Shown here: positions 1-64,000 of the stretch, in pieces
Layout: each line of letters opens with the position of its first letter
Position numbering within the stretch: the stretch's first letter is position 1
Origin: a virus
Taxonomy: Duplodnaviria > Heunggongvirae > Uroviricota > Caudoviricetes > Herelleviridae
Virus record (IMG/VR): IMGVR_UViG_2974502414_000001
Direction: 5' to 3' (one strand)
Length of the DNA: 64,000 bases
Notes under the pieces: generated by a model
What the model saw: only the letters and a program-made list of their open reading frames with translations
Told to the model about the DNA's origin: nothing
Databases searched by the model: none
Program-made: the position numbers and the translations under genes

Positions 1-29
1 TAGAGGTAATTATGTTACAATAAGAGAAT

Positions 30-116
30 GGTAGGATAGGATAAACTTAGGATAGAAAATAATTTAGGATGAGTTACAATAGGATAGGATAGGATAGGGG
101 GTTAAGTTAGGATGGA
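30..116 (+). repeat. array of about 9 (T)AGGAT(A) motifs running into the ATG of ORF 112..351; a second cluster x3 at 338-364 precedes ORF 362
   Basis: read directly: taggataggata...aggataggataggatagggg...ttaggATGg and gtaggataggagggataggATGa; start codons are embedded in the motif. Confidence 0.6.
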
Positions 117-351
117 TACTTTAACATACACTATTATTCATAAAGAATCTGATAGGGTAATAGCTAGCGGTTTAAATGAGACAGAAACTATGAACTTAGT
201 TCAAAGGATGATAAATACTAATCTAGTTACTGATATATCATTAGATGATTATATACGCAGACCACATGGAAAGATAGATGTAGTCAATTTACTAGTAGAT
301 ATTAGAAGACAAGGCGTATTTGATTTCAATCACATTTGGCACGTAGGATAG
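112..351 (+). CDS. hypothetical early protein (79 aa)
   Basis: ORF track; AGGAT repeats serve as SD-like context; no recognisable domain. Confidence 0.5.
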   Translation: MDTLTYTIIHKESDRVIASGLNETETMNLVQRMINTNLVTDISLDDYIRRPHGKIDVVNLLVDIRRQGVFDFNHIWHVG

Positions 352-361
352 GAGGGATAGG

Positions 362-709
362 ATGATAGTTATATATACAGATGTTTCTAAGGATTATTTA
401 AAAGACGAGTTCTTACCTTGGCTTAATGAAAGGGATAGATACTTAGAATACTATAAAGATGAATTACCTGAGGATATAGATTCCTCTTATATTGTATCAG
501 TTGTATACTGTAAGGATATGGAAGGTCTATTAGAAAGAAAAGACATTGTTCTTGATAATAGTTATAATGAACCTGTAGCTTTATTAGGTGTTCCTGAGTT
601 TTTTGGTAATTATAGTAATTATTTCTATTATAGAGGAGAAAGTATTAGTAAACATGACCTAGGAGAAATTGTTAGGTTAAAAGCTTGGCAACGTATGGGT
701 GGGGATTGA
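362..709 (+). CDS. hypothetical early protein (115 aa)
   Basis: ORF track; ATG embedded in AGGAT repeat; no domain recognised. Confidence 0.5.
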   Translation: MIVIYTDVSKDYLKDEFLPWLNERDRYLEYYKDELPEDIDSSYIVSVVYCKDMEGLLERKDIVLDNSYNEPVALLGVPEFFGNYSNYFYYRGESISKHDLGEIVRLKAWQRMGGD

Positions 710-793
710 CTAAGTAGCTCTCCCTAATTTCACTAAGTAGCTCCCTAGGAATTGCCTAAGTAGCTCGGTATGATTTTACCCTAAGTAGCTCCC
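710..793. repeat. 4 direct repeats of CTAAGTAGCTC(C) spaced 22-25 bp (iteron-like)
   Basis: read directly at 710-720, 733-744, 756-766, 781-793. Confidence 0.7.
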
Positions 794-827
794 TCTGTTT
801 TCTACTAGTTTATTTTAACCGCTTCAG

Positions 828-896
828 GTGTCTATATATATAGACGGTTGGAATAATATCAGACCGCAAAAATAAATACACTAGGATATTATTCCC
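828..896. repeat. 16-bp perfect palindrome GTCTATATATATAGAC (828-843) followed by 11-bp inverted repeat GGAATAATATC / GATATTATTCC (846-856 / 886-896)
   Basis: read directly; intergenic, downstream of iteron array. Confidence 0.6.
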
Positions 897-914
897 AGTG
901 TATTATATAATTTT

Positions 915-1253
915 TTATAGAATATTTATAACATTGTATTCAAATTCATTTACTTCATGTTGTGATTTAATTAAATTTTTAATTAATCCGTTTTGTGTTT
1001 TATACTCTTTTATTAGTTTTTCATTTTCTATAATTAAATTATTAAATTCTTCTTTTGTTGTTTCCTCATCTACATAAAATTTACTTTCATATATTTCATA
1101 ATATTTTTTATCTGTTCCGCCATCTAAATCATCTGATATTTGATAATTTTTGAATATAATTTCTTTTGTTTCTAATTCATTTACTAATAATTGTGATTTT
1201 GCATATTGTAATACATCTTCATTGTCCCACATTGGAATATAGTTTATTTTCAT
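915..1253 (-). CDS. hypothetical protein (112 aa), reverse-oriented gene inside early region
   Basis: ORF track; RBS aaaaggatttgatttaaATG shared with other early genes; own promoter at 1339-1367. Confidence 0.55.
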   Translation of the reverse strand: MKINYIPMWDNEDVLQYAKSQLLVNELETKEIIFKNYQISDDLDGGTDKKYYEIYESKFYVDEETTKEEFNNLIIENEKLIKEYKTQNGLIKNLIKSQHEVNEFEYNVINIL

Positions 1254-1338
1254 TTAAATCAAATCCTTTTCTTATAATTTTTTTATATAATATTTGTAGA
1301 AGCGGTTGGGGTTTGTCCCTTGCCTTACTACACTTTAT

Positions 1339-1367
1339 ATATTACAGTATAGTTATTCAGAAGTCAA
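1339..1367 (-). promoter_or_regulatory. sigma-A-like promoter TTGACT-17-TAATAT for ORF 915..1253
   Basis: reverse complement of 1362-1367 = TTGACT, of 1339-1344 = TAATAT, 17-nt spacer. Confidence 0.5.
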
Positions 1368-1461
1368 TACTTTTGAGTAACTTTTTTTAAATTCTTTTTT
1401 CTTCTATATAATAGTAGTTTTTAGCCCTAAAAATGTTTTTAAAAGAATTTGCATTTTCTTA

Positions 1462-1490
1462 TTGACTTTATTATCATATGGTAGTAATAT
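1462..1490 (+). promoter_or_regulatory. sigma-A-like promoter TTGACT-17-TAATAT upstream of ORF 1564
   Basis: TTGACT 1462-1467, TAATAT 1485-1490. Confidence 0.5.
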
Positions 1491-1563
1491 AAAGGTACAG
1501 CAAGGGAACAGCAACAAGATATTAGAATTATATAAAAAAATTATTTAATTGGAGATGATTTAA

Positions 1564-1872
1564 ATGGATGTAAAAGAAATTGCAAATACTATAATGGAGT
1601 TGTGGCAAATGGACGGCTACAGATGTGCAGAACCTCCATTATATGAAAGCACACTAAACCACACACGCACACACACGGCGTTAATTGTTTCTATTAATGG
1701 AAACTATGACACAGTGCAGATGTTCCGCAAAACGCCTATAATGAGCATGAGAGGGCAAAGCCAACCGGCTAGCATGTTAGTTAATGTGATTGACGATGTA
1801 ATTATAATCGTATATGAAAATGTAGTGTACGGAGTTCAAAACAAAGAAATAAAATTTATTGAAGAAATTTAA
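1564..1872 (+). CDS. hypothetical early protein (102 aa)
   Basis: ORF track; RBS ggagatgatttaaATG; locally GC-richer codons. Confidence 0.5.
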   Translation: MDVKEIANTIMELWQMDGYRCAEPPLYESTLNHTRTHTALIVSINGNYDTVQMFRKTPIMSMRGQSQPASMLVNVIDDVIIIVYENVVYGVQNKEIKFIEEI

Positions 1873-1971
1873 AAATAGGGGTTGCAATCCTCAAGCATCT
1901 ATAGTAATATAATAGGTGTAGGGGATAGCAACACACCTTAAAAAACTTTTTAAAAAAGTTAAAGAAAAGTG

Positions 1972-2000
1972 TTGACACCTTACAAGATACATGTTATTAT
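1972..2000 (+). promoter_or_regulatory. sigma-A-like promoter TTGACA-17-TATTAT
   Basis: TTGACA 1972-1977, TATTAT 1995-2000. Confidence 0.6.
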
Positions 2001-2068
2001 TAGTATAGAAGTTAAGACAAGCCACATAGCAAATAACGAAATTAAATAAAAAAATTATAGAATAGGAT

Positions 2069-2365
2069 TTGATTATTATGACAAACAAAAATTACTTATA
2101 CGAAGAAACTCACACAGTACAAGGGCAAGACATTACGGCTTTCAGAATTCCAAATGACGCAAACGGCAACCCACGTTATGTAGTGAATTTCAGGGACTTA
2201 GGTATCGGATTATGGGACTATGACAACATCAATAAACTTTACGGATTTAATAAATATCGTGCCAAATGGTTTGGCGGTGGTGTAGTATTCCAAAGCTATA
2301 ATATAGAAGATACATTAAATTTTGCACTAGATAATGTTAAAGAAATAGAAGCGGTTAAGAATTAA
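2069..2365 (+). CDS. hypothetical early protein (98 aa), N-terminus MIIMTN paralogous to ORF 4833
   Basis: ORF track; shared initiation region aggatttgattattATGacaaa with ORF 4833. Confidence 0.55.
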   Translation: MIIMTNKNYLYEETHTVQGQDITAFRIPNDANGNPRYVVNFRDLGIGLWDYDNINKLYGFNKYRAKWFGGGVVFQSYNIEDTLNFALDNVKEIEAVKN

Positions 2366-2374
2366 AACCGCTTC
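2348..2374 (+). terminator. hairpin GAAGCGGTT-loop-AACCGCTTC overlapping stop codon of ORF 2069..2365
   Basis: 9-bp stem, 9-nt loop; weak T-run after, so could be an RNA structure or binding site rather than a terminator. Confidence 0.4.
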
Positions 2375-2414
2375 TGAATTAAATAAAAAATTTATATAAA
2401 AAGGATATGATAAT

Positions 2415-2606
2415 ATGAAATTTAAAATAGAAAAAAATAATAGTGATATAAAAACTTTATGGAATTTAGCAAAAAATGGATATATGAGCTATCAAACTGT
2501 ACACAATATATTTAAAAATGAATCAGATGAATTTATTATATTTAACAGTAAACAAACTTATAATAAATTTATGAAATTAAGATATAATAGAAGTGCAATA
2601 CAATAA
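2415..2606 (+). CDS. hypothetical small protein (63 aa)
   Basis: ORF track; RBS aaaaaggatatgataatATG. Confidence 0.4.
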   Translation: MKFKIEKNNSDIKTLWNLAKNGYMSYQTVHNIFKNESDEFIIFNSKQTYNKFMKLRYNRSAIQ

Positions 2607-2714
2607 TATAAAAAAAATTATACAATTCCCTAGGATTAGATTTCTAGGGATTTTTATTTATTTTAATTTATATAAAAAAATTATTTAATAAATAAGTTAG
2701 TGTAAAATTGACTA

Positions 2715-2744
2715 TTGACAAGGTTGTATTTTTTATGGTATAAT
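2715..2744 (+). promoter_or_regulatory. near-consensus sigma-A promoter TTGACA-18-TGgTATAAT (extended -10) with no ORF downstream
   Basis: TTGACA 2715-2720, TGG 2736-2738, TATAAT 2739-2744. Confidence 0.65.
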
Positions 2745-2899
2745 GAAGTGAAGACCTTTTTTAGTATAAAAAAATTATTATATAAAAAATTTATATTAAA
2801 TGATTTTAGAAACGCTCTTTCCCGGAACCTCTTCTCTTATATAGCGGACACGTAGGCTCCTTACCGCTTTCTTACTATACTTATAGTATACTATAGAAA

Positions 2900-2933
2900 A
2901 AAGAAAAGGTCAACCCTTTTCTTTAATCTTTTT
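2900..2933 (+). terminator. intrinsic terminator (10-bp stem AAAGAAAAGG/CCTTTTCTTT, loop TCAAC, T-run)
   Basis: stem 2900-2909 / 2915-2924, T-run 2926-2932; overlaps stop of reverse HNH ORF. Confidence 0.7.
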
Positions 2934-3411
2934 TATATTTTTTTATAATTCTTCTAACGGTTATTTCACTTATATTATATTCCTTTGCTAACATAGGTTG
3001 AGTGTACTTTCTAGGCTTGTATTTGCTTGCTATGGCTTTTCTTTCATCTTCTGTTAATGCATAACCCCTATTATACCTATTGAAAGTATTGTCTTTATGG
3101 TGCCTTTTATTGTGTTCTGACGGGCTAATACATTCTAGGTTATCAATACAATTATTTTGTTTGTTACCGTCTATATGGTGTACATGGTTTGATTTAATAA
3201 AATCATTGCCAAAATATTCATATACAAGTCTATGCACCATGTGTTTTTTATTATTGACCCTTACGGTTAAATATCCGTCACGGTCTTGATGTACTTTACT
3301 CAACCTATCATTTATTTTTACCCTACCTAAATTAGAAACATAAAAATTATATTTATTAAAGTATTCTTTTTTTATAGGTTTCCAAATTTCATTAATTTTA
3401 TTTTCAACCAT
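2923..3411 (-). CDS. HNH homing endonuclease (NUMOD4-like N-terminus YVSNLGRVKI, HNH core HHIDGNKQNNCIDNLE) inserted antisense among early genes
   Basis: ORF track 162 aa; motif reading; own consensus promoter 3444-3472. Confidence 0.85.
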   Translation of the reverse strand: MVENKINEIWKPIKKEYFNKYNFYVSNLGRVKINDRLSKVHQDRDGYLTVRVNNKKHMVHRLVYEYFGNDFIKSNHVHHIDGNKQNNCIDNLECISPSEHNKRHHKDNTFNRYNRGYALTEDERKAIASKYKPRKYTQPMLAKEYNISEITVRRIIKKYKKD

Positions 3412-3443
3412 TTTTTTACTCCTCCTTTTTTGGTATCACTTCC

Positions 3444-3472
3444 ATTATATAATAATTCGGTCTTAATGTCAA
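3444..3472 (-). promoter_or_regulatory. consensus sigma-A promoter TTGACA-17-TATAAT driving HNH ORF
   Basis: reverse complement of 3467-3472 = TTGACA, of 3444-3449 = TATAAT. Confidence 0.65.
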
Positions 3473-3517
3473 TAGATAAATGTAAAAAAGTTTTTTAAAT
3501 TAATTTCATTAAATCTA

Positions 3518-3546
3518 TTGACTTTAATATCATTATAGTTTAATAT
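3518..3546 (+). promoter_or_regulatory. sigma-A-like promoter TTGACT-17-TAATAT
   Basis: TTGACT 3518-3523, TAATAT 3541-3546. Confidence 0.5.
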
Positions 3547-3578
3547 AAAGGTATACCAAATGAAAGGGATTGAACAAA

Positions 3579-3737
3579 ATGATAAAATTCAAATGGAAAA
3601 ACAAAACAATTAAATCAACTCAAAAAACGGATAACATTCTATTACTTATTATAGGTGGTTTAGTTGCAACAATCACACCTAAACTTGTAAACTGGTTTTT
3701 ACTACTACAAGATAATATAAATATTTTTTTAAGATAA
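3579..3737 (+). CDS. small membrane protein (52 aa, below ORF-track cutoff)
   Basis: manual translation MIKFKWKNKTIKSTQKTDNILLLIIGGLVATITPKLVNWFLLLQDNINIFLR; one TM segment; promoter 3518 upstream. Confidence 0.35.
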   Translation: MIKFKWKNKTIKSTQKTDNILLLIIGGLVATITPKLVNWFLLLQDNINIFLR

Positions 3738-3740
3738 CTA

Positions 3741-3769
3741 TTGACAACCTAGAAACAACATGTTAATAT
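3741..3769 (+). promoter_or_regulatory. sigma-A-like promoter TTGACA-17-TAATAT
   Basis: TTGACA 3741-3746, TAATAT 3764-3769. Confidence 0.55.
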
Positions 3770-3797
3770 TAAGATAACAAATAAATCAATAAAGGAA

Positions 3798-3938
3798 ATG
3801 ATAAAAATGAAAAAAATCACAACAACTTTAAACTTAATCGGCATGAAAAATAATGAAAGGTTTACAGAAGAGTTAAAAAACTACCGTCAAGATGTTACTT
3901 TCTTGAAAGCAAATAAAATTGTAAAATATTCAAAATAA
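3798..3938 (+). CDS. small hypothetical protein (about 46 aa, below cutoff)
   Basis: manual translation MIKMKKITTTLNLIGMKNNERFTEELKNYRQDVTFLKANKIVKYSK; RBS aaaggaaATG; stop TAA 3936-3938. Confidence 0.4.
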   Translation: MIKMKKITTTLNLIGMKNNERFTEELKNYRQDVTFLKANKIVKYSK

Positions 3939-3941
3939 GGC

Positions 3942-3970
3942 TTGACAACTTAAACACTACATGTTATTAT
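3942..3970 (+). promoter_or_regulatory. sigma-A-like promoter TTGACA-17-TATTAT immediately followed by hairpin 3987-4006
   Basis: TTGACA 3942-3947, TATTAT 3965-3970. Confidence 0.55.
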
Positions 3971-3986
3971 TAAGGTACAAGGTAAG

Positions 3987-4006
3987 GGAAGCGGTCAACC
4001 GCTTCC
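3987..4006 (+). other. hairpin GGAAGCGG-tcaa-CCGCTTCC carrying the GAAGCGGT motif, no T-run
   Basis: read directly; 8-bp stem; between tandem promoters. Confidence 0.5.
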
Positions 4007-4035
4007 AACCTAAATAAAAAAGTTTAAAAAAACTA

Positions 4036-4064
4036 TTGACAGTCACTTGAAACCATGATATTAT
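4036..4064 (+). promoter_or_regulatory. sigma-A-like promoter TTGACA-17-TATTAT
   Basis: TTGACA 4036-4041, TATTAT 4059-4064. Confidence 0.6.
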
Positions 4065-4094
4065 TAAGATAACAAAAAACAAACAGAAAAGGAA

Positions 4095-4427
4095 TTGATT
4101 ATAATGAAATTTATCAAAACTATCGAAAACTTATTAACTAAAGCAGAAAACAAAGGGCAAGCAATTTTAAACGGTCGTTATTATGACGGATATAGAAACG
4201 GTGAGCTTGAGGAAAAATATGCAATCGAAATTGATGGCAACAAATTAATTATGCGTCATTGGGGTACACAAACAATTGAGATTGACTTAAGCATAAATGA
4301 AATTGTTTCATACTATGGTGAAAGCAATTCAGACCGTGACAGTTTAAACACACTTGTATATTGCTTAGGAATTGCGCCAAACTTTAGATACTTACCAAGC
4401 AAAGACTTGTTCATTTACGAAAATTAA
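4095..4427 (+). CDS. hypothetical early protein (110 aa)
   Basis: ORF track; RBS aaaaggaattgattataATG. Confidence 0.55.
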   Translation: MIIMKFIKTIENLLTKAENKGQAILNGRYYDGYRNGELEEKYAIEIDGNKLIMRHWGTQTIEIDLSINEIVSYYGESNSDRDSLNTLVYCLGIAPNFRYLPSKDLFIYEN

Positions 4428-4432
4428 TTAAA

Positions 4433-4469
4433 TAAAGGGCTTGACTTTCAAGCCCTACCATGTTATTAT
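4433..4469 (+). promoter_or_regulatory. hairpin AGGGCTTGA-ctt-TCAAGCCCT overlapping -35 of promoter TTGACT-17-TATTAT
   Basis: TTGACT 4441-4446, TATTAT 4464-4469; stem 4433-4441 / 4445-4453. Confidence 0.55.
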
Positions 4470-4517
4470 TAAATTGTAAGGTAATCAAGCACAACGACAA
4501 AATAAACTGAAAAGGAA

Positions 4518-4763
4518 TTGATACAAATGAAATTAATCAATAGAGATAATGAAATCGTAATTAGCATAGCAACACTTGAGAGTGTAAAACAAGCCCTAAT
4601 TTGGGAGTACATCGACCACTTAGATAATAACATCCTAGACAAAGAAATACATGACCAGGAAGCGGTTGTTATTACTTCAGACACTTTGCAATCACTCAAA
4701 TTTGCGGACACTATGGAAGAACTAGAAGAATATGTAAACGACATCGGTTGGAAATTAGTTTAG
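4518..4763 (+). CDS. hypothetical early protein (81 aa)
   Basis: ORF track; RBS aaaaggaattgatacaaATG; contains GAAGCGGTT (EAV). Confidence 0.55.
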   Translation: MIQMKLINRDNEIVISIATLESVKQALIWEYIDHLDNNILDKEIHDQEAVVITSDTLQSLKFADTMEELEEYVNDIGWKLV

Positions 4764-4772
4764 AAAAGGTAT

Positions 4773-4801
4773 TGACATCCTAACATATAGATGGTAATAT
4801 A
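4773..4801 (+). promoter_or_regulatory. sigma-A-like promoter TTGACA-17-TGgTAATAT
   Basis: TTGACA 4773-4778, TAATAT 4796-4801. Confidence 0.6.
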
Positions 4802-4832
4802 AGAGTATAGAAAAAATAAAAAAGAAAAGGAT

Positions 4833-5312
4833 TTGATTATTATGACAAATACAATACAAGCATTTTTACAAGGACAAGAAGCAAGCACAGTTAAGGACGT
4901 AGCAACTCATGGAGTACAAAGCGGAGCAATTGGCAAATTAATCTACACATCAGACGTAGTAAACTTCTTTGATAGTTACGAGCAGGACATTGAAGCGGTC
5001 ATCACTGAATACATTGAAGAGGTTACAGGACAACAATATTATGACTTATTGAACTATGAGCTTATGAGAGACCTCGAGAATTATGCAAATGTAGAATTTG
5101 AAGACGAAGACGAATATAATAACATTCAATTTGACCTAGCAGAAAACATTGCTTCTGATGAGGTTGAAGGATTTGAAGACATGGACGAAGCAGACCGGGC
5201 GGAAGCAATCTATGAGGCTATGGATGATGTTGAATTAGAACTACAAGAAACTGACAAGGTTCAATATGTTAATCTAGCGGTTGAGATTGTAGCTCAAAGA
5301 ATGGCACTATAG
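4833..5312 (+). CDS. acidic hypothetical early protein (159 aa)
   Basis: ORF track; RBS aaaaggatttgattattATG; contains GAAGCGGTC (EAV). Confidence 0.55.
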   Translation: MIIMTNTIQAFLQGQEASTVKDVATHGVQSGAIGKLIYTSDVVNFFDSYEQDIEAVITEYIEEVTGQQYYDLLNYELMRDLENYANVEFEDEDEYNNIQFDLAENIASDEVEGFEDMDEADRAEAIYEAMDDVELELQETDKVQYVNLAVEIVAQRMAL

Positions 5313-5321
5313 AAAGCACAC

Positions 5322-5343
5322 AGAGAAGCTTAACCGCTTCTCT
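5322..5343 (+). other. hairpin AGAGAAGC-ttaacc-GCTTCTCT after ORF 4833..5312
   Basis: read directly; no T-run. Confidence 0.4.
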
Positions 5344-5361
5344 AATACAATTAATCAGGAG

Positions 5362-5544
5362 ATGTTGAAGATGAATACAAGACGGGTAAACAGAGCGTTA
5401 AACGAAGCAGTTAGATTATTAGATGAACAAATAGCAGATACTCAAAAGACTATGCAGGAGTTGAATAAACAACTAGAGAAGCAAATAAAGGCTAAGCAAG
5501 AGCTAATGGTATTAGTTGATGTTATGAATGGTGATGATGAGTAA
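5362..5544 (+). CDS. hypothetical small protein (60 aa, coiled-coil-like)
   Basis: ORF track. Confidence 0.45.
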   Translation: MLKMNTRRVNRALNEAVRLLDEQIADTQKTMQELNKQLEKQIKAKQELMVLVDVMNGDDE

Positions 5545-5813
5545 TGAACATTAGAGAGGTTCACAATGTCGTTAAGAGTGCTAAGAGCAAACTCCTGCAG
5601 GAGCAGGCTCACCCAACGGATAACCTCATAGAGCAGTACATCACAGAGGAGCTACACAGACGCACACAGGGAAGTGGAACAATACAGATGAACAATAACA
5701 CCGCTTCATATAGTAATGGCTCATATGGTATCTTAGAAGAGCTTAGAGAAGCTTATGACCTATCTTCATTATCCACTGAAGAGATTAAAGAACTACTACA
5801 AACATTTGTTTAA
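5544..5813 (+). CDS. hypothetical protein (89 aa)
   Basis: ORF track; ATG overlaps previous stop (TGAATGA). Confidence 0.45.
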   Translation: MNIREVHNVVKSAKSKLLQEQAHPTDNLIEQYITEELHRRTQGSGTIQMNNNTASYSNGSYGILEELREAYDLSSLSTEEIKELLQTFV

Positions 5814-5831
5814 ATTATTTTATCAAAACGC

Positions 5832-5861
5832 TTTACAATCTTTTAGTTTGTATGGTATAAT
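5832..5861 (+). promoter_or_regulatory. promoter TTTACA-18-TGgTATAAT
   Basis: TTTACA 5832-5837, TATAAT 5856-5861. Confidence 0.55.
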
Positions 5862-5888
5862 GAACTTAACAAATTAAAAGAAAAGGAA

Positions 5889-6077
5889 ATGATGAACATG
5901 AGAAACTTATTAGAGCAGGAACAATTAGAAAAAGATGTAAAAGACATTATTTGGGTATTAGATAGAATGATTGCTAAAGGAGAACAATACACTGAAGCTT
6001 ACGATATTTTAGTTAACAAATTAGAAAGACAAGAAAAAAGAATCGTAGAAATAAAAAAACAAAATGGAATATTTTAA
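5889..6077 (+). CDS. hypothetical small protein (62 aa)
   Basis: ORF track; RBS aaaggaaatgatgaacATG. Confidence 0.5.
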   Translation: MMNMRNLLEQEQLEKDVKDIIWVLDRMIAKGEQYTEAYDILVNKLERQEKRIVEIKKQNGIF

Positions 6078-6087
6078 ATAACAAAAT

Positions 6088-6116
6088 AGAGGGAATAAAA
6101 TCCCTCTTTTATTTTT
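6088..6116 (+). terminator. intrinsic terminator AGAGGGA-ataaaa-TCCCTCT plus T-run; ends the plus-strand early block
   Basis: read directly. Confidence 0.75.
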
Positions 6117-6248
6117 ATCCTATTATATAATTTTTTTATATTATACGGGGGCAGGGGTAAAATGCCACTCAATGGGGGTGGGTCTATATACCCCTATGGT
6201 CTACCCAGGTACTTATTTTTTGGGGAAAATTATGAAAATAAATATTTA

Positions 6249-6376
6249 AAAGTCAACACCTAAAATATAGAAAGTAAGTCAACACCCTATATTAAAAGTC
6301 AACATTATAACCCCTCCCTGTAAGTCAATAATTTATAGTACAAATAGACAACCTCTAAATATAAAGTCAACATACC
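6249..6376. repeat. iteron array: AAGTCAACA x4 perfect (6251, 6277, 6297, 6365) plus variants AGTCAATA (6323) and AGACAACC (6345), spacing about 20-26 bp, preceded by G-rich tracts 6120-6230
   Basis: read directly; ORF-free; bounded by convergent terminators. Confidence 0.7.
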
Positions 6377-6380
6377 TAAA

Positions 6381-6408
6381 ATAAAAAAGAGGGAAATTAA
6401 ATCCCTCC
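6381..6408 (-). terminator. intrinsic terminator for minus-strand block (hairpin GAGGGAtttaatTTCCCTC plus T-run on minus strand)
   Basis: reverse complement reading. Confidence 0.7.
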
Positions 6409-6410
6409 TC

Positions 6411-6647
6411 TTAGGTATTATTAACAAACTCTAATTCATGTATAGTAATCATATCCATTCCATAGAAATCTCTTGGGTCTCCTTTAATGAACTCTTGCTC
6501 TCCTCTATGGTTTGTTTCCTCTTTATAACCTTCTTCTTTAATACGTTTAATTAAGTTCTCCTTATCTGTATATATCTTATCTTCTCTAAAATGGAAGTTA
6601 TCTTCATAAGGTTCACAATTATCATGTTCTACTTGGTATAGTTTCAT
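6411..6647 (-). CDS. hypothetical protein (78 aa)
   Basis: ORF track. Confidence 0.5.
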   Translation of the reverse strand: MKLYQVEHDNCEPYEDNFHFREDKIYTDKENLIKRIKEEGYKEETNHRGEQEFIKGDPRDFYGMDMITIHELEFVNNT

Positions 6648-6648
6648 A

Positions 6649-7134
6649 TTACTTATTCTCCTTGATTTTTTTTAGATAGTTTTCATAATAAGCTCTTGAT
6701 TCTTGTGTTAACTTTTCTCTTTCTTCTCTAGACCATTGTAATGCTCCCCAAAATTTCTCATAATTTTCTTTTGATAAGTCACCTAGTGGACTGCCCTTAG
6801 GTAAGTCTTTAGTAGCTTCTTTTTGTATTTTTTCTCTTTCTTTTTTAATTTCATCTAGTTTTTCTTGATTACCTTTAAATGTGACTCTTGGTTTGGATAG
6901 TAAGAATTCTAGTATTTCTTCATCTGTAAATACCTTTGCATAACTATCTTTCCATGTAGTATCTTCATAAGAGTGTTTACCTGTATCTTCTAATTCTTTT
7001 AACGCCAATTTTGAGTAACCTTTTGCATCTATAAGCCCTCTAGTATACATACTTGCAGGGTCTAAGAATTTTATTTGGTTCTCATAATTAATAATACTTG
7101 TTTCGAGTTTAAGTTTGGCTTGTTCTTTGTTCAT
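6649..7134 (-). CDS. hypothetical protein (161 aa)
   Basis: ORF track; tight packing with neighbours. Confidence 0.55.
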   Translation of the reverse strand: MNKEQAKLKLETSIINYENQIKFLDPASMYTRGLIDAKGYSKLALKELEDTGKHSYEDTTWKDSYAKVFTDEEILEFLLSKPRVTFKGNQEKLDEIKKEREKIQKEATKDLPKGSPLGDLSKENYEKFWGALQWSREEREKLTQESRAYYENYLKKIKENK

Positions 7135-7146
7135 ACTTAATCCTCC

Positions 7147-7554
7147 TTATACATTTACACTCATGATTAAGTAAAAGTCATAGAATTTACCTTCATATTG
7201 TTCTACATTGTATATATGAGACATTAATCTATAATAATATTCTGCATCATGTGTACCTTTAAACGTTTTTTCATTAAACTCATTTTTCATTAGATTAACT
7301 AACTTGTCTTTAGTTAGTACGAATACACCTTCACACCATTCTTCAAACTCATCATAATATGTCTCTGCATCTCTTAAAAGTAAGTCCATAAAATATCCTG
7401 GTTTTCTAAAGTCATCTTCAAAGTTAAATCCTTTATAATAATTCTTTTCTAATATATGTCTATACCTAGCGTTATTAATAAAGTGCTGTAAGCCTTTCTG
7501 TTCCACTTTTCTATTACTTAATGTCACACCGATTACTTCAAAGTCTAGTCCCAT
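7147..7554 (-). CDS. hypothetical protein (135 aa)
   Basis: ORF track. Confidence 0.55.
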   Translation of the reverse strand: MGLDFEVIGVTLSNRKVEQKGLQHFINNARYRHILEKNYYKGFNFEDDFRKPGYFMDLLLRDAETYYDEFEEWCEGVFVLTKDKLVNLMKNEFNEKTFKGTHDAEYYYRLMSHIYNVEQYEGKFYDFYLIMSVNV

Positions 7555-7985
7555 TATTTTTCCTCCTCTTCATAAGACCACGTACCATATTCTGCATTAT
7601 AGTGTGCTGTATCTGCACCTTCATCTTCATATTCTACACTATACCATGCATCCTCCTCTGTTTCTGCATCTATATATCTTACCTCTTCTGTAGTAATAGT
7701 ACGTTTTACTTTGTATCTTTTCAACTGTTTTTCCTCCTTTATGTTTTCCTCTAGTATTTGTTTTAATGTTTGGCAGTCTTTTTGGTCTAGAGTATCCCAA
7801 CTCTCTAGATTTTGTAATTGATAAAGTAACTCATTTACAATTTCATCGAAGGATTCTGCTTTTCTATATACTTCTTCTAGTTCTGTTTCTGCTAATTTTC
7901 TATTTCTTTTAATTTGTTCTGCTTTAGCTACTAAGATATGGGCTTTATTCATTTCCTCTATAATAAAGTTTTTATAGTTTTCCAT
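7554..7985 (-). CDS. hypothetical acidic protein (143 aa)
   Basis: ORF track. Confidence 0.55.
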   Translation of the reverse strand: MENYKNFIIEEMNKAHILVAKAEQIKRNRKLAETELEEVYRKAESFDEIVNELLYQLQNLESWDTLDQKDCQTLKQILEENIKEEKQLKRYKVKRTITTEEVRYIDAETEEDAWYSVEYEDEGADTAHYNAEYGTWSYEEEEK

Positions 7986-7987
7986 TA

Positions 7988-8179
7988 TTATTTATCCCTT
8001 CTATTTTCTATCCGTTGTTTTATCTCTTCCCTATTGCGGTGGTGCTCCTTACTCATTTCTTTACGTTCCTTATTTGTTAACCTTATTCTATAAACAAGGT
8101 AGTTAATGTATAAGATACCGGCTGACCATAGTAGCAAGAATGATATTAAATAAGTCCATGAGATACTAATTTCTATCAT
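7988..8179 (-). CDS. small membrane protein (63 aa)
   Basis: ORF track; one TM helix. Confidence 0.45.
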   Translation of the reverse strand: MIEISISWTYLISFLLLWSAGILYINYLVYRIRLTNKERKEMSKEHHRNREEIKQRIENRRDK

Positions 8180-8661
8180 TGTGAGTCCTCCTTATATTCT
8201 TTATAGCTCTTAATGGCTATTTTACAAATACCTCTATTTACAGCAACAAATACTATAAATGATAATAGTGTTATAACTGCTCTTACATCCCCTGTAAAAG
8301 GTAATGATTGAAAGAGCAAATAGTTTTCTAAAACACTAATAGCTGTAATAGTAGTTAGATATAATATAGATAATAAGTAATCCTTTAATTTTAGTTTAAC
8401 AAATGGTTTTTTGTGCTCACCTGTTCTTACAATACCATAAAGTATTATGAACCACATAACAGGTACTAACTGTATAATAAAATCATTGTCTACATTTAAT
8501 GCATGTAGAGCGTAAATAATAACTGCAGGAATACCTATAATGAATGCTAGAAATACATAAAATATAATTAACATTATAGGAAGGGCTACAAGAAAACCTA
8601 GACCTTGTTTTGAATACTCTAATGTGTTTTTACCTAGGAACTTAAAAAATGTTTTATTCAT
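8176..8661 (-). CDS. multi-pass membrane protein (161 aa)
   Basis: ORF track; 4 hydrophobic segments. Confidence 0.55.
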   Translation of the reverse strand: MNKTFFKFLGKNTLEYSKQGLGFLVALPIMLIIFYVFLAFIIGIPAVIIYALHALNVDNDFIIQLVPVMWFIILYGIVRTGEHKKPFVKLKLKDYLLSILYLTTITAISVLENYLLFQSLPFTGDVRAVITLLSFIVFVAVNRGICKIAIKSYKEYKEDSQ

Positions 8662-9085
8662 CTTCTTCCTCCTTGGAATTACTTTCTGTAATTGTAATTT
8701 CTAACATATTATTGTAATAATCATTCTTTTGATTGATATTATAGTTATCATTGTATTCATTAAAGTCTACATAAATATATTCATTTGCGTCATTTTCATA
8801 AATAATATCTATAGCTGTAATATCTGAATATGCTGTAATCATTTCATAAGCGTTCGTATTATCAGGATAAGCAAAACCAACTTGAGGTATTTCCATAGGC
8901 TTATCAATAAGAATACCGAAATAAGTACAGTGACGTGTTCGACTTATACTTGAAGTCCCTTTATATGTACCATAGTAATCTATACCTTCTGTAATACCTG
9001 ATATATGGAACCTGCTTACGTCTTTAGGCTCTAATCTTACAACATCGCAATTCTCTAATACTAAATCAATATATTTGATATTCAT
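8654..9085 (-). CDS. hypothetical protein (143 aa)
   Basis: ORF track. Confidence 0.55.
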   Translation of the reverse strand: MNIKYIDLVLENCDVVRLEPKDVSRFHISGITEGIDYYGTYKGTSSISRTRHCTYFGILIDKPMEIPQVGFAYPDNTNAYEMITAYSDITAIDIIYENDANEYIYVDFNEYNDNYNINQKNDYYNNMLEITITESNSKEEEDE

Positions 9086-9098
9086 TTTAACTCTCCTT

Positions 9099-9641
9099 TT
9101 ATATTAATAATTTTTTCCATTCTTTATCAACCTTTTTAAGTTCTTTTTTATTATAGTCCCCGTCTTTAGTTACTACAGTGTTCCATTGGAACTTTTGTAA
9201 TAAGCTAAAATTATTTATAATCCATATATTACTTTTACTATAATACATATTGTCTTCAAATCTTATATCTTTTTCTATAAAATATTTATATATTTTATAT
9301 CTTCTTTCATCTGCACCTGATATTTTAATAATTTCATTAGTATTTAATTGAGTGGATAACTGGAAGATAACATCTTTTACTTTCAATAGGTCTTTAACAT
9401 TACCTCTGCCTACATGGTCATTATAGCAATCATATTTAACTTTTTTCTTTTGTTTTCTATCATTAACTACAATGAATATATTATATACGATATAAGCTTT
9501 AAAATGGGTATAGGTAGTAGGTGCTTCTGAATCATCACATTCTTTTCTTAGGTCTGTACATTGTATTTTTAATGTAATATTATTTGATATGTTAACTACA
9601 GTAGAGCCCTCATGTTTTTTATTAAGATTTATCTTATCCAT
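9099..9641 (-). CDS. hypothetical protein (180 aa)
   Basis: ORF track. Confidence 0.55.
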   Translation of the reverse strand: MDKINLNKKHEGSTVVNISNNITLKIQCTDLRKECDDSEAPTTYTHFKAYIVYNIFIVVNDRKQKKKVKYDCYNDHVGRGNVKDLLKVKDVIFQLSTQLNTNEIIKISGADERRYKIYKYFIEKDIRFEDNMYYSKSNIWIINNFSLLQKFQWNTVVTKDGDYNKKELKKVDKEWKKLLI

Positions 9642-9652
9642 TTTATAATTAC

Positions 9653-10141
9653 CTACTTATTGTAGATACAATGTACTCGAACATCTTCCATTACTTTGCC
9701 TAATAGATTCTGACCTTTCCAGTTACTTTGCTCTAATATTTTAGGGTCATTTGCTTTAAGACCTACTCCCCATATTTTATCATAAGGTGAAGCTTCTACA
9801 AAATCTTTACGTACATCTGTGTCTAATATTCTTTGCTTTAGGTGTGTAGTCATAAATTTATCTTTAACTACTTCTACCATAATATTATATCTTACTTTAT
9901 TCCACTGTTCTTCATTAAAATTACGAACTTTACGACCTAAACTTTTAGCATGGTTTGGGTTCTTAGCATTTAGTATTTCACCTGCTATTTGAAAGTCATT
10001 AAAGTATCTTGCTTTGCGCCACATAAAGGCTTGCTCTGAGTTATTAAATGTTCTTCCTTGGTGTTTAAACTTTATAGGGTAGAAATTAGAATAAATATCC
10101 TCTTTACCCCAAAACATAATATATTCCCTTGTTTCTCTCAT
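9653..10141 (-). CDS. NADAR (YbiA/DUF1768) family ADP-ribose-processing hydrolase
   Basis: 162 aa; N-terminal IMFWGKEDIYSNFYP...FNNSEQAFMWRKA matches NADAR signature. Confidence 0.7.
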   Translation of the reverse strand: MRETREYIMFWGKEDIYSNFYPIKFKHQGRTFNNSEQAFMWRKARYFNDFQIAGEILNAKNPNHAKSLGRKVRNFNEEQWNKVRYNIMVEVVKDKFMTTHLKQRILDTDVRKDFVEASPYDKIWGVGLKANDPKILEQSNWKGQNLLGKVMEDVRVHCIYNK

Positions 10142-10153
10142 AATATTTCTCCT

Positions 10154-10552
10154 TTAATTCCATAGTGATGGTAATACAATTTTAAAATTATCTAATATTT
10201 TACTTTGTACCTGTTCAAGCTCATCATATTTATCCATATCAAAATCATCCATTTCTTTATGATAATATTTTATTAAGCTTAAAATATGTTTTATCATATC
10301 TATTTGTGTTCTTTCTTTGCCGTCTACATCTACAAAAGTATGGTATTCCATATCCACATGATTACTACTCTCTATAAATGCATTTAGGTCAGCGTATAGC
10401 TGAATAAAAAAGGACATGTCATAATTCCAATACTTAGGTTCATTTCTACCTAGTTTTTTCTTCATTTTCTTATATTTTTTATTCTTTTTTATCCCAAAAA
10501 CTTCTTTTTCAAAGTCATTCAATTTAAGACCTTTAAAATATTTTTTCTTCAT
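10154..10552 (-). CDS. hypothetical basic protein (132 aa)
   Basis: ORF track. Confidence 0.5.
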   Translation of the reverse strand: MKKKYFKGLKLNDFEKEVFGIKKNKKYKKMKKKLGRNEPKYWNYDMSFFIQLYADLNAFIESSNHVDMEYHTFVDVDGKERTQIDMIKHILSLIKYYHKEMDDFDMDKYDELEQVQSKILDNFKIVLPSLWN

Positions 10553-11256
10553 TTCTTAACCTCCAATTTAATAAATGGAAAATCAATGTTTCTAAATACT
10601 GCGCCAACATCACACATTAACATGTCTCCATTAATTTCTACTTCTCCACTGTCTGTAGGGGTGTGACCACATACATAGGTAAAACCATCTTTTCTAGGTT
10701 GAAAGTCTCTTGACCATATTAATTGGTCAATTGTTTGTTCTTCTACAGGTTTCCAACTAACCCCACCTGAATGAGAGAATATATACTTGTCTTCTTTATA
10801 GTACTTTCTACAATTAACCATAAGTATTTTAAATTTTCTATAGTCGTCTGATTCTTTAAGTTTCTTTAGTTCACTTTTAATAAAATCATAATTATTTCTT
10901 AGATTTTCCTCTACACTACTATATTTTAAAGTTACTGTACTCACACCGTAAGAGTTAAGTGTTTCTATACAATATCTTGAGAGCCATTCAATATCATAGA
11001 TACTTAATCGGTCTACGTTTTCCATAATATTATAAAACTCATCATCATGGTTCCCTAACAGAGTTACTACATTATCATCATTAGACATTAAATCAAATAT
11101 ATAGTTAACAACATCTTTTGACCTTTTACCTCTATCTACATAATCTCCTAAAAATACTATTGTTTCTTCAGGTTTTCTTTCATTATTTATTTTATCCATA
11201 ATTGTTAATAATTTTTGGTATTCTCCGTAAATATCGGGAACAACGTATATAGCCAT
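10549..11256 (-). CDS. Ser/Thr protein phosphatase (calcineurin-like metallophosphoesterase)
   Basis: 235 aa; motifs GDYVDRG and GNHD. Confidence 0.85.
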   Translation of the reverse strand: MAIYVVPDIYGEYQKLLTIMDKINNERKPEETIVFLGDYVDRGKRSKDVVNYIFDLMSNDDNVVTLLGNHDDEFYNIMENVDRLSIYDIEWLSRYCIETLNSYGVSTVTLKYSSVEENLRNNYDFIKSELKKLKESDDYRKFKILMVNCRKYYKEDKYIFSHSGGVSWKPVEEQTIDQLIWSRDFQPRKDGFTYVCGHTPTDSGEVEINGDMLMCDVGAVFRNIDFPFIKLEVKK

Positions 11257-11312
11257 CTAATCTCCTCCTTATTGTATATAACTATCTTACCATACTTAGT
11301 AAAAAAAGTCAA

Positions 11313-11345
11313 TAAAAAAACACCTATTAAATTAATAGGTGTTTA
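11313..11345 (-). terminator. intrinsic terminator hairpin ACACCTATT-aaatta-AATAGGTGT flanked by A/T runs
   Basis: read directly; near-identical hairpin reused at 12292. Confidence 0.6.
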
Positions 11346-11355
11346 TCATTTAATG

Positions 11356-11910
11356 TTATTTTAAAGTATCATTACCATGTGCTAATTTTTTATCATCTAT
11401 TGCATGGTCATTATAAATATATTTAACCTCTATATACTGGTCTTCACTTTTCAGTGCATCTACTATAGAAGCATTATTAGTTATTGAGCTTGTTCTAGGG
11501 TAAGTAAATTTTTGACCGTCAGATAAAATAATAGTAACATCAACTTCAAAGTTAACAGGTAGTCTGTATCCATAATCTTCCAAATAATTAATAAAGTTAT
11601 TAAGAGAAAATGGTTTATACTTGCCATCTAAGGTATAGTCAATATATTCATTTAATGCATTAGTAAGTTCTGATTCTGTTAACTCCATTGTATCATAATC
11701 TTTTTCGTTATAGAATACTACAACATTAGGTTGTTCTATACTAGAATCTCCGTCTTTATACTTAGATATAAAAAATCCAATATTTCCTTTATGCTCTAAA
11801 TAATCTGCTTTCATAATTTTAAGTACTTCTTCTGCTATAGGTTTTGCTAATAGTGTTACCCATTCACCTTTTTCTGCGTCATAAACACTAGGTAGTACGT
11901 TTACCATCAT
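11356..11910 (-). CDS. hypothetical protein (184 aa)
   Basis: ORF track. Confidence 0.55.
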   Translation of the reverse strand: MMVNVLPSVYDAEKGEWVTLLAKPIAEEVLKIMKADYLEHKGNIGFFISKYKDGDSSIEQPNVVVFYNEKDYDTMELTESELTNALNEYIDYTLDGKYKPFSLNNFINYLEDYGYRLPVNFEVDVTIILSDGQKFTYPRTSSITNNASIVDALKSEDQYIEVKYIYNDHAIDDKKLAHGNDTLK

Positions 11911-11925
11911 TTAAATCTCCTCTTC

Positions 11926-12243
11926 TTAATTTATTGGTTTAAACCACAATTTACTCTTATCACTTGGTTCTGTTTCACTAACTACGAAAGAGTTAGAATC
12001 AATGTTTAAAGTATTAAAAACAATTTCTTGTTTGTCTTCATTACTTTTTGTTGTAAATTCGGGAACATCTGTTAATATAGACTCTTTACCATTAATAGTC
12101 CATGATATTTTAAAAGACCCTTGGCTATACACTGTATTCGGTGTCAGTTTTTCAATTATAATTTTAGCGGATGCACCTGTAATTTTTTCTGAAGATTTTA
12201 ATAATTTACCTTTGGAATCATATAAGTTTAATGTTCTCTCCAC
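11926..12243 (-). CDS. hypothetical protein (105 aa)
   Basis: ORF track. Confidence 0.5.
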   Translation of the reverse strand: MERTLNLYDSKGKLLKSSEKITGASAKIIIEKLTPNTVYSQGSFKISWTINGKESILTDVPEFTTKSNEDKQEIVFNTLNIDSNSFVVSETEPSDKSKLWFKPIN

Positions 12244-12284
12244 AAATTTTATCTCCTTTACTATATTTTGTACAATTAATATAA

Positions 12285-12315
12285 CAAAAAAACACCTATT
12301 AGTTTAAATAGGTGT
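12285..12315 (-). terminator. intrinsic terminator ending the tRNA-Met operon transcript (hairpin ACACCTATT-agttta-AATAGGTGT plus T7 on minus strand)
   Basis: stem 12292-12300 / 12307-12315; plus-strand A-run 12285-12291. Confidence 0.7.
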
Positions 12316-12870
12316 CCGACAGAGCTCCCGTACTTAGATTACGGTTAATAATATTTTACGACAACTATATGAGACCCTCTGTCGTTGAAACTCTTGTCAC
12401 TGCGTTATTCCACAAGATATTTTAGAAGGTAGCTTGTGGAAGAAGATTGTTTTTAAAGGTACAATTAGCGTTTTTAAGCCTATTCGATACCCAGGACACT
12501 ATGTCCGTACTAACTATTACGTCAATAAAGGTTCTACGGTCTCAATTACCTACTCTTTATTGTTAAAACTAAAATTAAGCTTGAGTGCTCTAGAAGCCAA
12601 AATCAATTAATTAACTATAGATACGGAATGGAGGGGCACTACCATCCGGAGTCTACGGTCAGATACAAAGCCTCTGCCGGGCAACATACGGTATCTCTCG
12701 TACATCAGGTTGACTAGACCTTTAGAGTTTTTCACTCCTTCTCTTATAACCAGTAACTTAAGAGAAATAGGTTTTACTTAGTAGATATGAAACAATAAAT
12801 CCACATACAATATTAAATCATAGTCAAGTGATTGCACATATGTCTAACACCTATAAGTTTTTTGCTAGCC
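12316..12870 (-). ncRNA. candidate structured non-coding RNA segment (about 555 nt, locally about 45-50% GC) forming the 3' part of the tRNA-Met operon
   Basis: no ORF of 60 aa or more in any frame; several hairpins (e.g. CCGTA-atctaag-TACGG); lies between tRNA-Met and terminator on same strand. Confidence 0.3.
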
Positions 12871-12877
12871 TGGTATA

Positions 12878-12949
12878 TGGACTCTGCAGGATTCGAACCT
12901 ACAGTCAAACCGTTATGAGCGGTTGGCTTTACCTTTAAGCTAAGAGTCC
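12878..12949 (-). tRNA. trnM: tRNA-Met (anticodon CAT)
   Basis: manual cloverleaf: acceptor GGACTCT/AGAGTCC, D-stem GCTT/AAGC, anticodon stem AACCG/CGGTT with loop CTCATAA, T-arm GTAGG-TTCGAAT-CCTGC. Confidence 0.85.
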
Positions 12950-12956
12950 TAGAAAT

Positions 12957-13023
12957 ATCCTGAGAGAGGACTCGAACCTCAACGACTAGGTAGCTACATC
13001 TAGCCAATGCCATTACTCAGGAT
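12957..13023 (-). tRNA. tRNA-like element or degenerate tRNA (about 67 nt)
   Basis: canonical T-arm (TGAGG-TTCGAGT-CCTCT) and acceptor (TCCTGAG/CTCAGGA); a standard D-arm and 7-nt anticodon loop could not be folded; anticodon unresolved. Confidence 0.35.
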
Positions 13024-13203
13024 TGCTAGTAACGCTAAATAGAATTATAACGTTACCGTAGACCTTTTCTACGCTTGGTAGATAGGTAAAATATAATGAT
13101 TTCAAAGTACCCATATAGTTAGGCTCTTATTCTCATTATAAGGTTAAAAAGGCTAACTGTGTTTAGCATTATATAAGAGGCTTTAGTTAACTACTATACT
13201 AAT

Positions 13204-13232
13204 AATATACCATAAATTATACTTAATGTCAA
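13204..13232 (-). promoter_or_regulatory. promoter TTGACA-17-TATATT for tRNA-Met operon
   Basis: reverse complement of 13227-13232 = TTGACA, of 13204-13209 = TATATT; same GTCAAGTTAATTT box as the tRNA-Asp/Phe/Trp promoters. Confidence 0.5.
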
Positions 13233-13777
13233 GTTAATTTATCAATTGAATCTATAATTTTTGATGTGCTACGTATATCTGCTTCTTTACTATGTTTAAG
13301 GAGATATTTTAATTTCATTAAAAAAGAATTTTTTTCTTTTTCTATAATATCTTCTTTATCATCATATTCTGAAAACATAATGAATTCTATACCTATACTA
13401 TTTCTATTATGTGAAAACATATTTATAGAAAAAGGTGAATCAAAATTTTTATCATCTTTATTAATACTAAAGTCTTCAGTAACCTGTAAGTCATTTATTT
13501 CAGATATTTCAAAGTAACCATTAACTCTTTTAAGTTCAATATAACTATTGTATCTAAAGTAACGTTGTTCTTCTATTAACTTCTCTTTTGTTATATAAGG
13601 ATATTCATTTATGAATATAGGATTACTTGTTCCATAGTTATCTCTAATATATTCTGCATCCTCTAGGGAATCAGTATAACCTAAAATTTCATAACTTGTT
13701 GTATACACTGTATCTTCTTCCCACAAGTCATAGTCCATTTCCTCTATTTCTTCTTCTAATATATAAATTTTTTTCAT
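13229..13777 (-). CDS. hypothetical protein (182 aa)
   Basis: ORF track. Confidence 0.55.
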   Translation of the reverse strand: MKKIYILEEEIEEMDYDLWEEDTVYTTSYEILGYTDSLEDAEYIRDNYGTSNPIFINEYPYITKEKLIEEQRYFRYNSYIELKRVNGYFEISEINDLQVTEDFSINKDDKNFDSPFSINMFSHNRNSIGIEFIMFSEYDDKEDIIEKEKNSFLMKLKYLLKHSKEADIRSTSKIIDSIDKLT

Positions 13778-13780
13778 ATA

Positions 13781-13999
13781 TTACTCCCAAACCCCGATAA
13801 GATTTTTAAGCTTAGCTATAACCTCTTCTTCTGTTTGATAAGAAAATACCCCTGTAATATGTTCATAGTTACCTACAATTTCATAATCTTGTGTACCATG
13901 TTTATCTACTAAGTATGAGTTATTCATAACATTTAAACTATCTTCTGAGTAACTAAAATTTATGTTATAGTCTACTAAAAAATTAATAATATTTTTCAT
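13781..13999 (-). CDS. hypothetical protein (72 aa)
   Basis: ORF track. Confidence 0.5.
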   Translation of the reverse strand: MKNIINFLVDYNINFSYSEDSLNVMNNSYLVDKHGTQDYEIVGNYEHITGVFSYQTEEEVIAKLKNLIGVWE

Positions 14000-14194
14000 T
14001 TACATAACCTCTCCTATCGGATATTGTCCTAGCATTCTTGTTCCATTTTCATTATAAAAAGTATATTCTACTACAATAATATTCATCATATCTACATATA
14101 TAGCTTCTATATACGGTGTAATATTTTCCTCTTCTTGTATGTGTTTACCTATGATATCATATAATAATTCTGAGTGTATTCGTTTATCTCTCAT
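14000..14194 (-). CDS. hypothetical protein (64 aa)
   Basis: ORF track. Confidence 0.45.
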   Translation of the reverse strand: MRDKRIHSELLYDIIGKHIQEEENITPYIEAIYVDMMNIIVVEYTFYNENGTRMLGQYPIGEVM

Positions 14195-14921
14195 TATAGA
14201 CCTCCGTAAGGAATTCTACAGTTTTGTCTTTCAAAGATTTTTCTACTAATTCCATAGCATCTTTATAGTGTTTGATATTAGATTCATTAGACTTAAGTTT
14301 ATCTTTTACTTCTTGAATTAGGGGCTCTACTTTATTAACCAAATCTTTTTTCTTTTCAATACTTACATTGCTTCTCTTATTGTCTAATACTTCTTTTGGC
14401 ATATATTTAACTTTTGCAAAGTCTTTATAGCTAACATTTAAGTTATCTAAATCATCTAATAAATCATTATAGTATTCTAAATGATTATAGAATGTATAAA
14501 ACTTAACAAGGTCTTTACCAGTTAATTCTCCTTTTTTTAGTATATTATTAATATTACCGATAACAGAATATGCTATAGGCTTAAAATTAGCTCTAACATA
14601 AGTTAAAAATATAAAATCATCATAAAATAAATCTAAAACAGTTTTATTGAATCTAGTATTTTTAGCTTGCTCTAATTGAGCACATAAATTAAGAACATTA
14701 TCAAACCCACTTTTTAGCACTAAAGAGATAAATCTTTCTACTGCATAGTATCTTGATACTTCTGTATGCTTACTTGCTTTTTCATTATTCCTAAATATAG
14801 TATCTGATAAAGGTTGAACAACTAAACTCATGTAATCTTTATCTGAATACTCATCTGATGTTCCTTGATAAGTACTTCCAAATTCTATTGTTGATAATAA
14901 GAAACTTTTTTCTAAGTTCAT
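14184..14921 (-). CDS. predicted nucleotidyltransferase (pol-beta superfamily fold)
   Basis: 245 aa; N-terminal GSTYQGTSDEYSDKDYM fits the hG[GS]x9-13Dh[DE]h NTase motif. Confidence 0.55.
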   Translation of the reverse strand: MNLEKSFLLSTIEFGSTYQGTSDEYSDKDYMSLVVQPLSDTIFRNNEKASKHTEVSRYYAVERFISLVLKSGFDNVLNLCAQLEQAKNTRFNKTVLDLFYDDFIFLTYVRANFKPIAYSVIGNINNILKKGELTGKDLVKFYTFYNHLEYYNDLLDDLDNLNVSYKDFAKVKYMPKEVLDNKRSNVSIEKKKDLVNKVEPLIQEVKDKLKSNESNIKHYKDAMELVEKSLKDKTVEFLTEVYNER

Positions 14922-14949
14922 TATAACATCCTCCTTTTATTTGTTATTT

Positions 14950-14985
14950 AAATAATAACATATATTGATAATAATGTCAATACTT
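14950..14985 (-). promoter_or_regulatory. promoter TTGACA-17-TATTAT for NTase gene
   Basis: reverse-complement reading gtaTTGACAttattatcaatatatgtTATTATt. Confidence 0.5.
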
Positions 14986-15088
14986 ATATATCTTCTTCTG
15001 TATCAACTTCATCTTGTTTATACTTAAAGTGTTCATAGACTTTAAATAGTATAATCCCTAGTGTTATTAATCCTAAAATATATTTCAT
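14984..15088 (-). CDS. small membrane peptide (34 aa, below cutoff)
   Basis: manual translation MKYILGLITLGIILFKVYEHFKYKQDEVDTEEDI; strong RBS AAGGAGG. Confidence 0.35.
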   Translation of the reverse strand: MKYILGLITLGIILFKVYEHFKYKQDEVDTEEDI

Positions 15089-15099
15089 AGCAATCCTCC

Positions 15100-15348
15100 T
15101 TAATAACCATGTTTAGTTACCCACCCTGCTAAAGCATCCATAGCTATATCATATTCTTCTTCATTTTTAATTCTTATAATTTTCTCTATTTCTTCCTTTG
15201 CTTGCTTAGAACTAATAAAATCAATATCAGTATCCTCTAGGTTAGTTAATTCTAAGTTTTCTCTAATAAAATTCTTTTGACTTGGTGTTATAGAATTAAC
15301 TCTTACATTTTCGTGATTTAGAAATTGGTAGAAGTCCATATTACTCAT
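15100..15348 (-). CDS. hypothetical protein (82 aa)
   Basis: ORF track. Confidence 0.5.
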   Translation of the reverse strand: MSNMDFYQFLNHENVRVNSITPSQKNFIRENLELTNLEDTDIDFISSKQAKEEIEKIIRIKNEEEYDIAMDALAGWVTKHGY

Positions 15349-15730
15349 CCTTTTTAACGTATTCTGCCATATCTTTTAAAATACTTAGTACATACTCTAA
15401 ATCTCTATATTGGTCATCTAACGAACCTATAATAGCATATGGTGTCATATCCCAGGCATGTGCACAGTCAAACCCTAATACTCTCTTACCCTCATAGTCA
15501 TAATCATCGTAAGTGATACCTCTATGAGCACGTCTTTCTAAGGAGTCATATTCTTTTTCATTGATATCTGAAGGTAAAGTTATATATCCATTTAAATGAC
15601 CAGTTTCAGGGTGTCTCTTAACAGTTAGTTTAACTCCTTTATAATAAATATCAAGACTTAAATCTTCTCCTAGAATATTGTTTTCTTTTTCTACTTTTTC
15701 CATAATGTATTGAGGTGCTTTTTTAAACAT
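15341..15730 (-). CDS. hypothetical protein (129 aa)
   Basis: ORF track. Confidence 0.55.
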   Translation of the reverse strand: MFKKAPQYIMEKVEKENNILGEDLSLDIYYKGVKLTVKRHPETGHLNGYITLPSDINEKEYDSLERRAHRGITYDDYDYEGKRVLGFDCAHAWDMTPYAIIGSLDDQYRDLEYVLSILKDMAEYVKKDE

Positions 15731-15761
15731 AATTAGTCATCTCCTTTTTATTTATATCTTT

Positions 15762-15790
15762 ACTATACACTATTTTTTATATTTTGTCAA
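15762..15790 (-). promoter_or_regulatory. promoter TTGACA-17-TATAGT (plus-strand TTTGTCAACA box)
   Basis: reverse complement of 15785-15790 = TTGACA, of 15762-15767 = TATAGT. Confidence 0.55.
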
Positions 15791-15791
15791 C

Positions 15792-15818
15792 AAAAAAAGG
15801 CTACTAATTAAAGTAGCC
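15792..15818 (-). terminator. intrinsic terminator GGCTACT-aattaa-AGTAGCC plus T-run (minus strand)
   Basis: read directly. Confidence 0.65.
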
Positions 15819-15828
15819 TAAATATTAA

Positions 15829-16002
15829 TTATTTAGCGTTATAAGACCAACGCCAATAACCATTTTTCTGTGAGAACTCAAAGTGAAAACCATCATAGTC
15901 AAATTCAATATTATAGTCTCCATCTTGAAGTGGTTTTGAATTTAGTACAGGACTATTACTCTTTGCCAATTCTGCTAGAAACTCATGATTTACTTTTTCC
16001 AT
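15829..16002 (-). CDS. hypothetical small protein (57 aa, below cutoff)
   Basis: manual translation MEKVNHEFLAELAKSNSPVLNSKPLQDGDYNIEFDYDGFHFEFSQKNGYWRWSYNAK; strong RBS TTAGGAGG. Confidence 0.5.
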   Translation of the reverse strand: MEKVNHEFLAELAKSNSPVLNSKPLQDGDYNIEFDYDGFHFEFSQKNGYWRWSYNAK

Positions 16003-16042
16003 AGGGTTTATTCCTCCTAATTATTCTTACAGTACTAATATA

Positions 16043-16525
16043 TCATAGGTCTTTTTCTAAGTCATTTTTAAAAGTTTCCTCGTAAGAACTAGCGTAAGTA
16101 ACCTCATAACCCACTACGTTAGTATATCCTACATATAATGACTTATAATTAGATTTTATCTTAATATCTTCTGATTGTTCTAGCTTATTTAAGACTTCAC
16201 CTAAATCATCTGAAGAATAGTGTTCATTATCTATTGTTATTGTTTTACCTTGGGTATAGATATCAATTTCTTGTATCATCATTTCATCCTTTTGATTATT
16301 CATTATTTGATTATAAGTTTCTAAATCATCAATGTTATCTGTATCTGAACCTTTTACTAACCATTCTCCTCTCTTCTTAAGGAGGTCATCAAACTTCTCA
16401 TGCTCTTTAATTATCTTTTCTACCTCACTTGGTATTAACACAGCCCTAGCATAGTTTATATGCCACATAGACATATTATCAATAAGATAATTAACCATTC
16501 TTATAATCTCTTTTTCATTTGCCAT
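16043..16525 (-). CDS. hypothetical protein (160 aa)
   Basis: ORF track. Confidence 0.55.
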   Translation of the reverse strand: MANEKEIIRMVNYLIDNMSMWHINYARAVLIPSEVEKIIKEHEKFDDLLKKRGEWLVKGSDTDNIDDLETYNQIMNNQKDEMMIQEIDIYTQGKTITIDNEHYSSDDLGEVLNKLEQSEDIKIKSNYKSLYVGYTNVVGYEVTYASSYEETFKNDLEKDL

Positions 16526-16574
16526 ATACCAACCTCCTTATATCTATTACTAATATAAGAGAAAAGCAGACTTA

Positions 16575-17117
16575 TTAAAAGTCTGCTTCTGTACCTAATT
16601 CTAATCTTCTATTTTTCATATGAGGAATCATTTTTTTATCTCCTGTTAATAGAGATAATTCTCTAGCTTTTTCTTTAGATAATGTTAGTAGTCCATTATA
16701 ATTATCTACTTTACTATTATATTGTCTGACTAAGTACTCTAGTTCATCTTCTATACCTGCTAGTTCTCCTGATTTAACTCCAAGTAACTTTCTATACATG
16801 TCATAATCTTCAGAAAGACTTTCTACTTTGTTTTTAGATACAGAATCATAAACTGCTTGTAAATTACCTTCTTCAATAAGTTTAAAATTATATTCACCAA
16901 TGATTAATTCTTTTTCAGAAGAGTCAAGGGTAACTAAACCACTTGTATTACCTGTAAAGTCACCTTTATAATCTACAACAATTCCTTCAGTTATTTTATC
17001 TCCTAATTCAATAGTCCCATCTTCATTTTCTTTAAATTTATGAGCATCATAAACTTCTACTTTGTCACCTAATCTCAAATCTTGAGTTAAGTTATGTTTA
17101 CCGATAATTCTATCCAT
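16575..17117 (-). CDS. hypothetical protein (180 aa)
   Basis: ORF track. Confidence 0.55.
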   Translation of the reverse strand: MDRIIGKHNLTQDLRLGDKVEVYDAHKFKENEDGTIELGDKITEGIVVDYKGDFTGNTSGLVTLDSSEKELIIGEYNFKLIEEGNLQAVYDSVSKNKVESLSEDYDMYRKLLGVKSGELAGIEDELEYLVRQYNSKVDNYNGLLTLSKEKARELSLLTGDKKMIPHMKNRRLELGTEADF

Positions 17118-17650
17118 TACTTAACCTCTCCTTTATTAATAGGGTCTTGTGTTAAGAACATTTCTAAGTTCTCTTTTGTAATAGGTAACCAAAAATATTT
17201 ACTTTCCGGAATTGTAACTGTATAGAAGTCTTCATCATTATTAACTTTGATGTTAACATCTGTAAACTCATCTTGCATTAACCAATGGGTTACAGTTAAG
17301 TTATATGACCCATCACTAACATATCCTAAATCAATATCATGTCTAAAAGCCAAATCTTCTAAATGTTCTAATAAATCATTCTTTTCATTATGTTTTTCTT
17401 CTTCTGTATTATTTTTAATTGGGTTAATTAACTCTGTACAAACGATATCGTACAATTCACCATCTGTAACCTCATAGTTCTTTTCAATTAATACATCTTG
17501 TATTTTATTGATTGAATTTGTAACTACTTTCCCATATTCTTCTTCTGTAAATTTACATTTATCTAAATCAACATCTGTAATTAATTCTGCAATCCATTTA
17601 TTTAAAATTGATACTGCCATTGTTCTAGAAATAATACTATCGTATACCAT
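17117..17650 (-). CDS. hypothetical protein (177 aa)
   Basis: ORF track. Confidence 0.55.
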   Translation of the reverse strand: MVYDSIISRTMAVSILNKWIAELITDVDLDKCKFTEEEYGKVVTNSINKIQDVLIEKNYEVTDGELYDIVCTELINPIKNNTEEEKHNEKNDLLEHLEDLAFRHDIDLGYVSDGSYNLTVTHWLMQDEFTDVNIKVNNDEDFYTVTIPESKYFWLPITKENLEMFLTQDPINKGEVK

Positions 17651-17652
17651 AT

Positions 17653-17817
17653 TTATTTAATCTCCTTATTTAGGTGAATGTGGTCTTCTAATGAAAAATC
17701 AAAAGGCGCTACACCATTTCTTTTATTATTTGTTTCTTTTTTAAGTATAACATAAGTTAGTGAAAAAGTCAAGATAGTTACTACAGCTATTGATAAAAGT
17801 TTAATCGGGTTTTTCAT
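17653..17817 (-). CDS. small secreted or membrane protein (54 aa, below cutoff)
   Basis: manual translation MKNPIKLLSIAVVTILTFSLTYVILKKETNNKRNGVAPFDFSLEDHIHLNKEIK; stop abuts next start. Confidence 0.45.
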   Translation of the reverse strand: MKNPIKLLSIAVVTILTFSLTYVILKKETNNKRNGVAPFDFSLEDHIHLNKEIK

Positions 17818-17819
17818 AG

Positions 17820-18098
17820 TTACTCTAACTCCTTAAGTTTATTTTTTACTTTCTCTTTATCGTACTTATAATCTTTACTAGAGTTTTCATTTTTTTCTTT
17901 CTCTTCTTCATTAAGTTCTCTATACTGAGCTTCTTCTACCTCTTGTTCTTTATTATCGTTATCTTCTTCTGCTTTTTGAATTTCTACATTTTTACTATTA
18001 CCACCATTTACCTTTTTTCTAAAAAGAAACCAAAGTATTAATAAAATGATGAGTAAAATAATAATGCTTAATACAACAGCCCAAATATTATTAGCCAT
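17820..18098 (-). CDS. membrane-anchored acidic protein (92 aa)
   Basis: ORF track; N-terminal TM, Glu/Lys-rich tail. Confidence 0.5.
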   Translation of the reverse strand: MANNIWAVVLSIIILLIILLILWFLFRKKVNGGNSKNVEIQKAEEDNDNKEQEVEEAQYRELNEEEKEKNENSSKDYKYDKEKVKNKLKELE

Positions 18099-18943
18099 TA
18101 CAACCTACCTCCGAATAGTTTTTTTACAGCTCTTAAGTTTTCAGATGAATCGTTATTTATATCAATCCCTACGCTAGAATCAAAAATTACAGCATTATCA
18201 AGTATATGCTCTGTTAATTTATTACCATAACTACTTTTACTTACCACACTACCATAACCATGATTAGTTAGGTCAACCATATCAGGTTCAACTTCTAGTA
18301 CTCTAAAAGATATTCTACGTAAGAATGAAGGATTTACTAAGTAAAAGGAAGATTTAAAAACATTTAATCTTTGATAAGAATGTTTTATATTAACAACAAA
18401 CCCTGTTAACTTATCTTCATACCCTGAATTTGATAATTTACCTAAGTAAAGGTTTATACTATATCCTTTTGTTTCTAATGTTTGAATAGCACTTAACATT
18501 ATAGCACCTCTATAAGCAAGATTTTCAGGGTCTTCCATCCAACTAATACTAGAATTATAAAATACATCAATAACTTTCTTCTCTGCTTTAACTCTTTGCT
18601 GAGACATCATAGAATTAGGTAATCCTTTTATAGCATTAGGTACGTGAGGTTGATATCCTTCCGGAGCTACGACAGGTTTTCTTTTTACTGACTTATCCAT
18701 TCTAAATAATGCATCTGTCATTTTTTTAAGTTTAACTACCATATCATATGACTCTCTATCACCCTTAACCATTAAGTTATAGGCTTCTTGAAAACTATGA
18801 GTCCCTGTAAAATCATAGCTACCTGTATCTGATGAATTATCTCTACCTGAAACTCTATTCTTTTTTAAAGCAGAAAAGAAATCAGGTAGACCATCATATT
18901 TAATTACATTTAATTCTGAGTTATCTATTAATCGTCTACCCAT
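18098..18943 (-). CDS. hypothetical protein (281 aa), likely partner of adjacent AAA ATPase
   Basis: ORF track; start overlaps upstream gene; genomic pairing. Confidence 0.55.
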   Translation of the reverse strand: MGRRLIDNSELNVIKYDGLPDFFSALKKNRVSGRDNSSDTGSYDFTGTHSFQEAYNLMVKGDRESYDMVVKLKKMTDALFRMDKSVKRKPVVAPEGYQPHVPNAIKGLPNSMMSQQRVKAEKKVIDVFYNSSISWMEDPENLAYRGAIMLSAIQTLETKGYSINLYLGKLSNSGYEDKLTGFVVNIKHSYQRLNVFKSSFYLVNPSFLRRISFRVLEVEPDMVDLTNHGYGSVVSKSSYGNKLTEHILDNAVIFDSSVGIDINNDSSENLRAVKKLFGGRL

Positions 18944-18954
18944 TGATTTGCCTC

Positions 18955-20082
18955 CTATTCTAATCCTAATTTATCCATAATTGTATCAAAGTCCATTGAA
19001 TCTTTTGATGTACTATCAGATTTTCTAGGTTCCTGCTTAGGCTCTTGTTGCATACCTAAAAGCTTTCTTGTTGCTTCTGTGTATCTGTTACCTTCAGGTA
19101 AAGAGCTAATAAATTGATTAATCTCATCTTTCGGTACAGATTTAAAGATAATACTTTCTACAACAAACTCATCTTCCATTACTCCATCTAATTTACTACC
19201 ATTAATAATTGCACGCATTGAGAATACATAAGGTAATCCTTTTTCATCATTCTCATGTCTTAATTGTTGTACAAAGTTAACTAGGTCTTCATTGCTTGAT
19301 AGTTGATGTTCCACCTTAGTATCATAGTCAAATTCAACTTGAGCAAAGCGGTCTAATGTAGCTCCGTCTAATTGTTGTCTACCTACATAAATGTGGTCTG
19401 CTCCTGTTCCCATAGTATTACCTGCTGACACAACTCTGAAATCTTCATGAGCTGTTACACGTCCAATAGGGAAGTCAAAGTATTTATTTGCAATAGCTGA
19501 ATTAAGAATTAATAGTACTTCAGGAATAGATGCATCCATTTCATCTAAGAAGAATAACCCACCTTTTGTAAATGCTTTATAGAATTGAGTTTCATGAAAC
19601 TTACCATTTGCATCAATAAATCCTGTTAATTTAAATTCTTGCGTAATTGCATTACTAAAATAGAAATCTAAATCTAGGGCTTCTGCTACTTGTTCCAATA
19701 CATGGTTCTTACCTGAACCTGCTCCACCCTTTAAAAATACTGGAATATTTTGGTTAACTAACTTTAGTATATCTTGATATCTATAATGGAAAATTCCTGA
19801 TATATCTTTGATTGTTTTTCCTTCTTGTTGTAATTCAATTTTAACTGGTAAATTACTAAGTTGTTCTTCTACATATTCTTCAATTTGTTTTTTAACGTCA
19901 GTAATAATAATTTCTCTACTCTCAGTTCCTGCTTTCTCAACAATTGCATCTACAATTGCTTGTTCGTACGGATTAGAGTTTTTCTCTCCTAGTTTTTCTG
20001 CTAAATCTGCTGTTGTTTCCATTTGTTGCTCTACCAATCTCTCTAATCTTTCAATAGTATCTTGCTTTGCCATATTTATCAT
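18955..20082 (-). CDS. AAA+ ATPase, MoxR/CbbQ-like (AAA_5)
   Basis: 375 aa; Walker A GGAGSGKN, Walker B FFLDEMD, sensor region. Confidence 0.75.
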   Translation of the reverse strand: MINMAKQDTIERLERLVEQQMETTADLAEKLGEKNSNPYEQAIVDAIVEKAGTESREIIITDVKKQIEEYVEEQLSNLPVKIELQQEGKTIKDISGIFHYRYQDILKLVNQNIPVFLKGGAGSGKNHVLEQVAEALDLDFYFSNAITQEFKLTGFIDANGKFHETQFYKAFTKGGLFFLDEMDASIPEVLLILNSAIANKYFDFPIGRVTAHEDFRVVSAGNTMGTGADHIYVGRQQLDGATLDRFAQVEFDYDTKVEHQLSSNEDLVNFVQQLRHENDEKGLPYVFSMRAIINGSKLDGVMEDEFVVESIIFKSVPKDEINQFISSLPEGNRYTEATRKLLGMQQEPKQEPRKSDSTSKDSMDFDTIMDKLGLE

Positions 20083-20106
20083 TCTCCTTTGATTTGTTAT
20101 ACATTT

Positions 20107-20135
20107 ATTATATTACAAGTATTTGAATTTGTCAA
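20107..20135 (-). promoter_or_regulatory. promoter TTGACA-17-TATAAT for AAA ATPase gene
   Basis: reverse complement of 20130-20135 = TTGACA, of 20107-20112 = TATAAT. Confidence 0.55.
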
Positions 20136-20225
20136 CAACTTTCTAAAACTTTTTTTAGTTGCTAATAAAAAAAATACCTTACACCTATAACTTAACATAG
20201 GGTAAGGTAATTGTCAACACTTTTA

Positions 20226-20552
20226 TTAAAAATACATTAATTTAAAAAAATCATCAATATCTTTAGTTTCATGTGTATCCATATCATACATAAACATACA
20301 ATTATATGTATGATTATTCATTATTTCTAACATGTTATGCATAGAAGTTGCATTATTGAATTCCTCTAAATCAATAGTTACCGTAAGTTCTTGACCTTCA
20401 TAAAGTATGTTTGCTATATAATATTTCCTAACACCTTCCATTGTTCCATGGGAAGTTTCATTATGATTAAGTACTTCTACACCTAGTGAAGGTAAATATT
20501 CTGAAAAGTAATATTTACAGAAATATATAAAATTGTCTGTTCTTTTAGACAC
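20226..20552 (-). CDS. hypothetical protein (108 aa)
   Basis: ORF track. Confidence 0.5.
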   Translation of the reverse strand: MSKRTDNFIYFCKYYFSEYLPSLGVEVLNHNETSHGTMEGVRKYYIANILYEGQELTVTIDLEEFNNATSMHNMLEIMNNHTYNCMFMYDMDTHETKDIDDFFKLMYF

Positions 20553-20994
20553 GAGTACTATCTCCGTACTTTATATTTCTTTCTAATCGTACATAATATG
20601 TTTTAATTTTTTGTACTTCTTTATCTACTGCATCCTTTCTTCCTAACCTTGTAGTATATTTTACAATATTAAATATCATAGAATCAACAAAGCCATCATA
20701 AGAAAAATGTTCTTCTAGAAAAGAAATAACATCCTTGCTACCTTTATAGTGTTCAGGTAAATGTGCATCTACTTGTATATTATAATAATCTTCTAAAAGA
20801 CCTATACTCTCACCAAGACTAGATAAAGCGTAACCTAAATCATTTGAATCATTAGACCATTCTTTAGATACTGATAGTGCATCTTCTATAATTGTTACTT
20901 TTAATTTATCTAAATAATCTTCTACTTGAGCTTGTGTTTTCATAAATTCTTTTGCGTTCATGTAATACCCTCCTAAATTATATAAAAAAAACAC
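20545..20994 (-). CDS. hypothetical protein (149 aa)
   Basis: ORF track. Confidence 0.5.
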   Translation of the reverse strand: MFFLYNLGGYYMNAKEFMKTQAQVEDYLDKLKVTIIEDALSVSKEWSNDSNDLGYALSSLGESIGLLEDYYNIQVDAHLPEHYKGSKDVISFLEEHFSYDGFVDSMIFNIVKYTTRLGRKDAVDKEVQKIKTYYVRLERNIKYGDSTRV

Positions 20995-21093
20995 CCTGCT
21001 TGGCTACAAGCAAGGTGAAAAAGGAAAGATATTATGGAAGTGTACTATCTAAGTACACCTCATAATATAACAGTTTTCCTTGCTAGTTATTAC

Positions 21094-21396
21094 TTATTTT
21101 TTAAGGTCTTCTTCTTTGACAAACACTCCATTAATAAGCTTACCTTTTCTGTCTTTTATCTCATCATAAGCCATATCAATACACTCTTCAATATCTATAT
21201 CTAACTGTAAGCATAGTACTGTTAATACTACAAAAATATCCCCAACACTATCTCTTGTTACATGGTCATTACTTTTAGCAATACCTGAAGCTAATTCTCC
21301 TGCTTCTTCTAATAACTTTAGCATTTGACCCTCGGGTTTACCTGTTTGTAAATTTCTATCTTTTGCCCATTGTTTAATAAGTTCTACTTTTTCCAT
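21094..21396 (-). CDS. MazG-like nucleotide pyrophosphohydrolase
   Basis: 100 aa; EEAGELASGIAK plus acidic metal-binding helix. Confidence 0.7.
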   Translation of the reverse strand: MEKVELIKQWAKDRNLQTGKPEGQMLKLLEEAGELASGIAKSNDHVTRDSVGDIFVVLTVLCLQLDIDIEECIDMAYDEIKDRKGKLINGVFVKEEDLKK

Positions 21397-21584
21397 TATT
21401 CTATATCTCCTTTAATTTCTGTATCTTTGATAATTAGGTTATCAGAGTCACTTGTTACATTTAAATTATCTTCAACTAATTCATGTAGATTATTAGTAAT
21501 ATCTTCTTCATACCTATAACCTACACGAACATAAGCTTTAACTCTGATATCTATATTAACATAATCTTCTTGTAATTTTTCCAT
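21396..21584 (-). CDS. hypothetical protein (62 aa)
   Basis: ORF track. Confidence 0.45.
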   Translation of the reverse strand: MEKLQEDYVNIDIRVKAYVRVGYRYEEDITNNLHELVEDNLNVTSDSDNLIIKDTEIKGDIE

Positions 21585-21627
21585 TTCTAACTTCCTTTAT
21601 TATATCATATTATTATACTATTGTCAA

Positions 21628-21789
21628 TTAATCTGAGTAGTTTCCTTTAGCAAGTTGATACTTTTTGTGTAATTCTTCATATAATTCTCTCATACCTTCA
21701 TAGTTTCTCATATCATCTTCCAAGAAACTAAGGTAATCTAATAATACTTTTACATCCTCAGGTTCTAAAGTTATAACTGGTTTTACCAT
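21628..21789 (-). CDS. hypothetical small protein (53 aa, below cutoff), translationally coupled (TAATG) to upstream gene
   Basis: manual translation MVKPVITLEPEDVKVLLDYLSFLEDDMRNYEGMRELYEELHKKYQLAKGNYSD. Confidence 0.45.
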   Translation of the reverse strand: MVKPVITLEPEDVKVLLDYLSFLEDDMRNYEGMRELYEELHKKYQLAKGNYSD

Positions 21790-23837
21790 TAGGCAACCTC
21801 CTTAAATTCTTCTTTATTTATTTTCTTAATATCTTTTTCTAATGCTTCTTTTAATTCATTAGGTAATTTATAGGCATCAATTGATTGTTGTTGACCTAAT
21901 ACATAACCATTATCTGTAATACGTATTTCCACTGTAAACCATGAATTATCTAAATCTTCTTCTAATCTTGCTAATAATATTAAACAACTATTTTTTAGAA
22001 TTCTGTTAGCATACCCACCAACACAATGAGATAACATTTTACCTTCATCTTTAAGTTTACTTACAGTATCTGCAGGAAGGAATTTTACTTTTCTACCATC
22101 TTTTAATTTATAAGTTTTATCAATTATTTTTTCTAATTTATTATCATATTTAGCTTTAAGTTCTGCATCATCTAATTGTTGTTGTATAGATTGTTTCTCA
22201 TCTGTAACTATATCATGTTCTAGTTTTAGTGAAAATGGTGTTAAACTAACACTCTCTAATGTTCTATAACCTTCTCTTATTAATATTGATAAATCATGTA
22301 AATAGTCAAGATAATATCTATCTAGCGCATACCCTGTTATACGTTGTCTGTCTTGAGCATCTACATCTAAATAGTGCGTCATCTTTTTGTAATTAGCAAA
22401 AGATATAGATAATATTTGATTTACAATAGGTTTAACTTTTAAAGCATCTGTAACATCTCTTGAATCTCTAACCATTAAAAAGGTATCGTCAAACAATTGG
22501 TGTAAATTAACTTCATTGTGTAAATGATTATAGTGCTTATAGAGAATATTAGCAAATCTTAAGTAATTACCTTGCTCAAATTTATTTAAAGTTAGTAACT
22601 TTTTATAAGTCTGTTTTGTAAGATTGAAGGCTTCATGAACTTTCCATTTAGGTTTTTTAGGTATATGGAATAGTAATGCATTTCTTTCAAATAACCCAAA
22701 TTCTTCTAAGTTATTTATTTTATCAATATTTTTAACAATATCTGTTAAAGTTATTAAGTAATTAGAAGTTGAATTTTCTCCTATAAAAATCCTATATTTA
22801 TCTCCTCTATAATTTATATGACCATAAACATCTGTATTATCAGGACACCAACTAGAAAAATCAAAATTATGGTGCTCTAATGTTTGTTCTATTATCTTTA
22901 TTATAATTCCTCTAGTTAAGTTAGGTTGTGCATAGTTTTTTAAAATAACATTTAATAAAACAGATAAAGTTAATTCATTCTTATATTCACTTTTACTAAT
23001 ATCATCTTTATATAGGTTTAAAGTTATTTCTTTATTAACAAGACTATCTGTTAAGAAAACTTTAACTTCTCCTGTTTTAACGTCAAATGAGCTTTTATTT
23101 TCTAAAGTCCATTTATTACCCATATTATGTTTATCTCTAATATGTTTAACTTTAAGACCGAAAGATGAATAGTTTTCAGTACTTGGATGCATGTACCAAA
23201 CACGGCTATATAATTCATCTGTCATAGCACTATAGTACTCACTAGAACCTTTTTCTATATCTTCATTCATAACAATAATAGATGAATTTATAAGACCATA
23301 TTTACCTTGGTCTAGTACATCCATAATATCATTATTTAAACTATCTACTACTTTTTTATATTCTTCTAATTGTCTAGATTCATGCCTCCATAAATGGTCA
23401 TTACCTTCTAGTTCTTTAATTTTTTCTTCAACATAACCTTTCGATTGTATACGTCTTCTACTCTTATCACCATATACAGGAAAATCTTTTCTTTCTTCTC
23501 TATTAGATTCAATATACTCTTTGTAACTTCTTCCTTTATTATCATCAACTACACCTTCAACTAATTTTTCAACTGTTTCATAAGGGTTACCTTCAAAGTT
23601 TGTTACTTCTTTATTACCACATAGGGCTAAAAATAAATGTATTTCTGTGGCTGTATCAAAACTAAATATATTATGAATATCTCTAAATAATTCTTTAGAA
23701 CCTAAGTTAATTATATTATTTTTCTTTTTCTTAAGAAATACATCTTCTTCTCCTATATAGATACATCCTTTATTAACCTTAGGTAAATTAATAATTTCTT
23801 GTTCTGTTAATCCTTTTTGTTTATAAGTTATTGCCAT
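21789..23837 (-). CDS. large protein with C-terminal PcfJ-like domain (682 aa)
   Basis: C-terminus LSHCVGGYANRILKNSCLILLAR resembles PcfJ-like signature. Confidence 0.55.
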   Translation of the reverse strand: MAITYKQKGLTEQEIINLPKVNKGCIYIGEEDVFLKKKKNNIINLGSKELFRDIHNIFSFDTATEIHLFLALCGNKEVTNFEGNPYETVEKLVEGVVDDNKGRSYKEYIESNREERKDFPVYGDKSRRRIQSKGYVEEKIKELEGNDHLWRHESRQLEEYKKVVDSLNNDIMDVLDQGKYGLINSSIIVMNEDIEKGSSEYYSAMTDELYSRVWYMHPSTENYSSFGLKVKHIRDKHNMGNKWTLENKSSFDVKTGEVKVFLTDSLVNKEITLNLYKDDISKSEYKNELTLSVLLNVILKNYAQPNLTRGIIIKIIEQTLEHHNFDFSSWCPDNTDVYGHINYRGDKYRIFIGENSTSNYLITLTDIVKNIDKINNLEEFGLFERNALLFHIPKKPKWKVHEAFNLTKQTYKKLLTLNKFEQGNYLRFANILYKHYNHLHNEVNLHQLFDDTFLMVRDSRDVTDALKVKPIVNQILSISFANYKKMTHYLDVDAQDRQRITGYALDRYYLDYLHDLSILIREGYRTLESVSLTPFSLKLEHDIVTDEKQSIQQQLDDAELKAKYDNKLEKIIDKTYKLKDGRKVKFLPADTVSKLKDEGKMLSHCVGGYANRILKNSCLILLARLEEDLDNSWFTVEIRITDNGYVLGQQQSIDAYKLPNELKEALEKDIKKINKEEFKEVA

Positions 23838-23867
23838 TTAAAATCACTCCTTATTTGTTATGTACTA

Positions 23868-23896
23868 ATCATACCATAGTAAATAATATTTGTCAA
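23868..23896 (-). promoter_or_regulatory. promoter TTGACA-17-TATGAT
   Basis: reverse-complement reading. Confidence 0.45.
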
Positions 23897-23914
23897 CAAA
23901 AAAAGAAGAACTTT

Positions 23915-24178
23915 TTAAAGTCCTTCTAAATGAGTTTCGTATATAACTTTTTGAATTTTATTTAATGGTTCTAAATCTAAATTCATAATAAGTTTTTTAT
24001 ACTTTCTTGAATTTTTAAAATTGATAGTATTTGGCATAGCAAGAGCTTCATCAACATCTTTAGTATAGCTTACAACATCTGAATAGATATCTACTTCTTT
24101 TACATATAGACCTTGAGTTAGACTCCTAAATACTACCTCATTATGTGCTATAATTTCTTCTTTCTTTTCTATGCTCAT
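23915..24178 (-). CDS. hypothetical protein (87 aa)
   Basis: ORF track. Confidence 0.5.
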   Translation of the reverse strand: MSIEKKEEIIAHNEVVFRSLTQGLYVKEVDIYSDVVSYTKDVDEALAMPNTINFKNSRKYKKLIMNLDLEPLNKIQKVIYETHLEGL

Positions 24179-24194
24179 TTATAAACCTCCTGGT

Positions 24195-24368
24195 CTACTC
24201 TACACAAACAAGTACGTATTCTAAATTAGTTAAAGAAACTGATTTAATATTGTTTAATTCTTGTAATTTCTTAATTTCCACATCATAGTTCTTACTTATA
24301 GTCCATAATGTCTCTCCTGCTCTTACTTTGTGATAATATTTATTTCCCTCTTTGATAAGGTCATTCAA
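24195..24368 (-). CDS. stand-alone LysM-domain protein (57 aa, TTG start, missing from ORF track)
   Basis: manual translation LNDLIKEGNKYYHKVRAGETLWTISKNYDVEIKKLQELNNIKSVSLTNLEYVLVCVE; RBS AAGGAGG 9 nt upstream. Confidence 0.5.
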   Translation of the reverse strand: MNDLIKEGNKYYHKVRAGETLWTISKNYDVEIKKLQELNNIKSVSLTNLEYVLVCVE

Positions 24369-24374
24369 TATTAC

Positions 24375-24953
24375 CTACCTCCTTGAGTAATAATTAGCTT
24401 GTAGATAACATATAAGTATAAGAACAAAGTTTACAAATTCAGTAGCTATAATATGAACATAGGTATGTGTTAAAACCATACTTACAATTAATGAAGCTAA
24501 TCCTAATCCAATAATAAGAAATAGAAATCTATTTGTTCCTTCTGCACTTTTAGTTTTATAAAAGGTTGTTATCTGAGTTACATACGCAAGGATAATAGTA
24601 ATAGTTGCTACAGTTTGTGTTAAGGCTGTAAAGTCACTTAATAAAAATAGTAACAGTGAGAACACAATAATAAAAGGTATAGAGAAATAGTCCTTTTTTC
24701 TATATGAAGCTACTAATAAGCAAACAATACCTAAGGTTAAATTAAGACCTACAGATACTATTTGAAATACTGAAGCATCAGTTAATAATAAGTTGTAAAA
24801 ACTTATACCTACTGTAGCTACAATTAAATACCAAAAATAGTTACTAACTCCCTTGACACTTTCTGCTTTAACTAATGCTACTAAACCTGGTATATATCCT
24901 ACTGTAATTAATATAGCATATAATATACTTAAGTAATGTGATAAATTATCCAT
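24375..24953 (-). CDS. polytopic membrane protein (192 aa), possibly PnuC-like transporter
   Basis: 6-7 hydrophobic segments; transporter assignment is a weak inference. Confidence 0.5.
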   Translation of the reverse strand: MDNLSHYLSILYAILITVGYIPGLVALVKAESVKGVSNYFWYLIVATVGISFYNLLLTDASVFQIVSVGLNLTLGIVCLLVASYRKKDYFSIPFIIVFSLLLFLLSDFTALTQTVATITIILAYVTQITTFYKTKSAEGTNRFLFLIIGLGLASLIVSMVLTHTYVHIIATEFVNFVLILICYLQANYYSRR

Positions 24954-25572
24954 CTTGTTCCCCTAATTTCTCTAATCTATTAATAACTTCTTCCCATGAA
25001 ATAAATCCTTCTCCGTCTGTTAGTTCTAAAACCATACCATACACAAATTGGTTCGTACTAAATTCAGCTCTGTCAGGGTCATTGTATGGTTTACCATGTC
25101 CTTGTCTAATATCCGAGCAGTAGATTAATACGGGTTTATTTACAATGTTTTCAAGTTTATCTACTATTAATTCTTCTTCAGTATTTAATGACGTTTCAAA
25201 CTTATTTGTAAAATAATTAAAATACTCTTCTCCATTATCATATATATGGTTAATTGTTTCTTCTGCTTGATGTTTCATACCTAATAAAATACCGAGTTCT
25301 GCAATTGTTCCTAATCCTTCATTAAGGATATCAAATACAAAAATATCTGATTCTTGCATAGCCTTAAAGTCATTAGTTAAAATACGTTCTGCTAGCTTAG
25401 TTTGTTCTGCATTAGCTTTATCATTTATTGACTTATCTTTGTGAGGGCTATAAGGAGTTACTCCTACAATGCCATCTACTTCTTTATGTTGTTTATCTCT
25501 GTAATCTACCATAGCTTCATTTAGGATATGTCCACCCATATAAATTACTTTGTCTTTAATTTTATTACCCAT
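24946..25572 (-). CDS. nucleoside 2-deoxyribosyltransferase-like protein
   Basis: 208 aa; IYMGGHIL and DILNEGLGTIAELG resemble the NDT fold active site. Confidence 0.5.
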   Translation of the reverse strand: MGNKIKDKVIYMGGHILNEAMVDYRDKQHKEVDGIVGVTPYSPHKDKSINDKANAEQTKLAERILTNDFKAMQESDIFVFDILNEGLGTIAELGILLGMKHQAEETINHIYDNGEEYFNYFTNKFETSLNTEEELIVDKLENIVNKPVLIYCSDIRQGHGKPYNDPDRAEFSTNQFVYGMVLELTDGEGFISWEEVINRLEKLGEQDG

Positions 25573-26461
25573 CTATAGTATCTCCTTTTTCTTCTAAAAT
25601 TTCTCTTAAAATATGTGGCATTTTTTTCTTAATTTGTTTATCTACTATTTTCAGTATATTTTCTTTTTCTTCTTCCATAATATCATCAACAAAGTTTTGA
25701 CCTACTTGTTTCATAATTAGACCGAAGTTTTCTAATTCTAAATCATCTTCAGATAATCTATCTTCTTCTATAGCCCTAAAAATCATTTTTTCCATTCTTG
25801 CTCTTGTAATGGCATAATCTGCCACTGACTCGTTCTTTTTTACTTCTGTTTTCATTTTTTGACGACTAAATTCTTTAAACTCATTAGATACTAATTTAAA
25901 GTAGTCATCATATTCTGATTTACCATCTAAGTATTTAATTACTATACCTTCACCCTTATCAGGTTTAACTGTCATGTCAGATTTTCCTACTAATTCTTGA
26001 ATTTCTTCAGGTTTTAAATCATTTAAGTAGTGAGATGGTTTAGATACTAGCAAAGTTTTAACGGTTTTTAACCCTAAATGATGTGCAATTACATTCATGT
26101 CTTCTACTGATAAATAAACTTCATTTTCTTTATCATAAACATCAAATACATAAAAATTGTTGTAAAATTCTTCTTTGTACTGAATCTTATGTTTGACTAA
26201 CCATTCACCAAAAATAATGTATTTTTCTAAGGCTGATACGTACGTATTTCTTACATTTATATTTTCATGTACCCAATCATAAAAACCATTTAAAGTTTCA
26301 TTCTCATTTAATTTTTTTCTACGTGAAAAACATACTAATTCACCATTTTCTACTGTGAAGCTTGCATTACTTCCATCTAATTTTTCTTGTACAACTAGAC
26401 CTCTTTCTTTAAATTTATCTAGTACAATACCTTTATTTTTTACTTTAGTATACGATTTCAT
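25565..26461 (-). CDS. RNA ligase (Rnl2-like nucleotidyltransferase)
   Basis: 298 aa; motif I KLDGSN, motif IV EGIVIK. Confidence 0.7.
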   Translation of the reverse strand: MKSYTKVKNKGIVLDKFKERGLVVQEKLDGSNASFTVENGELVCFSRRKKLNENETLNGFYDWVHENINVRNTYVSALEKYIIFGEWLVKHKIQYKEEFYNNFYVFDVYDKENEVYLSVEDMNVIAHHLGLKTVKTLLVSKPSHYLNDLKPEEIQELVGKSDMTVKPDKGEGIVIKYLDGKSEYDDYFKLVSNEFKEFSRQKMKTEVKKNESVADYAITRARMEKMIFRAIEEDRLSEDDLELENFGLIMKQVGQNFVDDIMEEEKENILKIVDKQIKKKMPHILREILEEKGDTIDG

Positions 26462-26685
26462 TAATTATCCTCCTTTGAATTATGTACTATAGAAAACAAA
26501 ATAAGACTTACGCTTGCTAAAAATGCTAATACTACTAAACCAGGTAAATTTAAAACTGTTGATAAGAATAATGATATTGCACTTATAACATAAACTAGAC
26601 CGCTTAGAAATAAAGTTAATAATACAATTGTTATAAGTTTCACCAACCAATTGTTATTAATAAATACCTTAGCTAAATAATTCAT
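26461..26685 (-). CDS. small membrane protein (74 aa)
   Basis: ORF track; 2 TM. Confidence 0.5.
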   Translation of the reverse strand: MNYLAKVFINNNWLVKLITIVLLTLFLSGLVYVISAISLFLSTVLNLPGLVVLAFLASVSLILFSIVHNSKEDN

Positions 26686-26715
26686 AAAAAAATCCTCCTT
26701 AGTTATTATAGAATA

Positions 26716-26744
26716 ATTATACCATAACTAAGGGGATTTGTCAA
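26716..26744 (-). promoter_or_regulatory. promoter TTGACA-17-TATAAT
   Basis: reverse-complement reading. Confidence 0.55.
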
Positions 26745-26753
26745 CATATTATT

Positions 26754-27494
26754 TTACCATTTAAAATTATCTGCATATTGTGCAAGCTTAGAGCGGAAAT
26801 TAACTGTAAAATTATGAAATACTGCTCCTTCATAATTTTTAAAGTATTCCATATAATCTCCAAAACCTGATTTACTTTCGTTCTTTAAATCTATTTGTTT
26901 AAAATTACCTTCTACTATTACAGTAGAATTTTTTGTATGAACCCTTGTAAGAACTTTTTTAAGTTCACTACGTTTAAAGTTCTGTGCTTCATTTATAATT
27001 ATAGTAGCATCTCTTAGATTTCCACCTCTTAGGAATAGATGGGATATTTGAGATACCCAACAATCTCCTAGTTTATCTTCTTTAACATTATCTTCCATCA
27101 TTAACATTTCAGTTATTTGTTGTTCAGGATTCATATTAAGTTCAATAAGGGCATCATGTAATCCCATGAAATAAGCCATTTCTTTTTCTGTCTGATTACC
27201 TGGTCTGCTTCCTAAATCTTCTGATACTGGTGAAATTATAAATACTAGCTTTCTATTTTTATTAAGATAGTCTGCGTAAGCACAGGCTACTGAGCACATT
27301 GTTTTACCTGTACCGGCTTGACTCTCATTCCAAAGTATTTCAACATTATCATTAAAGAAATCCTCACAGAAATCTAACTGCTCGGTTGTAGCTTTTTCAA
27401 GGAATTCATTAAAGACTAGATGTTCTCCCATGTTGTATCTTACATTAGGATAATCTTTTAACTTAAAGTCTAACTCTTTTAGTTGTATTGCCAT
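26754..27494 (-). CDS. phoH: PhoH-like ATPase
   Basis: 246 aa; Walker A QAGTGKT. Confidence 0.8.
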   Translation of the reverse strand: MAIQLKELDFKLKDYPNVRYNMGEHLVFNEFLEKATTEQLDFCEDFFNDNVEILWNESQAGTGKTMCSVACAYADYLNKNRKLVFIISPVSEDLGSRPGNQTEKEMAYFMGLHDALIELNMNPEQQITEMLMMEDNVKEDKLGDCWVSQISHLFLRGGNLRDATIIINEAQNFKRSELKKVLTRVHTKNSTVIVEGNFKQIDLKNESKSGFGDYMEYFKNYEGAVFHNFTVNFRSKLAQYADNFKW

Positions 27495-27545
27495 ATTTTA
27501 AAGTTCCCCTATCTATAAATAGTTTTACTCTCTTTTAATATAGTA

Positions 27546-28160
27546 CTAATTTCCGATATATTCTCCTGTTGAAGAGCAATAATTACTACATTCACATTCA
27601 GGGTAGTTATCACAAACATCTTCATCTTCTACATCATCATAACCAATATCATAATTATTATAATTAAAATCTACAATACAATTTTCACTATTACCTTTAG
27701 ATAATCCTGTATAAATAATATCATCCACAGAATCCCAATCGTTATCTGCCAAGTAATTTACACTATCTAGTACTGATTCATTATCAGGTAAATAAATACT
27801 ACCGTCTGAAAATTTAATTAAAATATCACCTTGAGGTAAGGTATCATTAATTAAATCAATCTCTGTTTCTTCTTCAATAGTGAATACAGTTCCTTCTAAT
27901 CTTTCCGGTGTAGTATGTGTTAAATGTTTTACAGTATCCCCTGATTCTTCATAGAATCCTACTGCATTCATATCTTTATTATATTTTGCAATAAATTTAC
28001 CATTGTCACTTACCAAATATTGACTAGTTGCATTATAGTCGTTTGCGTCATCTACTGTCATGCAAGGGTTATAATCTTTAACATAATAACTAATTTTCCT
28101 AACATCTGCTGTTTGTACTTTCTTACCTTCACCTTTAATTACTGAATTAATTTTCTTCAT
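27546..28160 (-). CDS. hypothetical protein (204 aa), Cys-rich C-terminus
   Basis: ORF track. Confidence 0.5.
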   Translation of the reverse strand: MKKINSVIKGEGKKVQTADVRKISYYVKDYNPCMTVDDANDYNATSQYLVSDNGKFIAKYNKDMNAVGFYEESGDTVKHLTHTTPERLEGTVFTIEEETEIDLINDTLPQGDILIKFSDGSIYLPDNESVLDSVNYLADNDWDSVDDIIYTGLSKGNSENCIVDFNYNNYDIGYDDVEDEDVCDNYPECECSNYCSSTGEYIGN

Positions 28161-28175
28161 AATATTTTCTCCTTT

Positions 28176-28601
28176 TTATATATCAATTGATTTTTTTGCA
28201 AGATTATCGGCATAGTCATTCCATTTGTCATTTGAATGGCTCTTTACTTTTACAAAGTTTATATCTATTACTTTTTGGTATTCTCGTATCATATTAATAT
28301 ATGTTTTACTTAGAATATTTCTTGCAGACCAAGTACCTTCATACCAATGTATTAAACCAATATAATCTATATAAACTATTGCCTGATTGTATCCTAGTTT
28401 TATAGCCTCTTCAATACCATAACAACAAGCCAATATTTCACCTGCAACATTATTATACTTTATTAATCCTGGTTTGTCAACACTTTTACTAATTTCCGAT
28501 ATTATATTTCCTTCTTTACTTACCAAGACAGCACCTGAGCCTACTTTACCTTTATTATATGAGGAGCTACCGTCTGTGTATATATTTACACTATCCTGCA
28601 T
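28176..28601 (-). CDS. ribonuclease H (start moved to MQDSVNIYTDGSS)
   Basis: YTDGSS, E, D, H..D catalytic pattern; RBS GGAGG before internal ATG 28601; track ORF extends to 28730. Confidence 0.7.
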   Translation of the reverse strand: MQDSVNIYTDGSSSYNKGKVGSGAVLVSKEGNIISEISKSVDKPGLIKYNNVAGEILACCYGIEEAIKLGYNQAIVYIDYIGLIHWYEGTWSARNILSKTYINMIREYQKVIDINFVKVKSHSNDKWNDYADNLAKKSIDI

Positions 28602-28782
28602 ACTTATAATCCTCCATAAATTGAGGGAATTCACAATCTGAATAGACTTCTCTGCAAAAAGATACTGAGATATAGTTAAAATCAAAACATTTGAAACAGT
28701 GTTCTTGAACTTCTTTTTTATCTTTAGCAATCACATTAAATTTAAAACCATCAGCTATTACTGTAAATACTCCTTTTTTCAT
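28591..28782 (-). CDS. small Cys-rich protein (63 aa) overlapping RNase H start by 11 nt
   Basis: ORF track; CFKCFDFNYISVSFCREVYSDCEF. Confidence 0.45.
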   Translation of the reverse strand: MKKGVFTVIADGFKFNVIAKDKKEVQEHCFKCFDFNYISVSFCREVYSDCEFPQFMEDYKYAG

Positions 28783-28804
28783 AAAACAAATACCTCCACT
28801 AATT

Positions 28805-29446
28805 TTATTTTAAATTAATAACTAACTCAATAAATGATTTAATAGTTTTATTTTTACCTTCATCAATATCTGAAAAGAAATTAATTAAACTGTCATCCTC
28901 ATCAAATAAATCTTCAACATCATCAAATTTATTTAATATGTCTGTAACACTGTAACCCTCTTCTGATATATACTCATGTAAGTCTTCTCCATCTTCTGAC
29001 AGTGTTGCTTCTATTTTACCATTTTTACTTTCAATTAAATATAAAGTATTTAACACTTTAACAGAATCTACAACTACACTGTAGTTACTAATAGTAGGAT
29101 ACTCTGTATAAAGTATTTCTACATTAGTATTCATATAACTATCAATTACAGAGTTAACTGTATCTCTTTTTAGCTCAGATACATTATGTTTTCGTATAGT
29201 AGGAAATTCTTCATCATATTCTACTAATTCTTTTCTATCTGTATTCAATAACTTGTCTAAAGAGGACAACAATACTATTTTATATTGGTTATCAGGAAGA
29301 CTGTCTGTAATTTCCATTATTGTTAAAAACGTATCTTCACCTAGAACTTTGTTTATATCTTGTAATTCAAATGAATCTACCATTTCAATAGTATCATCTA
29401 TATCATCTGTAGTCATTAAAAAATTAACTAAATTATTATTCTCCAT
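28805..29446 (-). CDS. acidic hypothetical protein (213 aa)
   Basis: ORF track. Confidence 0.5.
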   Translation of the reverse strand: MENNNLVNFLMTTDDIDDTIEMVDSFELQDINKVLGEDTFLTIMEITDSLPDNQYKIVLLSSLDKLLNTDRKELVEYDEEFPTIRKHNVSELKRDTVNSVIDSYMNTNVEILYTEYPTISNYSVVVDSVKVLNTLYLIESKNGKIEATLSEDGEDLHEYISEEGYSVTDILNKFDDVEDLFDEDDSLINFFSDIDEGKNKTIKSFIELVINLK

Positions 29447-29666
29447 CGTCTTCCTCCAATTCTTTAAATAACTCTTTTCCTGGAGTATTTAACGCTTTCT
29501 CTAACCGCATTAAATTATCACTTCTTGGTTTCTTTTTTCCATACTCCCAATAAGATATAAGAGAGTAATGAACACCTATCTCAGAAGCTAGACTTCTTAA
29601 CGTATGTCCTTTTTCTACTCTAATTTTTTGAAGGTTTAGAGGTTTACTTTCCTTTTTTTCATCCAT
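29436..29666 (-). CDS. XRE-family helix-turn-helix transcriptional regulator
   Basis: 76 aa; LRSLASEIGVHYSLISYWEYGKKKP. Confidence 0.7.
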   Translation of the reverse strand: MDEKKESKPLNLQKIRVEKGHTLRSLASEIGVHYSLISYWEYGKKKPRSDNLMRLEKALNTPGKELFKELEEDDGE

Positions 29667-29668
29667 AA

Positions 29669-29896
29669 TTATTTCTCCTCTACTTTTAAAAATTTAAAAT
29701 CCTCAGATGCTTTTGCATTTTTTAGTATATACTCTTGTGATTTATTTCTTGCCTCTGCCTTACTTTTAGCATATAACTCTATATGAAATACATGAGGTTT
29801 TTTTAAAGACGGTGACTCGTATCTCCAATAAACTTTAAAAAGTAGTGTTTCTTTTTTTAAAACATTAATTCGAAACCATCTTTTAAATTTATTCAT
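29669..29896 (-). CDS. hypothetical protein (75 aa)
   Basis: ORF track; promoter TTGACT-17-TATAAT at about 29905-29935 on minus strand. Confidence 0.5.
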   Translation of the reverse strand: MNKFKRWFRINVLKKETLLFKVYWRYESPSLKKPHVFHIELYAKSKAEARNKSQEYILKNAKASEDFKFLKVEEK

Positions 29897-29965
29897 TCAT
29901 TATCCTCCTCTATTTATTTGTTAAACTAATTATAGCATAGTTAACTTATGAAGTCAACTATAATA

Positions 29966-29998
29966 TACAAAAAAAGACTAAGAAATTAATCTTAGTCT
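29966..29998 (-). terminator. intrinsic terminator AAGACTAAG-aaattaat-CTTAGTCTT plus T-run (minus)
   Basis: read directly. Confidence 0.65.
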
Positions 29999-30005
29999 TA
30001 ATATA

Positions 30006-30698
30006 TTAATAACTATTATGTGCGTTGTGGTATGCAAGAGCTCCTGATGTTGAACCGTAACGGTCAATCATATATTGTTTTGCACCTTTAGTTTGTTCTG
30101 CTATAGAACCACCACTCCATGATTTACCTAATCCTTGGAATAATCCTTGAGCTCCTGATGATGCATTAACAGCATTAGGGTTCATTGTAGATTCACGCAT
30201 AGCAATTTCAATCATTGCCTCGTCTCCACCTGCTTGTCTAATCTGTTCTGCTACAGAGCCTCCTGTAGAACTAGTTGATTGTGTAGGTTGTTTAGTTTCC
30301 TTTTGAACTGGTGCTGATGTTGTTTGTACTTCTTTTTTAGTATCTTGTTTATTTTGAGTATCAAATTGTGCTTGTTGTTGGTCTACTTTTTGTTCAGGTG
30401 TTTGTTCTTCTCCTGCTAATCTAGATACTGTATTATCTACTTGAGTTGAGCCTGAATGGTATTCATAACCAAAGTTACCATTATAATTATAGAAATGATA
30501 AGTAAATTCACCATCACTAAAAGAGAAATCATAATTACCTGCTTGAATTGGTTTTGTATTTACTTCTGCTGAATTTGATTTAGCTTGTTCTGCTAACTTA
30601 TTATAATCAATTTCGTCTGCACTAGCTTCATTTGTAGCAATACCTCCAAAAGTAATAGCTGTACCTAATGCTAATGTTGCAAAAATTGTTTTCTTCAT
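30006..30698 (-). CDS. secreted lytic-transglycosylase-like protein (IsaA/SceD-like C-terminal domain)
   Basis: 230 aa; signal peptide; EAMIEIAMRESTMNPNAVNASSGAQGLFQ. Confidence 0.65.
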   Translation of the reverse strand: MKKTIFATLALGTAITFGGIATNEASADEIDYNKLAEQAKSNSAEVNTKPIQAGNYDFSFSDGEFTYHFYNYNGNFGYEYHSGSTQVDNTVSRLAGEEQTPEQKVDQQQAQFDTQNKQDTKKEVQTTSAPVQKETKQPTQSTSSTGGSVAEQIRQAGGDEAMIEIAMRESTMNPNAVNASSGAQGLFQGLGKSWSGGSIAEQTKGAKQYMIDRYGSTSGALAYHNAHNSY

Positions 30699-30884
30699 AA
30701 ATTTAAAACTCCTTAAATAATTTTTTAGAATTGTTTATTTGTAAACCGACATAAGTAATCATAACATATATCTTTAAATAACGCAAGTATAATATAGCAC
30801 TAATTAGTGTAATATTATTAAGGTTTTATTACAAACATTACAGTTATCAGATAATTAAATACAAAAAAAGAGAGGTAATTATAT

Positions 30885-31520
30885 TTACCACTCTCCAGTT
30901 TCATTATATTTATTTATTACATTATCTCTTAATTCTATAGCCTCTTCTAAAGATTTTGCACTAAAATATTTAACTTTATTTTTTCTTACAATTTGTATAT
31001 TATATACATTATTTGATTTTTTGTATATATTATGTGTACTTTTCTTTCTTATATTAGTTGAGTTTTCAGACCTAGTAGACCACTTAACATTACCAGGTTC
31101 ATAATTACCATCATTATTTATTCTATCTATTTGATAATTTTCATTCGGAGGGTCTCCCATATAGTCGTAGAATTTTTTAAAATCATTCTTCCATTCTTCA
31201 CATATTTCTATACCCCTTCCTCCATAGTTTTTATAATTTATAGCGTTAACATCGTAACAACGCTGTTTCATACCTAACCATCTTTGGTACATTGGGTTAC
31301 TGGATAATCCATGGGTAGTATTCCTTTCTCTCATTAACTCACTATGAATTTTATTACTCTCACACCCACAAGATTTTATTTTACCTTGCCTTAAAGTGGA
31401 GCTTCTAACTATTATTACTTCTCCGCATTCACATAAACATTCATACATTTTACATCTTGATTTATCCCTCTTACTAGACTCTTTTATAACTTTTAGTTTA
31501 TTAATAGTTTCTCCAATCAT
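30885..31520 (-). CDS. free-standing HNH-family endonuclease-like protein
   Basis: 211 aa; Cys cluster CLCECGE...CGCE and C-terminal DRINNDGNYEPGNVKWSTRSEN. Confidence 0.65.
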   Translation of the reverse strand: MIGETINKLKVIKESSKRDKSRCKMYECLCECGEVIIVRSSTLRQGKIKSCGCESNKIHSELMRERNTTHGLSSNPMYQRWLGMKQRCYDVNAINYKNYGGRGIEICEEWKNDFKKFYDYMGDPPNENYQIDRINNDGNYEPGNVKWSTRSENSTNIRKKSTHNIYKKSNNVYNIQIVRKNKVKYFSAKSLEEAIELRDNVINKYNETGEW

Positions 31521-31586
31521 AATATCTCCTCCTATAATAAAACTATAGCATAAAAAACCACCTATGTCAATAGGTGGTTAAACATA

Positions 31587-32378
31587 TTATTTATTTAAGT
31601 TTGTAATAACACTATCTGAACCTATACTAATAGGTTGTTTTCCATTCCATTTTTCAATTAATTGTTGTTGTAAAACTTCCTCTGTTAAGGATTCACTTCT
31701 AATGTCATTGGCTTTCTTTTCACCTTTTGCTTCAATTTCTTTCTTTTTAGCGTTTTCTTCTGCTATTTGCTTATCAACTTTAGTGCGCTCTAGTTCTTGG
31801 TTTGCTTTTACTCTCTCATCAATTGCTTTTTGAGTATTTTTATCTGCAGTTGGGCTTGATAATGCAATATCATCAATAATAAAACCTTGCTTTTCTAAAT
31901 TATCATTAAGTTTATTTAAAGTATCTTGTTTAATTTCTCCTGTTTTTACACCAAAAGCATCAATTACAGAGTACTTAGAAATTGCTTGTCTAACATTATC
32001 TTGTACTCTAGAACGAAGATACCCTTTTTCAAGTTCTTCTATGTCAGCACTTCCGAATCTATTAAAAAGGTTTACTGCCTTAGTTGCATCTACTTTATAA
32101 GATACATCAATGTCTAATTTAATATTTTTACCATCTGAAGTTGCTACATTTAAATCTTTATATTTATGTGTTTGTGTTTTAGTTGGGTATTTATTTACCT
32201 TATCAAAAGGTGCTGTTAAATGCCAACCCGGTGATTTAGTATCTTCCTTAACACCATTTACTGAGTATACAACTCCAACATGACCTTGTGGAATCTTAGT
32301 AATACACATTAATAAAATAATAAACCCTATAATTGCTAAAAACCCTAATACTCCTGAAATAACTACTGACTTTCTCAT
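31587..32378 (-). CDS. SPFH/band-7 (prohibitin/HflK-like) domain membrane protein
   Basis: 263 aa; N-terminal TM then GHVGVVYSVNGV...LDIDVSYKV band-7 pattern. Confidence 0.7.
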   Translation of the reverse strand: MRKSVVISGVLGFLAIIGFIILLMCITKIPQGHVGVVYSVNGVKEDTKSPGWHLTAPFDKVNKYPTKTQTHKYKDLNVATSDGKNIKLDIDVSYKVDATKAVNLFNRFGSADIEELEKGYLRSRVQDNVRQAISKYSVIDAFGVKTGEIKQDTLNKLNDNLEKQGFIIDDIALSSPTADKNTQKAIDERVKANQELERTKVDKQIAEENAKKKEIEAKGEKKANDIRSESLTEEVLQQQLIEKWNGKQPISIGSDSVITNLNK

Positions 32379-32686
32379 TACATTTCTCCTTTTTCTATTT
32401 CTTTTATTAAGCTATTTAAAGCTTTTTCCTCTTGGTCTATTTCTTGTTTATCGGCTCTAGTTACAATTGATTGTCTACGGTCATTTAAGAATTGTTTTTT
32501 ATACTTTACATATTGTTCTAAACCGTATTCATCTAATGTACCTTGCCTAACTAATTCCCTGTATTGTTTTCTTATGTTACTCTTCTTCTCTTTCATTGAA
32601 AGAAAATCAAATAAATAACTTATACCAAAACCTACAAGGACTAGAAAAACAATAAAAATAGCAAAATATGTTAAAAGTAGTGCCAT
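32378..32686 (-). CDS. membrane and coiled-coil protein (102 aa), putative NfeD-like partner of SPFH gene
   Basis: ORF track; start overlaps downstream start (ATGA). Confidence 0.5.
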   Translation of the reverse strand: MALLLTYFAIFIVFLVLVGFGISYLFDFLSMKEKKSNIRKQYRELVRQGTLDEYGLEQYVKYKKQFLNDRRQSIVTRADKQEIDQEEKALNSLIKEIEKGEM

Positions 32687-32717
32687 GTAATTCCTCCTTT
32701 ATTTGATTACATATATA

Positions 32718-32746
32718 ACTATACACTATGTATTTAATTTTGTCAA
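32718..32746 (-). promoter_or_regulatory. promoter TTGACA-17-TATAGT
   Basis: reverse-complement reading. Confidence 0.5.
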
Positions 32747-32756
32747 CACTTTTTTG

Positions 32757-32787
32757 CAAAAAAAATAGACGGATTTTAAATCCGTCT
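32757..32787 (-). terminator. intrinsic terminator AGACGGA-ttttaaa-TCCGTCT plus T8 (ends lysis operon)
   Basis: read directly. Confidence 0.7.
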
Positions 32788-32798
32788 AAATTTATATT

Positions 32799-33488
32799 CT
32801 ATTTGAATACTCCCCAGGCAACGCCAGGTATTTGATTAGGTGGAACACCTTGACAAGTTCTAACAGGGCAATATACTCTGTTACCGTTGTAAGCATTATA
32901 ACCTATCCAAATGTGACCTGCTTGGATACAAACTTCGTCATATACAATTGTAGCCCCTGACGGTGCGTCTCTGAGTACTGGAGCATTTAAGAATGGAGAA
33001 CCTATTCTAGTTACTATAGGTTGGTTACCATTGACAAATGTTGCATTTTCCGGTTTATACCAAGTTCCGTACTGGTTCTTTTTCCAAGAACCTGTAACTG
33101 GTCTAGTTGCCGGTGTACTTGCGCTACTTGTTTTACCATCTTTAACTACTGTAGAACTTGAAGTTCCTTTATCCATGTAGTTTTTAATTTGTTTAATGAA
33201 ATAATCTTTTAATTTATTCATTATTGCTTGTGATGGTCTTCCTTGTGTTACTGGATTAAATCCTGTATGAAGAACCATAGAACGGTGAGGACAGGCAGTT
33301 GGTACAAATTCCATATGCAATCTTACAGTTTTACGGTTAGGAGTAAGACCCCATTCTTTAAATTTCTCTGCTGTAAATTGGAATACTGCTTGTTCATTTT
33401 TAAGGAATTGAGCATCACTAGCACTCATTGATTGACAGACTTCAATACCTGCAAATCTAAAGTTACCTGAGTTTGCTCCTGTTCCATC
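32799..33488 (-). CDS. lysK: endolysin LysK exon 2 (amidase C-terminal part plus SH3b), begins [27 protein letters not shown]
   Basis: in-frame extension upstream of track ORF 32799..33428 back to 3' splice site after G 33489; exon1 plus exon2 = 495 aa. Confidence 0.8.
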
Positions 33489-34364
33489 CGATTATTCAAT
33501 AAAAGACGTAACTCCTTTACCGGTTCTCTTATGAACTCCTTATAGTTTCCTATAAGACTAGACTATATCTTCACCCTAATTTTGTTAGGGGTTCTCCATT
33601 TCGATTTAAGGGATTCTCACCCACTCCATTAACTTGAGCCCTACTCCTATTGACGATTTATTTTTATTGGCACTCGTCCGAGGGATAGTCGTTGAACCTT
33701 AATATTGTTTCCAAATGTATCCGTAGGCTGTTTTTCTCTCTCCTTTGATACATCTTCCTATATTACCACTTCTTTTATTAGAAATACCTAAGAACTCTAA
33801 AGCCTCTTGAGCTGTGTAAAAGACATTCAATAAATTACCTTCTAAGTCATACTGAGCTATATTATAATTTATTTCATTTTTTAATCCTGTCTTTATTGCA
33901 TGTTCTCTGTTCTCGGAATTAGAAACCCATTCTAAATTTCCTACACTATTATCATTTTTACCATTTAAATGGTTAACTTGTTCTTTATTATCAGGATTAG
34001 GTATAAAAGCCATAGCAACTAAACGATGTATTTTAGGTGAATGGTATCGTAACCTTACAAACAAGTAACCCTTGTTATTTTTTTGAAGTTTTAACTTTTT
34101 AGGCTCTTTACCTTTATAAGATATTACTTCTCCTTTATCAGTAATAGTGTAATTTTCATATATTTCTAATCCAGGTATTTCATTTAATTTCTTTTCCATA
34201 ATAACATCTCCTTTACTTAAGTATATAGGAAAGTTATTATGTTGTCAAGTAGTTTTTTAAAACAATATTCTTGGATGCTGATTAGCATAGCTTGATAGCC
34301 TTAGCCTCCCAGTCAATTAAAAGAACTTTCATTATACATTACTGTATAACAGGGCAATTTATTT
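33489..34364 (-). mobile_element. group I intron (876 nt) interrupting lysK, carrying an HNH homing endonuclease
   Basis: exon 1 frame ends ...AWHTG then runs into a stop; last exon nt is U; intron ends in G; 3' region 33489-33698 is GC-elevated and ORF-free. Confidence 0.75.
33699..34199 (-). CDS. intron-encoded HNH homing endonuclease
   Basis: 166 aa; VNHLNGKNDNSVGNLEWVSNSEN. Confidence 0.85.
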   Translation of the reverse strand: MEKKLNEIPGLEIYENYTITDKGEVISYKGKEPKKLKLQKNNKGYLFVRLRYHSPKIHRLVAMAFIPNPDNKEQVNHLNGKNDNSVGNLEWVSNSENREHAIKTGLKNEINYNIAQYDLEGNLLNVFYTAQEALEFLGISNKRSGNIGRCIKGERKTAYGYIWKQY

Positions 34365-35162
34365 ACCCGTGTGCCAAGCAATTTGATTCTTAGCATCTAT
34401 TGCTTCCCATACATAACCTTCAGAGCCGTAGTAATGAGCAATACCATTAGCGTATCTAGCATAACCTGCATTAGCTAATGAATTCTCGTATTGTTGTCCT
34501 GAAGAACGACCTGCATCGTTGTGTATTACCATTCCTTCAGGTTTTTTACCACGTTTATCCATTGTATAGTTAATGTGATTCTTAGAAACTTTTAGTGTTG
34601 CTTTCTTTTTAGGTGCAGGCGTTTTACTTGCGCTTTTCTTAGCTGTTTCTTTTTTAACAGTAGTTCCTGCTTTTACAGGTATTTCAATGAAGTGAGTTAA
34701 TCCGTAATAATTATCTACACGTTTTGTAGGTTTTTTATTAGCATAACCATTCCAGTTTTGCTCTAAAATAGTAAATGTAGAAGTATTACCTCCATCATAT
34801 ACAATACCTATGTGACCCCACTGTTCATAACTACCGGATGTAAATACCGCAATCCAACCTTTTTTAGGTACAGTAGAAGGTTTATTTTCATGTATTTTAA
34901 ATCCAGTACCATAACTCTGTTTAATTTGGTCTTTAGCATTACCCCAAGTTCTAACTTTATTATCTGTTAACCATAAAACATAGTCTGTAATAAGGTCTTG
35001 ACACTGAGCGTGATAGTAACCATCTGCATCAATGGCTCCTGCTTCCATTACACCAAATGATGGGTCATAACTTGTAGCTTTTTTAACTCTGTAAGGGCTA
35101 TCTACTGTTCCTTTTGCATAAGCATCTAAACGTTTATTTATTTCTGCTTGAGTCTTAGCCAT
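34365..35162 (-). CDS. lysK: endolysin LysK exon 1 (CHAP plus N-terminal part of amidase_2)
   Basis: 266 codons [20 protein letters not shown]...AWHTG recognised as LysK. Confidence 0.85.
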
Positions 35163-35665
35163 TACTTAACTTCCTCCTCTGCAAATACTTTACCATGTTC
35201 CTCGGTATCTTCTTCATCTTGAGAAGGTGCTGAACCACCATCAATTTCATCTTCAATAGCAGGTACTTCATCACTATCATCTGTGTCAGGTTCTGCATTG
35301 TTTTCGTAGCTGTCTATCTCAAAAGTACTAGTGTTATTTGCATTTGCTTGCCATTGAACGAATTCATTAGGGTCTTTACTATCACGAGGTTTAAGATAGT
35401 CTGTTTGAACAATATCACTATCTTTAAGACCTTTAGTATTATTATCAACAATAATACCTAAACCTGCTAATAGTGTTAGTATAGAACCTACAATATTTAC
35501 ACCTTGCTCAATTTGAGCTGAGTAGTCTAAACCGAAAGCACCTATAATTTGGTTAGCAAATAATGCTACTGCTGATATAATTGCTACCCAAAATGTTTTG
35601 CTCTTAGTTCTTGTGCTAAGGTTTATTCCTCCAACAACTTTAGGTTGTTTAGTTTCATTAGCCAT
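35162..35665 (-). CDS. holin
   Basis: 167 aa; two TM helices then acidic tail; immediately upstream of lysK. Confidence 0.75.
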
Positions 35666-35749
35666 TAAAAAACCTACCTTTCTATTATATTTATTTCTAA
35701 CAATAATATAACAGTAGGTCGGTCATGTTTATCTATATTAATTTAACAC

Positions 35750-35935
35750 TTACTCATTAATTTGGTTTAGTTTTTTGATAACTTCAGACATTTGTTTGTT
35801 ATCTAAATCTTCTAATTTAGTTTCAGGAAGTAGCTCTAACTTATCCCAAACTTCTTCTTTATTAGATACTTTATTATTAATAATTGCCTTACCAACTAAA
35901 CTTTCCGTATAATATAATTGTTTTGCTGATGCCAT
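35750..35935 (-). CDS. hypothetical protein (61 aa)
   Basis: ORF track; RBS AAAGGAGAG. Confidence 0.5.
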   Translation of the reverse strand: MASAKQLYYTESLVGKAIINNKVSNKEEVWDKLELLPETKLEDLDNKQMSEVIKKLNQINE

Positions 35936-36096
35936 TTGTATCTCTCCTTTTAAATATGTAAAGTATATAGCTAGTATCGTATCCTAGGAACAAACACTTG
36001 CGCTATATACTCAATGAAATCCTACCCTCATTCGAGGACACAGCAAACCGGTTCGTCAACCGCACATATGAATTCTCAGATTTCATTTATGTAAAA

Positions 36097-36168
36097 CACA
36101 CCCTCTTTGATTTGCACAAAGACTAAGGGTTTTGGAGACCCTTGTACTACTAATTATACTAAGGGTGT
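36097..36168 (-). tRNA. trnW: tRNA-Trp (anticodon CCA) with non-canonical T-loop TGCAAAT
   Basis: manual fold: acceptor ACACCCT/AGGGTGT, D-stem GTAT/GTAC, anticodon stem AGGGT/ACCCT, loop CTCCAAA, T-stem CTTTG/CAAAG. Confidence 0.7.
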
Positions 36169-36174
36169 TTATTA

Positions 36175-36247
36175 TGGTTTCTATTGGATTTGAACCAATG
36201 ACACCTAGAGCTTCAATCTAGTGCTCTACCATCTGAGCTAAGAAACC
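36175..36247 (-). tRNA. trnF: tRNA-Phe (anticodon GAA)
   Basis: GGTTTCTTAGCTCAGATGGTAGAGCACTAGATTGAAGCTCTAGGTGTCATTGGTTCAAATCCAATAGAAACC. Confidence 0.9.
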
Positions 36248-36253
36248 TTAAAA

Positions 36254-36327
36254 CGACCCATACGAGACTCGAACTCGTACTCTCTGCCGTGACAGGGCAG
36301 TGTGTTAACCAGTTACACCAATGAGCC
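36254..36327 (-). tRNA. trnD: tRNA-Asp (anticodon GTC)
   Basis: acceptor GGCTCAT/ATGGGTC (two GU pairs), D-stem GTGT/ACAC, anticodon stem CTGCC/GGCAG with loop CTGTCAC, T-arm ACGAG-TTCGAGT-CTCGT. Confidence 0.85.
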
Positions 36328-36329
36328 AA

Positions 36330-37426
36330 AATTATAATGCTATACCCTAACCTTACCTTAATGTATAGCAGGTTTTTATATAAGCTCGAAGCAACGATTA
36401 TTACCACTCATAACAACTATATATTAAGTGAAAGGAGGTGAAATGAACAAAACGTGGTAATTGGTACTTATATAGGAAATATGTATAATCTACAAGGAGT
36501 AAGTTATTGGTTCATAAAGGAGTGTGAACAATAAATACATGAAAGAGTGAAAGTTTACTCCCTGTAGATTCTTTTTTTAATTATCAATCAAAGGAGGAAA
36601 CTGATAATTGTTAATAATAAACTATAAAGAGGAAAATATTTATAGTCACATTCTGATATAATGCAACTAAATATCCAAGCATAACCCGTCTCACGAGGAA
36701 CCTACCTATAAGACCTGTTATTAAGTGAATCACTACGATTGACTCTATTAAGGAGCTACCTTAAGTCCATCTCACGCAATTTAAAAGGGACTTACAAACC
36801 GTAAAACGGTAATAAGTTTATTAAATAATGTGATATTAACATATTAGTTAATAACTTTCACATGGTCGAAGAAAAGTAAATTTATTTGATTACCAAATTA
36901 TTTTTATCAAATATAGCTCTTTTGAACCTGTAGATTTATGCTACTTATACTGATAACCTCTATTATCTAACACATTTCTGTGCTCCAACTACAGTTAGTC
37001 GTTACAGCGTATCTTTCTAGGATTCCGCTAAGACCCTAAAAAGAAATTAAACCCTAGCCGTTATCATACTCTACAGACCTTATAAGTAAGTACCAAGTAT
37101 ACCAATCGTATTTAACAATACTAATGACGACCCATCCTACCGATATATCTCCGATAGGTTTTGATTCGTTTGATTATCTTGTACCTTATGACTACCAAAT
37201 CATTATTCAGTCACTATGCTCAGATATTTAGTTGTATTATTTATATATTAATTATAACATAATTTTTATTACTTGTCAAGTTAATTTCAAAAAAATTATA
37301 GAAGTAGGGACGTTTACCTACTTCTATTTAATTTACACAAGGATGATAACATTGTTATTGTTTTATACTGGAAAACAATGTAATAAAAACAGTGATGTGT
37401 AAGGTATTTGTTTTATTGTTAATTAT
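36330..37426 (-). ncRNA. about 1.1-kb ORF-free leader of the tRNA-Asp/Phe/Trp transcript, candidate structured RNA
   Basis: no ORF of 60 aa or more in 36408-37481; heterogeneous GC; 13-bp inverted repeat 36487-36499 / 36563-36575 plus T-run; two consensus promoters upstream. Confidence 0.3.
37251..37279 (-). promoter_or_regulatory. consensus promoter TTGACA-17-TATAAT (proximal tRNA-operon promoter)
   Basis: reverse complement of 37274-37279 = TTGACA, of 37251-37256 = TATAAT. Confidence 0.65.
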
Positions 37427-37455
37427 ATTATAGCATATACTGATACCTTTGTCAA
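37427..37455 (-). promoter_or_regulatory. consensus promoter TTGACA-17-TATAAT (distal tRNA-operon promoter)
   Basis: reverse complement of 37450-37455 = TTGACA, of 37427-37432 = TATAAT; shares box CTTGTCAAGTTAATTT with 37267 and 13228. Confidence 0.65.
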
Positions 37456-37481
37456 GTTAATTTAATACTTTTTTTAAAACA

Positions 37482-37700
37482 TTAGTTATCTTTTGTTAGT
37501 TCCTCCTGAATAGCATCCCATCTTCTTTCTGCTTCACTACGATTATCTTCTATATGTTTTGTAGTTTTACAACATTTGATACAATATATATCTTTGATAT
37601 GACCTTCTTCTCTTTTATTTGCTCTTTTTCTTGGTACTTTGAATACATTTCCACATTCTTTACATATTAAACTTGAGTAAAACATTTTTTGTCTTTTCAT
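37482..37700 (-). CDS. small C4 zinc-ribbon protein (72 aa)
   Basis: CKECGN...CIKCCK; RBS aaaaggaattgattaattATG identical to early-gene RBS family. Confidence 0.55.
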   Translation of the reverse strand: MKRQKMFYSSLICKECGNVFKVPRKRANKREEGHIKDIYCIKCCKTTKHIEDNRSEAERRWDAIQEELTKDN

Positions 37701-37824
37701 AATTAATCAATTCCTTTTCTCTTTTATTTGATAATTTAACTATATACTATATTGATAAATAAGTCAACAGTTTTCTAAAAATAATTTAAATTATTTTGAA
37801 GAATACTTTAATATCAAGGGTTAC

Positions 37825-38130
37825 AAGAGAAAAAGTACGTATTTAGAAAATAAGGAGTACTCCTATTATATATAATTATATTCTGATATAGAGTAATAAA
37901 TAATATTAAATATATAATTATAATTAATAAGGTTGGGAAAATTGATATAAACATAACTGATACTGCTTATAGATACTCAGTATAAAAGTAAAATCCCTTA
38001 GTATCAGTACTTACAGGCAAAAAAGTACGTATTTAGAAAATAAGGAGCTCTCCTATTATAGTTATATATATTTATTACTATTATTAATTACTATTTAAAT
38101 ATATAATTATAATTAACAATGTTAGAAAGT
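37825..38130. repeat. two about 110-bp direct-repeat units (37825-37940; 38015-38130), each with a 10-bp palindrome (GGAGTACTCC vs GGAGCTCTCC); inverted repeat CTGATACT/AGTATCAG (37956 / 38002) between them
   Basis: read directly: AAAAAGTACGTATTTAGAAAATAAGGAG(TA/CT)CTCCTATTATA occurs twice, 190 bp apart. Confidence 0.7.
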
Positions 38131-38177
38131 CAACAATAGTATAAATAAAAAAGTGACTACTTAAAGTCACTCAATAA

Positions 38178-38387
38178 TTAGAATACTATTTTAAAAGATT
38201 CTATTCTGTTTGGATTAATATATACTTGAGGTGAAGTTATAGCACTTTCAGTATATACTTTTATAGAGGTTTCATCCATTCCTCTTAACATATAATCTAT
38301 ATCTTGCCTATTGTAACTCTTTTCATCAGTAGATACTAAAAAGTATTTAGCTCCACTTGACATTGTTATTTCAATATGTTTTGACAT
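38178..38387 (-). CDS. hypothetical protein (69 aa)
   Basis: ORF track. Confidence 0.5.
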   Translation of the reverse strand: MSKHIEITMSSGAKYFLVSTDEKSYNRQDIDYMLRGMDETSIKVYTESAITSPQVYINPNRIESFKIVF

Positions 38388-38399
38388 CTACAATCTCTC

Positions 38400-38732
38400 C
38401 TATGCAAATTTGTTAAAGACAAAGGATAATATAGCTCCTAGAACAAGTAAAAGAACCTTCTCAGTTGTATCCTTTTTCTTAGTATCCTTAGTTTTTGTAC
38501 TTTCAGCAAGTTCTGAAATCTTTTCATCAAGTCTTTCTAATTGGACGTAAATTGCTGATTGTTTTTCACTATTGACAGCTACATCTTTATCTATACTAAC
38601 TATCATTTTTCTTAGTTCAGCTACCTCAACTTCTAAATCTTTGAAAGTTCCTCTATCTATATAATTACCTTCTTGTATCTTAGACTTAATAGTTTCTACT
38701 TGAGAAACAAGGTTGTTTATCTCCTTATCCAA
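38400..38732 (-). CDS. coiled-coil protein with C-terminal TM anchor (110 aa, TTG start)
   Basis: ORF track; RBS AGAGGTGA 6 nt before TTG. Confidence 0.5.
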   Translation of the reverse strand: MDKEINNLVSQVETIKSKIQEGNYIDRGTFKDLEVEVAELRKMIVSIDKDVAVNSEKQSAIYVQLERLDEKISELAESTKTKDTKKKDTTEKVLLLVLGAILSFVFNKFA

Positions 38733-38744
38733 CTAGAATCACCT

Positions 38745-39107
38745 CTAAGGTCTAACCGTTTCAGATTCAGAATGGATATCATAATTTTCTAAGAAATCAT
38801 TGATAATCTCCATATAATTATCCGTAACGACTTTTCCGTAAGATGTTTTTGTATCAATTTCAAACCTAAGCTTACCAAAACTTTGGAGGTCTAATTCTTT
38901 TATTACAATATTAGGGTCATCAGAAGGAAGGTAATAATAGTCGAAGTATATAATTGAGCCATTTATTAATACTCTGTCTATTCTATAGACGTGGAAATAG
39001 CGTCTGTCTCTTTTAAAATGGGCTAGTGCATCTTTAAACTCTAACTTAAGGATATCCTTATATTTAGTAAAAGTGGTAACCTCCTTACTATTAATTTTTA
39101 AATTTAC
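38745..39107 (-). pseudogene. 120-codon open frame with strong RBS (AAGGAGG, minus-strand 39086-39080) but no ATG/GTG/TTG start; overlaps upstream ORF out of frame
   Basis: manual translation ...TTFTKYKDILKLEFKDALAHFKRDRRYFHVYRIDRVLINGSIIYFDYYYLPSDDPNIVIKELDLQSFGKLRFEIDTKTSYGKVVTDNYMEIINDFLENYDIHSESETVRP; protein-like composition. Confidence 0.35.
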
Positions 39108-39370
39108 TTATTTTGTGGTATAATAGTTATGATAAAGGCAGTTATTATAATTATATTAAGAATAATGATAATAATTATTTTTTCTGAGAAAATAAGCCAA
39201 ATACTAAAAACAGATAAAGCATAGATAGCTGATAGATATACTATATTAAGAGTTACCTTACTTTTATCTTTTCTATAGATAGAATAACCTAAAGACGTTG
39301 TAACACCACTAAGTATAAAATAATAGAAACAAAAAAGAGGTATAGACAGAAAAAAAGATACGATAATCAT
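39104..39370 (-). CDS. small polytopic membrane protein (88 aa)
   Basis: ORF track. Confidence 0.5.
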   Translation of the reverse strand: MIIVSFFLSIPLFCFYYFILSGVTTSLGYSIYRKDKSKVTLNIVYLSAIYALSVFSIWLIFSEKIIIIIILNIIIITAFIITIIPQNK

Positions 39371-39510
39371 TGTTAAACACCTATTTCTTTTTGACCTATT
39401 ATTTCTAGAACTTTTAGATTACACCACTAATATAACATTAAAAGCCAGTCATAAAAGTCAATTGTTAGATTAATAATATAATAAAAAAAGACAATAGGAG
39501 GTTAAAGTGG

Positions 39511-39897
39511 ATGAATAATAACATAGCTATATTCATATTCAAAACACTGGTTATCATTATATTCTTACTACTAATTTTGTCTGTTATTAATTCCTTGTCC
39601 CTTATTTACTCAATAAGACCGAGTGTAGTTATGACATACTTTATCTTTGGTGGTATTGTTTCTAATGTCGCACTTACTGTAACAGATAAGTTCTTACTGA
39701 AGAAAGAAGACCCCCTACCTGAATATGTTCTTAAAAAAGTAGAGATAAATGATAAAGAAATAAGAATAATCAAGAAAATAATAGAAAGTAATTATGGTAT
39801 AACAGCAGAAGAGATAAAAGTTAGGGCTAAAGCACAAAGAAGAGTAGAGGAAGATAGTAAAAAGGAAGATTACAATGAAAACAAAGAAAGAAATTAA
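39511..39897 (+). CDS. membrane protein (128 aa), first gene of plus-strand late block
   Basis: ORF track; RBS AGGAGG. Confidence 0.55.
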   Translation: MNNNIAIFIFKTLVIIIFLLLILSVINSLSLIYSIRPSVVMTYFIFGGIVSNVALTVTDKFLLKKEDPLPEYVLKKVEINDKEIRIIKKIIESNYGITAEEIKVRAKAQRRVEEDSKKEDYNENKERN

Positions 39898-40153
39898 AGA
39901 ACAAAGGAAAGAACTTAAGGATGGTGCTACATCTGTTTCTTTAGTAAAAAAGGGAGATAAGAGAATAGCTAGCCCTAGTAGAATTTGTAGTCTATGTGGT
40001 CAGCAGTTATCAGGTATGAATTACACTAAAGGAAAAGCATTATCAAAAGTTAATCATTTTCATTTACAGTATTCTAAGTATATTTATTTTGATATTTGCG
40101 CAGATATCAACAATTGTTATAAAAATTTAAGAAAACGAGGTGAAATGGATTGA
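39875..40153 (+). CDS. hypothetical protein (92 aa) with Cys pairs
   Basis: ORF track. Confidence 0.45.
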   Translation: MKTKKEIKEQRKELKDGATSVSLVKKGDKRIASPSRICSLCGQQLSGMNYTKGKALSKVNHFHLQYSKYIYFDICADINNCYKNLRKRGEMD

Positions 40154-40560
40154 GTGCAGAAAATATTAGAGATATAATTAACAAGAAAAAGTTAGAAGAA
40201 GAGGATACAAGAAAATATATAGCTGATGGGTTTATGAATGGTATCGGTAAATTAATGTACGAATTTAATAAGAAAGTAGATAACAAAGAAATAGAAGTTA
40301 AAGACCCGAATGATTTATACAAATTATTTGTGATATTCTCTCAAATGCAAAATATGGTCAATGAAACTTCTGAAGGAGGAGCAATACCTCAACTATCTAG
40401 ACCTCAACAGGAATTATTTGATGAGATTACAACAGAAGATAGTAATGGAGAATCTACAGTTGATTTACAGAAGATATCAGAAATGTCAGCGGAAGATATT
40501 ACAGCAATGATTTCTGAAAAGGAAAAAGTAATGAATGAGGAAAATTCAGAAACATTCTAA
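40150..40560 (+). CDS. hypothetical protein (136 aa) directly upstream of terL; positional candidate for small terminase
   Basis: ORF track; position only. Confidence 0.5.
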   Translation: MSAENIRDIINKKKLEEEDTRKYIADGFMNGIGKLMYEFNKKVDNKEIEVKDPNDLYKLFVIFSQMQNMVNETSEGGAIPQLSRPQQELFDEITTEDSNGESTVDLQKISEMSAEDITAMISEKEKVMNEENSETF

Positions 40561-40574
40561 GGAGAAAGATATAA

Positions 40575-42392
40575 ATGGATGGAAAAGAACTAATTAAGAT
40601 AGCACAAGAAACATTTCAAACTGAAAAAATAACAAGAGAACAGATAGACCATATAATCAATATGCTAAATCCTTCTACCTATATGCTTAAGTATCATACA
40701 CTGAGAGGGCATCCTATAACTTTTAGTATTCCTAATAGAGATAGAAGTAAAGCACAGGCTCATAGACCTTGGCAAACTAGGATTGTAAATGATACTCATC
40801 CTAATAAGGCTGTAATAAAATCACGTCAGTTAGGTCTTAGTGAAATGGGTGTAATGGAAATGGTTCATTTTGCAGATATGCATAGTTATGCTAATGCAAA
40901 GTGTCTGTATACATTCCCTACAAACGAACAAATGAAAAAATTTGTTCAGTCACGTTTGAACCCTGTTTTAGAGAAAGAATATTTTAGAGACATTGTTGAT
41001 TGGGATAAAGACTCGTTAGGTTTTAAAAAGATAAGAAACTCTAGTTTATTCTTTAGAACAAGTTCTAAAGCAAGTACTGTAGAGGGTGTGGATATTGACT
41101 ATTTATCTTTAGATGAGTATGACAGGGTAAACTTATTAGCAGAATCGTCTGCATTAGAATCAATGTCTTCATCACCTTTTAAGATTGTGAGAAGATGGAG
41201 CACACCTTCTGTACCTGGGATGGGTATACACAAATTATACCAACAATCAGACCAGTGGTATTACGGTCATAGATGTCAACATTGTGATTACTTAAATGAA
41301 ATGAGTTATAATGATTACAACCCTGATAATCTTGAAGAAAGTGGAAATATGTTATGTGTTAATCCTGAAGGTGTAGATGAGCAAGCTAAAACAGTACAGA
41401 ATGGCAGTTACCAATTTGTTTGTCAAAAATGTGGTAAACCACTAGATAGATGGTATAATGGTGAGTGGCATTGTAAGTACCCTGAGCGTACAAAAGGTAA
41501 TAAAGGGGTACGAGGATACCTAATAACACAAATGAACGCTGTATGGATTTCTGCTGATGAATTAAAAGAGAAAGAAATGAATACAGAATCTAAGCAAGCA
41601 TTCTACAACTATATTTTAGGTTATCCTTTTGAAGATGTTAAACTTAGAGTTAATGAAGAAGATGTTTATGGTAACAAATCACCTATTGCAGAAACACAAT
41701 TAATGAAACGAGATAGATATTCTCATATAGCTATTGGTATAGATTGGGGAAATACTCACTGGATAACTGTTCATGGTATGTTACCTAATGGTAAGGTAGA
41801 CTTAATACGATTATTCTCTGTTAAAAAAATGACAAGACCTGATTTAGTTGAAGCAGATTTAGAAAAAATAATTTGGGAAATATCTAAGTACGACCCTGAT
41901 ATTATAATTGCAGATAACGGGGACTCAGGTAATAATGTTTTAAAACTCATTAATCATTTTGGAAAAGATAAAGTATTTGGATGTACTTATAAATCTTCTC
42001 CTAAATCTACCGGACAATTAAGACCTGAATTTAATGAGAACAATAATAGGGTTACAGTGGATAAATTAATGCAGAATAAAAGATATGTACAAGCACTTAA
42101 GACAAAGGATATAAGTGTTTATAGTACAGTAGATGATGATTTAAAAACTTTCTTAAAACATTGGCAGAATGTTGTTATTATGGATGAAGAAGATGAAAAA
42201 ACTGGAGAAATGTACCAAGTTATCAAACGTAAAGGTGACGACCACTATGCACAAGCAAGTGTCTACGCCTATATAGGATTAACAAGAATAAAAGAACTTC
42301 TTAAAGAAGGAAACGGTACAAGCTTTGGTTCTACATTTGTTTCTACTGATTACAATCAAGAAGGAAATAAACAATTCTACTTTGATGAATAG
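40575..42392 (+). CDS. terL: terminase large subunit
   Basis: 605 aa; recognised Kayvirus TerL-like sequence, uninterrupted. Confidence 0.85.
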   Translation: MDGKELIKIAQETFQTEKITREQIDHIINMLNPSTYMLKYHTLRGHPITFSIPNRDRSKAQAHRPWQTRIVNDTHPNKAVIKSRQLGLSEMGVMEMVHFADMHSYANAKCLYTFPTNEQMKKFVQSRLNPVLEKEYFRDIVDWDKDSLGFKKIRNSSLFFRTSSKASTVEGVDIDYLSLDEYDRVNLLAESSALESMSSSPFKIVRRWSTPSVPGMGIHKLYQQSDQWYYGHRCQHCDYLNEMSYNDYNPDNLEESGNMLCVNPEGVDEQAKTVQNGSYQFVCQKCGKPLDRWYNGEWHCKYPERTKGNKGVRGYLITQMNAVWISADELKEKEMNTESKQAFYNYILGYPFEDVKLRVNEEDVYGNKSPIAETQLMKRDRYSHIAIGIDWGNTHWITVHGMLPNGKVDLIRLFSVKKMTRPDLVEADLEKIIWEISKYDPDIIIADNGDSGNNVLKLINHFGKDKVFGCTYKSSPKSTGQLRPEFNENNNRVTVDKLMQNKRYVQALKTKDISVYSTVDDDLKTFLKHWQNVVIMDEEDEKTGEMYQVIKRKGDDHYAQASVYAYIGLTRIKELLKEGNGTSFGSTFVSTDYNQEGNKQFYFDE

Positions 42393-43206
42393 AGGTGAAA
42401 TAGACTTGACAGATAAATTATTTTATGGTACAATTAGTAATGAAGAAATTAATAAAAGTGTATTGAATTTGTTATTGGGTGAGGAATTATCCTTAGATTA
42501 TGTTTCTAAAAATAGTGATACTTTAGATGTTAAATATGAACATGTTTATAAATCTCTAGGATTCGATAATTTCTTTGATTGTTTTTTATATGCTAATAGA
42601 GAGCCTGAAATAGTCCATAAAGGTGGAGATAAAAATCTTGGTGGACTAAATAAGGTTAAACGTACTGTTATTCGTAATGGTAAAGAAATGGAAATGACAG
42701 TTTACGAAGATGGTAATAAAGAGAACGATAGTAAAGAAAAACAAGAAGGAAAAGAAGAAGTTAGTAGAAGTGCAGTAGGAGCAAGAGCTATTTCTAATGG
42801 TGAAGAAGGAAAGGTAAACCCTAAAAAGGTAGCAAATTCATTATCTAATTTAAGTAAAAAAGGTGTAGATGTATCCCATATTAATACAAACTCATCATTG
42901 TATAAAGAGTTTGTTGATGATAACGGTGATACAATAGGAATTACATCTTTTAAACGAACTGAAAATGATATAATATTAGAATCTTATGCAAGTTCACCTG
43001 ATTCAGATGGTGTAGGAGCAAGAGCTATTATGGAATTATTACGTTTAAGTATTAAGGAAAATAAAAATGCAGTTGTGTATGATATAGAATTACCTGAAGC
43101 AGTAGAGTATTTAAAAACTTTAGGATTTAAACCTAATAAAGATGGATACATCTTAAGAAAAAAAGATGTAAAACAATTCTTAGGTGATTATAGTGATTTT
43201 ATTTAG
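42385..43206 (+). CDS. hypothetical protein with GNAT-like C-terminal region (273 aa; start moved to MNRGEIDL overlapping terL stop ATGAATAG)
   Basis: duplicated AVGARAI/GVGARAI motif resembling acetyl-CoA binding motif A. Confidence 0.55.
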   Translation: MNRGEIDLTDKLFYGTISNEEINKSVLNLLLGEELSLDYVSKNSDTLDVKYEHVYKSLGFDNFFDCFLYANREPEIVHKGGDKNLGGLNKVKRTVIRNGKEMEMTVYEDGNKENDSKEKQEGKEEVSRSAVGARAISNGEEGKVNPKKVANSLSNLSKKGVDVSHINTNSSLYKEFVDDNGDTIGITSFKRTENDIILESYASSPDSDGVGARAIMELLRLSIKENKNAVVYDIELPEAVEYLKTLGFKPNKDGYILRKKDVKQFLGDYSDFI

Positions 43207-43366
43207 CACTATAGTCATCTATTCTATTGTATTTATTCTATATATTGTATTAAAAACAATTTATATAAAGTCTAATATGAGTAGAATAGATAACACAACT
43301 GAATTATTAAAAATATTACAGGAAGATATTGAAGGTAAGATAAAAAAGGAAGGAAGAAATAAATGA
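43184..43366 (+). CDS. small membrane protein (60 aa)
   Basis: ORF track. Confidence 0.4.
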   Translation: MIIVILFSTIVIYSIVFILYIVLKTIYIKSNMSRIDNTTELLKILQEDIEGKIKKEGRNK

Positions 43367-43842
43367 CTTTAGAAGAAAATAAATTAACATTAGAAGAATC
43401 AATAACTCCACTTAGCAAAGAGGAGAAAGAAGATAGTATTAAAGAATTTAGCAGTTTATTATGTGAAATGGTAAATAGACTATATAAGTCTTATAATGTA
43501 TTTAGACAAGACCCTATGGATGAAACTCAACGTCTAGATGGCTCTTTAATGGTCTTTCAAAGTAGATTAAATGACCCTTTAACAGGAGATTTACATGATA
43601 AGATGTATAAACTTGCTTTTTCAAAACGTATTGATATTTTCGAAGCTAATAAGCAATTTAGAAAAGATGTAGAAGCAGGTAAAGCAATTGAGTTAGGTGA
43701 TGTAGCTATTATAGATACAGCATTAAGTAACATCCTTTCAGGCAATGAGTTCCAAGGAAGTATTTCATTTATGCTTAGAAAAGACTTTGAAGAAAAAGAA
43801 CGAATTAGAAAAGAAGAAGAAGAGAAACTTAATAACTTATAA
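43363..43842 (+). CDS. hypothetical protein (159 aa)
   Basis: ORF track. Confidence 0.55.
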   Translation: MTLEENKLTLEESITPLSKEEKEDSIKEFSSLLCEMVNRLYKSYNVFRQDPMDETQRLDGSLMVFQSRLNDPLTGDLHDKMYKLAFSKRIDIFEANKQFRKDVEAGKAIELGDVAIIDTALSNILSGNEFQGSISFMLRKDFEEKERIRKEEEEKLNNL

Positions 43843-43883
43843 AAGGGAAGAATTATGAGACTATATAAAATGAGGTATCATAA

Positions 43884-45077
43884 ATGAAAAAGAAACCACA
43901 AGGCAATGAGGTAATCATAACCATAATAACGGTTATGATAGCAGTATTTGTAGTCATTATGACCATATTTTTTAATAAATATCAAGATGCTAAAGAAGAT
44001 AAAGATAGATATCAAAGATTAGTAGAGATTTATAAAAAAGCAGATGATAATGATGGTGAGACTAAAAAGAAATATGTTAAAAGATTAAATAAGGCTGAAG
44101 AAGAACTTAAAAAAGTAAAAAAAGAAACAAATTATAAAGATTATAATAAGAAGTCAAGTAAAGAAAGACAAAAAGAAGATAAAGAAACTAGAGAGAAAAT
44201 ATATGATGTAACTGGTGATGATGACTTAATATTAGTAAAAAATAATATTGAGTTTAGTGATAAAGTAGACAAGCCCGAAATACTTATTAGTGAAGATGGA
44301 ATTGGTACGATAACTGTTCCTGTAGATAGTGGGTATGAAAAACAAACAGTAGGTTCTATTATTACTAGTGTATTAGGTTCTCCTTTCCTATCACCTGGTT
44401 CAAATAGTATAGATGGTTTAAGTGTTATTAACGATAATGTTTATCCAAATACAGTAGATAGCATAGTAGAAGATACAAAACCTTCTATTAACTTACCAAC
44501 GGATAATCCTATTATAACAAATCCAGTTGAACCAACTATACCTTCAGATATTATACCTCCTATTGATAATCCTTCAGTTCCGATATCTCCTGAGAACCCA
44601 GGAGATAATAATCAAGGAAATACAGATAATCCAAATCCTCCCCCTCCAGGGTACACAGATGAAGATGGTGGAAGAGGCTCCGGTGATGGAGGAAATTCTG
44701 AACCACCATCAACGGAAGAACCTTCGGATAATGGTAACACCGGAGGAGGAGATTGGGAAGAAAAACCTGACCCAGGAGAAGAACCTTCAGATAATGGTAA
44801 TACAGGAGGAAATGGTGGAGAAGTTACGCCTGAACCTGAACCTGAACCTGAACCTGAACCTGAACCTGAACCTGAACCTGAACCATCTGAACCGTCTGAC
44901 AATCCTGATGAAAATGGAGGATGGGAAACTGAACCAACTGAACCTGAGTCACCTTCAGAGCCGGACGATAAAGTGGACGAAGAAGATAAAAATGAAGATA
45001 CTACAGATGATAAACAGCCCACTGAACAACCGGACGATAACAACATAGATAATGAAGATAAAACTGAAGAGGAGTAA
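43884..45077 (+). CDS. membrane-anchored Pro/Glu/Asp-rich protein with (PE)n repeat (397 aa)
   Basis: ORF track; N-terminal TM; low-complexity acidic C-terminal half. Confidence 0.6.
   Translation: MKKKPQGNEVIITIITVMIAVFVVIMTIFFNKYQDAKEDKDRYQRLVEIYKKADDNDGETKKKYVKRLNKAEEELKKVKKETNYKDYNKKSSKERQKEDKETREKIYDVTGDDDLILVKNNIEFSDKVDKPEILISEDGIGTITVPVDSGYEKQTVGSIITSVLGSPFLSPGSNSIDGLSVINDNVYPNTVDSIVEDTKPSINLPTDNPIITNPVEPTIPSDIIPPIDNPSVPISPENPGDNNQGNTDNPNPPPPGYTDEDGGRGSGDGGNSEPPSTEEPSDNGNTGGGDWEEKPDPGEEPSDNGNTGGNGGEVTPEPEPEPEPEPEPEPEPEPSEPSDNPDENGGWETEPTEPESPSEPDDKVDEEDKNEDTTDDKQPTEQPDDNNIDNEDKTEEE
44829..44882 (+). repeat. (CCTGAA)x9 perfect hexanucleotide microsatellite encoding (PE)9
   Basis: read directly. 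Confidence 0.9.
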
Positions 45078-45092
45078 TTACTCCTCTTTTTT
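45068..45092 (+). terminator. intrinsic terminator AGAGGAGT-aatt-ACTCCTCT plus T6
   Basis: read directly. Confidence 0.8.
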
Positions 45093-45128
45093 GTTTGCTA
45101 TATTAAATAAGAGCTAAATATAAAAAAA

Positions 45129-45503
45129 TTGAACATTACGGTGGTGAAAACTATGTTAGGAATGAATATTATAACGTCACTATCAGTAGTATTTACTTGT
45201 TTAAGTCTTTTAACTTTAATGATTTTTGTTCATAGTAAGTTCTCTAGTAAAAACGTTTTTGTTTTGTATGTAATTTATGCTATAATAGGAATAGGTACAT
45301 ACATAGTTTTAACTATGTTTCAAACAACATCTGTACTTATTAAGAATGATGTAATAGATTCCATAGAAAATACTGAACATTATATTGGATTCAATGACCC
45401 TATAATTATATTTACTATAAGTTTTATAGGTGCAATACTTGGAGGAATTTGGTACAAGATGATGAAAATTATTAAAAAGAGTAACTTTAAAGATAAAAAA
45501 TAA
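45129..45503 (+). CDS. membrane protein (124 aa)
   Basis: ORF track; 3-4 TM. Confidence 0.5.
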   Translation: MNITVVKTMLGMNIITSLSVVFTCLSLLTLMIFVHSKFSSKNVFVLYVIYAIIGIGTYIVLTMFQTTSVLIKNDVIDSIENTEHYIGFNDPIIIFTISFIGAILGGIWYKMMKIIKKSNFKDKK

Positions 45504-45511
45504 AAAAGACG

Positions 45512-45892
45512 GTGAATAGGTTGATATTCTCTAAAGATAAAAAATGGGATGAAGCAAAAGATTTCATCAAAGGTCAAGGTATGCAAGATAATTGGATAGA
45601 GATTGTAGATTATTATAGACAGATAGGTGGAAAACACGTAGCTGTTTTTATTGCTTTAAACAAAGTAAAATACATGATTCTAGAAGCAACAAAAGACAAT
45701 AAGGTAATATTAGTAGATAAAGATAATAATATACTATTAGAAGATTATGATATTGTTATGGAAAGTAAGAAGATGTTTTATTACATTGAAGAACCGTTCG
45801 AGGTTAAAATAAATATCCCTCAACATATTAGAGATGTAACTTATAATAATACTGTTGTATTAACTACAGTAAGAGGGAGTAGAGGTGACTAG
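45512..45892 (+). CDS. hypothetical protein (126 aa)
   Basis: ORF track. Confidence 0.5.
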   Translation: MNRLIFSKDKKWDEAKDFIKGQGMQDNWIEIVDYYRQIGGKHVAVFIALNKVKYMILEATKDNKVILVDKDNNILLEDYDIVMESKKMFYYIEEPFEVKINIPQHIRDVTYNNTVVLTTVRGSRGD

Positions 45893-45895
45893 TAA

Positions 45896-47587
45896 TTGGC
45901 AGATTTATTTAAGCAATTCAGATTAGGTAAAGACTATGGTAATAATAGTACCATTGCTCAAGTTCCTATTGATGAAGGATTACAAGCTAACATTAAAAAA
46001 ATAGAACAAGACAATAAAGAGTATCAAGATTTAACTAAGTCTTTATACGGACAGCAACAGGCTTATGCAGAGCCATTTATAGAAATGATGGATACGAATC
46101 CTGAATTTAGAGATAAGAGAAGTTACATGAAGAACGAACATAACTTACATGATGTTTTGAAAAAGTTTGGTAATAACCCTATCCTTAATGCTATCATACT
46201 TACACGTTCAAATCAAGTAGCTATGTATTGTCAACCTGCAAGATATTCAGAGAAAGGTTTAGGTTTTGAGGTAAGATTAAGAGACCTAGATGCGGAACCC
46301 GGTAGAAAAGAAAAAGAAGAAATGAAACGTATAGAAGATTTTATTGTTAATACAGGTAAAGATAAAGATGTAGATAGAGATTCATTTCAAACTTTCTGTA
46401 AGAAAATTGTTAGAGATACTTACATCTATGACCAAGTTAACTTTGAAAAAGTATTTAATAAGAATAATAAAACTAAATTAGAAAAATTCATAGCAGTAGA
46501 CCCTTCTACTATTTTTTATGCAACAGATAAAAAAGGTAAAATTATTAAGGGTGGTAAGAGATTTGTTCAAGTAGTAGATAAAAGAGTAGTAGCTAGTTTT
46601 ACTTCTAGAGAGTTAGCTATGGGTATAAGAAACCCTAGAACTGAATTATCTTCTTCAGGATATGGATTATCAGAAGTAGAGATAGCTATGAAAGAGTTTA
46701 TTGCCTACAATAACACTGAATCATTTAATGATAGATTCTTCTCCCACGGTGGTACTACTAGAGGTATTTTACAGATACGTTCAGACCAACAACAATCACA
46801 ACATGCATTAGAGAACTTTAAGCGTGAATGGAAATCTAGTTTATCAGGTATCAACGGTTCATGGCAAATACCAGTGGTAATGGCAGATGATATTAAATTT
46901 GTCAATATGACACCAACTGCTAATGATATGCAATTTGAGAAATGGTTAAATTACCTTATCAATATTATATCTGCTTTATATGGTATTGACCCTGCAGAAA
47001 TTGGTTTCCCTAATAGAGGAGGAGCTACAGGTTCTAAAGGTGGTTCTACTTTAAATGAGGCTGACCCGGGTAAAAAACAACAACAATCTCAAAATAAAGG
47101 TTTACAACCTTTACTTAGATTTATTGAAGACTTAGTTAATAGACATATTATATCAGAATATGGAGATAAGTATACATTCCAATTCGTAGGTGGAGATACT
47201 AAGAGTGCTACTGATAAACTTAATATTCTTAAACTAGAGACTCAAATATTTAAAACAGTTAATGAGGCTAGAGAAGAGCAAGGTAAGAAACCTATTGAAG
47301 GTGGAGACATTATTCTAGATGCTTCATTCTTACAAGGAACAGCCCAATTACAACAAGATAAACAATATAATGATGGTAAACAAAAAGAACGTTTACAAAT
47401 GATGATGAGTTTACTAGAAGGAGACAATGATGATTCTGAAGAAGGGCAATCAACAGATTCTAGTAATGATGATAAAGAGATAGGAACAGATGCACAAATA
47501 AAAGGTGACGATAATGTTTATCGTACTCAAACATCTAATAAAGGTCAAGGAAGAAAAGGAGAAAAATCTTCTGACTTTAAACATTAA
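45896..47587 (+). CDS. portal protein
   Basis: 563 aa; recognised Kayvirus portal; position after terL. Confidence 0.85.
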   Translation: MADLFKQFRLGKDYGNNSTIAQVPIDEGLQANIKKIEQDNKEYQDLTKSLYGQQQAYAEPFIEMMDTNPEFRDKRSYMKNEHNLHDVLKKFGNNPILNAIILTRSNQVAMYCQPARYSEKGLGFEVRLRDLDAEPGRKEKEEMKRIEDFIVNTGKDKDVDRDSFQTFCKKIVRDTYIYDQVNFEKVFNKNNKTKLEKFIAVDPSTIFYATDKKGKIIKGGKRFVQVVDKRVVASFTSRELAMGIRNPRTELSSSGYGLSEVEIAMKEFIAYNNTESFNDRFFSHGGTTRGILQIRSDQQQSQHALENFKREWKSSLSGINGSWQIPVVMADDIKFVNMTPTANDMQFEKWLNYLINIISALYGIDPAEIGFPNRGGATGSKGGSTLNEADPGKKQQQSQNKGLQPLLRFIEDLVNRHIISEYGDKYTFQFVGGDTKSATDKLNILKLETQIFKTVNEAREEQGKKPIEGGDIILDASFLQGTAQLQQDKQYNDGKQKERLQMMMSLLEGDNDDSEEGQSTDSSNDDKEIGTDAQIKGDDNVYRTQTSNKGQGRKGEKSSDFKH

Positions 47588-47592
47588 TTAAT

Positions 47593-47628
47593 AAGCCTAG
47601 AATAAATCTAGGCTTTGTTTATTTTTTT
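47593..47628 (+). terminator. intrinsic terminator AAGCCTAG-aataaat-CTAGGCTT plus T-run
   Basis: read directly. Confidence 0.8.
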
Positions 47629-47780
47629 CGTAATTTAATTTTGATAAATGTAATAACTATGATATACTATATGTAATTGATATTAATACATAAAAAATAT
47701 TAATATTTCACTTACAAGTTATTATTGTTATATTATTAACGTAAAAGTAAATAAAATAACAAGTGGAGGTGTAGACACCT

Positions 47781-48554
47781 TTGGAAGAAATAAAATTTAA
47801 TGCTTTTGTACCTATGGATTTGAAGAAATCTGTATCAACAGCTTCTGATACTAATGAGTATTCTATCGTTTCAGGATGGGCTAGTACTCCAAGTATGGAT
47901 TTACAGAATGATATAGTTAATCCTAAAGGAATAGATATAGAGTATTTTAAGTCACAAGGGTACATTAATTATGAGCATCAAAGTGATAAAGTTGTAGGTA
48001 TACCTACAGAGAATTGCTATGTGGATATAGAAAAAGGTTTATTTATTGAAGCAAAGCTATGGAAGAATGACGAAAATGTTGTTAAGATGCTTGATTTAGC
48101 TGAGAAATTAGAAAAATCAGGTAGTGGAAGACGTTTAGGTTTTTCTATTGAAGGTGCAGTTAAAAAACGTAATATAAATGACAATCGAGTTATTGATGAA
48201 GTTATGATAACCGGAGTTGCATTAGTTAAAAACCCTGCTAATCCTGAAGCAACATGGGAAAGCTTTATGAAATCATTTTTAACTGGTCATGGTACATCAC
48301 CTGACACTCAAGTTGATGCAGGAGCTTTAAGAAAAGAAGAAATAGCATCTAGCATTACAAATTTAGCTTACGTCACTAAGATTAAAGATTTAAAAGAGTT
48401 TAATGATGTATGGAATGGCGTTGTTGAAGATTTGAGTAAATCTAATAGTATGGGATATGAGGAATCAGTCCTTACGTTACAACTAGCTAAAGGTTTATCT
48501 CGTAAAGATGCAGAACTAGCAGTAATGGATATAAACAAACAAAAACTAGAATAG
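47781..48554 (+). CDS. prohead protease
   Basis: 257 aa; TTG start after GGAGGTG; position between portal and capsid. Confidence 0.75.
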   Translation: MEEIKFNAFVPMDLKKSVSTASDTNEYSIVSGWASTPSMDLQNDIVNPKGIDIEYFKSQGYINYEHQSDKVVGIPTENCYVDIEKGLFIEAKLWKNDENVVKMLDLAEKLEKSGSGRRLGFSIEGAVKKRNINDNRVIDEVMITGVALVKNPANPEATWESFMKSFLTGHGTSPDTQVDAGALRKEEIASSITNLAYVTKIKDLKEFNDVWNGVVEDLSKSNSMGYEESVLTLQLAKGLSRKDAELAVMDINKQKLE

Positions 48555-48572
48555 GTAAGGAGAATACATTCT

Positions 48573-49523
48573 ATGAGTAAAGAAATGCAAAATATTTTAG
48601 AAGAGTATGATAAGTTAAATGCTCAAGAGGCAGTTTCGAAATCTGTAGAAGATGATGAAAAGAATACAGTAGAATCTACCGAAGAGCAAGTAGCAGAAAC
48701 AACTGAAGAACCTGCTAAAGAACCTGAAAAAGTATCTGAGGAAGATGCTAAAGAAGCACAAGAGCAAGGTGAAAAAGTTGAATCTGAAGAGGTAGCAGAA
48801 GGCAATGAAGATGAGGAAGTTGAAAAATCAGCTAAAGAATCAAAAGACCCTGTAGACCAAAAAGATACTAAGACAGAAAATAAAGACAACGAGAAACGTA
48901 AAAATAAAAAAGATAAAAAAGAAGATTCTGACGATGAAGATAAAGATACTGACGATGATAAAGATAAGAAAGAAGATAAGAAGGAAAAAACTTCTAAATC
49001 AATTTCTGATGAAGATATCACAACAGTATTTAAATCTATCTTAACATCTTTTGAAAACTTAAATAAAGAGAAAGAAAACTTTGCTACTAAAGAAGATTTA
49101 AGTGAAGTTAGTAAATCTATTAATGAGTTATCAGCAAAAATTTCTGAAATCCAAGCTGAAGATGTTTCTAAATCAGTAGACACTGATGAAGAAGCTGTAG
49201 AAAAATCAGTAACATCTACAAACGGAGAGCAAGAAAAAGTAGAAGGTTACGTTTCTAAATCAGTAGACACTGAAGAACAAGCTGAAACTGGTGAAGCAAA
49301 ATCAGAAGAAGCTGAAGAAGTACAAGAAGATAACACATTTAAAGGATTAAGTCAAGAAGAACGAACTAAGTTCATGGATTCTTACAAAGCACAAGCTAAA
49401 GACCCTAGAGCTTCTAAACATGACTTACAATCAGCTTACCAATCTTACTTGAACATTAACACTGACCCTACTAATGCATCAGAGAAAGATATTAAAACTG
49501 TAAAAGACTTTGCACAAATTTAA
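48573..49523 (+). CDS. acidic Glu/Lys/Asp-rich protein (316 aa), candidate scaffolding protein; internal repeat VSKSVDT(D/E)EEA
   Basis: ORF track; composition and position before major capsid gene. Confidence 0.55.
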   Translation: MSKEMQNILEEYDKLNAQEAVSKSVEDDEKNTVESTEEQVAETTEEPAKEPEKVSEEDAKEAQEQGEKVESEEVAEGNEDEEVEKSAKESKDPVDQKDTKTENKDNEKRKNKKDKKEDSDDEDKDTDDDKDKKEDKKEKTSKSISDEDITTVFKSILTSFENLNKEKENFATKEDLSEVSKSINELSAKISEIQAEDVSKSVDTDEEAVEKSVTSTNGEQEKVEGYVSKSVDTEEQAETGEAKSEEAEEVQEDNTFKGLSQEERTKFMDSYKAQAKDPRASKHDLQSAYQSYLNINTDPTNASEKDIKTVKDFAQI

Positions 49524-49638
49524 TTAATGCACAAAGTTGTGTTATATTATACGGTGTAACTAAAGAATATAAATAGGGTACATTTTACTGTACCCTACAT
49601 AAAATAAAAAGAACACAAATGAAAGGTGATAAATTTAT

Positions 49639-51030
49639 ATGACTATCGAAAAGAACCTGTCAGACGTTCAACAAAAGTACGCTGACCAATTCCAAGAAGA
49701 CGTAGTAAAGTCATTCCAAACTGGTTATGGAATCACTCCTGATACACAAATTGACGCAGGAGCTTTACGTAGAGAAATTTTAGATGACCAAATCACAATG
49801 TTAACATGGACTAATGAAGACTTAATCTTCTATCGTGATATCTCACGCCGTCCTGCTCAATCTACAGTAGTAAAATACGACCAATATTTACGTCATGGTA
49901 ACGTAGGTCACTCTCGTTTCGTTAAAGAAATCGGAGTAGCACCAGTATCTGACCCAAATATCCGTCAAAAAACTGTATCAATGAAATACGTTTCTGATAC
50001 TAAAAATATGTCAATTGCATCAGGTTTAGTAAATAACATTGCTGACCCATCACAAATCCTTACAGAAGATGCTATCGCAGTTGTTGCAAAAACAATTGAG
50101 TGGGCTTCATTCTACGGTGACGCTTCATTAACTTCTGAAGTTGAAGGTGAAGGTCTAGAGTTTGATGGTTTAGCTAAATTAATTGACAAAAATAACGTAA
50201 TTAACGCTAAAGGTAATCAATTAACTGAGAAACACTTAAATGAGGCGGCGGTACGTATCGGTAAAGGTTTCGGTACAGCTACAGATGCTTACATGCCTAT
50301 CGGTGTACACGCAGACTTCGTTAACTCAATCTTAGGTCGTCAAATGCAATTAATGCAAGACAACAGCGGTAACGTTAACACTGGTTACAGCGTAAATGGT
50401 TTCTACTCATCTCGTGGATTCATTAAATTACATGGTTCTACAGTAATGGAAAATGAACTAATCTTAGATGAATCATTACAACCATTACCAAATGCTCCAC
50501 AACCTGCTAAAGTTACAGCTACTGTTGAAACTAAGCAAAAAGGTGCTTTTGAAAATGAAGAAGACCGTGCAGGATTATCATATAAAGTAGTAGTTAACTC
50601 AGATGACGCTCAATCAGCTCCTTCTGAAGAAGTAACAGCTACAGTATCTAACGTAGACGATGGTGTTAAACTTTCAATTAATGTTAACGCTATGTACCAA
50701 CAACAACCACAATTCGTTTCTATCTACCGTCAAGGTAAAGAAACAGGTATGTACTTCCTAATCAAACGTGTACCAGTTAAAGATGCACAAGAAGACGGAA
50801 CAATCGTATTCGTAGATAAGAACGAAACATTGCCTGAAACAGCAGACGTATTTGTTGGTGAAATGTCACCACAAGTAGTTCACTTATTCGAATTACTTCC
50901 AATGATGAAATTACCATTAGCTCAAATTAATGCTTCTATTACATTTGCAGTATTATGGTATGGTGCATTAGCATTACGTGCTCCTAAAAAATGGGCTCGT
51001 ATTAAAAACGTTCGTTATATCGCAGTTTAA
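49639..51030 (+). CDS. major capsid protein
   Basis: 463 aa; recognised Kayvirus major capsid protein. Confidence 0.9.
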   Translation: MTIEKNLSDVQQKYADQFQEDVVKSFQTGYGITPDTQIDAGALRREILDDQITMLTWTNEDLIFYRDISRRPAQSTVVKYDQYLRHGNVGHSRFVKEIGVAPVSDPNIRQKTVSMKYVSDTKNMSIASGLVNNIADPSQILTEDAIAVVAKTIEWASFYGDASLTSEVEGEGLEFDGLAKLIDKNNVINAKGNQLTEKHLNEAAVRIGKGFGTATDAYMPIGVHADFVNSILGRQMQLMQDNSGNVNTGYSVNGFYSSRGFIKLHGSTVMENELILDESLQPLPNAPQPAKVTATVETKQKGAFENEEDRAGLSYKVVVNSDDAQSAPSEEVTATVSNVDDGVKLSINVNAMYQQQPQFVSIYRQGKETGMYFLIKRVPVKDAQEDGTIVFVDKNETLPETADVFVGEMSPQVVHLFELLPMMKLPLAQINASITFAVLWYGALALRAPKKWARIKNVRYIAV

Positions 51031-51060
51031 TAGAATAAGAAAAACTGAATACAAGAGAAT

Positions 51061-51092
51061 AGGGATAAACTTAGGGTTTATCCCTTTTTTAT
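51061..51092 (+). terminator. strong intrinsic terminator AGGGATAAAC-ttagg-GTTTATCCCT plus T6
   Basis: read directly. Confidence 0.85.
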
Positions 51093-51121
51093 TAAAATAA
51101 ACTTGAAGGGATTTAATAAAT

Positions 51122-51418
51122 ATGTTATACTATAAGAAACTATTAGATAAAAAAATGGCTACTGTTTATGGTACAGTGGAGATTGACAAAGATGGAGTAG
51201 TCAAAGGATTAACTAAAGAACAAGAAAAAGAATTTGCCAATGTTCCAGGTTTTGAATTTGAAGAAGAAAAGAAAACTACTAGAAAACAATCAGCTTCTAC
51301 TAGTAAAGAAGAAGAGCCTAAGGAAGAGGAAAAGAAAGCCTCTACTAGAAAAACTACAAATACTACTAGAAAATCTACAGCACGTAAAACAACAGCCAAA
51401 AAAGATGAAAATAAGTAA
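51122..51418 (+). CDS. basic Lys/Thr-rich small protein (98 aa)
   Basis: ORF track. Confidence 0.5.
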   Translation: MLYYKKLLDKKMATVYGTVEIDKDGVVKGLTKEQEKEFANVPGFEFEEEKKTTRKQSASTSKEEEPKEEEKKASTRKTTNTTRKSTARKTTAKKDENK

Positions 51419-51430
51419 AGGGTGAATTAA

Positions 51431-52339
51431 ATGGTTAACTCAATGTTTGGAGGGGACTTAGACCCTTATGAAAAATCATTAAACTATGAATATCCTTATC
51501 ATCCTAGTGGTAATCCTAAACACATAGATGTAAGTGAGATAGATAATTTAACATTAGCTGATTATGGATGGTCACCGGATGCAGTTAAAGCATATATGTT
51601 CGGTATTGTAGTTCAAAATCCTGATACAGGACAGCCTATGGGTGACGAGTTCTATAACCATATATTGGAAAGAGCGGTAGGTAAAGCTGAAAGAGCATTA
51701 GATATATCTATACTACCTGACACTCAACATGAGATGAGAGATTATCATGAGACAGAGTTTAATAGTTACATGTTTGTACATGCTTACAGAAAACCTATAT
51801 TACAGGTAGAGAACTTACAGCTACAGTTTAATGGTAGACCTATATATAAATACCCTGCTAACTGGTGGAAAGTAGAGCATCTAGCAGGACATGTTCAATT
51901 ATTCCCTACAGCACTTATGCAAACAGGACAATCAATGTCATACGATGCAGTATTCAATGGATACCCTCAATTAGCAGGTGTATACCCACCATCAGGAGCA
52001 ACATTTGCACCTCAAATGATACGATTAGAATATGTATCAGGTATGCTTCCACGTAAAAAAGCAGGAAGAAATAAACCTTGGGAAATGCCTCCTGAGTTAG
52101 AACAGTTAGTTATAAAATATGCATTGAAAGAAATATACCAAGTATGGGGTAACTTAATTATTGGTGCCGGTATTGCTAATAAAACATTAGAAGTAGACGG
52201 TATTACAGAGACAATAGGTACTACTCAATCAGCTATGTATGGTGGAGCTAGTGCTCAGATACTTCAAATAAATGAAGATATAAAAGAACTATTAGATGGT
52301 TTAAGAGCTTACTTTGGATATAATATGATAGGATTATAA
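51431..52339 (+). CDS. virion morphogenesis protein (302 aa), head-tail connector region
   Basis: ORF track; synteny. Confidence 0.55.
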   Translation: MVNSMFGGDLDPYEKSLNYEYPYHPSGNPKHIDVSEIDNLTLADYGWSPDAVKAYMFGIVVQNPDTGQPMGDEFYNHILERAVGKAERALDISILPDTQHEMRDYHETEFNSYMFVHAYRKPILQVENLQLQFNGRPIYKYPANWWKVEHLAGHVQLFPTALMQTGQSMSYDAVFNGYPQLAGVYPPSGATFAPQMIRLEYVSGMLPRKKAGRNKPWEMPPELEQLVIKYALKEIYQVWGNLIIGAGIANKTLEVDGITETIGTTQSAMYGGASAQILQINEDIKELLDGLRAYFGYNMIGL

Positions 52340-52352
52340 GGAGGGTTAGAAA

Positions 52353-53231
52353 ATGGAAAAACCGTATATGATAGGAGCCAACTCTAACCCTAATGTTATT
52401 AATAAGTCAACAACATATACTACTACAACACAAGCAGATGAACAAGATAAACCTAAGTATACTACTAGACTAGAGTTTGATACGATTGACATGATTAGGT
52501 TTATTAATGACCGAGGTATAAAAGTATTATGGGAAGAAGCATATTTCTGTCCTTGTCTTAATCCTGATACAGGACATCCTAGAGTCGATTGTCCTAGATG
52601 TCATGGTAAAGGGATTGCATATCTACCTCCTAAAGAGACGATAATGGCAATACAGTCTCAAGAGAAAGGAACTAACCAGTTAGATATAGGTATATTAGAC
52701 ACAGGTACTGCAATAGGTACCACTCAATTAGAAAAGAGGATTTCCTATAGAGACAGGTTTACTGTTCCTGAGGTATTGATGCCTCAACAAATGATTTATT
52801 TTGTGAATAAAGATAGAATTAAAAAAGGTATACCTCTATACTACGATGTAAAAGAAATAACTTATATAGCCACTCAAGACGGTACAGTCTATGAAGAAGA
52901 TTATGAAATTAAGAATAATAGATTATATTTAAATGAAAAATATGAGAATCATACAGTAACTTTAAAGATACTTATGACTTTAAGATATGTAGTATCAGAT
53001 ATACTAAAAGAAAGTCGTTATCAATATACTAAGTTTAATCAACCTAAATCAAAATTTGAAAACTTACCTCAAAAATTACTTCTTAAAAGGGAAGATGTCA
53101 TTGTACTACAAGACCCTTATAAAGTTAATGATGGTATAGAAGAAGACCTAGAAATTCAAGTAGATGACCCTAAGGCTTCGGCATCTAATCCTAGTAATTT
53201 AGGTGGATTCTTCGGAGGTGCATTTAAATAA
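52353..53231 (+). CDS. structural protein (292 aa) with C4 zinc motif CPCLN...CPRCHGKG
   Basis: ORF track. Confidence 0.55.
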   Translation: MEKPYMIGANSNPNVINKSTTYTTTTQADEQDKPKYTTRLEFDTIDMIRFINDRGIKVLWEEAYFCPCLNPDTGHPRVDCPRCHGKGIAYLPPKETIMAIQSQEKGTNQLDIGILDTGTAIGTTQLEKRISYRDRFTVPEVLMPQQMIYFVNKDRIKKGIPLYYDVKEITYIATQDGTVYEEDYEIKNNRLYLNEKYENHTVTLKILMTLRYVVSDILKESRYQYTKFNQPKSKFENLPQKLLLKREDVIVLQDPYKVNDGIEEDLEIQVDDPKASASNPSNLGGFFGGAFK

Positions 53232-53851
53232 TGCCAGTTCATGGAAAGAGACCTAATTTATTTAAAAATAAAAACTATAAGCAGGTAGGTAAGAGAACAA
53301 TTGATGGTATGCGTTCAGAAGTTCTTGATAAATTACAAGCAACAGCACAGCAAGTAGAGAATACTAGTATTAAACGTATGCCTACTTATCTACAAATAAC
53401 AGAGAAAAAGCTTGAAAAAGAAGGAGTAGTAGACCTTAAAAAAGCTTTTGCTCACTCATCTAAAAAGAAAACTAGTAAAGATGGCGGATGGTATTTAACT
53501 GTACCAATCCGCATCAAAACTAGTAGAATGAATAACAGTACTTATCAAGATATGAGAACTTTAAAAGTAGATAAAGGAACAGGTTCAGTTTCGAAGATAA
53601 CTGATTACCTAGAAGGACGTAGGAAGAATGTAAGCCACCCTTCAATGAAGCCTGAACCTATGACTCATAATATGACTAAAGTTAAAAGAGGAAAGCAATC
53701 TTCTTACTTTATATTTAGAACTGTTTCTAGTAAGTCACCTGCTAGTTCTTGGATACTTAACAGAGATAAAGTTAATGAAGATAACTTCTCTAAAACAACT
53801 CTAAAAACTGTTAAGCAATTAATGAACTGGAAGATGAAAAATTTAAATTAA
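53231..53851 (+). CDS. structural protein (206 aa)
   Basis: ORF track; ATG overlaps previous stop. Confidence 0.55.
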   Translation: MPVHGKRPNLFKNKNYKQVGKRTIDGMRSEVLDKLQATAQQVENTSIKRMPTYLQITEKKLEKEGVVDLKKAFAHSSKKKTSKDGGWYLTVPIRIKTSRMNNSTYQDMRTLKVDKGTGSVSKITDYLEGRRKNVSHPSMKPEPMTHNMTKVKRGKQSSYFIFRTVSSKSPASSWILNRDKVNEDNFSKTTLKTVKQLMNWKMKNLN

Positions 53852-53869
53852 GAGGAGGGTTAGTATTAA

Positions 53870-54706
53870 ATGGCAATAACATCAGTTGATTCATATTTAT
53901 TATCAGAAATAAAGCCTAGACTTAACACTGTGCTAGAGAATTGTTATATTATAGATGAAGTTTTAAAAGACTTTGATTATCAAACTAGAGAGAGCTTTAA
54001 AGAAGCTTTCTGTGGTAAGAATGCACAACATGAAGTAACGGTAGGATTTAACTTCCCAAAATTTAAAAATAACTATGAAGCTCATTACTTGATACAATTA
54101 GGTCAAGGACAAGAGACAAAAAACTCTTTAGGGAGTATTCAGTCATCTTACTTTGAGGCAACAGGAGATACTTTAGTCGAATCTTCTACAGCAATAAGAG
54201 AAGATGATAAGTTAGTTTTTACTGTTTCTAAACCAATAGGAGAGTTAATAAAGGTAGAAGATATAGAGTTTGCTAAATACGATAATCTTCAGGTTGAAGG
54301 TAATAAGGTATCATTTAAGTATCAAACAAATGAAGATTATGAGAACTACAATGCTAACATTATATTTACCGAAAAGAAAAATGATTCTAAAGGTTTAGTA
54401 AAAGGATTCACAGTTGAAGAACAAGTAACAGTTGTAGGTCTTTCATTTAATGTAGACGTTGCAAGATGTTTGGATGCTGTACTGAAAATGATTTTAATAT
54501 CTATGAGAGATAGTATAGAAGAGCAACAAACATTCCAATTACAGAATTTGTCTTTTGGTGATATTGCACCAATAATAGAAGATGGTGACTCAATGATTTT
54601 TGGTAGACCAACAATTATTAAGTACACAAGTTCTCTAGATTTGGATTATACTATTACACAAGATATTAATAAACTAACTTTTAAAGAAAGAAAGGATTGG
54701 AAGTAG
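53870..54706 (+). CDS. structural protein (278 aa)
   Basis: ORF track. Confidence 0.55.
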   Translation: MAITSVDSYLLSEIKPRLNTVLENCYIIDEVLKDFDYQTRESFKEAFCGKNAQHEVTVGFNFPKFKNNYEAHYLIQLGQGQETKNSLGSIQSSYFEATGDTLVESSTAIREDDKLVFTVSKPIGELIKVEDIEFAKYDNLQVEGNKVSFKYQTNEDYENYNANIIFTEKKNDSKGLVKGFTVEEQVTVVGLSFNVDVARCLDAVLKMILISMRDSIEEQQTFQLQNLSFGDIAPIIEDGDSMIFGRPTIIKYTSSLDLDYTITQDINKLTFKERKDWK

Positions 54707-54707
54707 G

Positions 54708-54923
54708 ATGGATAGAAAAAAGACACCTGAAAATAACACTCCTAAATTTAATGGTTATGTTCATATAGATACATTCCTTGATACTGCAAAAACCCTTTTT
54801 AATATGAGGGATTCACAAGTAGCAGGATTTAAAGCTTATATGGAAGGTAGTCATTATTTGTTTAGTGAGCAAGAATTCTTACCATCATTAGAGAAGTATC
54901 TAGGTAGGAAATTAGATATATAA
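54708..54923 (+). CDS. hypothetical protein (71 aa)
   Basis: ORF track. Confidence 0.5.
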   Translation: MDRKKTPENNTPKFNGYVHIDTFLDTAKTLFNMRDSQVAGFKAYMEGSHYLFSEQEFLPSLEKYLGRKLDI

Positions 54924-54949
54924 TAACATTCAGATAAGGAGAATTAAAT

Positions 54950-56713
54950 ATGGCAGTAGAACCATTCCCAAGAAGACCTATTACCCGTCCTCATGCATCT
55001 ATTGAAGTAGATACTTCAGGTATCGGTGGCTCAGCAGGTTCAAGTGAAAAAGTATTTTGCTTAATCGGTCAGGCTGAAGGCGGAGAACCAAATACAGTTT
55101 ATGAATTACGTAACTATGCACAAGCTAAACGTTTATTCCGTTCAGGAGAATTACTTGATGCAATAGAATTAGCATGGGGTTCTAACCCTAACTATACAGC
55201 AGGACGTATTTTAGCTATGCGTATAGAAGATGCTAAACCTGCTTCAGCGGAAATTGGCGGATTAAAAATAACATCTAAAATCTACGGTAATGTTGCTAAC
55301 AACATTCAAGTAGGATTAGAAAAGAATACACTAAGTGATTCATTACGTTTAAGAGTAATATTCCAAGATGACCGTTTCAATGAGGTTTATGATAATATCG
55401 GTAATATCTTCACAATCAAGTACAAAGGAGAAGAAGCTAACGCAACTTTCTCTGTAGAACATGATGAAGAAACTCAAAAAGCAAGTCGTTTAGTATTAAA
55501 AGTTGGAGACCAAGAAGTTAAGTCATATGATTTAACTGGTGGAGCTTATGACTACACTAATGCTATTATTACAGACATTAATCAATTACCTGATTTCGAA
55601 GCTAAATTATCACCTTTCGGAGATAAGAACTTAGAATCTAGCAAATTAGATAAAATTGAAAATGCAAATATAAAAGATAAAGCTGTATATGTAAAAGCAG
55701 TTTTTGGTGACTTAGAAAAACAAACAGCTTACAATGGTATCGTATCTTTCGAGCAACTTAATGCAGAAGGAGAAGTACCAAGTAATGTAGAGGTTGAAGC
55801 AGGAGAAGAATCAGCTACAGTAACTGCTACTTCACCTATTAAAACTATTGAACCGTTTGAGTTAACTAAGTTAAAAGGCGGTACTAATGGTGAACCACCT
55901 GCTACATGGGCAGACAAGTTAGATAAATTTGCACATGAAGGCGGATACTACATTGTTCCATTATCATCTAAACAATCAGTTCATGCAGAGGTAGCTTCTT
56001 TTGTTAAAGAACGTTCTGATGCAGGAGAACCAATGAGAGCTATTGTTGGTGGAGGATTCAATGAATCTAAAGAACAATTGTTCGTTAGACAAGCATCATT
56101 ATCTAATCCACGAGTATCATTAGTAGCTAACTCAGGTACTTTTGTTATGGATGATGGACGTAAAAACCACGTACCTGCTTACATGGTAGCCGTAGCTCTA
56201 GGTGGTCTTGCAAGTGGTTTAGAAATCGGTGAATCAATCACATTCAAACCACTACGTGTAAGTTCATTAGACCAAATCTATGAGTCAATAGACTTAGATG
56301 AATTAAATGAAAATGGTATTATTAGTATAGAGTTTGTTCGTAACCGTACTAATACATTCTTCAGAATCGTTGACGATGTAACTACATTCAACGATAAATC
56401 AGACCCAGTTAAGGCTGAAATGGCTGTTGGGGAAGCTAATGACTTCTTAGTAAGTGAGCTTAAAGTTCAACTTGAAGACCGGTTTATTGGTACTCGTACT
56501 ATTAATACAAGTGCTTCAATCATTAAAGACTTTATCCAATCTTACTTGGGTCGTAAGAAACGTGATAATGAAATTCAAGACTTCCCTGCTGAAGACGTAC
56601 AAGTTATTGTTGAAGGTAACGAAGCAAGAATTTCAATGACAGTTTACCCAATCAGAATCTTCAAGAAAATCTCTGTTAGCTTGGTTTACAAGCAACAGAC
56701 ATTACAAGCCTAG
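54950..56713 (+). CDS. tail sheath protein
   Basis: 587 aa; recognised Kayvirus sheath sequence. Confidence 0.9.
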   Translation: MAVEPFPRRPITRPHASIEVDTSGIGGSAGSSEKVFCLIGQAEGGEPNTVYELRNYAQAKRLFRSGELLDAIELAWGSNPNYTAGRILAMRIEDAKPASAEIGGLKITSKIYGNVANNIQVGLEKNTLSDSLRLRVIFQDDRFNEVYDNIGNIFTIKYKGEEANATFSVEHDEETQKASRLVLKVGDQEVKSYDLTGGAYDYTNAIITDINQLPDFEAKLSPFGDKNLESSKLDKIENANIKDKAVYVKAVFGDLEKQTAYNGIVSFEQLNAEGEVPSNVEVEAGEESATVTATSPIKTIEPFELTKLKGGTNGEPPATWADKLDKFAHEGGYYIVPLSSKQSVHAEVASFVKERSDAGEPMRAIVGGGFNESKEQLFVRQASLSNPRVSLVANSGTFVMDDGRKNHVPAYMVAVALGGLASGLEIGESITFKPLRVSSLDQIYESIDLDELNENGIISIEFVRNRTNTFFRIVDDVTTFNDKSDPVKAEMAVGEANDFLVSELKVQLEDRFIGTRTINTSASIIKDFIQSYLGRKKRDNEIQDFPAEDVQVIVEGNEARISMTVYPIRIFKKISVSLVYKQQTLQA

Positions 56714-56785
56714 TCTAGGTGACGGAGTACCTGGATTAGGTACTCCTATTAATATAATTTGAATACTTTAGGAGAGTGAATACAG

Positions 56786-57142
56786 ATGGCATCAGAAGCT
56801 AAACAAACCGTCCATACTGGTAATACCGTCCTACTTATGATTAAAGGTAAACCGGTAGGAAGAGCACAATCAGCATCAGGTCAACGTGAATACGGTACAA
56901 CTGGTGTATACGAAATCGGTTCTATCATGCCTCAAGAACACGTATACTTACGTTATGAAGGTACAATTACAGTAGAACGTTTACGTATGAAAAAAGAAAA
57001 CTTTGCAGATTTAGGATATGCTTCACTTGGTGAAGAAATTCTTAAGAAAGACATCATTGATATTTTAGTAGTAGATAACTTAACAAAACAAGTTATTATT
57101 TCATATCATGGTTGTAGTGCTAATAACTACAACGAGACATAA
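56786..57142 (+). CDS. tail tube protein
   Basis: 118 aa; immediately after sheath; recognised sequence. Confidence 0.8.
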   Translation: MASEAKQTVHTGNTVLLMIKGKPVGRAQSASGQREYGTTGVYEIGSIMPQEHVYLRYEGTITVERLRMKKENFADLGYASLGEEILKKDIIDILVVDNLTKQVIISYHGCSANNYNET

Positions 57143-57186
57143 CTTTTTTCTGCTGTGTCTCTGTACAGTGATGTATAACAAAAAAA

Positions 57187-57609
57187 CCCTTCTAATTCAT
57201 GGGAACCCTTAACAGATAATGCTGAAGGCAATCATGAGCCAAGCCTAGTAAAGTACTAGGAAGGTGCAACGACTAGAGAAAAGATAGTTTACTGTTATAG
57301 GCAGTAAATGAAAACTGAGTATCGTACATCTAAGTAGATGGAAATGGAGGGATTCCTAAAGTAACGTTTAGGAATGTGATATAGTCTAGTCTATATGGAA
57401 ACATATAGAAGGTAAGAAGTAACGACTCTTATCGTAATAATAACAGGCAGACCAATGAAATCGTAACTGAAGAAATTGAGTAGAAGAATGCTCCTTTAAC
57501 TAGAAATAGTTATAGCAAATCCCTTTAATTCATGGGAACCCTTAACAGATAATGCTGAAGGCAATCATGAGCCAAGCCTAGTAAAGTACTAGGAAGGTGC
57601 AACGACTAG
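57187..57609 (+). repeat. tandem pair of about 334-bp ORF-free modules; 90-bp near-identical cores at 57187-57276 and 57521-57609 (1 difference), each with hairpin CCTAGTA-aag-TACTAGG
   Basis: read directly; tails diverged but alignable, with compensatory hairpin GGATTCCTAAA/TTTAGGAATG vs ACACCTT/AAGGTGA. Confidence 0.75.
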
Positions 57610-57784
57610 TCAGAATGACGTACATCTAAGCAGATGGAAATAGGGGACACCTTCAATATTAAGGTGAAGATATAGTCTGAACTATATAGAAATATATAGA
57701 AGGTTCAAGAGTAGCGTTTTGAATCGTAACAAATTTGTTTCTTATTTAACAGCTAGTGATAAAGCCCGTACCTAAAGGGTTTAA

Positions 57785-57814
57785 AGACCTAACAATAAAA
57801 GTTAGGTCTTTTTT
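57785..57814 (+). terminator. intrinsic terminator AGACCTAAC-aataaaa-GTTAGGTCT plus T6 closing the repeat region
   Basis: read directly. Confidence 0.8.
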
Positions 57815-57815
57815 A

Positions 57816-57844
57816 TTGACATATAACTAACGATATGGTAACAT
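57816..57844 (+). promoter_or_regulatory. promoter TTGACA-17-TGgTAACAT for endonuclease gene
   Basis: TTGACA 57816-57821, TAACAT 57839-57844. Confidence 0.45.
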
Positions 57845-57873
57845 TAAAATATAATATTAAAGAGGTGTTAAGA

Positions 57874-59277
57874 ATGGATAAAAAAATAATAGGATTAAAT
57901 ACAAAAACATTAGAAGAGAAGGTTTTTACTACTATAAAAGAAGCAGAAAAAGAAATTGAATTAAGAGGTACCGTTAAAAGATGTTTAAATAATGAAATTA
58001 AGTCTACTAAAGGATGGTTATTTAGGTATGAAAATGAAGATTTTCCTGAGAAGGCAAGAACAATAACAGACAAAAGAATTAAGGTTGTTGTTTTAAGTAA
58101 AGAACAGGAACAAATAAAGTTACCTCTTGAGATGGCTAAAAATTTATATGGAATACCTAAACCTATGATTATTGAAGCTATTCAATATAAAAGGAAAATT
58201 AATGGCTACTCTGTTAGAAGAGCTACAAAAGAAGAGCAAAAGATTACATTATCTAACATTAGTTATATAGACTATATAAAAACAGTTAATAACCCAAACA
58301 ATATTAAAATTATTAAAAATAAGGGTTCTTTTGGTGAACAGTTAGTTAAGACAATATTAGACTATAATAATATAGAATATAAAAGGGAATATTCTTTTAA
58401 GAATGAATTAGGGACAATACAAAGAATGGATTTTTTAGCAGTAGTAGATAATAAAAAATACTGTATTGAATATATGGGTGAGCAACATTATGTAGAGAAA
58501 GGTAATAAGTGGGGCTCGTTAGAAAAGAGACAATTTCTAGATTCTATAAAGAAAAAATACTGTTACGAAAATGGGATATACTATATTGATATCAGTTATA
58601 AAAACAGTGATTTAGAGAGTGTATTCAATGTTATTAATAAACACATACCAGGTATTAAAAAACCAAATAAATCTATTATTGATATTGGTGTGACAATAAA
58701 TATAGAAGAAATGTTAGAATACTATAAGGAGCATACTAAAAAAGAAACAGCTTATAAATATGGAGTAAAGGAACATAATATTGATAACTTATTAGTAAAT
58801 TTAAACTATGAAAGCAAAAGAAAACCTAAAGATATAATACAAGTATATAAGAGAGATGAAAAAATATTTGAGGGCACTTATAATGAAATTAAGGATGAAT
58901 TTAATTTTACTATGAGTAATGTTTTGAAATGTTTAAATGGAGAACTAGATAAAACATCACAACATTACTTTAAATATAAAGATTCAGAAAAAGATAGAGT
59001 TAGACAACTAAAGACTAAAGAAAGACATAATAAAAGAGGAACAGTAAGAGGAAGTAGTAACAAGGATGTCGTTCTCAAGGACATATATTCAGGAGAGGAA
59101 ACTGTATATTCTTCTATTAAGGAGTGTCACGAAATAACAGGTCTAAACAAAGACAAATTATACAAGTTATTTAATCCAAATAAAAGTAAACAAATTATAG
59201 ACAAATATATAGGTAAAAGCTATGGCGGTGAATACCCTATAACTGTAGAAGAGGCTCTAAATATAATTAACCCTTGA
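57874..59277 (+). CDS. free-standing homing-endonuclease-like protein: NUMOD-like DNA-binding repeats plus PD-(D/E)XK (Vsr/EDxHD-like) nuclease core (start moved to MDKKIIGL)
   Basis: 467 aa; repeats IKSTKGWLFRYENED and IKECHEITGLNKDKLYKLF; core MDFLAVVDNKKYCIEYMGEQHY. Confidence 0.55.
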   Translation: MDKKIIGLNTKTLEEKVFTTIKEAEKEIELRGTVKRCLNNEIKSTKGWLFRYENEDFPEKARTITDKRIKVVVLSKEQEQIKLPLEMAKNLYGIPKPMIIEAIQYKRKINGYSVRRATKEEQKITLSNISYIDYIKTVNNPNNIKIIKNKGSFGEQLVKTILDYNNIEYKREYSFKNELGTIQRMDFLAVVDNKKYCIEYMGEQHYVEKGNKWGSLEKRQFLDSIKKKYCYENGIYYIDISYKNSDLESVFNVINKHIPGIKKPNKSIIDIGVTINIEEMLEYYKEHTKKETAYKYGVKEHNIDNLLVNLNYESKRKPKDIIQVYKRDEKIFEGTYNEIKDEFNFTMSNVLKCLNGELDKTSQHYFKYKDSEKDRVRQLKTKERHNKRGTVRGSSNKDVVLKDIYSGEETVYSSIKECHEITGLNKDKLYKLFNPNKSKQIIDKYIGKSYGGEYPITVEEALNIINP

Positions 59278-59300
59278 CCAGTATCAAGGGTTATGTTATT
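59271..59300 (+). terminator. hairpin CCCTTGA-ccagta-TCAAGGG then T-rich tract
   Basis: read directly; stop codon lies in stem. Confidence 0.55.
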
Positions 59301-59447
59301 ATAATAAATAAGAAGGGATTATATTGACAAACAAAAGAAAAACAATAGGTAAAATAAGTAACTCAAGAGCAACATGGAATATTAATCCGGTAACTAAAGT
59401 TAAAAAAGATAAAACAAAATATTCTAGAAAAAATAAACATAAAGGTC

Positions 59448-59476
59448 TTGACAATTATAATTAACTAAGGTATATT
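59448..59476 (+). promoter_or_regulatory. promoter TTGACA-17-TATATT
   Basis: read directly. Confidence 0.5.
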
Positions 59477-59505
59477 ATTAGTATAACAAAAAAGGAGATG
59501 GGTAT

Positions 59506-59964
59506 ATGAGTACATTTTGGTCAGAAAGAAGAACAACTAATAAAGATAGGCAAGTTAAAAAACATTATACTCAAATGAGTATGTATGAAAGAAAGAAATG
59601 TGTAGAGTTATTACAAGAGACAATTACTGAAAATAGAATTATTAATTTTACACGACATAGTGCAAAAAAGGTTAAAGGTAAACCAACAACAAATATACCT
59701 AAATTAATAGGTTTTATTTTTAAAAATAAGTTTGCCTACGAAAATATCATAGAGTACAATAACACAGATTATAATGGTAATATTGAGAGGAGAATTGTTG
59801 TTAAACATCCTAAAGTTATAACTGTAGAAGGAAAACCTAGCTATCAGTTTTTGACAATTAGTCTTGAAGATGCTAGAGTTATTACGGTGTGGTATAACAG
59901 TGTAGATGATACACATAGAACACTAGATTTAAATTATTATAGTAAAGACTTGACAATTCAATAA
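59506..59964 (+). CDS. hypothetical protein (152 aa)
   Basis: ORF track; RBS AAGGAGATGGG. Confidence 0.5.
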   Translation: MSTFWSERRTTNKDRQVKKHYTQMSMYERKKCVELLQETITENRIINFTRHSAKKVKGKPTTNIPKLIGFIFKNKFAYENIIEYNNTDYNGNIERRIVVKHPKVITVEGKPSYQFLTISLEDARVITVWYNSVDDTHRTLDLNYYSKDLTIQ

Positions 59965-59976
59965 GGAGGTATTATA

Positions 59977-60171
59977 ATGGGTATAACAATAGTAAATAGT
60001 TATTTTATTCTGTCTAGCATTTTCCTCATCATATTAACCATATTAAATGGTAAGGGTACAGTTACAAGGGAATCATTAACTATGAGTAAAATATTAGTAG
60101 TAATAACATCAATTCAATTTTTAGCATGTTTAATTATTAATGGTATTTATTGGTCACTAAAATTTATGTAG
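59977..60171 (+). CDS. small membrane protein (64 aa)
   Basis: ORF track; 2 TM. Confidence 0.4.
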   Translation: MGITIVNSYFILSSIFLIILTILNGKGTVTRESLTMSKILVVITSIQFLACLIINGIYWSLKFM

Positions 60172-60252
60172 TAGAACTAGAATAAAAGTATTGACAAATT
60201 AAAACTAATAAATTATAATAAAGGTATAACAAATTAAAGGAGAAGATATAAA

Positions 60253-60564
60253 ATGTCACAAGATAAATTAAGAGCAATTTACACAGAAATGAAAGTAGAA
60301 TTACACAAATTTCCTAAAGAGGTAGATATAACAAGTAAATCAACTGCAATTGCAATCAATCAGATTTTAGATAAATTCAAAACATTAACAGAACAAGCAG
60401 GAAAGATTACTAGAAAATATTTAGAAGGTCAAGAAATATTAACTATTGATTATGAGTATTATGATTCATTACAAGAATACTATATTTACCTACTTAGAAA
60501 TAGTGAAAAGATTGAACAAAGTTTACAAGAAATTACTAAGCGCACAGGTGAATATGTAAAGTAA
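60253..60564 (+). CDS. hypothetical protein (103 aa)
   Basis: ORF track; RBS AAAGGAGAAG. Confidence 0.5.
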   Translation: MSQDKLRAIYTEMKVELHKFPKEVDITSKSTAIAINQILDKFKTLTEQAGKITRKYLEGQEILTIDYEYYDSLQEYYIYLLRNSEKIEQSLQEITKRTGEYVK

Positions 60565-60695
60565 TTTTGATTTAAAAACAAAATATGATATACTATGTTT
60601 AAAGTAGTAAGCCTACACTAGTCCGTGTTATATTAATATTGAATCGGATAAGCGTAGGCTTTATTAATATTTAAAAAAGGAAGGTATATCATATT

Positions 60696-61154
60696 ATGGC
60701 AGAAGAAATTAAAAAGGAACAAGATGTACAAGAAACAACTAAAGAAGAAAAAAAAGATGTTAGTAAAATGACACCGGAAGAAATAGATAAATTAAAATAT
60801 CAAGACAAACAAGAAAAAGAACAAGTTATTAACAAAGTTATTAAAGGCGTTAATGATACTTGGGAAAAAGAATATAACTTTGAAGAACTAGACTTAAGAT
60901 TTAAAGTTAAGATTAAATTACCTAATGCACGAGAACAAGGTAATATCTTTGCGTTACGTTCTGCTTACTTAGGTGGTATGGATATGTACCAAACAGACCA
61001 AGTGATTAGAGCATATCAAATGTTAGCTACCTTACAGGAAGTAGGTATTGAAGTTCCTAAGGAATTCCAAGACCCTGACGATATTTATAACTTATATCCT
61101 TTAACTGTTATGTATGAAGATTGGTTAGGATTCTTAAACTCCTTTCGTTACTAA
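60696..61154 (+). CDS. hypothetical protein (152 aa), positional candidate for tail assembly chaperone
   Basis: ORF track; position upstream of tape-measure gene. Confidence 0.5.
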   Translation: MAEEIKKEQDVQETTKEEKKDVSKMTPEEIDKLKYQDKQEKEQVINKVIKGVNDTWEKEYNFEELDLRFKVKIKLPNAREQGNIFALRSAYLGGMDMYQTDQVIRAYQMLATLQEVGIEVPKEFQDPDDIYNLYPLTVMYEDWLGFLNSFRY

Positions 61155-61188
61155 TAGTATAGAAACATTAGATAAAGATATAGAACGA

Positions 61189-61734
61189 TTGGGCGGTATG
61201 GAATCAATTGTTAAACAACCTTTATCTAGAAATCTATGGGCTATTATGAAAGAGTTTAATGTTTTACCTACCGAGCAAAGATTTAAGGACTTAGATGATT
61301 ATCAGATAGAGTTTATTATTGGGAATATGAACAGAGATGTTTATGAACATAACAAACAACTTAAACAAGCTCAAAAAGGTGGAAAATTCGATAGTCAATT
61401 CGAAGATGATGATAGTAGTTGGTGGAATGAATCTCATGAAGACTTTGACCCAGTACCTGATTTCTTAGATGCTGATGATTTAGCACAACAGGTGGAAGCT
61501 AAATTATCCGATAGAGATAAGGAAGAAAGAGCTAAGAGAAACGATGCGGAGTTAAATGATGAAACAGAAGGACTTACTACACAACATCTAGCTATGATGG
61601 AATACATCAGACAGAAACAACAAGAATTAGATGATGAAGTAGGAAATGGTAAGACTAGTGAAGAGGATGCTACTATATCACAAGATAGCGTTAATAAAGC
61701 ACTAGAAGACCTAGATGATGACTGGTATATGTAA
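61189..61734 (+). CDS. acidic hypothetical protein (181 aa), positional candidate for second tail chaperone
   Basis: ORF track. Confidence 0.5.
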   Translation: MGGMESIVKQPLSRNLWAIMKEFNVLPTEQRFKDLDDYQIEFIIGNMNRDVYEHNKQLKQAQKGGKFDSQFEDDDSSWWNESHEDFDPVPDFLDADDLAQQVEAKLSDRDKEERAKRNDAELNDETEGLTTQHLAMMEYIRQKQQELDDEVGNGKTSEEDATISQDSVNKALEDLDDDWYM

Positions 61735-61786
61735 AGGGTGGTAGGTGATACTACCATCCTTATTTTTTTAAAATGGATGGTGAATA

Positions 61787-64000
61787 ATGATGGCAATGAA
61801 TGATGATTATAGATTGGTCTTGTCCGGTGATAGTTCGGATTTAGAGAATAGTCTGAAGGCAATAGAACTTTATATGGATTCTTTAGAGTCTAAGAATATT
61901 GATGCTCCTTTAGATAATTTCTTAAAAAAATTAAAAGTAATTGCTAAAGAAGTTAAAAATGTACAGAACGCAATGGATAAACAAGATGGTAAATCTGTTA
62001 TATCTTCTAAAGACATGGATGAATCTATTAAATCCACTCAATCTGCTACAAAGAATATAAATGAATTAAAGAAAGCTTTAGATGACCTTCAAAAAGAGAA
62101 TATATCTAAAGGTATTGCACCTGACCCTGAAGTTGAAAAAGCATATGCTAAGATGGGTAAAGTTGTAGATGAAACTCAAGAAAAACTTGAGAAAATGTCT
62201 TCACAAAAAATAGGTTCTGATGCTAGTATTCAAAATAGAATTAAGGAAATGAAAACCTTAAATCAAGTAACTGAAGAATACAATAAAATAAGTAAAGATT
62301 CTAGCGCAACTAAAGATTATACAAAACGATTAAGAGCTAATCGTAATATGACTAGAGGTTACATGGAGCGTTCAGAAGGAACAGGACGATTAACATATGA
62401 CCAAGGTGCACGAGTTAGAAGTGAGCTAGGTAAAATAAGTTCTTATGAGAGCCAAAGAAAACAAAACCAACGTAATTTAGGACAAGCAAGAGAGCAATAT
62501 AGCAACTATAGAAATCAACAACAAGACTTGACTAAACGTAGAGCTAGCGGTCAAATTAATAAGGAACAATATGAACAAGAGTTAGCTTCTATTAAACAGG
62601 AAATGAAAGCTAGAGAAGAACTTATATCTAACTATGAGAAATTAGGAGCAGAACTTGATAAAACAGTTCAGTATTATAAGGGTTCAGTTCAAAAGGATTT
62701 CCAATCTAGAGATGTAGACCAACAACGAGGAACATTTGGTAGAATGGTTCAAGAACGTTTGCCATCTATTGGTTCTCATGCTATGATGGGTACTACAGCT
62801 ATGGCTACAGGTTTATACATGAAGGGTGCCTCACTAAGTGAAACTAATAGACCGATGGTTACATCATTAGGTCAAAATTCCGATAATATGGATATAGATT
62901 CTGTAAGAAATGCATATGGAGACTTGTCAATTGATAACAAATTAGGTTATAATAGTACTGACATGTTAAAAATGGCTACTTCATATGAAGCATCAGTAGG
63001 ACATAAAAGTGATGAGGACACAATGGCAGGAACTAAACAGCTTGCTATTGGAGGACGTTCTTTAGGTATTAGAGACCAAGAAGCTTATCAAGAGTCTATG
63101 GGTCAAATCATGCATACTGGTGGAGTAAATTCTGATAACATGAAGGAAATGCAAGATGCATTCCTAGGTGGTATTAAACAATCAGGCATGGTTGGTCGTC
63201 AAGATGAACAACTTAAAGCACTAGGTTCTATAGCGGAACAATCAGGAGAAGGAAGAACTCTAACTAAAGACCAAATGAGTAATCTTACTGCCATGCAATC
63301 TACTTTTGCAGAGTCAGGAAGTAAAGGATTACAAGGTGAACAAGGTGCCAATGCTATTAACAGTATAGACCAAGGACTTAAAAATGGTATGAATAGTTCT
63401 TATGCTCGTATAGCAATGGGATGGGGAACGCAATACCAAGGTCTTGAAGGTGGATATGATTTACAAAAACGTATGGATGAAGGTATATCTAATCCTGAAA
63501 ACTTGACAGATATGGCTGATATAGCTACTCAAATGGGTGGCAGTGAAAAAGAACAAAAATACCTATTTAATAGAAGTATGAAAGAAATAGGCGCTAATCT
63601 AACTATGGAGCAATCTGATGAAATATTTAAAGATGCTCAATCCGGAAAACTGTCTAAAGAAGAGTTAGCTAAGAAAGCTAAGAAAATGGAAAAAGAAGGT
63701 AAAAAAGAAGGAGAAGATAACGCCACTGATTATAAAGAATCTAAATCAGGAAAAAATGACCAAAATAAATCTAAGACTGATGATAAAGCAGAAGATACTT
63801 ATGATATGGCTCAACCACTAAGAGATGCTCATAGTGCTTTAGCAGGTCTTCCTGCCCCTATATATTTAGCTATTGGTGCTATAGGAGCATTTACAGCTTC
63901 ACTAATTGCATCTGCAAGTCAATTTGGAGCAGGTCACTTAATTGGTAAAGGAGCCAAAGGACTTAGAAATAAATTTGGTAGAAATAAAGGCGGTAGCTCC
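61787..64000 (+). CDS. tail tape-measure protein, 5' partial (runs past the window end)
   Basis: open frame from ATG 61787 to 64000 with no stop; coiled-coil and Gly-rich composition typical of tape-measure proteins; absent from ORF track because it has no stop. Confidence 0.8.
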   Translation, partial: MMAMNDDYRLVLSGDSSDLENSLKAIELYMDSLESKNIDAPLDNFLKKLKVIAKEVKNVQNAMDKQDGKSVISSKDMDESIKSTQSATKNINELKKALDDLQKENISKGIAPDPEVEKAYAKMGKVVDETQEKLEKMSSQKIGSDASIQNRIKEMKTLNQVTEEYNKISKDSSATKDYTKRLRANRNMTRGYMERSEGTGRLTYDQGARVRSELGKISSYESQRKQNQRNLGQAREQYSNYRNQQQDLTKRRASGQINKEQYEQELASIKQEMKAREELISNYEKLGAELDKTVQYYKGSVQKDFQSRDVDQQRGTFGRMVQERLPSIGSHAMMGTTAMATGLYMKGASLSETNRPMVTSLGQNSDNMDIDSVRNAYGDLSIDNKLGYNSTDMLKMATSYEASVGHKSDEDTMAGTKQLAIGGRSLGIRDQEAYQESMGQIMHTGGVNSDNMKEMQDAFLGGIKQSGMVGRQDEQLKALGSIAEQSGEGRTLTKDQMSNLTAMQSTFAESGSKGLQGEQGANAINSIDQGLKNGMNSSYARIAMGWGTQYQGLEGGYDLQKRMDEGISNPENLTDMADIATQMGGSEKEQKYLFNRSMKEIGANLTMEQSDEIFKDAQSGKLSKEELAKKAKKMEKEGKKEGEDNATDYKESKSGKNDQNKSKTDDKAEDTYDMAQPLRDAHSALAGLPAPIYLAIGAIGAFTASLIASASQFGAGHLIGKGAKGLRNKFGRNKGGSS

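What the first reader, a model, noticed from the sequence alone, without database searches (positions are those of the whole stretch)
57150..57815. Tandem pair of diverged ~334-bp structured, ORF-free modules between tail tube gene and a homing endonuclease
After the tail tube stop there are about 660 bp with no ORF over about 15 codons. They form two head-to-tail units with a period of about 334 bp.

Each unit starts with a near-identical 90-bp core (57187-57276 vs 57521-57609, one difference). The core contains a perfect hairpin CCTAGTA-aag-TACTAGG.

The unit tails have diverged but still align. Where unit 1 has hairpin GGATTCCTAAA-gtaacg-TTTAGGAATG, unit 2 has a different-sequence hairpin ACACCTT-caatatt-AAGGTGA at the same relative position. 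Both share CGTACATCTAAG(T/C)AGATGGAAAT. That is compensatory change preserving structure.

GC is clearly above the ~30% background. The region ends in a strong terminator (57785-57814).

This looks like two paralogous structured RNAs carried on the abundant late sheath/tube transcript. It is not coding, not CRISPR, not a simple microsatellite.
Basis: seen in the sequence. Interest (0 to 1): 0.7.

Follow-up and report, generated by a model that had tools for sequence, protein, structure and literature searches.

The report
Two self-splicing introns in tail-tube gene
The two repeated "modules" are two already-described group I self-splicing introns that split the end of the phage tail-tube gene into three exons, so the finding is ordinary, apart from one oddity: the first intron appears to end in A instead of the near-universal G.

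Summary
The repeat is real, but it is not a new RNA class. Window 57141-57445 and 57482-57737 are two group I introns (Rfam RF00028, 78 and 92 bits against a gathering score of 50). They interrupt the tail-tube gene tmpA.

Joining exons 56786-57140, 57446-57481 and 57738-57775 gives 429 nt. The product is 142 aa and 100% identical to the uninterrupted phage K protein. The apparent tail-tube stop is created by the first intron.

In 17 related tail-tube introns, 47 of 69 pairs show compensatory changes.

The same sequence is already annotated this way in GenBank: Fi200W as a 3-piece CDS, PM28 as two Intron_gpI features. It is also described for phage 812, A3R, 676Z, Fi200W and P4W (PMC6445280). 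Twort orf142 is the classic homologue.

The downstream nuclease is a free-standing gene. It travels with the introns in a segment of about 2.3 kb of foreign ancestry.

One residual oddity remains. Frame, Trp-codon restoration and P10 all place the 3' end of intron 1 at an A rather than the canonical terminal G, in every copy examined. This has no experimental test.

The parts
56786..57140 (+). tmpA (tail tube protein) exon 1, 355 nt; ends ...GAG ACA T, the first base of the Trp119 codon
   Evidence: ORF list. Alignment to phage K tmpA. Fi200W and 812 annotate a 3-piece CDS over 56786-57775.
57141..57445 (+). Group I intron 1 (305 nt, Trp119 site, phase 1), Twort orf142-I3-like with a long P7.1 insertion; its terminal nucleotide is A57445, not G
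   Evidence: Rfam RF00028 at 78.4 bits over 57131-57408. P1 is 57134-57140 with 57155-57161, with a U57140-G57155 wobble. P7 is 57271-57275 with 57382-57386. P10 is 57149-57153 with 57447-57451. Boundaries follow from frame and K identity.
57446..57481 (+). tmpA exon 2, 36 nt (GG CAG ... GAG T); residues W119(part)-E130 plus the first base of F131
   Evidence: Spliced product equals K TmpA. The four codon differences from K in this exon are all synonymous.
57482..57737 (+). Group I intron 2 (256 nt, Phe131 site, phase 1), Twort orf142-I2-like; ends in the canonical G57737
   Evidence: Rfam RF00028 at 92.1 bits over 57472-57699. P1 is 57478-57481 with 57490-57493 (U-G wobble). P10 is 57484-57488 with 57739-57743. 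The same site is occupied in CIFT_MRSA21, SapYZU04, CF5 and BE04.
57738..57775 (+). tmpA exon 3, 38 nt including the TAA stop
   Evidence: Six codons differ from K, all synonymously, including TCT/AGT for Ser.
57193..57276 (+). 84-nt block (P3-P7 catalytic core) identical to 57526-57609 in intron 2
   Evidence: The core of intron 1 carries five intron-2-type bases that orthologous W119 introns in PSU6, EW13 and JS1 lack, which indicates a gene-conversion patch.
57783..57818 (+). Intrinsic terminator of the tsp-tmpA late transcript
   Evidence: annotated in PM28 and 812.
57816..57844 (+). Promoter-like site (TTGACA-17-TG-TAACAT) for the nuclease gene
   Evidence: a promoter is annotated here in MH844528.
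57874..59277 (+). Free-standing putative homing nuclease (467 aa; 'Ioh' or 'intron-encoded nuclease' in GenBank). It lies outside both introns and downstream of the tmpA stop and terminator
   Evidence: Pfam I-HmuI NUMOD-like domain, PHROG 7140. Homologues sit directly downstream of the tube gene in 9 of 11 intron-bearing architectures and in none of the intron-less K.
57085..59363 (.). Segment of foreign ancestry relative to phage K: dense substitutions begin at 57085 and end at 59363; flanks are more than 99.4% identical to K
   Evidence: mismatch positions are 5 in 54200-57084, 8 in 57085-57138, 6 in 59327-59363, and 2 in the following 1.3 kb.

Best explanation
The 660 bp are two group I (subgroup IA2, Twort orf142-type) self-splicing introns in the 3' end of the tail-tube gene tmpA.

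**How it works**
1. The late tsp-tmpA transcript is made as a precursor.
2. Each intron folds into the P1-P10 ribozyme.
3. An exogenous guanosine bound at the P7 G-C pair attacks after the exon U held in the P1 U-G wobble (U57140 for intron 1, U57481 for intron 2).
4. The freed exon then attacks the 3' splice site, which P10 aligns.
5. The ligated mRNA (355 + 36 + 38 nt) encodes the normal 142-aa tube protein.

**Why the two units look alike**
The near-identical 84-93 nt is the conserved catalytic core. It has been further homogenised by gene conversion between the two introns. The diverged 'tails' are the peripheral helices P7.1, P7.2, P8, P9 and P9.1.

**Mobility**
The introns have no ORF. 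The adjacent free-standing NUMOD-type nuclease gene probably mobilises the whole cassette into intron-less phages, with co-conversion of flanking exon sequence.

**Shown versus inferred**
- Shown here: family membership by covariance model, covariation, and exact ORF restoration.
- Inferred: actual splicing of these two copies, and nuclease-driven homing. Splicing has been shown experimentally only for the Twort homologues.
For: - Rfam RF00028 full-length matches at 78.4 and 92.1 bits against a gathering score of 50.
- Spliced ORF is 429 nt and the protein is 100% identical to K TmpA.
- 18 codons differ from K and none changes the amino acid, including all 10 differing codons in exons 2 and 3.
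- Alignment of 17 tail-tube introns from 8 phages: RNAalifold recovers P1-P9.1, with an invariant U-G at the 5' splice site in 17/17. With P7 and P10 added, 96.2% of cells are paired against 34-45% when partners are slid, 47/69 pairs change on both sides, and 0/500 shuffles reach the observed values.
- Identical DNA is annotated as a joined CDS (Fi200W, A3R, 812) or as Intron_gpI x2 (PM28).
- Twort orf142 is the tail tube gene with three IA2 introns.
- Mobility: a 2.28-kb divergent tract; 23 records carry introns and nuclease 100% identical; a nuclease homologue lies downstream in 9 of 11 intron-bearing architectures.
Against: - Intron 1 lacks the canonical terminal G (A57445), a defining group I feature, so its second splicing step is unexplained.
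- No RNA or protein data exist for an intron-bearing strain. The phi812 cryo-EM structures come from the intron-less K1/420 derivative.
- PMC6445280 lists the spliced 812 gene as 426 nt, not 429, so its authors annotated a different junction.
- The nuclease's catalytic domain matches no Pfam, NCBIfam or PDB family.
- SapYZU04 and Remus keep tail-tube introns without the nuclease.
Confidence: 0.96

Rival explanations
1. Two paralogous stand-alone structured non-coding RNAs, processed from the late transcript downstream of a complete 118-aa tail-tube gene.
For: The region has no long ORF and is highly structured. Many GenBank records annotate only the 118-aa ORF.
Against: - Tube proteins in the intron-less relatives examined are 142 aa.
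- The missing 24 residues are encoded exactly by the 36- and 38-nt pieces flanking the modules, under purely synonymous divergence.
- The modules match the group I covariance model end to end, including P1 and P10 pairing with those exons.
Confidence: 0.02
2. Intron 2 is an active ribozyme, but intron 1 is crippled or non-canonical because it ends in A. On this reading its removal needs a helper, is inefficient, or uses a cryptic site, so intron 1 would limit or modulate tube-protein output.
For: - Terminal A in all six W119-site copies against G in 12 introns at other sites.
- The P7 G-binding pair is unchanged, so there is no compensating change of specificity.
- From my own knowledge of Tetrahymena mutagenesis, changing the terminal G to A blocks exon ligation in vitro.
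Against: - These phages are viable, high-titre therapeutic phages that need hundreds of tube subunits per virion.
- The A is conserved down to 79% intron identity, and P10 shows a compensatory change in CF5. Both argue for selection on a working 3' splice site.
Confidence: 0.15
3. A tandem duplication or repair scar left by homing-endonuclease cleavage, with no RNA-level function.
For: The adjacent nuclease gene; introns and nuclease are both absent from K.
Against: - The two units sit at different codons (119 and 131) with different P1 and P10 guide sequences matched to their own exons.
- Each has separate orthologues in other phages, occurring singly or in other combinations.
- Outside the core they are only 31-68% identical.
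Confidence: 0.01

Closest known systems
Group I introns I1-I3 of Staphylococcus phage Twort orf142 (tail tube gene), subgroup IA2 (Landthaler & Shub 1999; I2 is the crystallised Twort ribozyme)
   Same: - Same host gene, same 3'-terminal region, same ORF-less IA2 architecture with P7.1 and P7.2.
- Multiple introns separated by tiny exons, and a nuclease gene directly downstream.
- Window intron 1 resembles Twort I3 (shared long P7.1 insertion). Window intron 2 resembles Twort I2.
   Different: - Different insertion sites: Twort uses Y115, I129 and S137; the window uses W119 and F131.
- Window intron 1 ends in A, whereas all three Twort introns end in G.
The identical locus in Kayvirus 812 / A3R / 676Z / Fi200W / P4W / PM28 (GenBank annotations; Botka et al. 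2019, PMC6445280; Lobocka et al. 2012 as cited there)
   Same: 100% identical over 2160 bp in 23 records. It is annotated as a 3-exon tmpA or as Intron_gpI x2 plus a nuclease.
   Different: Nothing; the window is this element. Published annotation gives a 426-nt spliced gene, against the 429 nt derived here.
Collaborative homing of ORF-less introns by a neighbouring free-standing homing endonuclease (cyanophage psbA intron with F-CphI; Zeng, Bonocora & Shub 2009; Bonocora & Shub 2009; cited from my own knowledge)
   Same: ORF-less introns next to a free-standing nuclease gene with its own promoter. They are co-inherited, co-lost, and flanked by co-conversion-like tracts.
   Different: Cleavage specificity is untested. 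The nuclease has NUMOD modules but an unassigned catalytic core. Two introns rather than one would be carried.

Membership tests
Group I intron (Rfam RF00028) | Full-length match to the covariance model above the curated gathering score | tested here: met
   78.4 bits (57131-57408) and 92.1 bits (57472-57699) against a gathering score of 50, model positions 1-253 of 253.
Group I intron (Rfam RF00028) | 5' splice site after a U that forms a U-G wobble in P1 with the internal guide sequence | tested here: met
   U57140-G57155 and U57481-G57490. The U-G pair is invariant in 17 of 17 related introns, while the other P1 pairs covary with each exon.
Group I intron (Rfam RF00028) | Conserved core helices P3-P9 supported by covariation, including the P7 pseudoknot with the G-C guanosine-binding pair | tested here: met
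   96.2% of cells paired; 47 of 69 pairs change on both sides; slid controls give 34-45%. P7 (GACUA/UAGUC) is invariant, so it is consistent with the structure but uninformative.
Group I intron (Rfam RF00028) | Terminal guanosine (omega-G) immediately before the 3' splice site | tested here: not met
   - Intron 2 meets this (G57737).
- Intron 1 does not. Only U57140|G57446 restores TGG and the reading frame, which makes the last intron base A57445.
- This holds in all six W119-site copies.
Group I intron (Rfam RF00028) | P10 pairing between the internal guide and the start of the 3' exon | tested here: met
   Intron 1: UCUGC with GCAGA. Intron 2: AAGAA with UUCUU. All 5 pairs covary across the family. 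CF5 has UUUGC with GCAAA.
Group I intron (Rfam RF00028) | Precise removal restores an uninterrupted conserved ORF | tested here: met
   429 nt, 142 aa, 100% identical to K TmpA.
Group I intron (Rfam RF00028) | Guanosine-dependent self-splicing activity | not testable with these tools
   Reported for Twort orf142 introns in the literature. No data exist for these copies.
Subgroup IA2 (phage-type) | Extra helices P7.1 and P7.2 between P7 and the 3' strand of P3 | tested here: met
   - The P7.2 hairpin (alignment columns 223-236) has 4 of 5 pairs changing on both sides.
- A P7.1 segment is present in both introns and is long in intron 1 and Twort I3.
- Twort I2 and I3 are classed as IA2.
Free-standing homing endonuclease with ORF-less intron (collaborative homing) | Nuclease gene outside the intron, adjacent to the intron-bearing gene, with its own expression signals | tested here: met
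   The ORF at 57874-59277 lies after the tmpA stop and terminator and has a promoter-like site and an RBS.
Free-standing homing endonuclease with ORF-less intron (collaborative homing) | Nuclease cuts the intron-less allele at or near the insertion site, and the intron-bearing allele is immune | not testable with these tools
   Indirect evidence only: the 2.28-kb divergent tract, joint loss in 812a, and 23 identical records.
Stand-alone phage non-coding RNA | Lies outside coding sequence and is not required to reconstitute a gene | tested here: not met
   The modules are flanked by exons 2 and 3 of tmpA.

The most novel reading that the evidence does not exclude
Intron 1 (the Trp119-site lineage found in 812/Fi200W-type Kayvirus, SapYZU04, CF5, PSU6, EW13 and JS1) is a natural, functional group I intron whose terminal nucleotide is adenosine, although it keeps the standard G-C guanosine-binding pair in P7.

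If so, it performs exon ligation without omega-G. That would be an undescribed exception to one of the most conserved rules of group I splicing, in an intron closely related to the crystallised Twort ribozyme.
Probability: 0.35. Interest if true: 0.55.

Novelty: already known. Interest (0 to 1): 0.15.

Why it matters
As a discovery it does not matter much: the element is annotated in GenBank and described in the Kayvirus and Twort literature. The analysis has three practical uses.

- **Annotation.** Many phage records annotate a truncated 118-140 aa "tail tube", "capsid" or "hypothetical" protein here because the introns are ignored.
- **An intron hot spot.** The last 33 codons of this gene carry at least nine insertion sites across Staphylococcus Herelleviridae, with intron-to-intron gene conversion. 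That makes it a good natural system for studying intron mobility.
- **The terminal A of intron 1.** If splicing is confirmed, it would be a natural test case for how the second step of group I splicing can proceed without the terminal G.

Tried and rejected
- **Tandem Repeats Finder** does not report the ~334-bp period; only the seed-based repeat finder does.
- **IMG/VR pattern scans** for more W119-site introns failed. A specific P1/guide pattern returned two unrelated high-GC contigs.
- **Rfam scans of many loci at once** missed the W119 introns of PSU6, EW13 and JS1. A short-stretch rescan gave 78.4 bits, so the misses were speed-filter artefacts, not absences.
- **PDB tube-protein entries** (8q01 and others) looked like protein-level proof of correct splicing, but the virus used was intron-less K1/420.
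- **Botka et al.'s 426-nt junction** could not be recovered. Three candidate 141-aa products and the frameshift product were looked up, and none is deposited.
- **Canonical-G alternatives for the intron 1 3' site** were rejected. G57446 gives a frameshift and a stop after 6 codons. G57424 gives a 7-aa insertion, replaces the conserved Trp and cuts the covarying P9.1 helix.
- **Literature searches** for a natural non-G terminus, or for transcriptome data on an intron-bearing Kayvirus, found nothing relevant.
- **The nuclease's catalytic core** matched nothing in Pfam, NCBIfam or the PDB by sequence. I ran no further search on it.

Full report
**Where the window comes from.** Over 56700-57900 and 57141-59300 the window is 100% identical to Staphylococcus Kayvirus genomes of the 812 / A3R / 676Z / Fi200W / P4W / PM28 group.

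**Observation.** The repeat is real.
- 57184-57276 and 57517-57609 are 90/93 identical with spacing 333. An exact 84-nt block is shared, 57193-57276 = 57526-57609.
- Two further blocks downstream align at 86-89%.
- GC (35.7%) is only modestly above the window mean of 30.1%. It falls in the top 9.5% of same-size windows and equals that of the upstream exon.
- Small ORFs of 25-34 codons exist on both strands.

**What it is.** Rfam scores both units as complete group I introns: RF00028, 78.4 bits at 57131-57408 and 92.1 bits at 57472-57699, against a gathering score of 50.
- The 118-aa 'tail tube' ORF ends in a TAA made of the exon's last T plus the intron's first AA.
- Phage K has an uninterrupted 142-aa gene.
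- Aligning K to the window and joining 56786-57140, 57446-57481 and 57738-57775 gives 429 nt. The protein is 100% identical to K TmpA.
- Both introns are in phase 1, at Trp119 and Phe131.
- Between the window and K, codons 1-99 are identical. Of codons 100-142, 18 differ and every difference is synonymous, including a TCT/AGT serine switch. Exons 2 and 3 are therefore translated in that frame.

**Structure.** I delimited 17 Twort-type tail-tube introns from eight phages (window, CIFT_MRSA21, SapYZU04, CF5, Twort, PSU6, EW13) and aligned them with 8-nt exon flanks.
- RNAalifold independently recovers P1, P2, P3, P4, P5, P6/P6a, P7.2, P8, P9 and P9.1. Compensatory changes occur in 42 of 59 pairs, and the U-G at the 5' splice site is invariant.
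- With the P7 pseudoknot and P10 added, 96.2% of cells are paired against 34-45% when partners are slid. 47 of 69 pairs change on both sides, and no shuffle out of 500 reaches the observed values.
CCTAGTA/TACTAGG is P6a. CATCT-aagy-AGATG is P7.2. The two 'different-sequence hairpins at the same position' are P8.
- The extra ~45 nt in unit 1 is a long P7.1, shared with Twort I3.

**Already known.**
- Fi200W, A3R and 812 (MH844528) annotate tmpA as a 3-piece joined CDS. PM28 annotates two Intron_gpI features.
- Botka et al. [quoted passage not shown] The 812a-derived mutants lost the introns and the nuclease.
- Twort orf142, the classic three-intron phage gene with exon skipping, is the tail-tube gene. 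I located its introns at Y115, I129 and S137, with the reported 23-nt exon. Rfam scores them 64-101 bits.

**Why the cores are nearly identical.** P3-P7 is the conserved catalytic core, and there is also evidence of gene conversion.
- Outside the core, the window's intron 1 is 98-100% identical to its orthologues in PSU6 and EW13.
- Inside the core it differs from them at five positions (a compensatory P4/P5 variant). At those positions it matches the neighbouring intron 2.
- SapYZU04's two introns share a private P6a-loop variant.

**Mobility context.**
- The nuclease ORF (57874-59277) lies after the tmpA stop and terminator and has its own promoter-like site. It is therefore free-standing, despite the 'intron ORF' label.
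- It carries I-HmuI-type NUMOD modules and belongs to PHROG 7140. Its catalytic core has no Pfam, NCBIfam or PDB sequence match. Relatives give weak DUF2726 hits, and one is annotated as a VSR endonuclease.
- Relative to K, substitutions are dense only between 57085 and 59363. That marks a 2.28-kb imported cassette with co-conversion-like edges.
- 23 records carry it at 100% identity.
- A nuclease homologue lies directly downstream of the tube gene in 9 of 11 intron-bearing architectures: window, CG, KMSP1, BE04, Twort, PSU6, CF5, CIFT_MRSA21, EW13/JS1. It is absent from SapYZU04 and Remus, and from intron-less K.
- This pattern fits homing of ORF-less introns by a neighbouring nuclease. Cleavage is untested.

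**Unexplained detail.** The intron 1 3' junction can only be A57445|G57446.
- That junction alone rebuilds the conserved TGG and the frame.
- The A occupies the alignment column that holds G in all 12 introns at other sites.
- P10 has the family's usual register. CF5 shows a compensatory P10 change: exon GGCAAA with guide UUUGCU.
- The A is present in all six backgrounds examined, down to 79% intron identity.
- The guanosine-binding pair in P7 is unchanged.
- Twort has no intron at this site, and the phi812 structures come from an intron-less derivative. No experiment therefore bears on it.
- Botka et al. list 426 nt for the spliced gene, which suggests they placed this junction differently. 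None of my guesses at their product is deposited.

**Verdict.** This is a correct observation of a known element. The interpretation as novel ncRNAs is not supported, and the interpretation as structured RNA is. Overall novelty is 'already known'. The terminal-A question is the only part worth an experiment.

Noticed in passing
window 57445/57446 (also L005 3536, L010 2303, L011 2305, L012 2305, L137 ~1551): The Trp119-site intron ends in A rather than the canonical terminal G in every copy seen. The P7 G-binding pair is unchanged. All 12 related introns at other sites end in G.
   Followed up: partly
tmpA codons 110-137 across window, L004-L013, L136, L137: An intron hot spot with at least nine insertion sites in the last 33 codons of the tube gene: C110, N113, Y115, W119, V125, I129, E130/F131, L134 and S137. 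Genomes carry 0-4 introns each, of at least two structural types (Twort-type, and Remus/KMSP1-type scoring about 50 bits in Rfam).
   Followed up: partly
window 57193-57276 vs 57526-57609; L005 3233-3828: Gene conversion between the two introns of one genome. Intron 1's core carries intron-2-type bases that are absent from orthologues in genomes lacking intron 2. SapYZU04's two introns share a private P6a-loop variant.
   Followed up: yes
window 57140 + 57738: Both introns are in phase 1, so Twort-like exon skipping (exon 1 joined to exon 3) would give an in-frame 130-aa tube protein lacking residues 119-130. Whether this product occurs is unknown.
   Followed up: no
L011 (PSU6) ~2340-2728: A ~390-nt insertion at E130|F131 that Rfam did not report. 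It appears to follow an exon G rather than U (GAG|AAUUUU ... AAAUCG|UUUUCG). The boundaries are my inference only.
   Followed up: no
window 57874-59277 vs L010, L011, L013: The nuclease homologues are domain-shuffled. The window protein's N-terminal NUMOD region (residues 3-134) aligns downstream of the conserved core (residues ~151-256) in Twort, PSU6 and CF5. The core contains a ...DFLAVVD...CIEYMGEQH... motif that looks PD-(D/E)xK/Vsr-like, but it has no significant family match.
   Followed up: partly
GenBank records of the same locus: Many records annotate only exon 1, as a 'hypothetical', 'capsid' or 'truncated capsid' protein. One 90%-identity protein cluster holds 'tail tube' proteins of 118-140 aa that reflect unspliced annotation. 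PM28 also annotates promoters inside both intron cores, which a simple scan does not support.
   Followed up: partly
window 12878-12949 and 36097-36327, minus strand: Four tRNA matches in the Rfam scan of the whole window. Published Kayvirus records describe three tRNAs plus a pseudo-tRNA.
   Followed up: no
Rfam scans: Scans of several loci at once silently missed 78-bit group I introns that a short-stretch scan finds. Negative results from the large scans should not be read as absence.
   Followed up: yes
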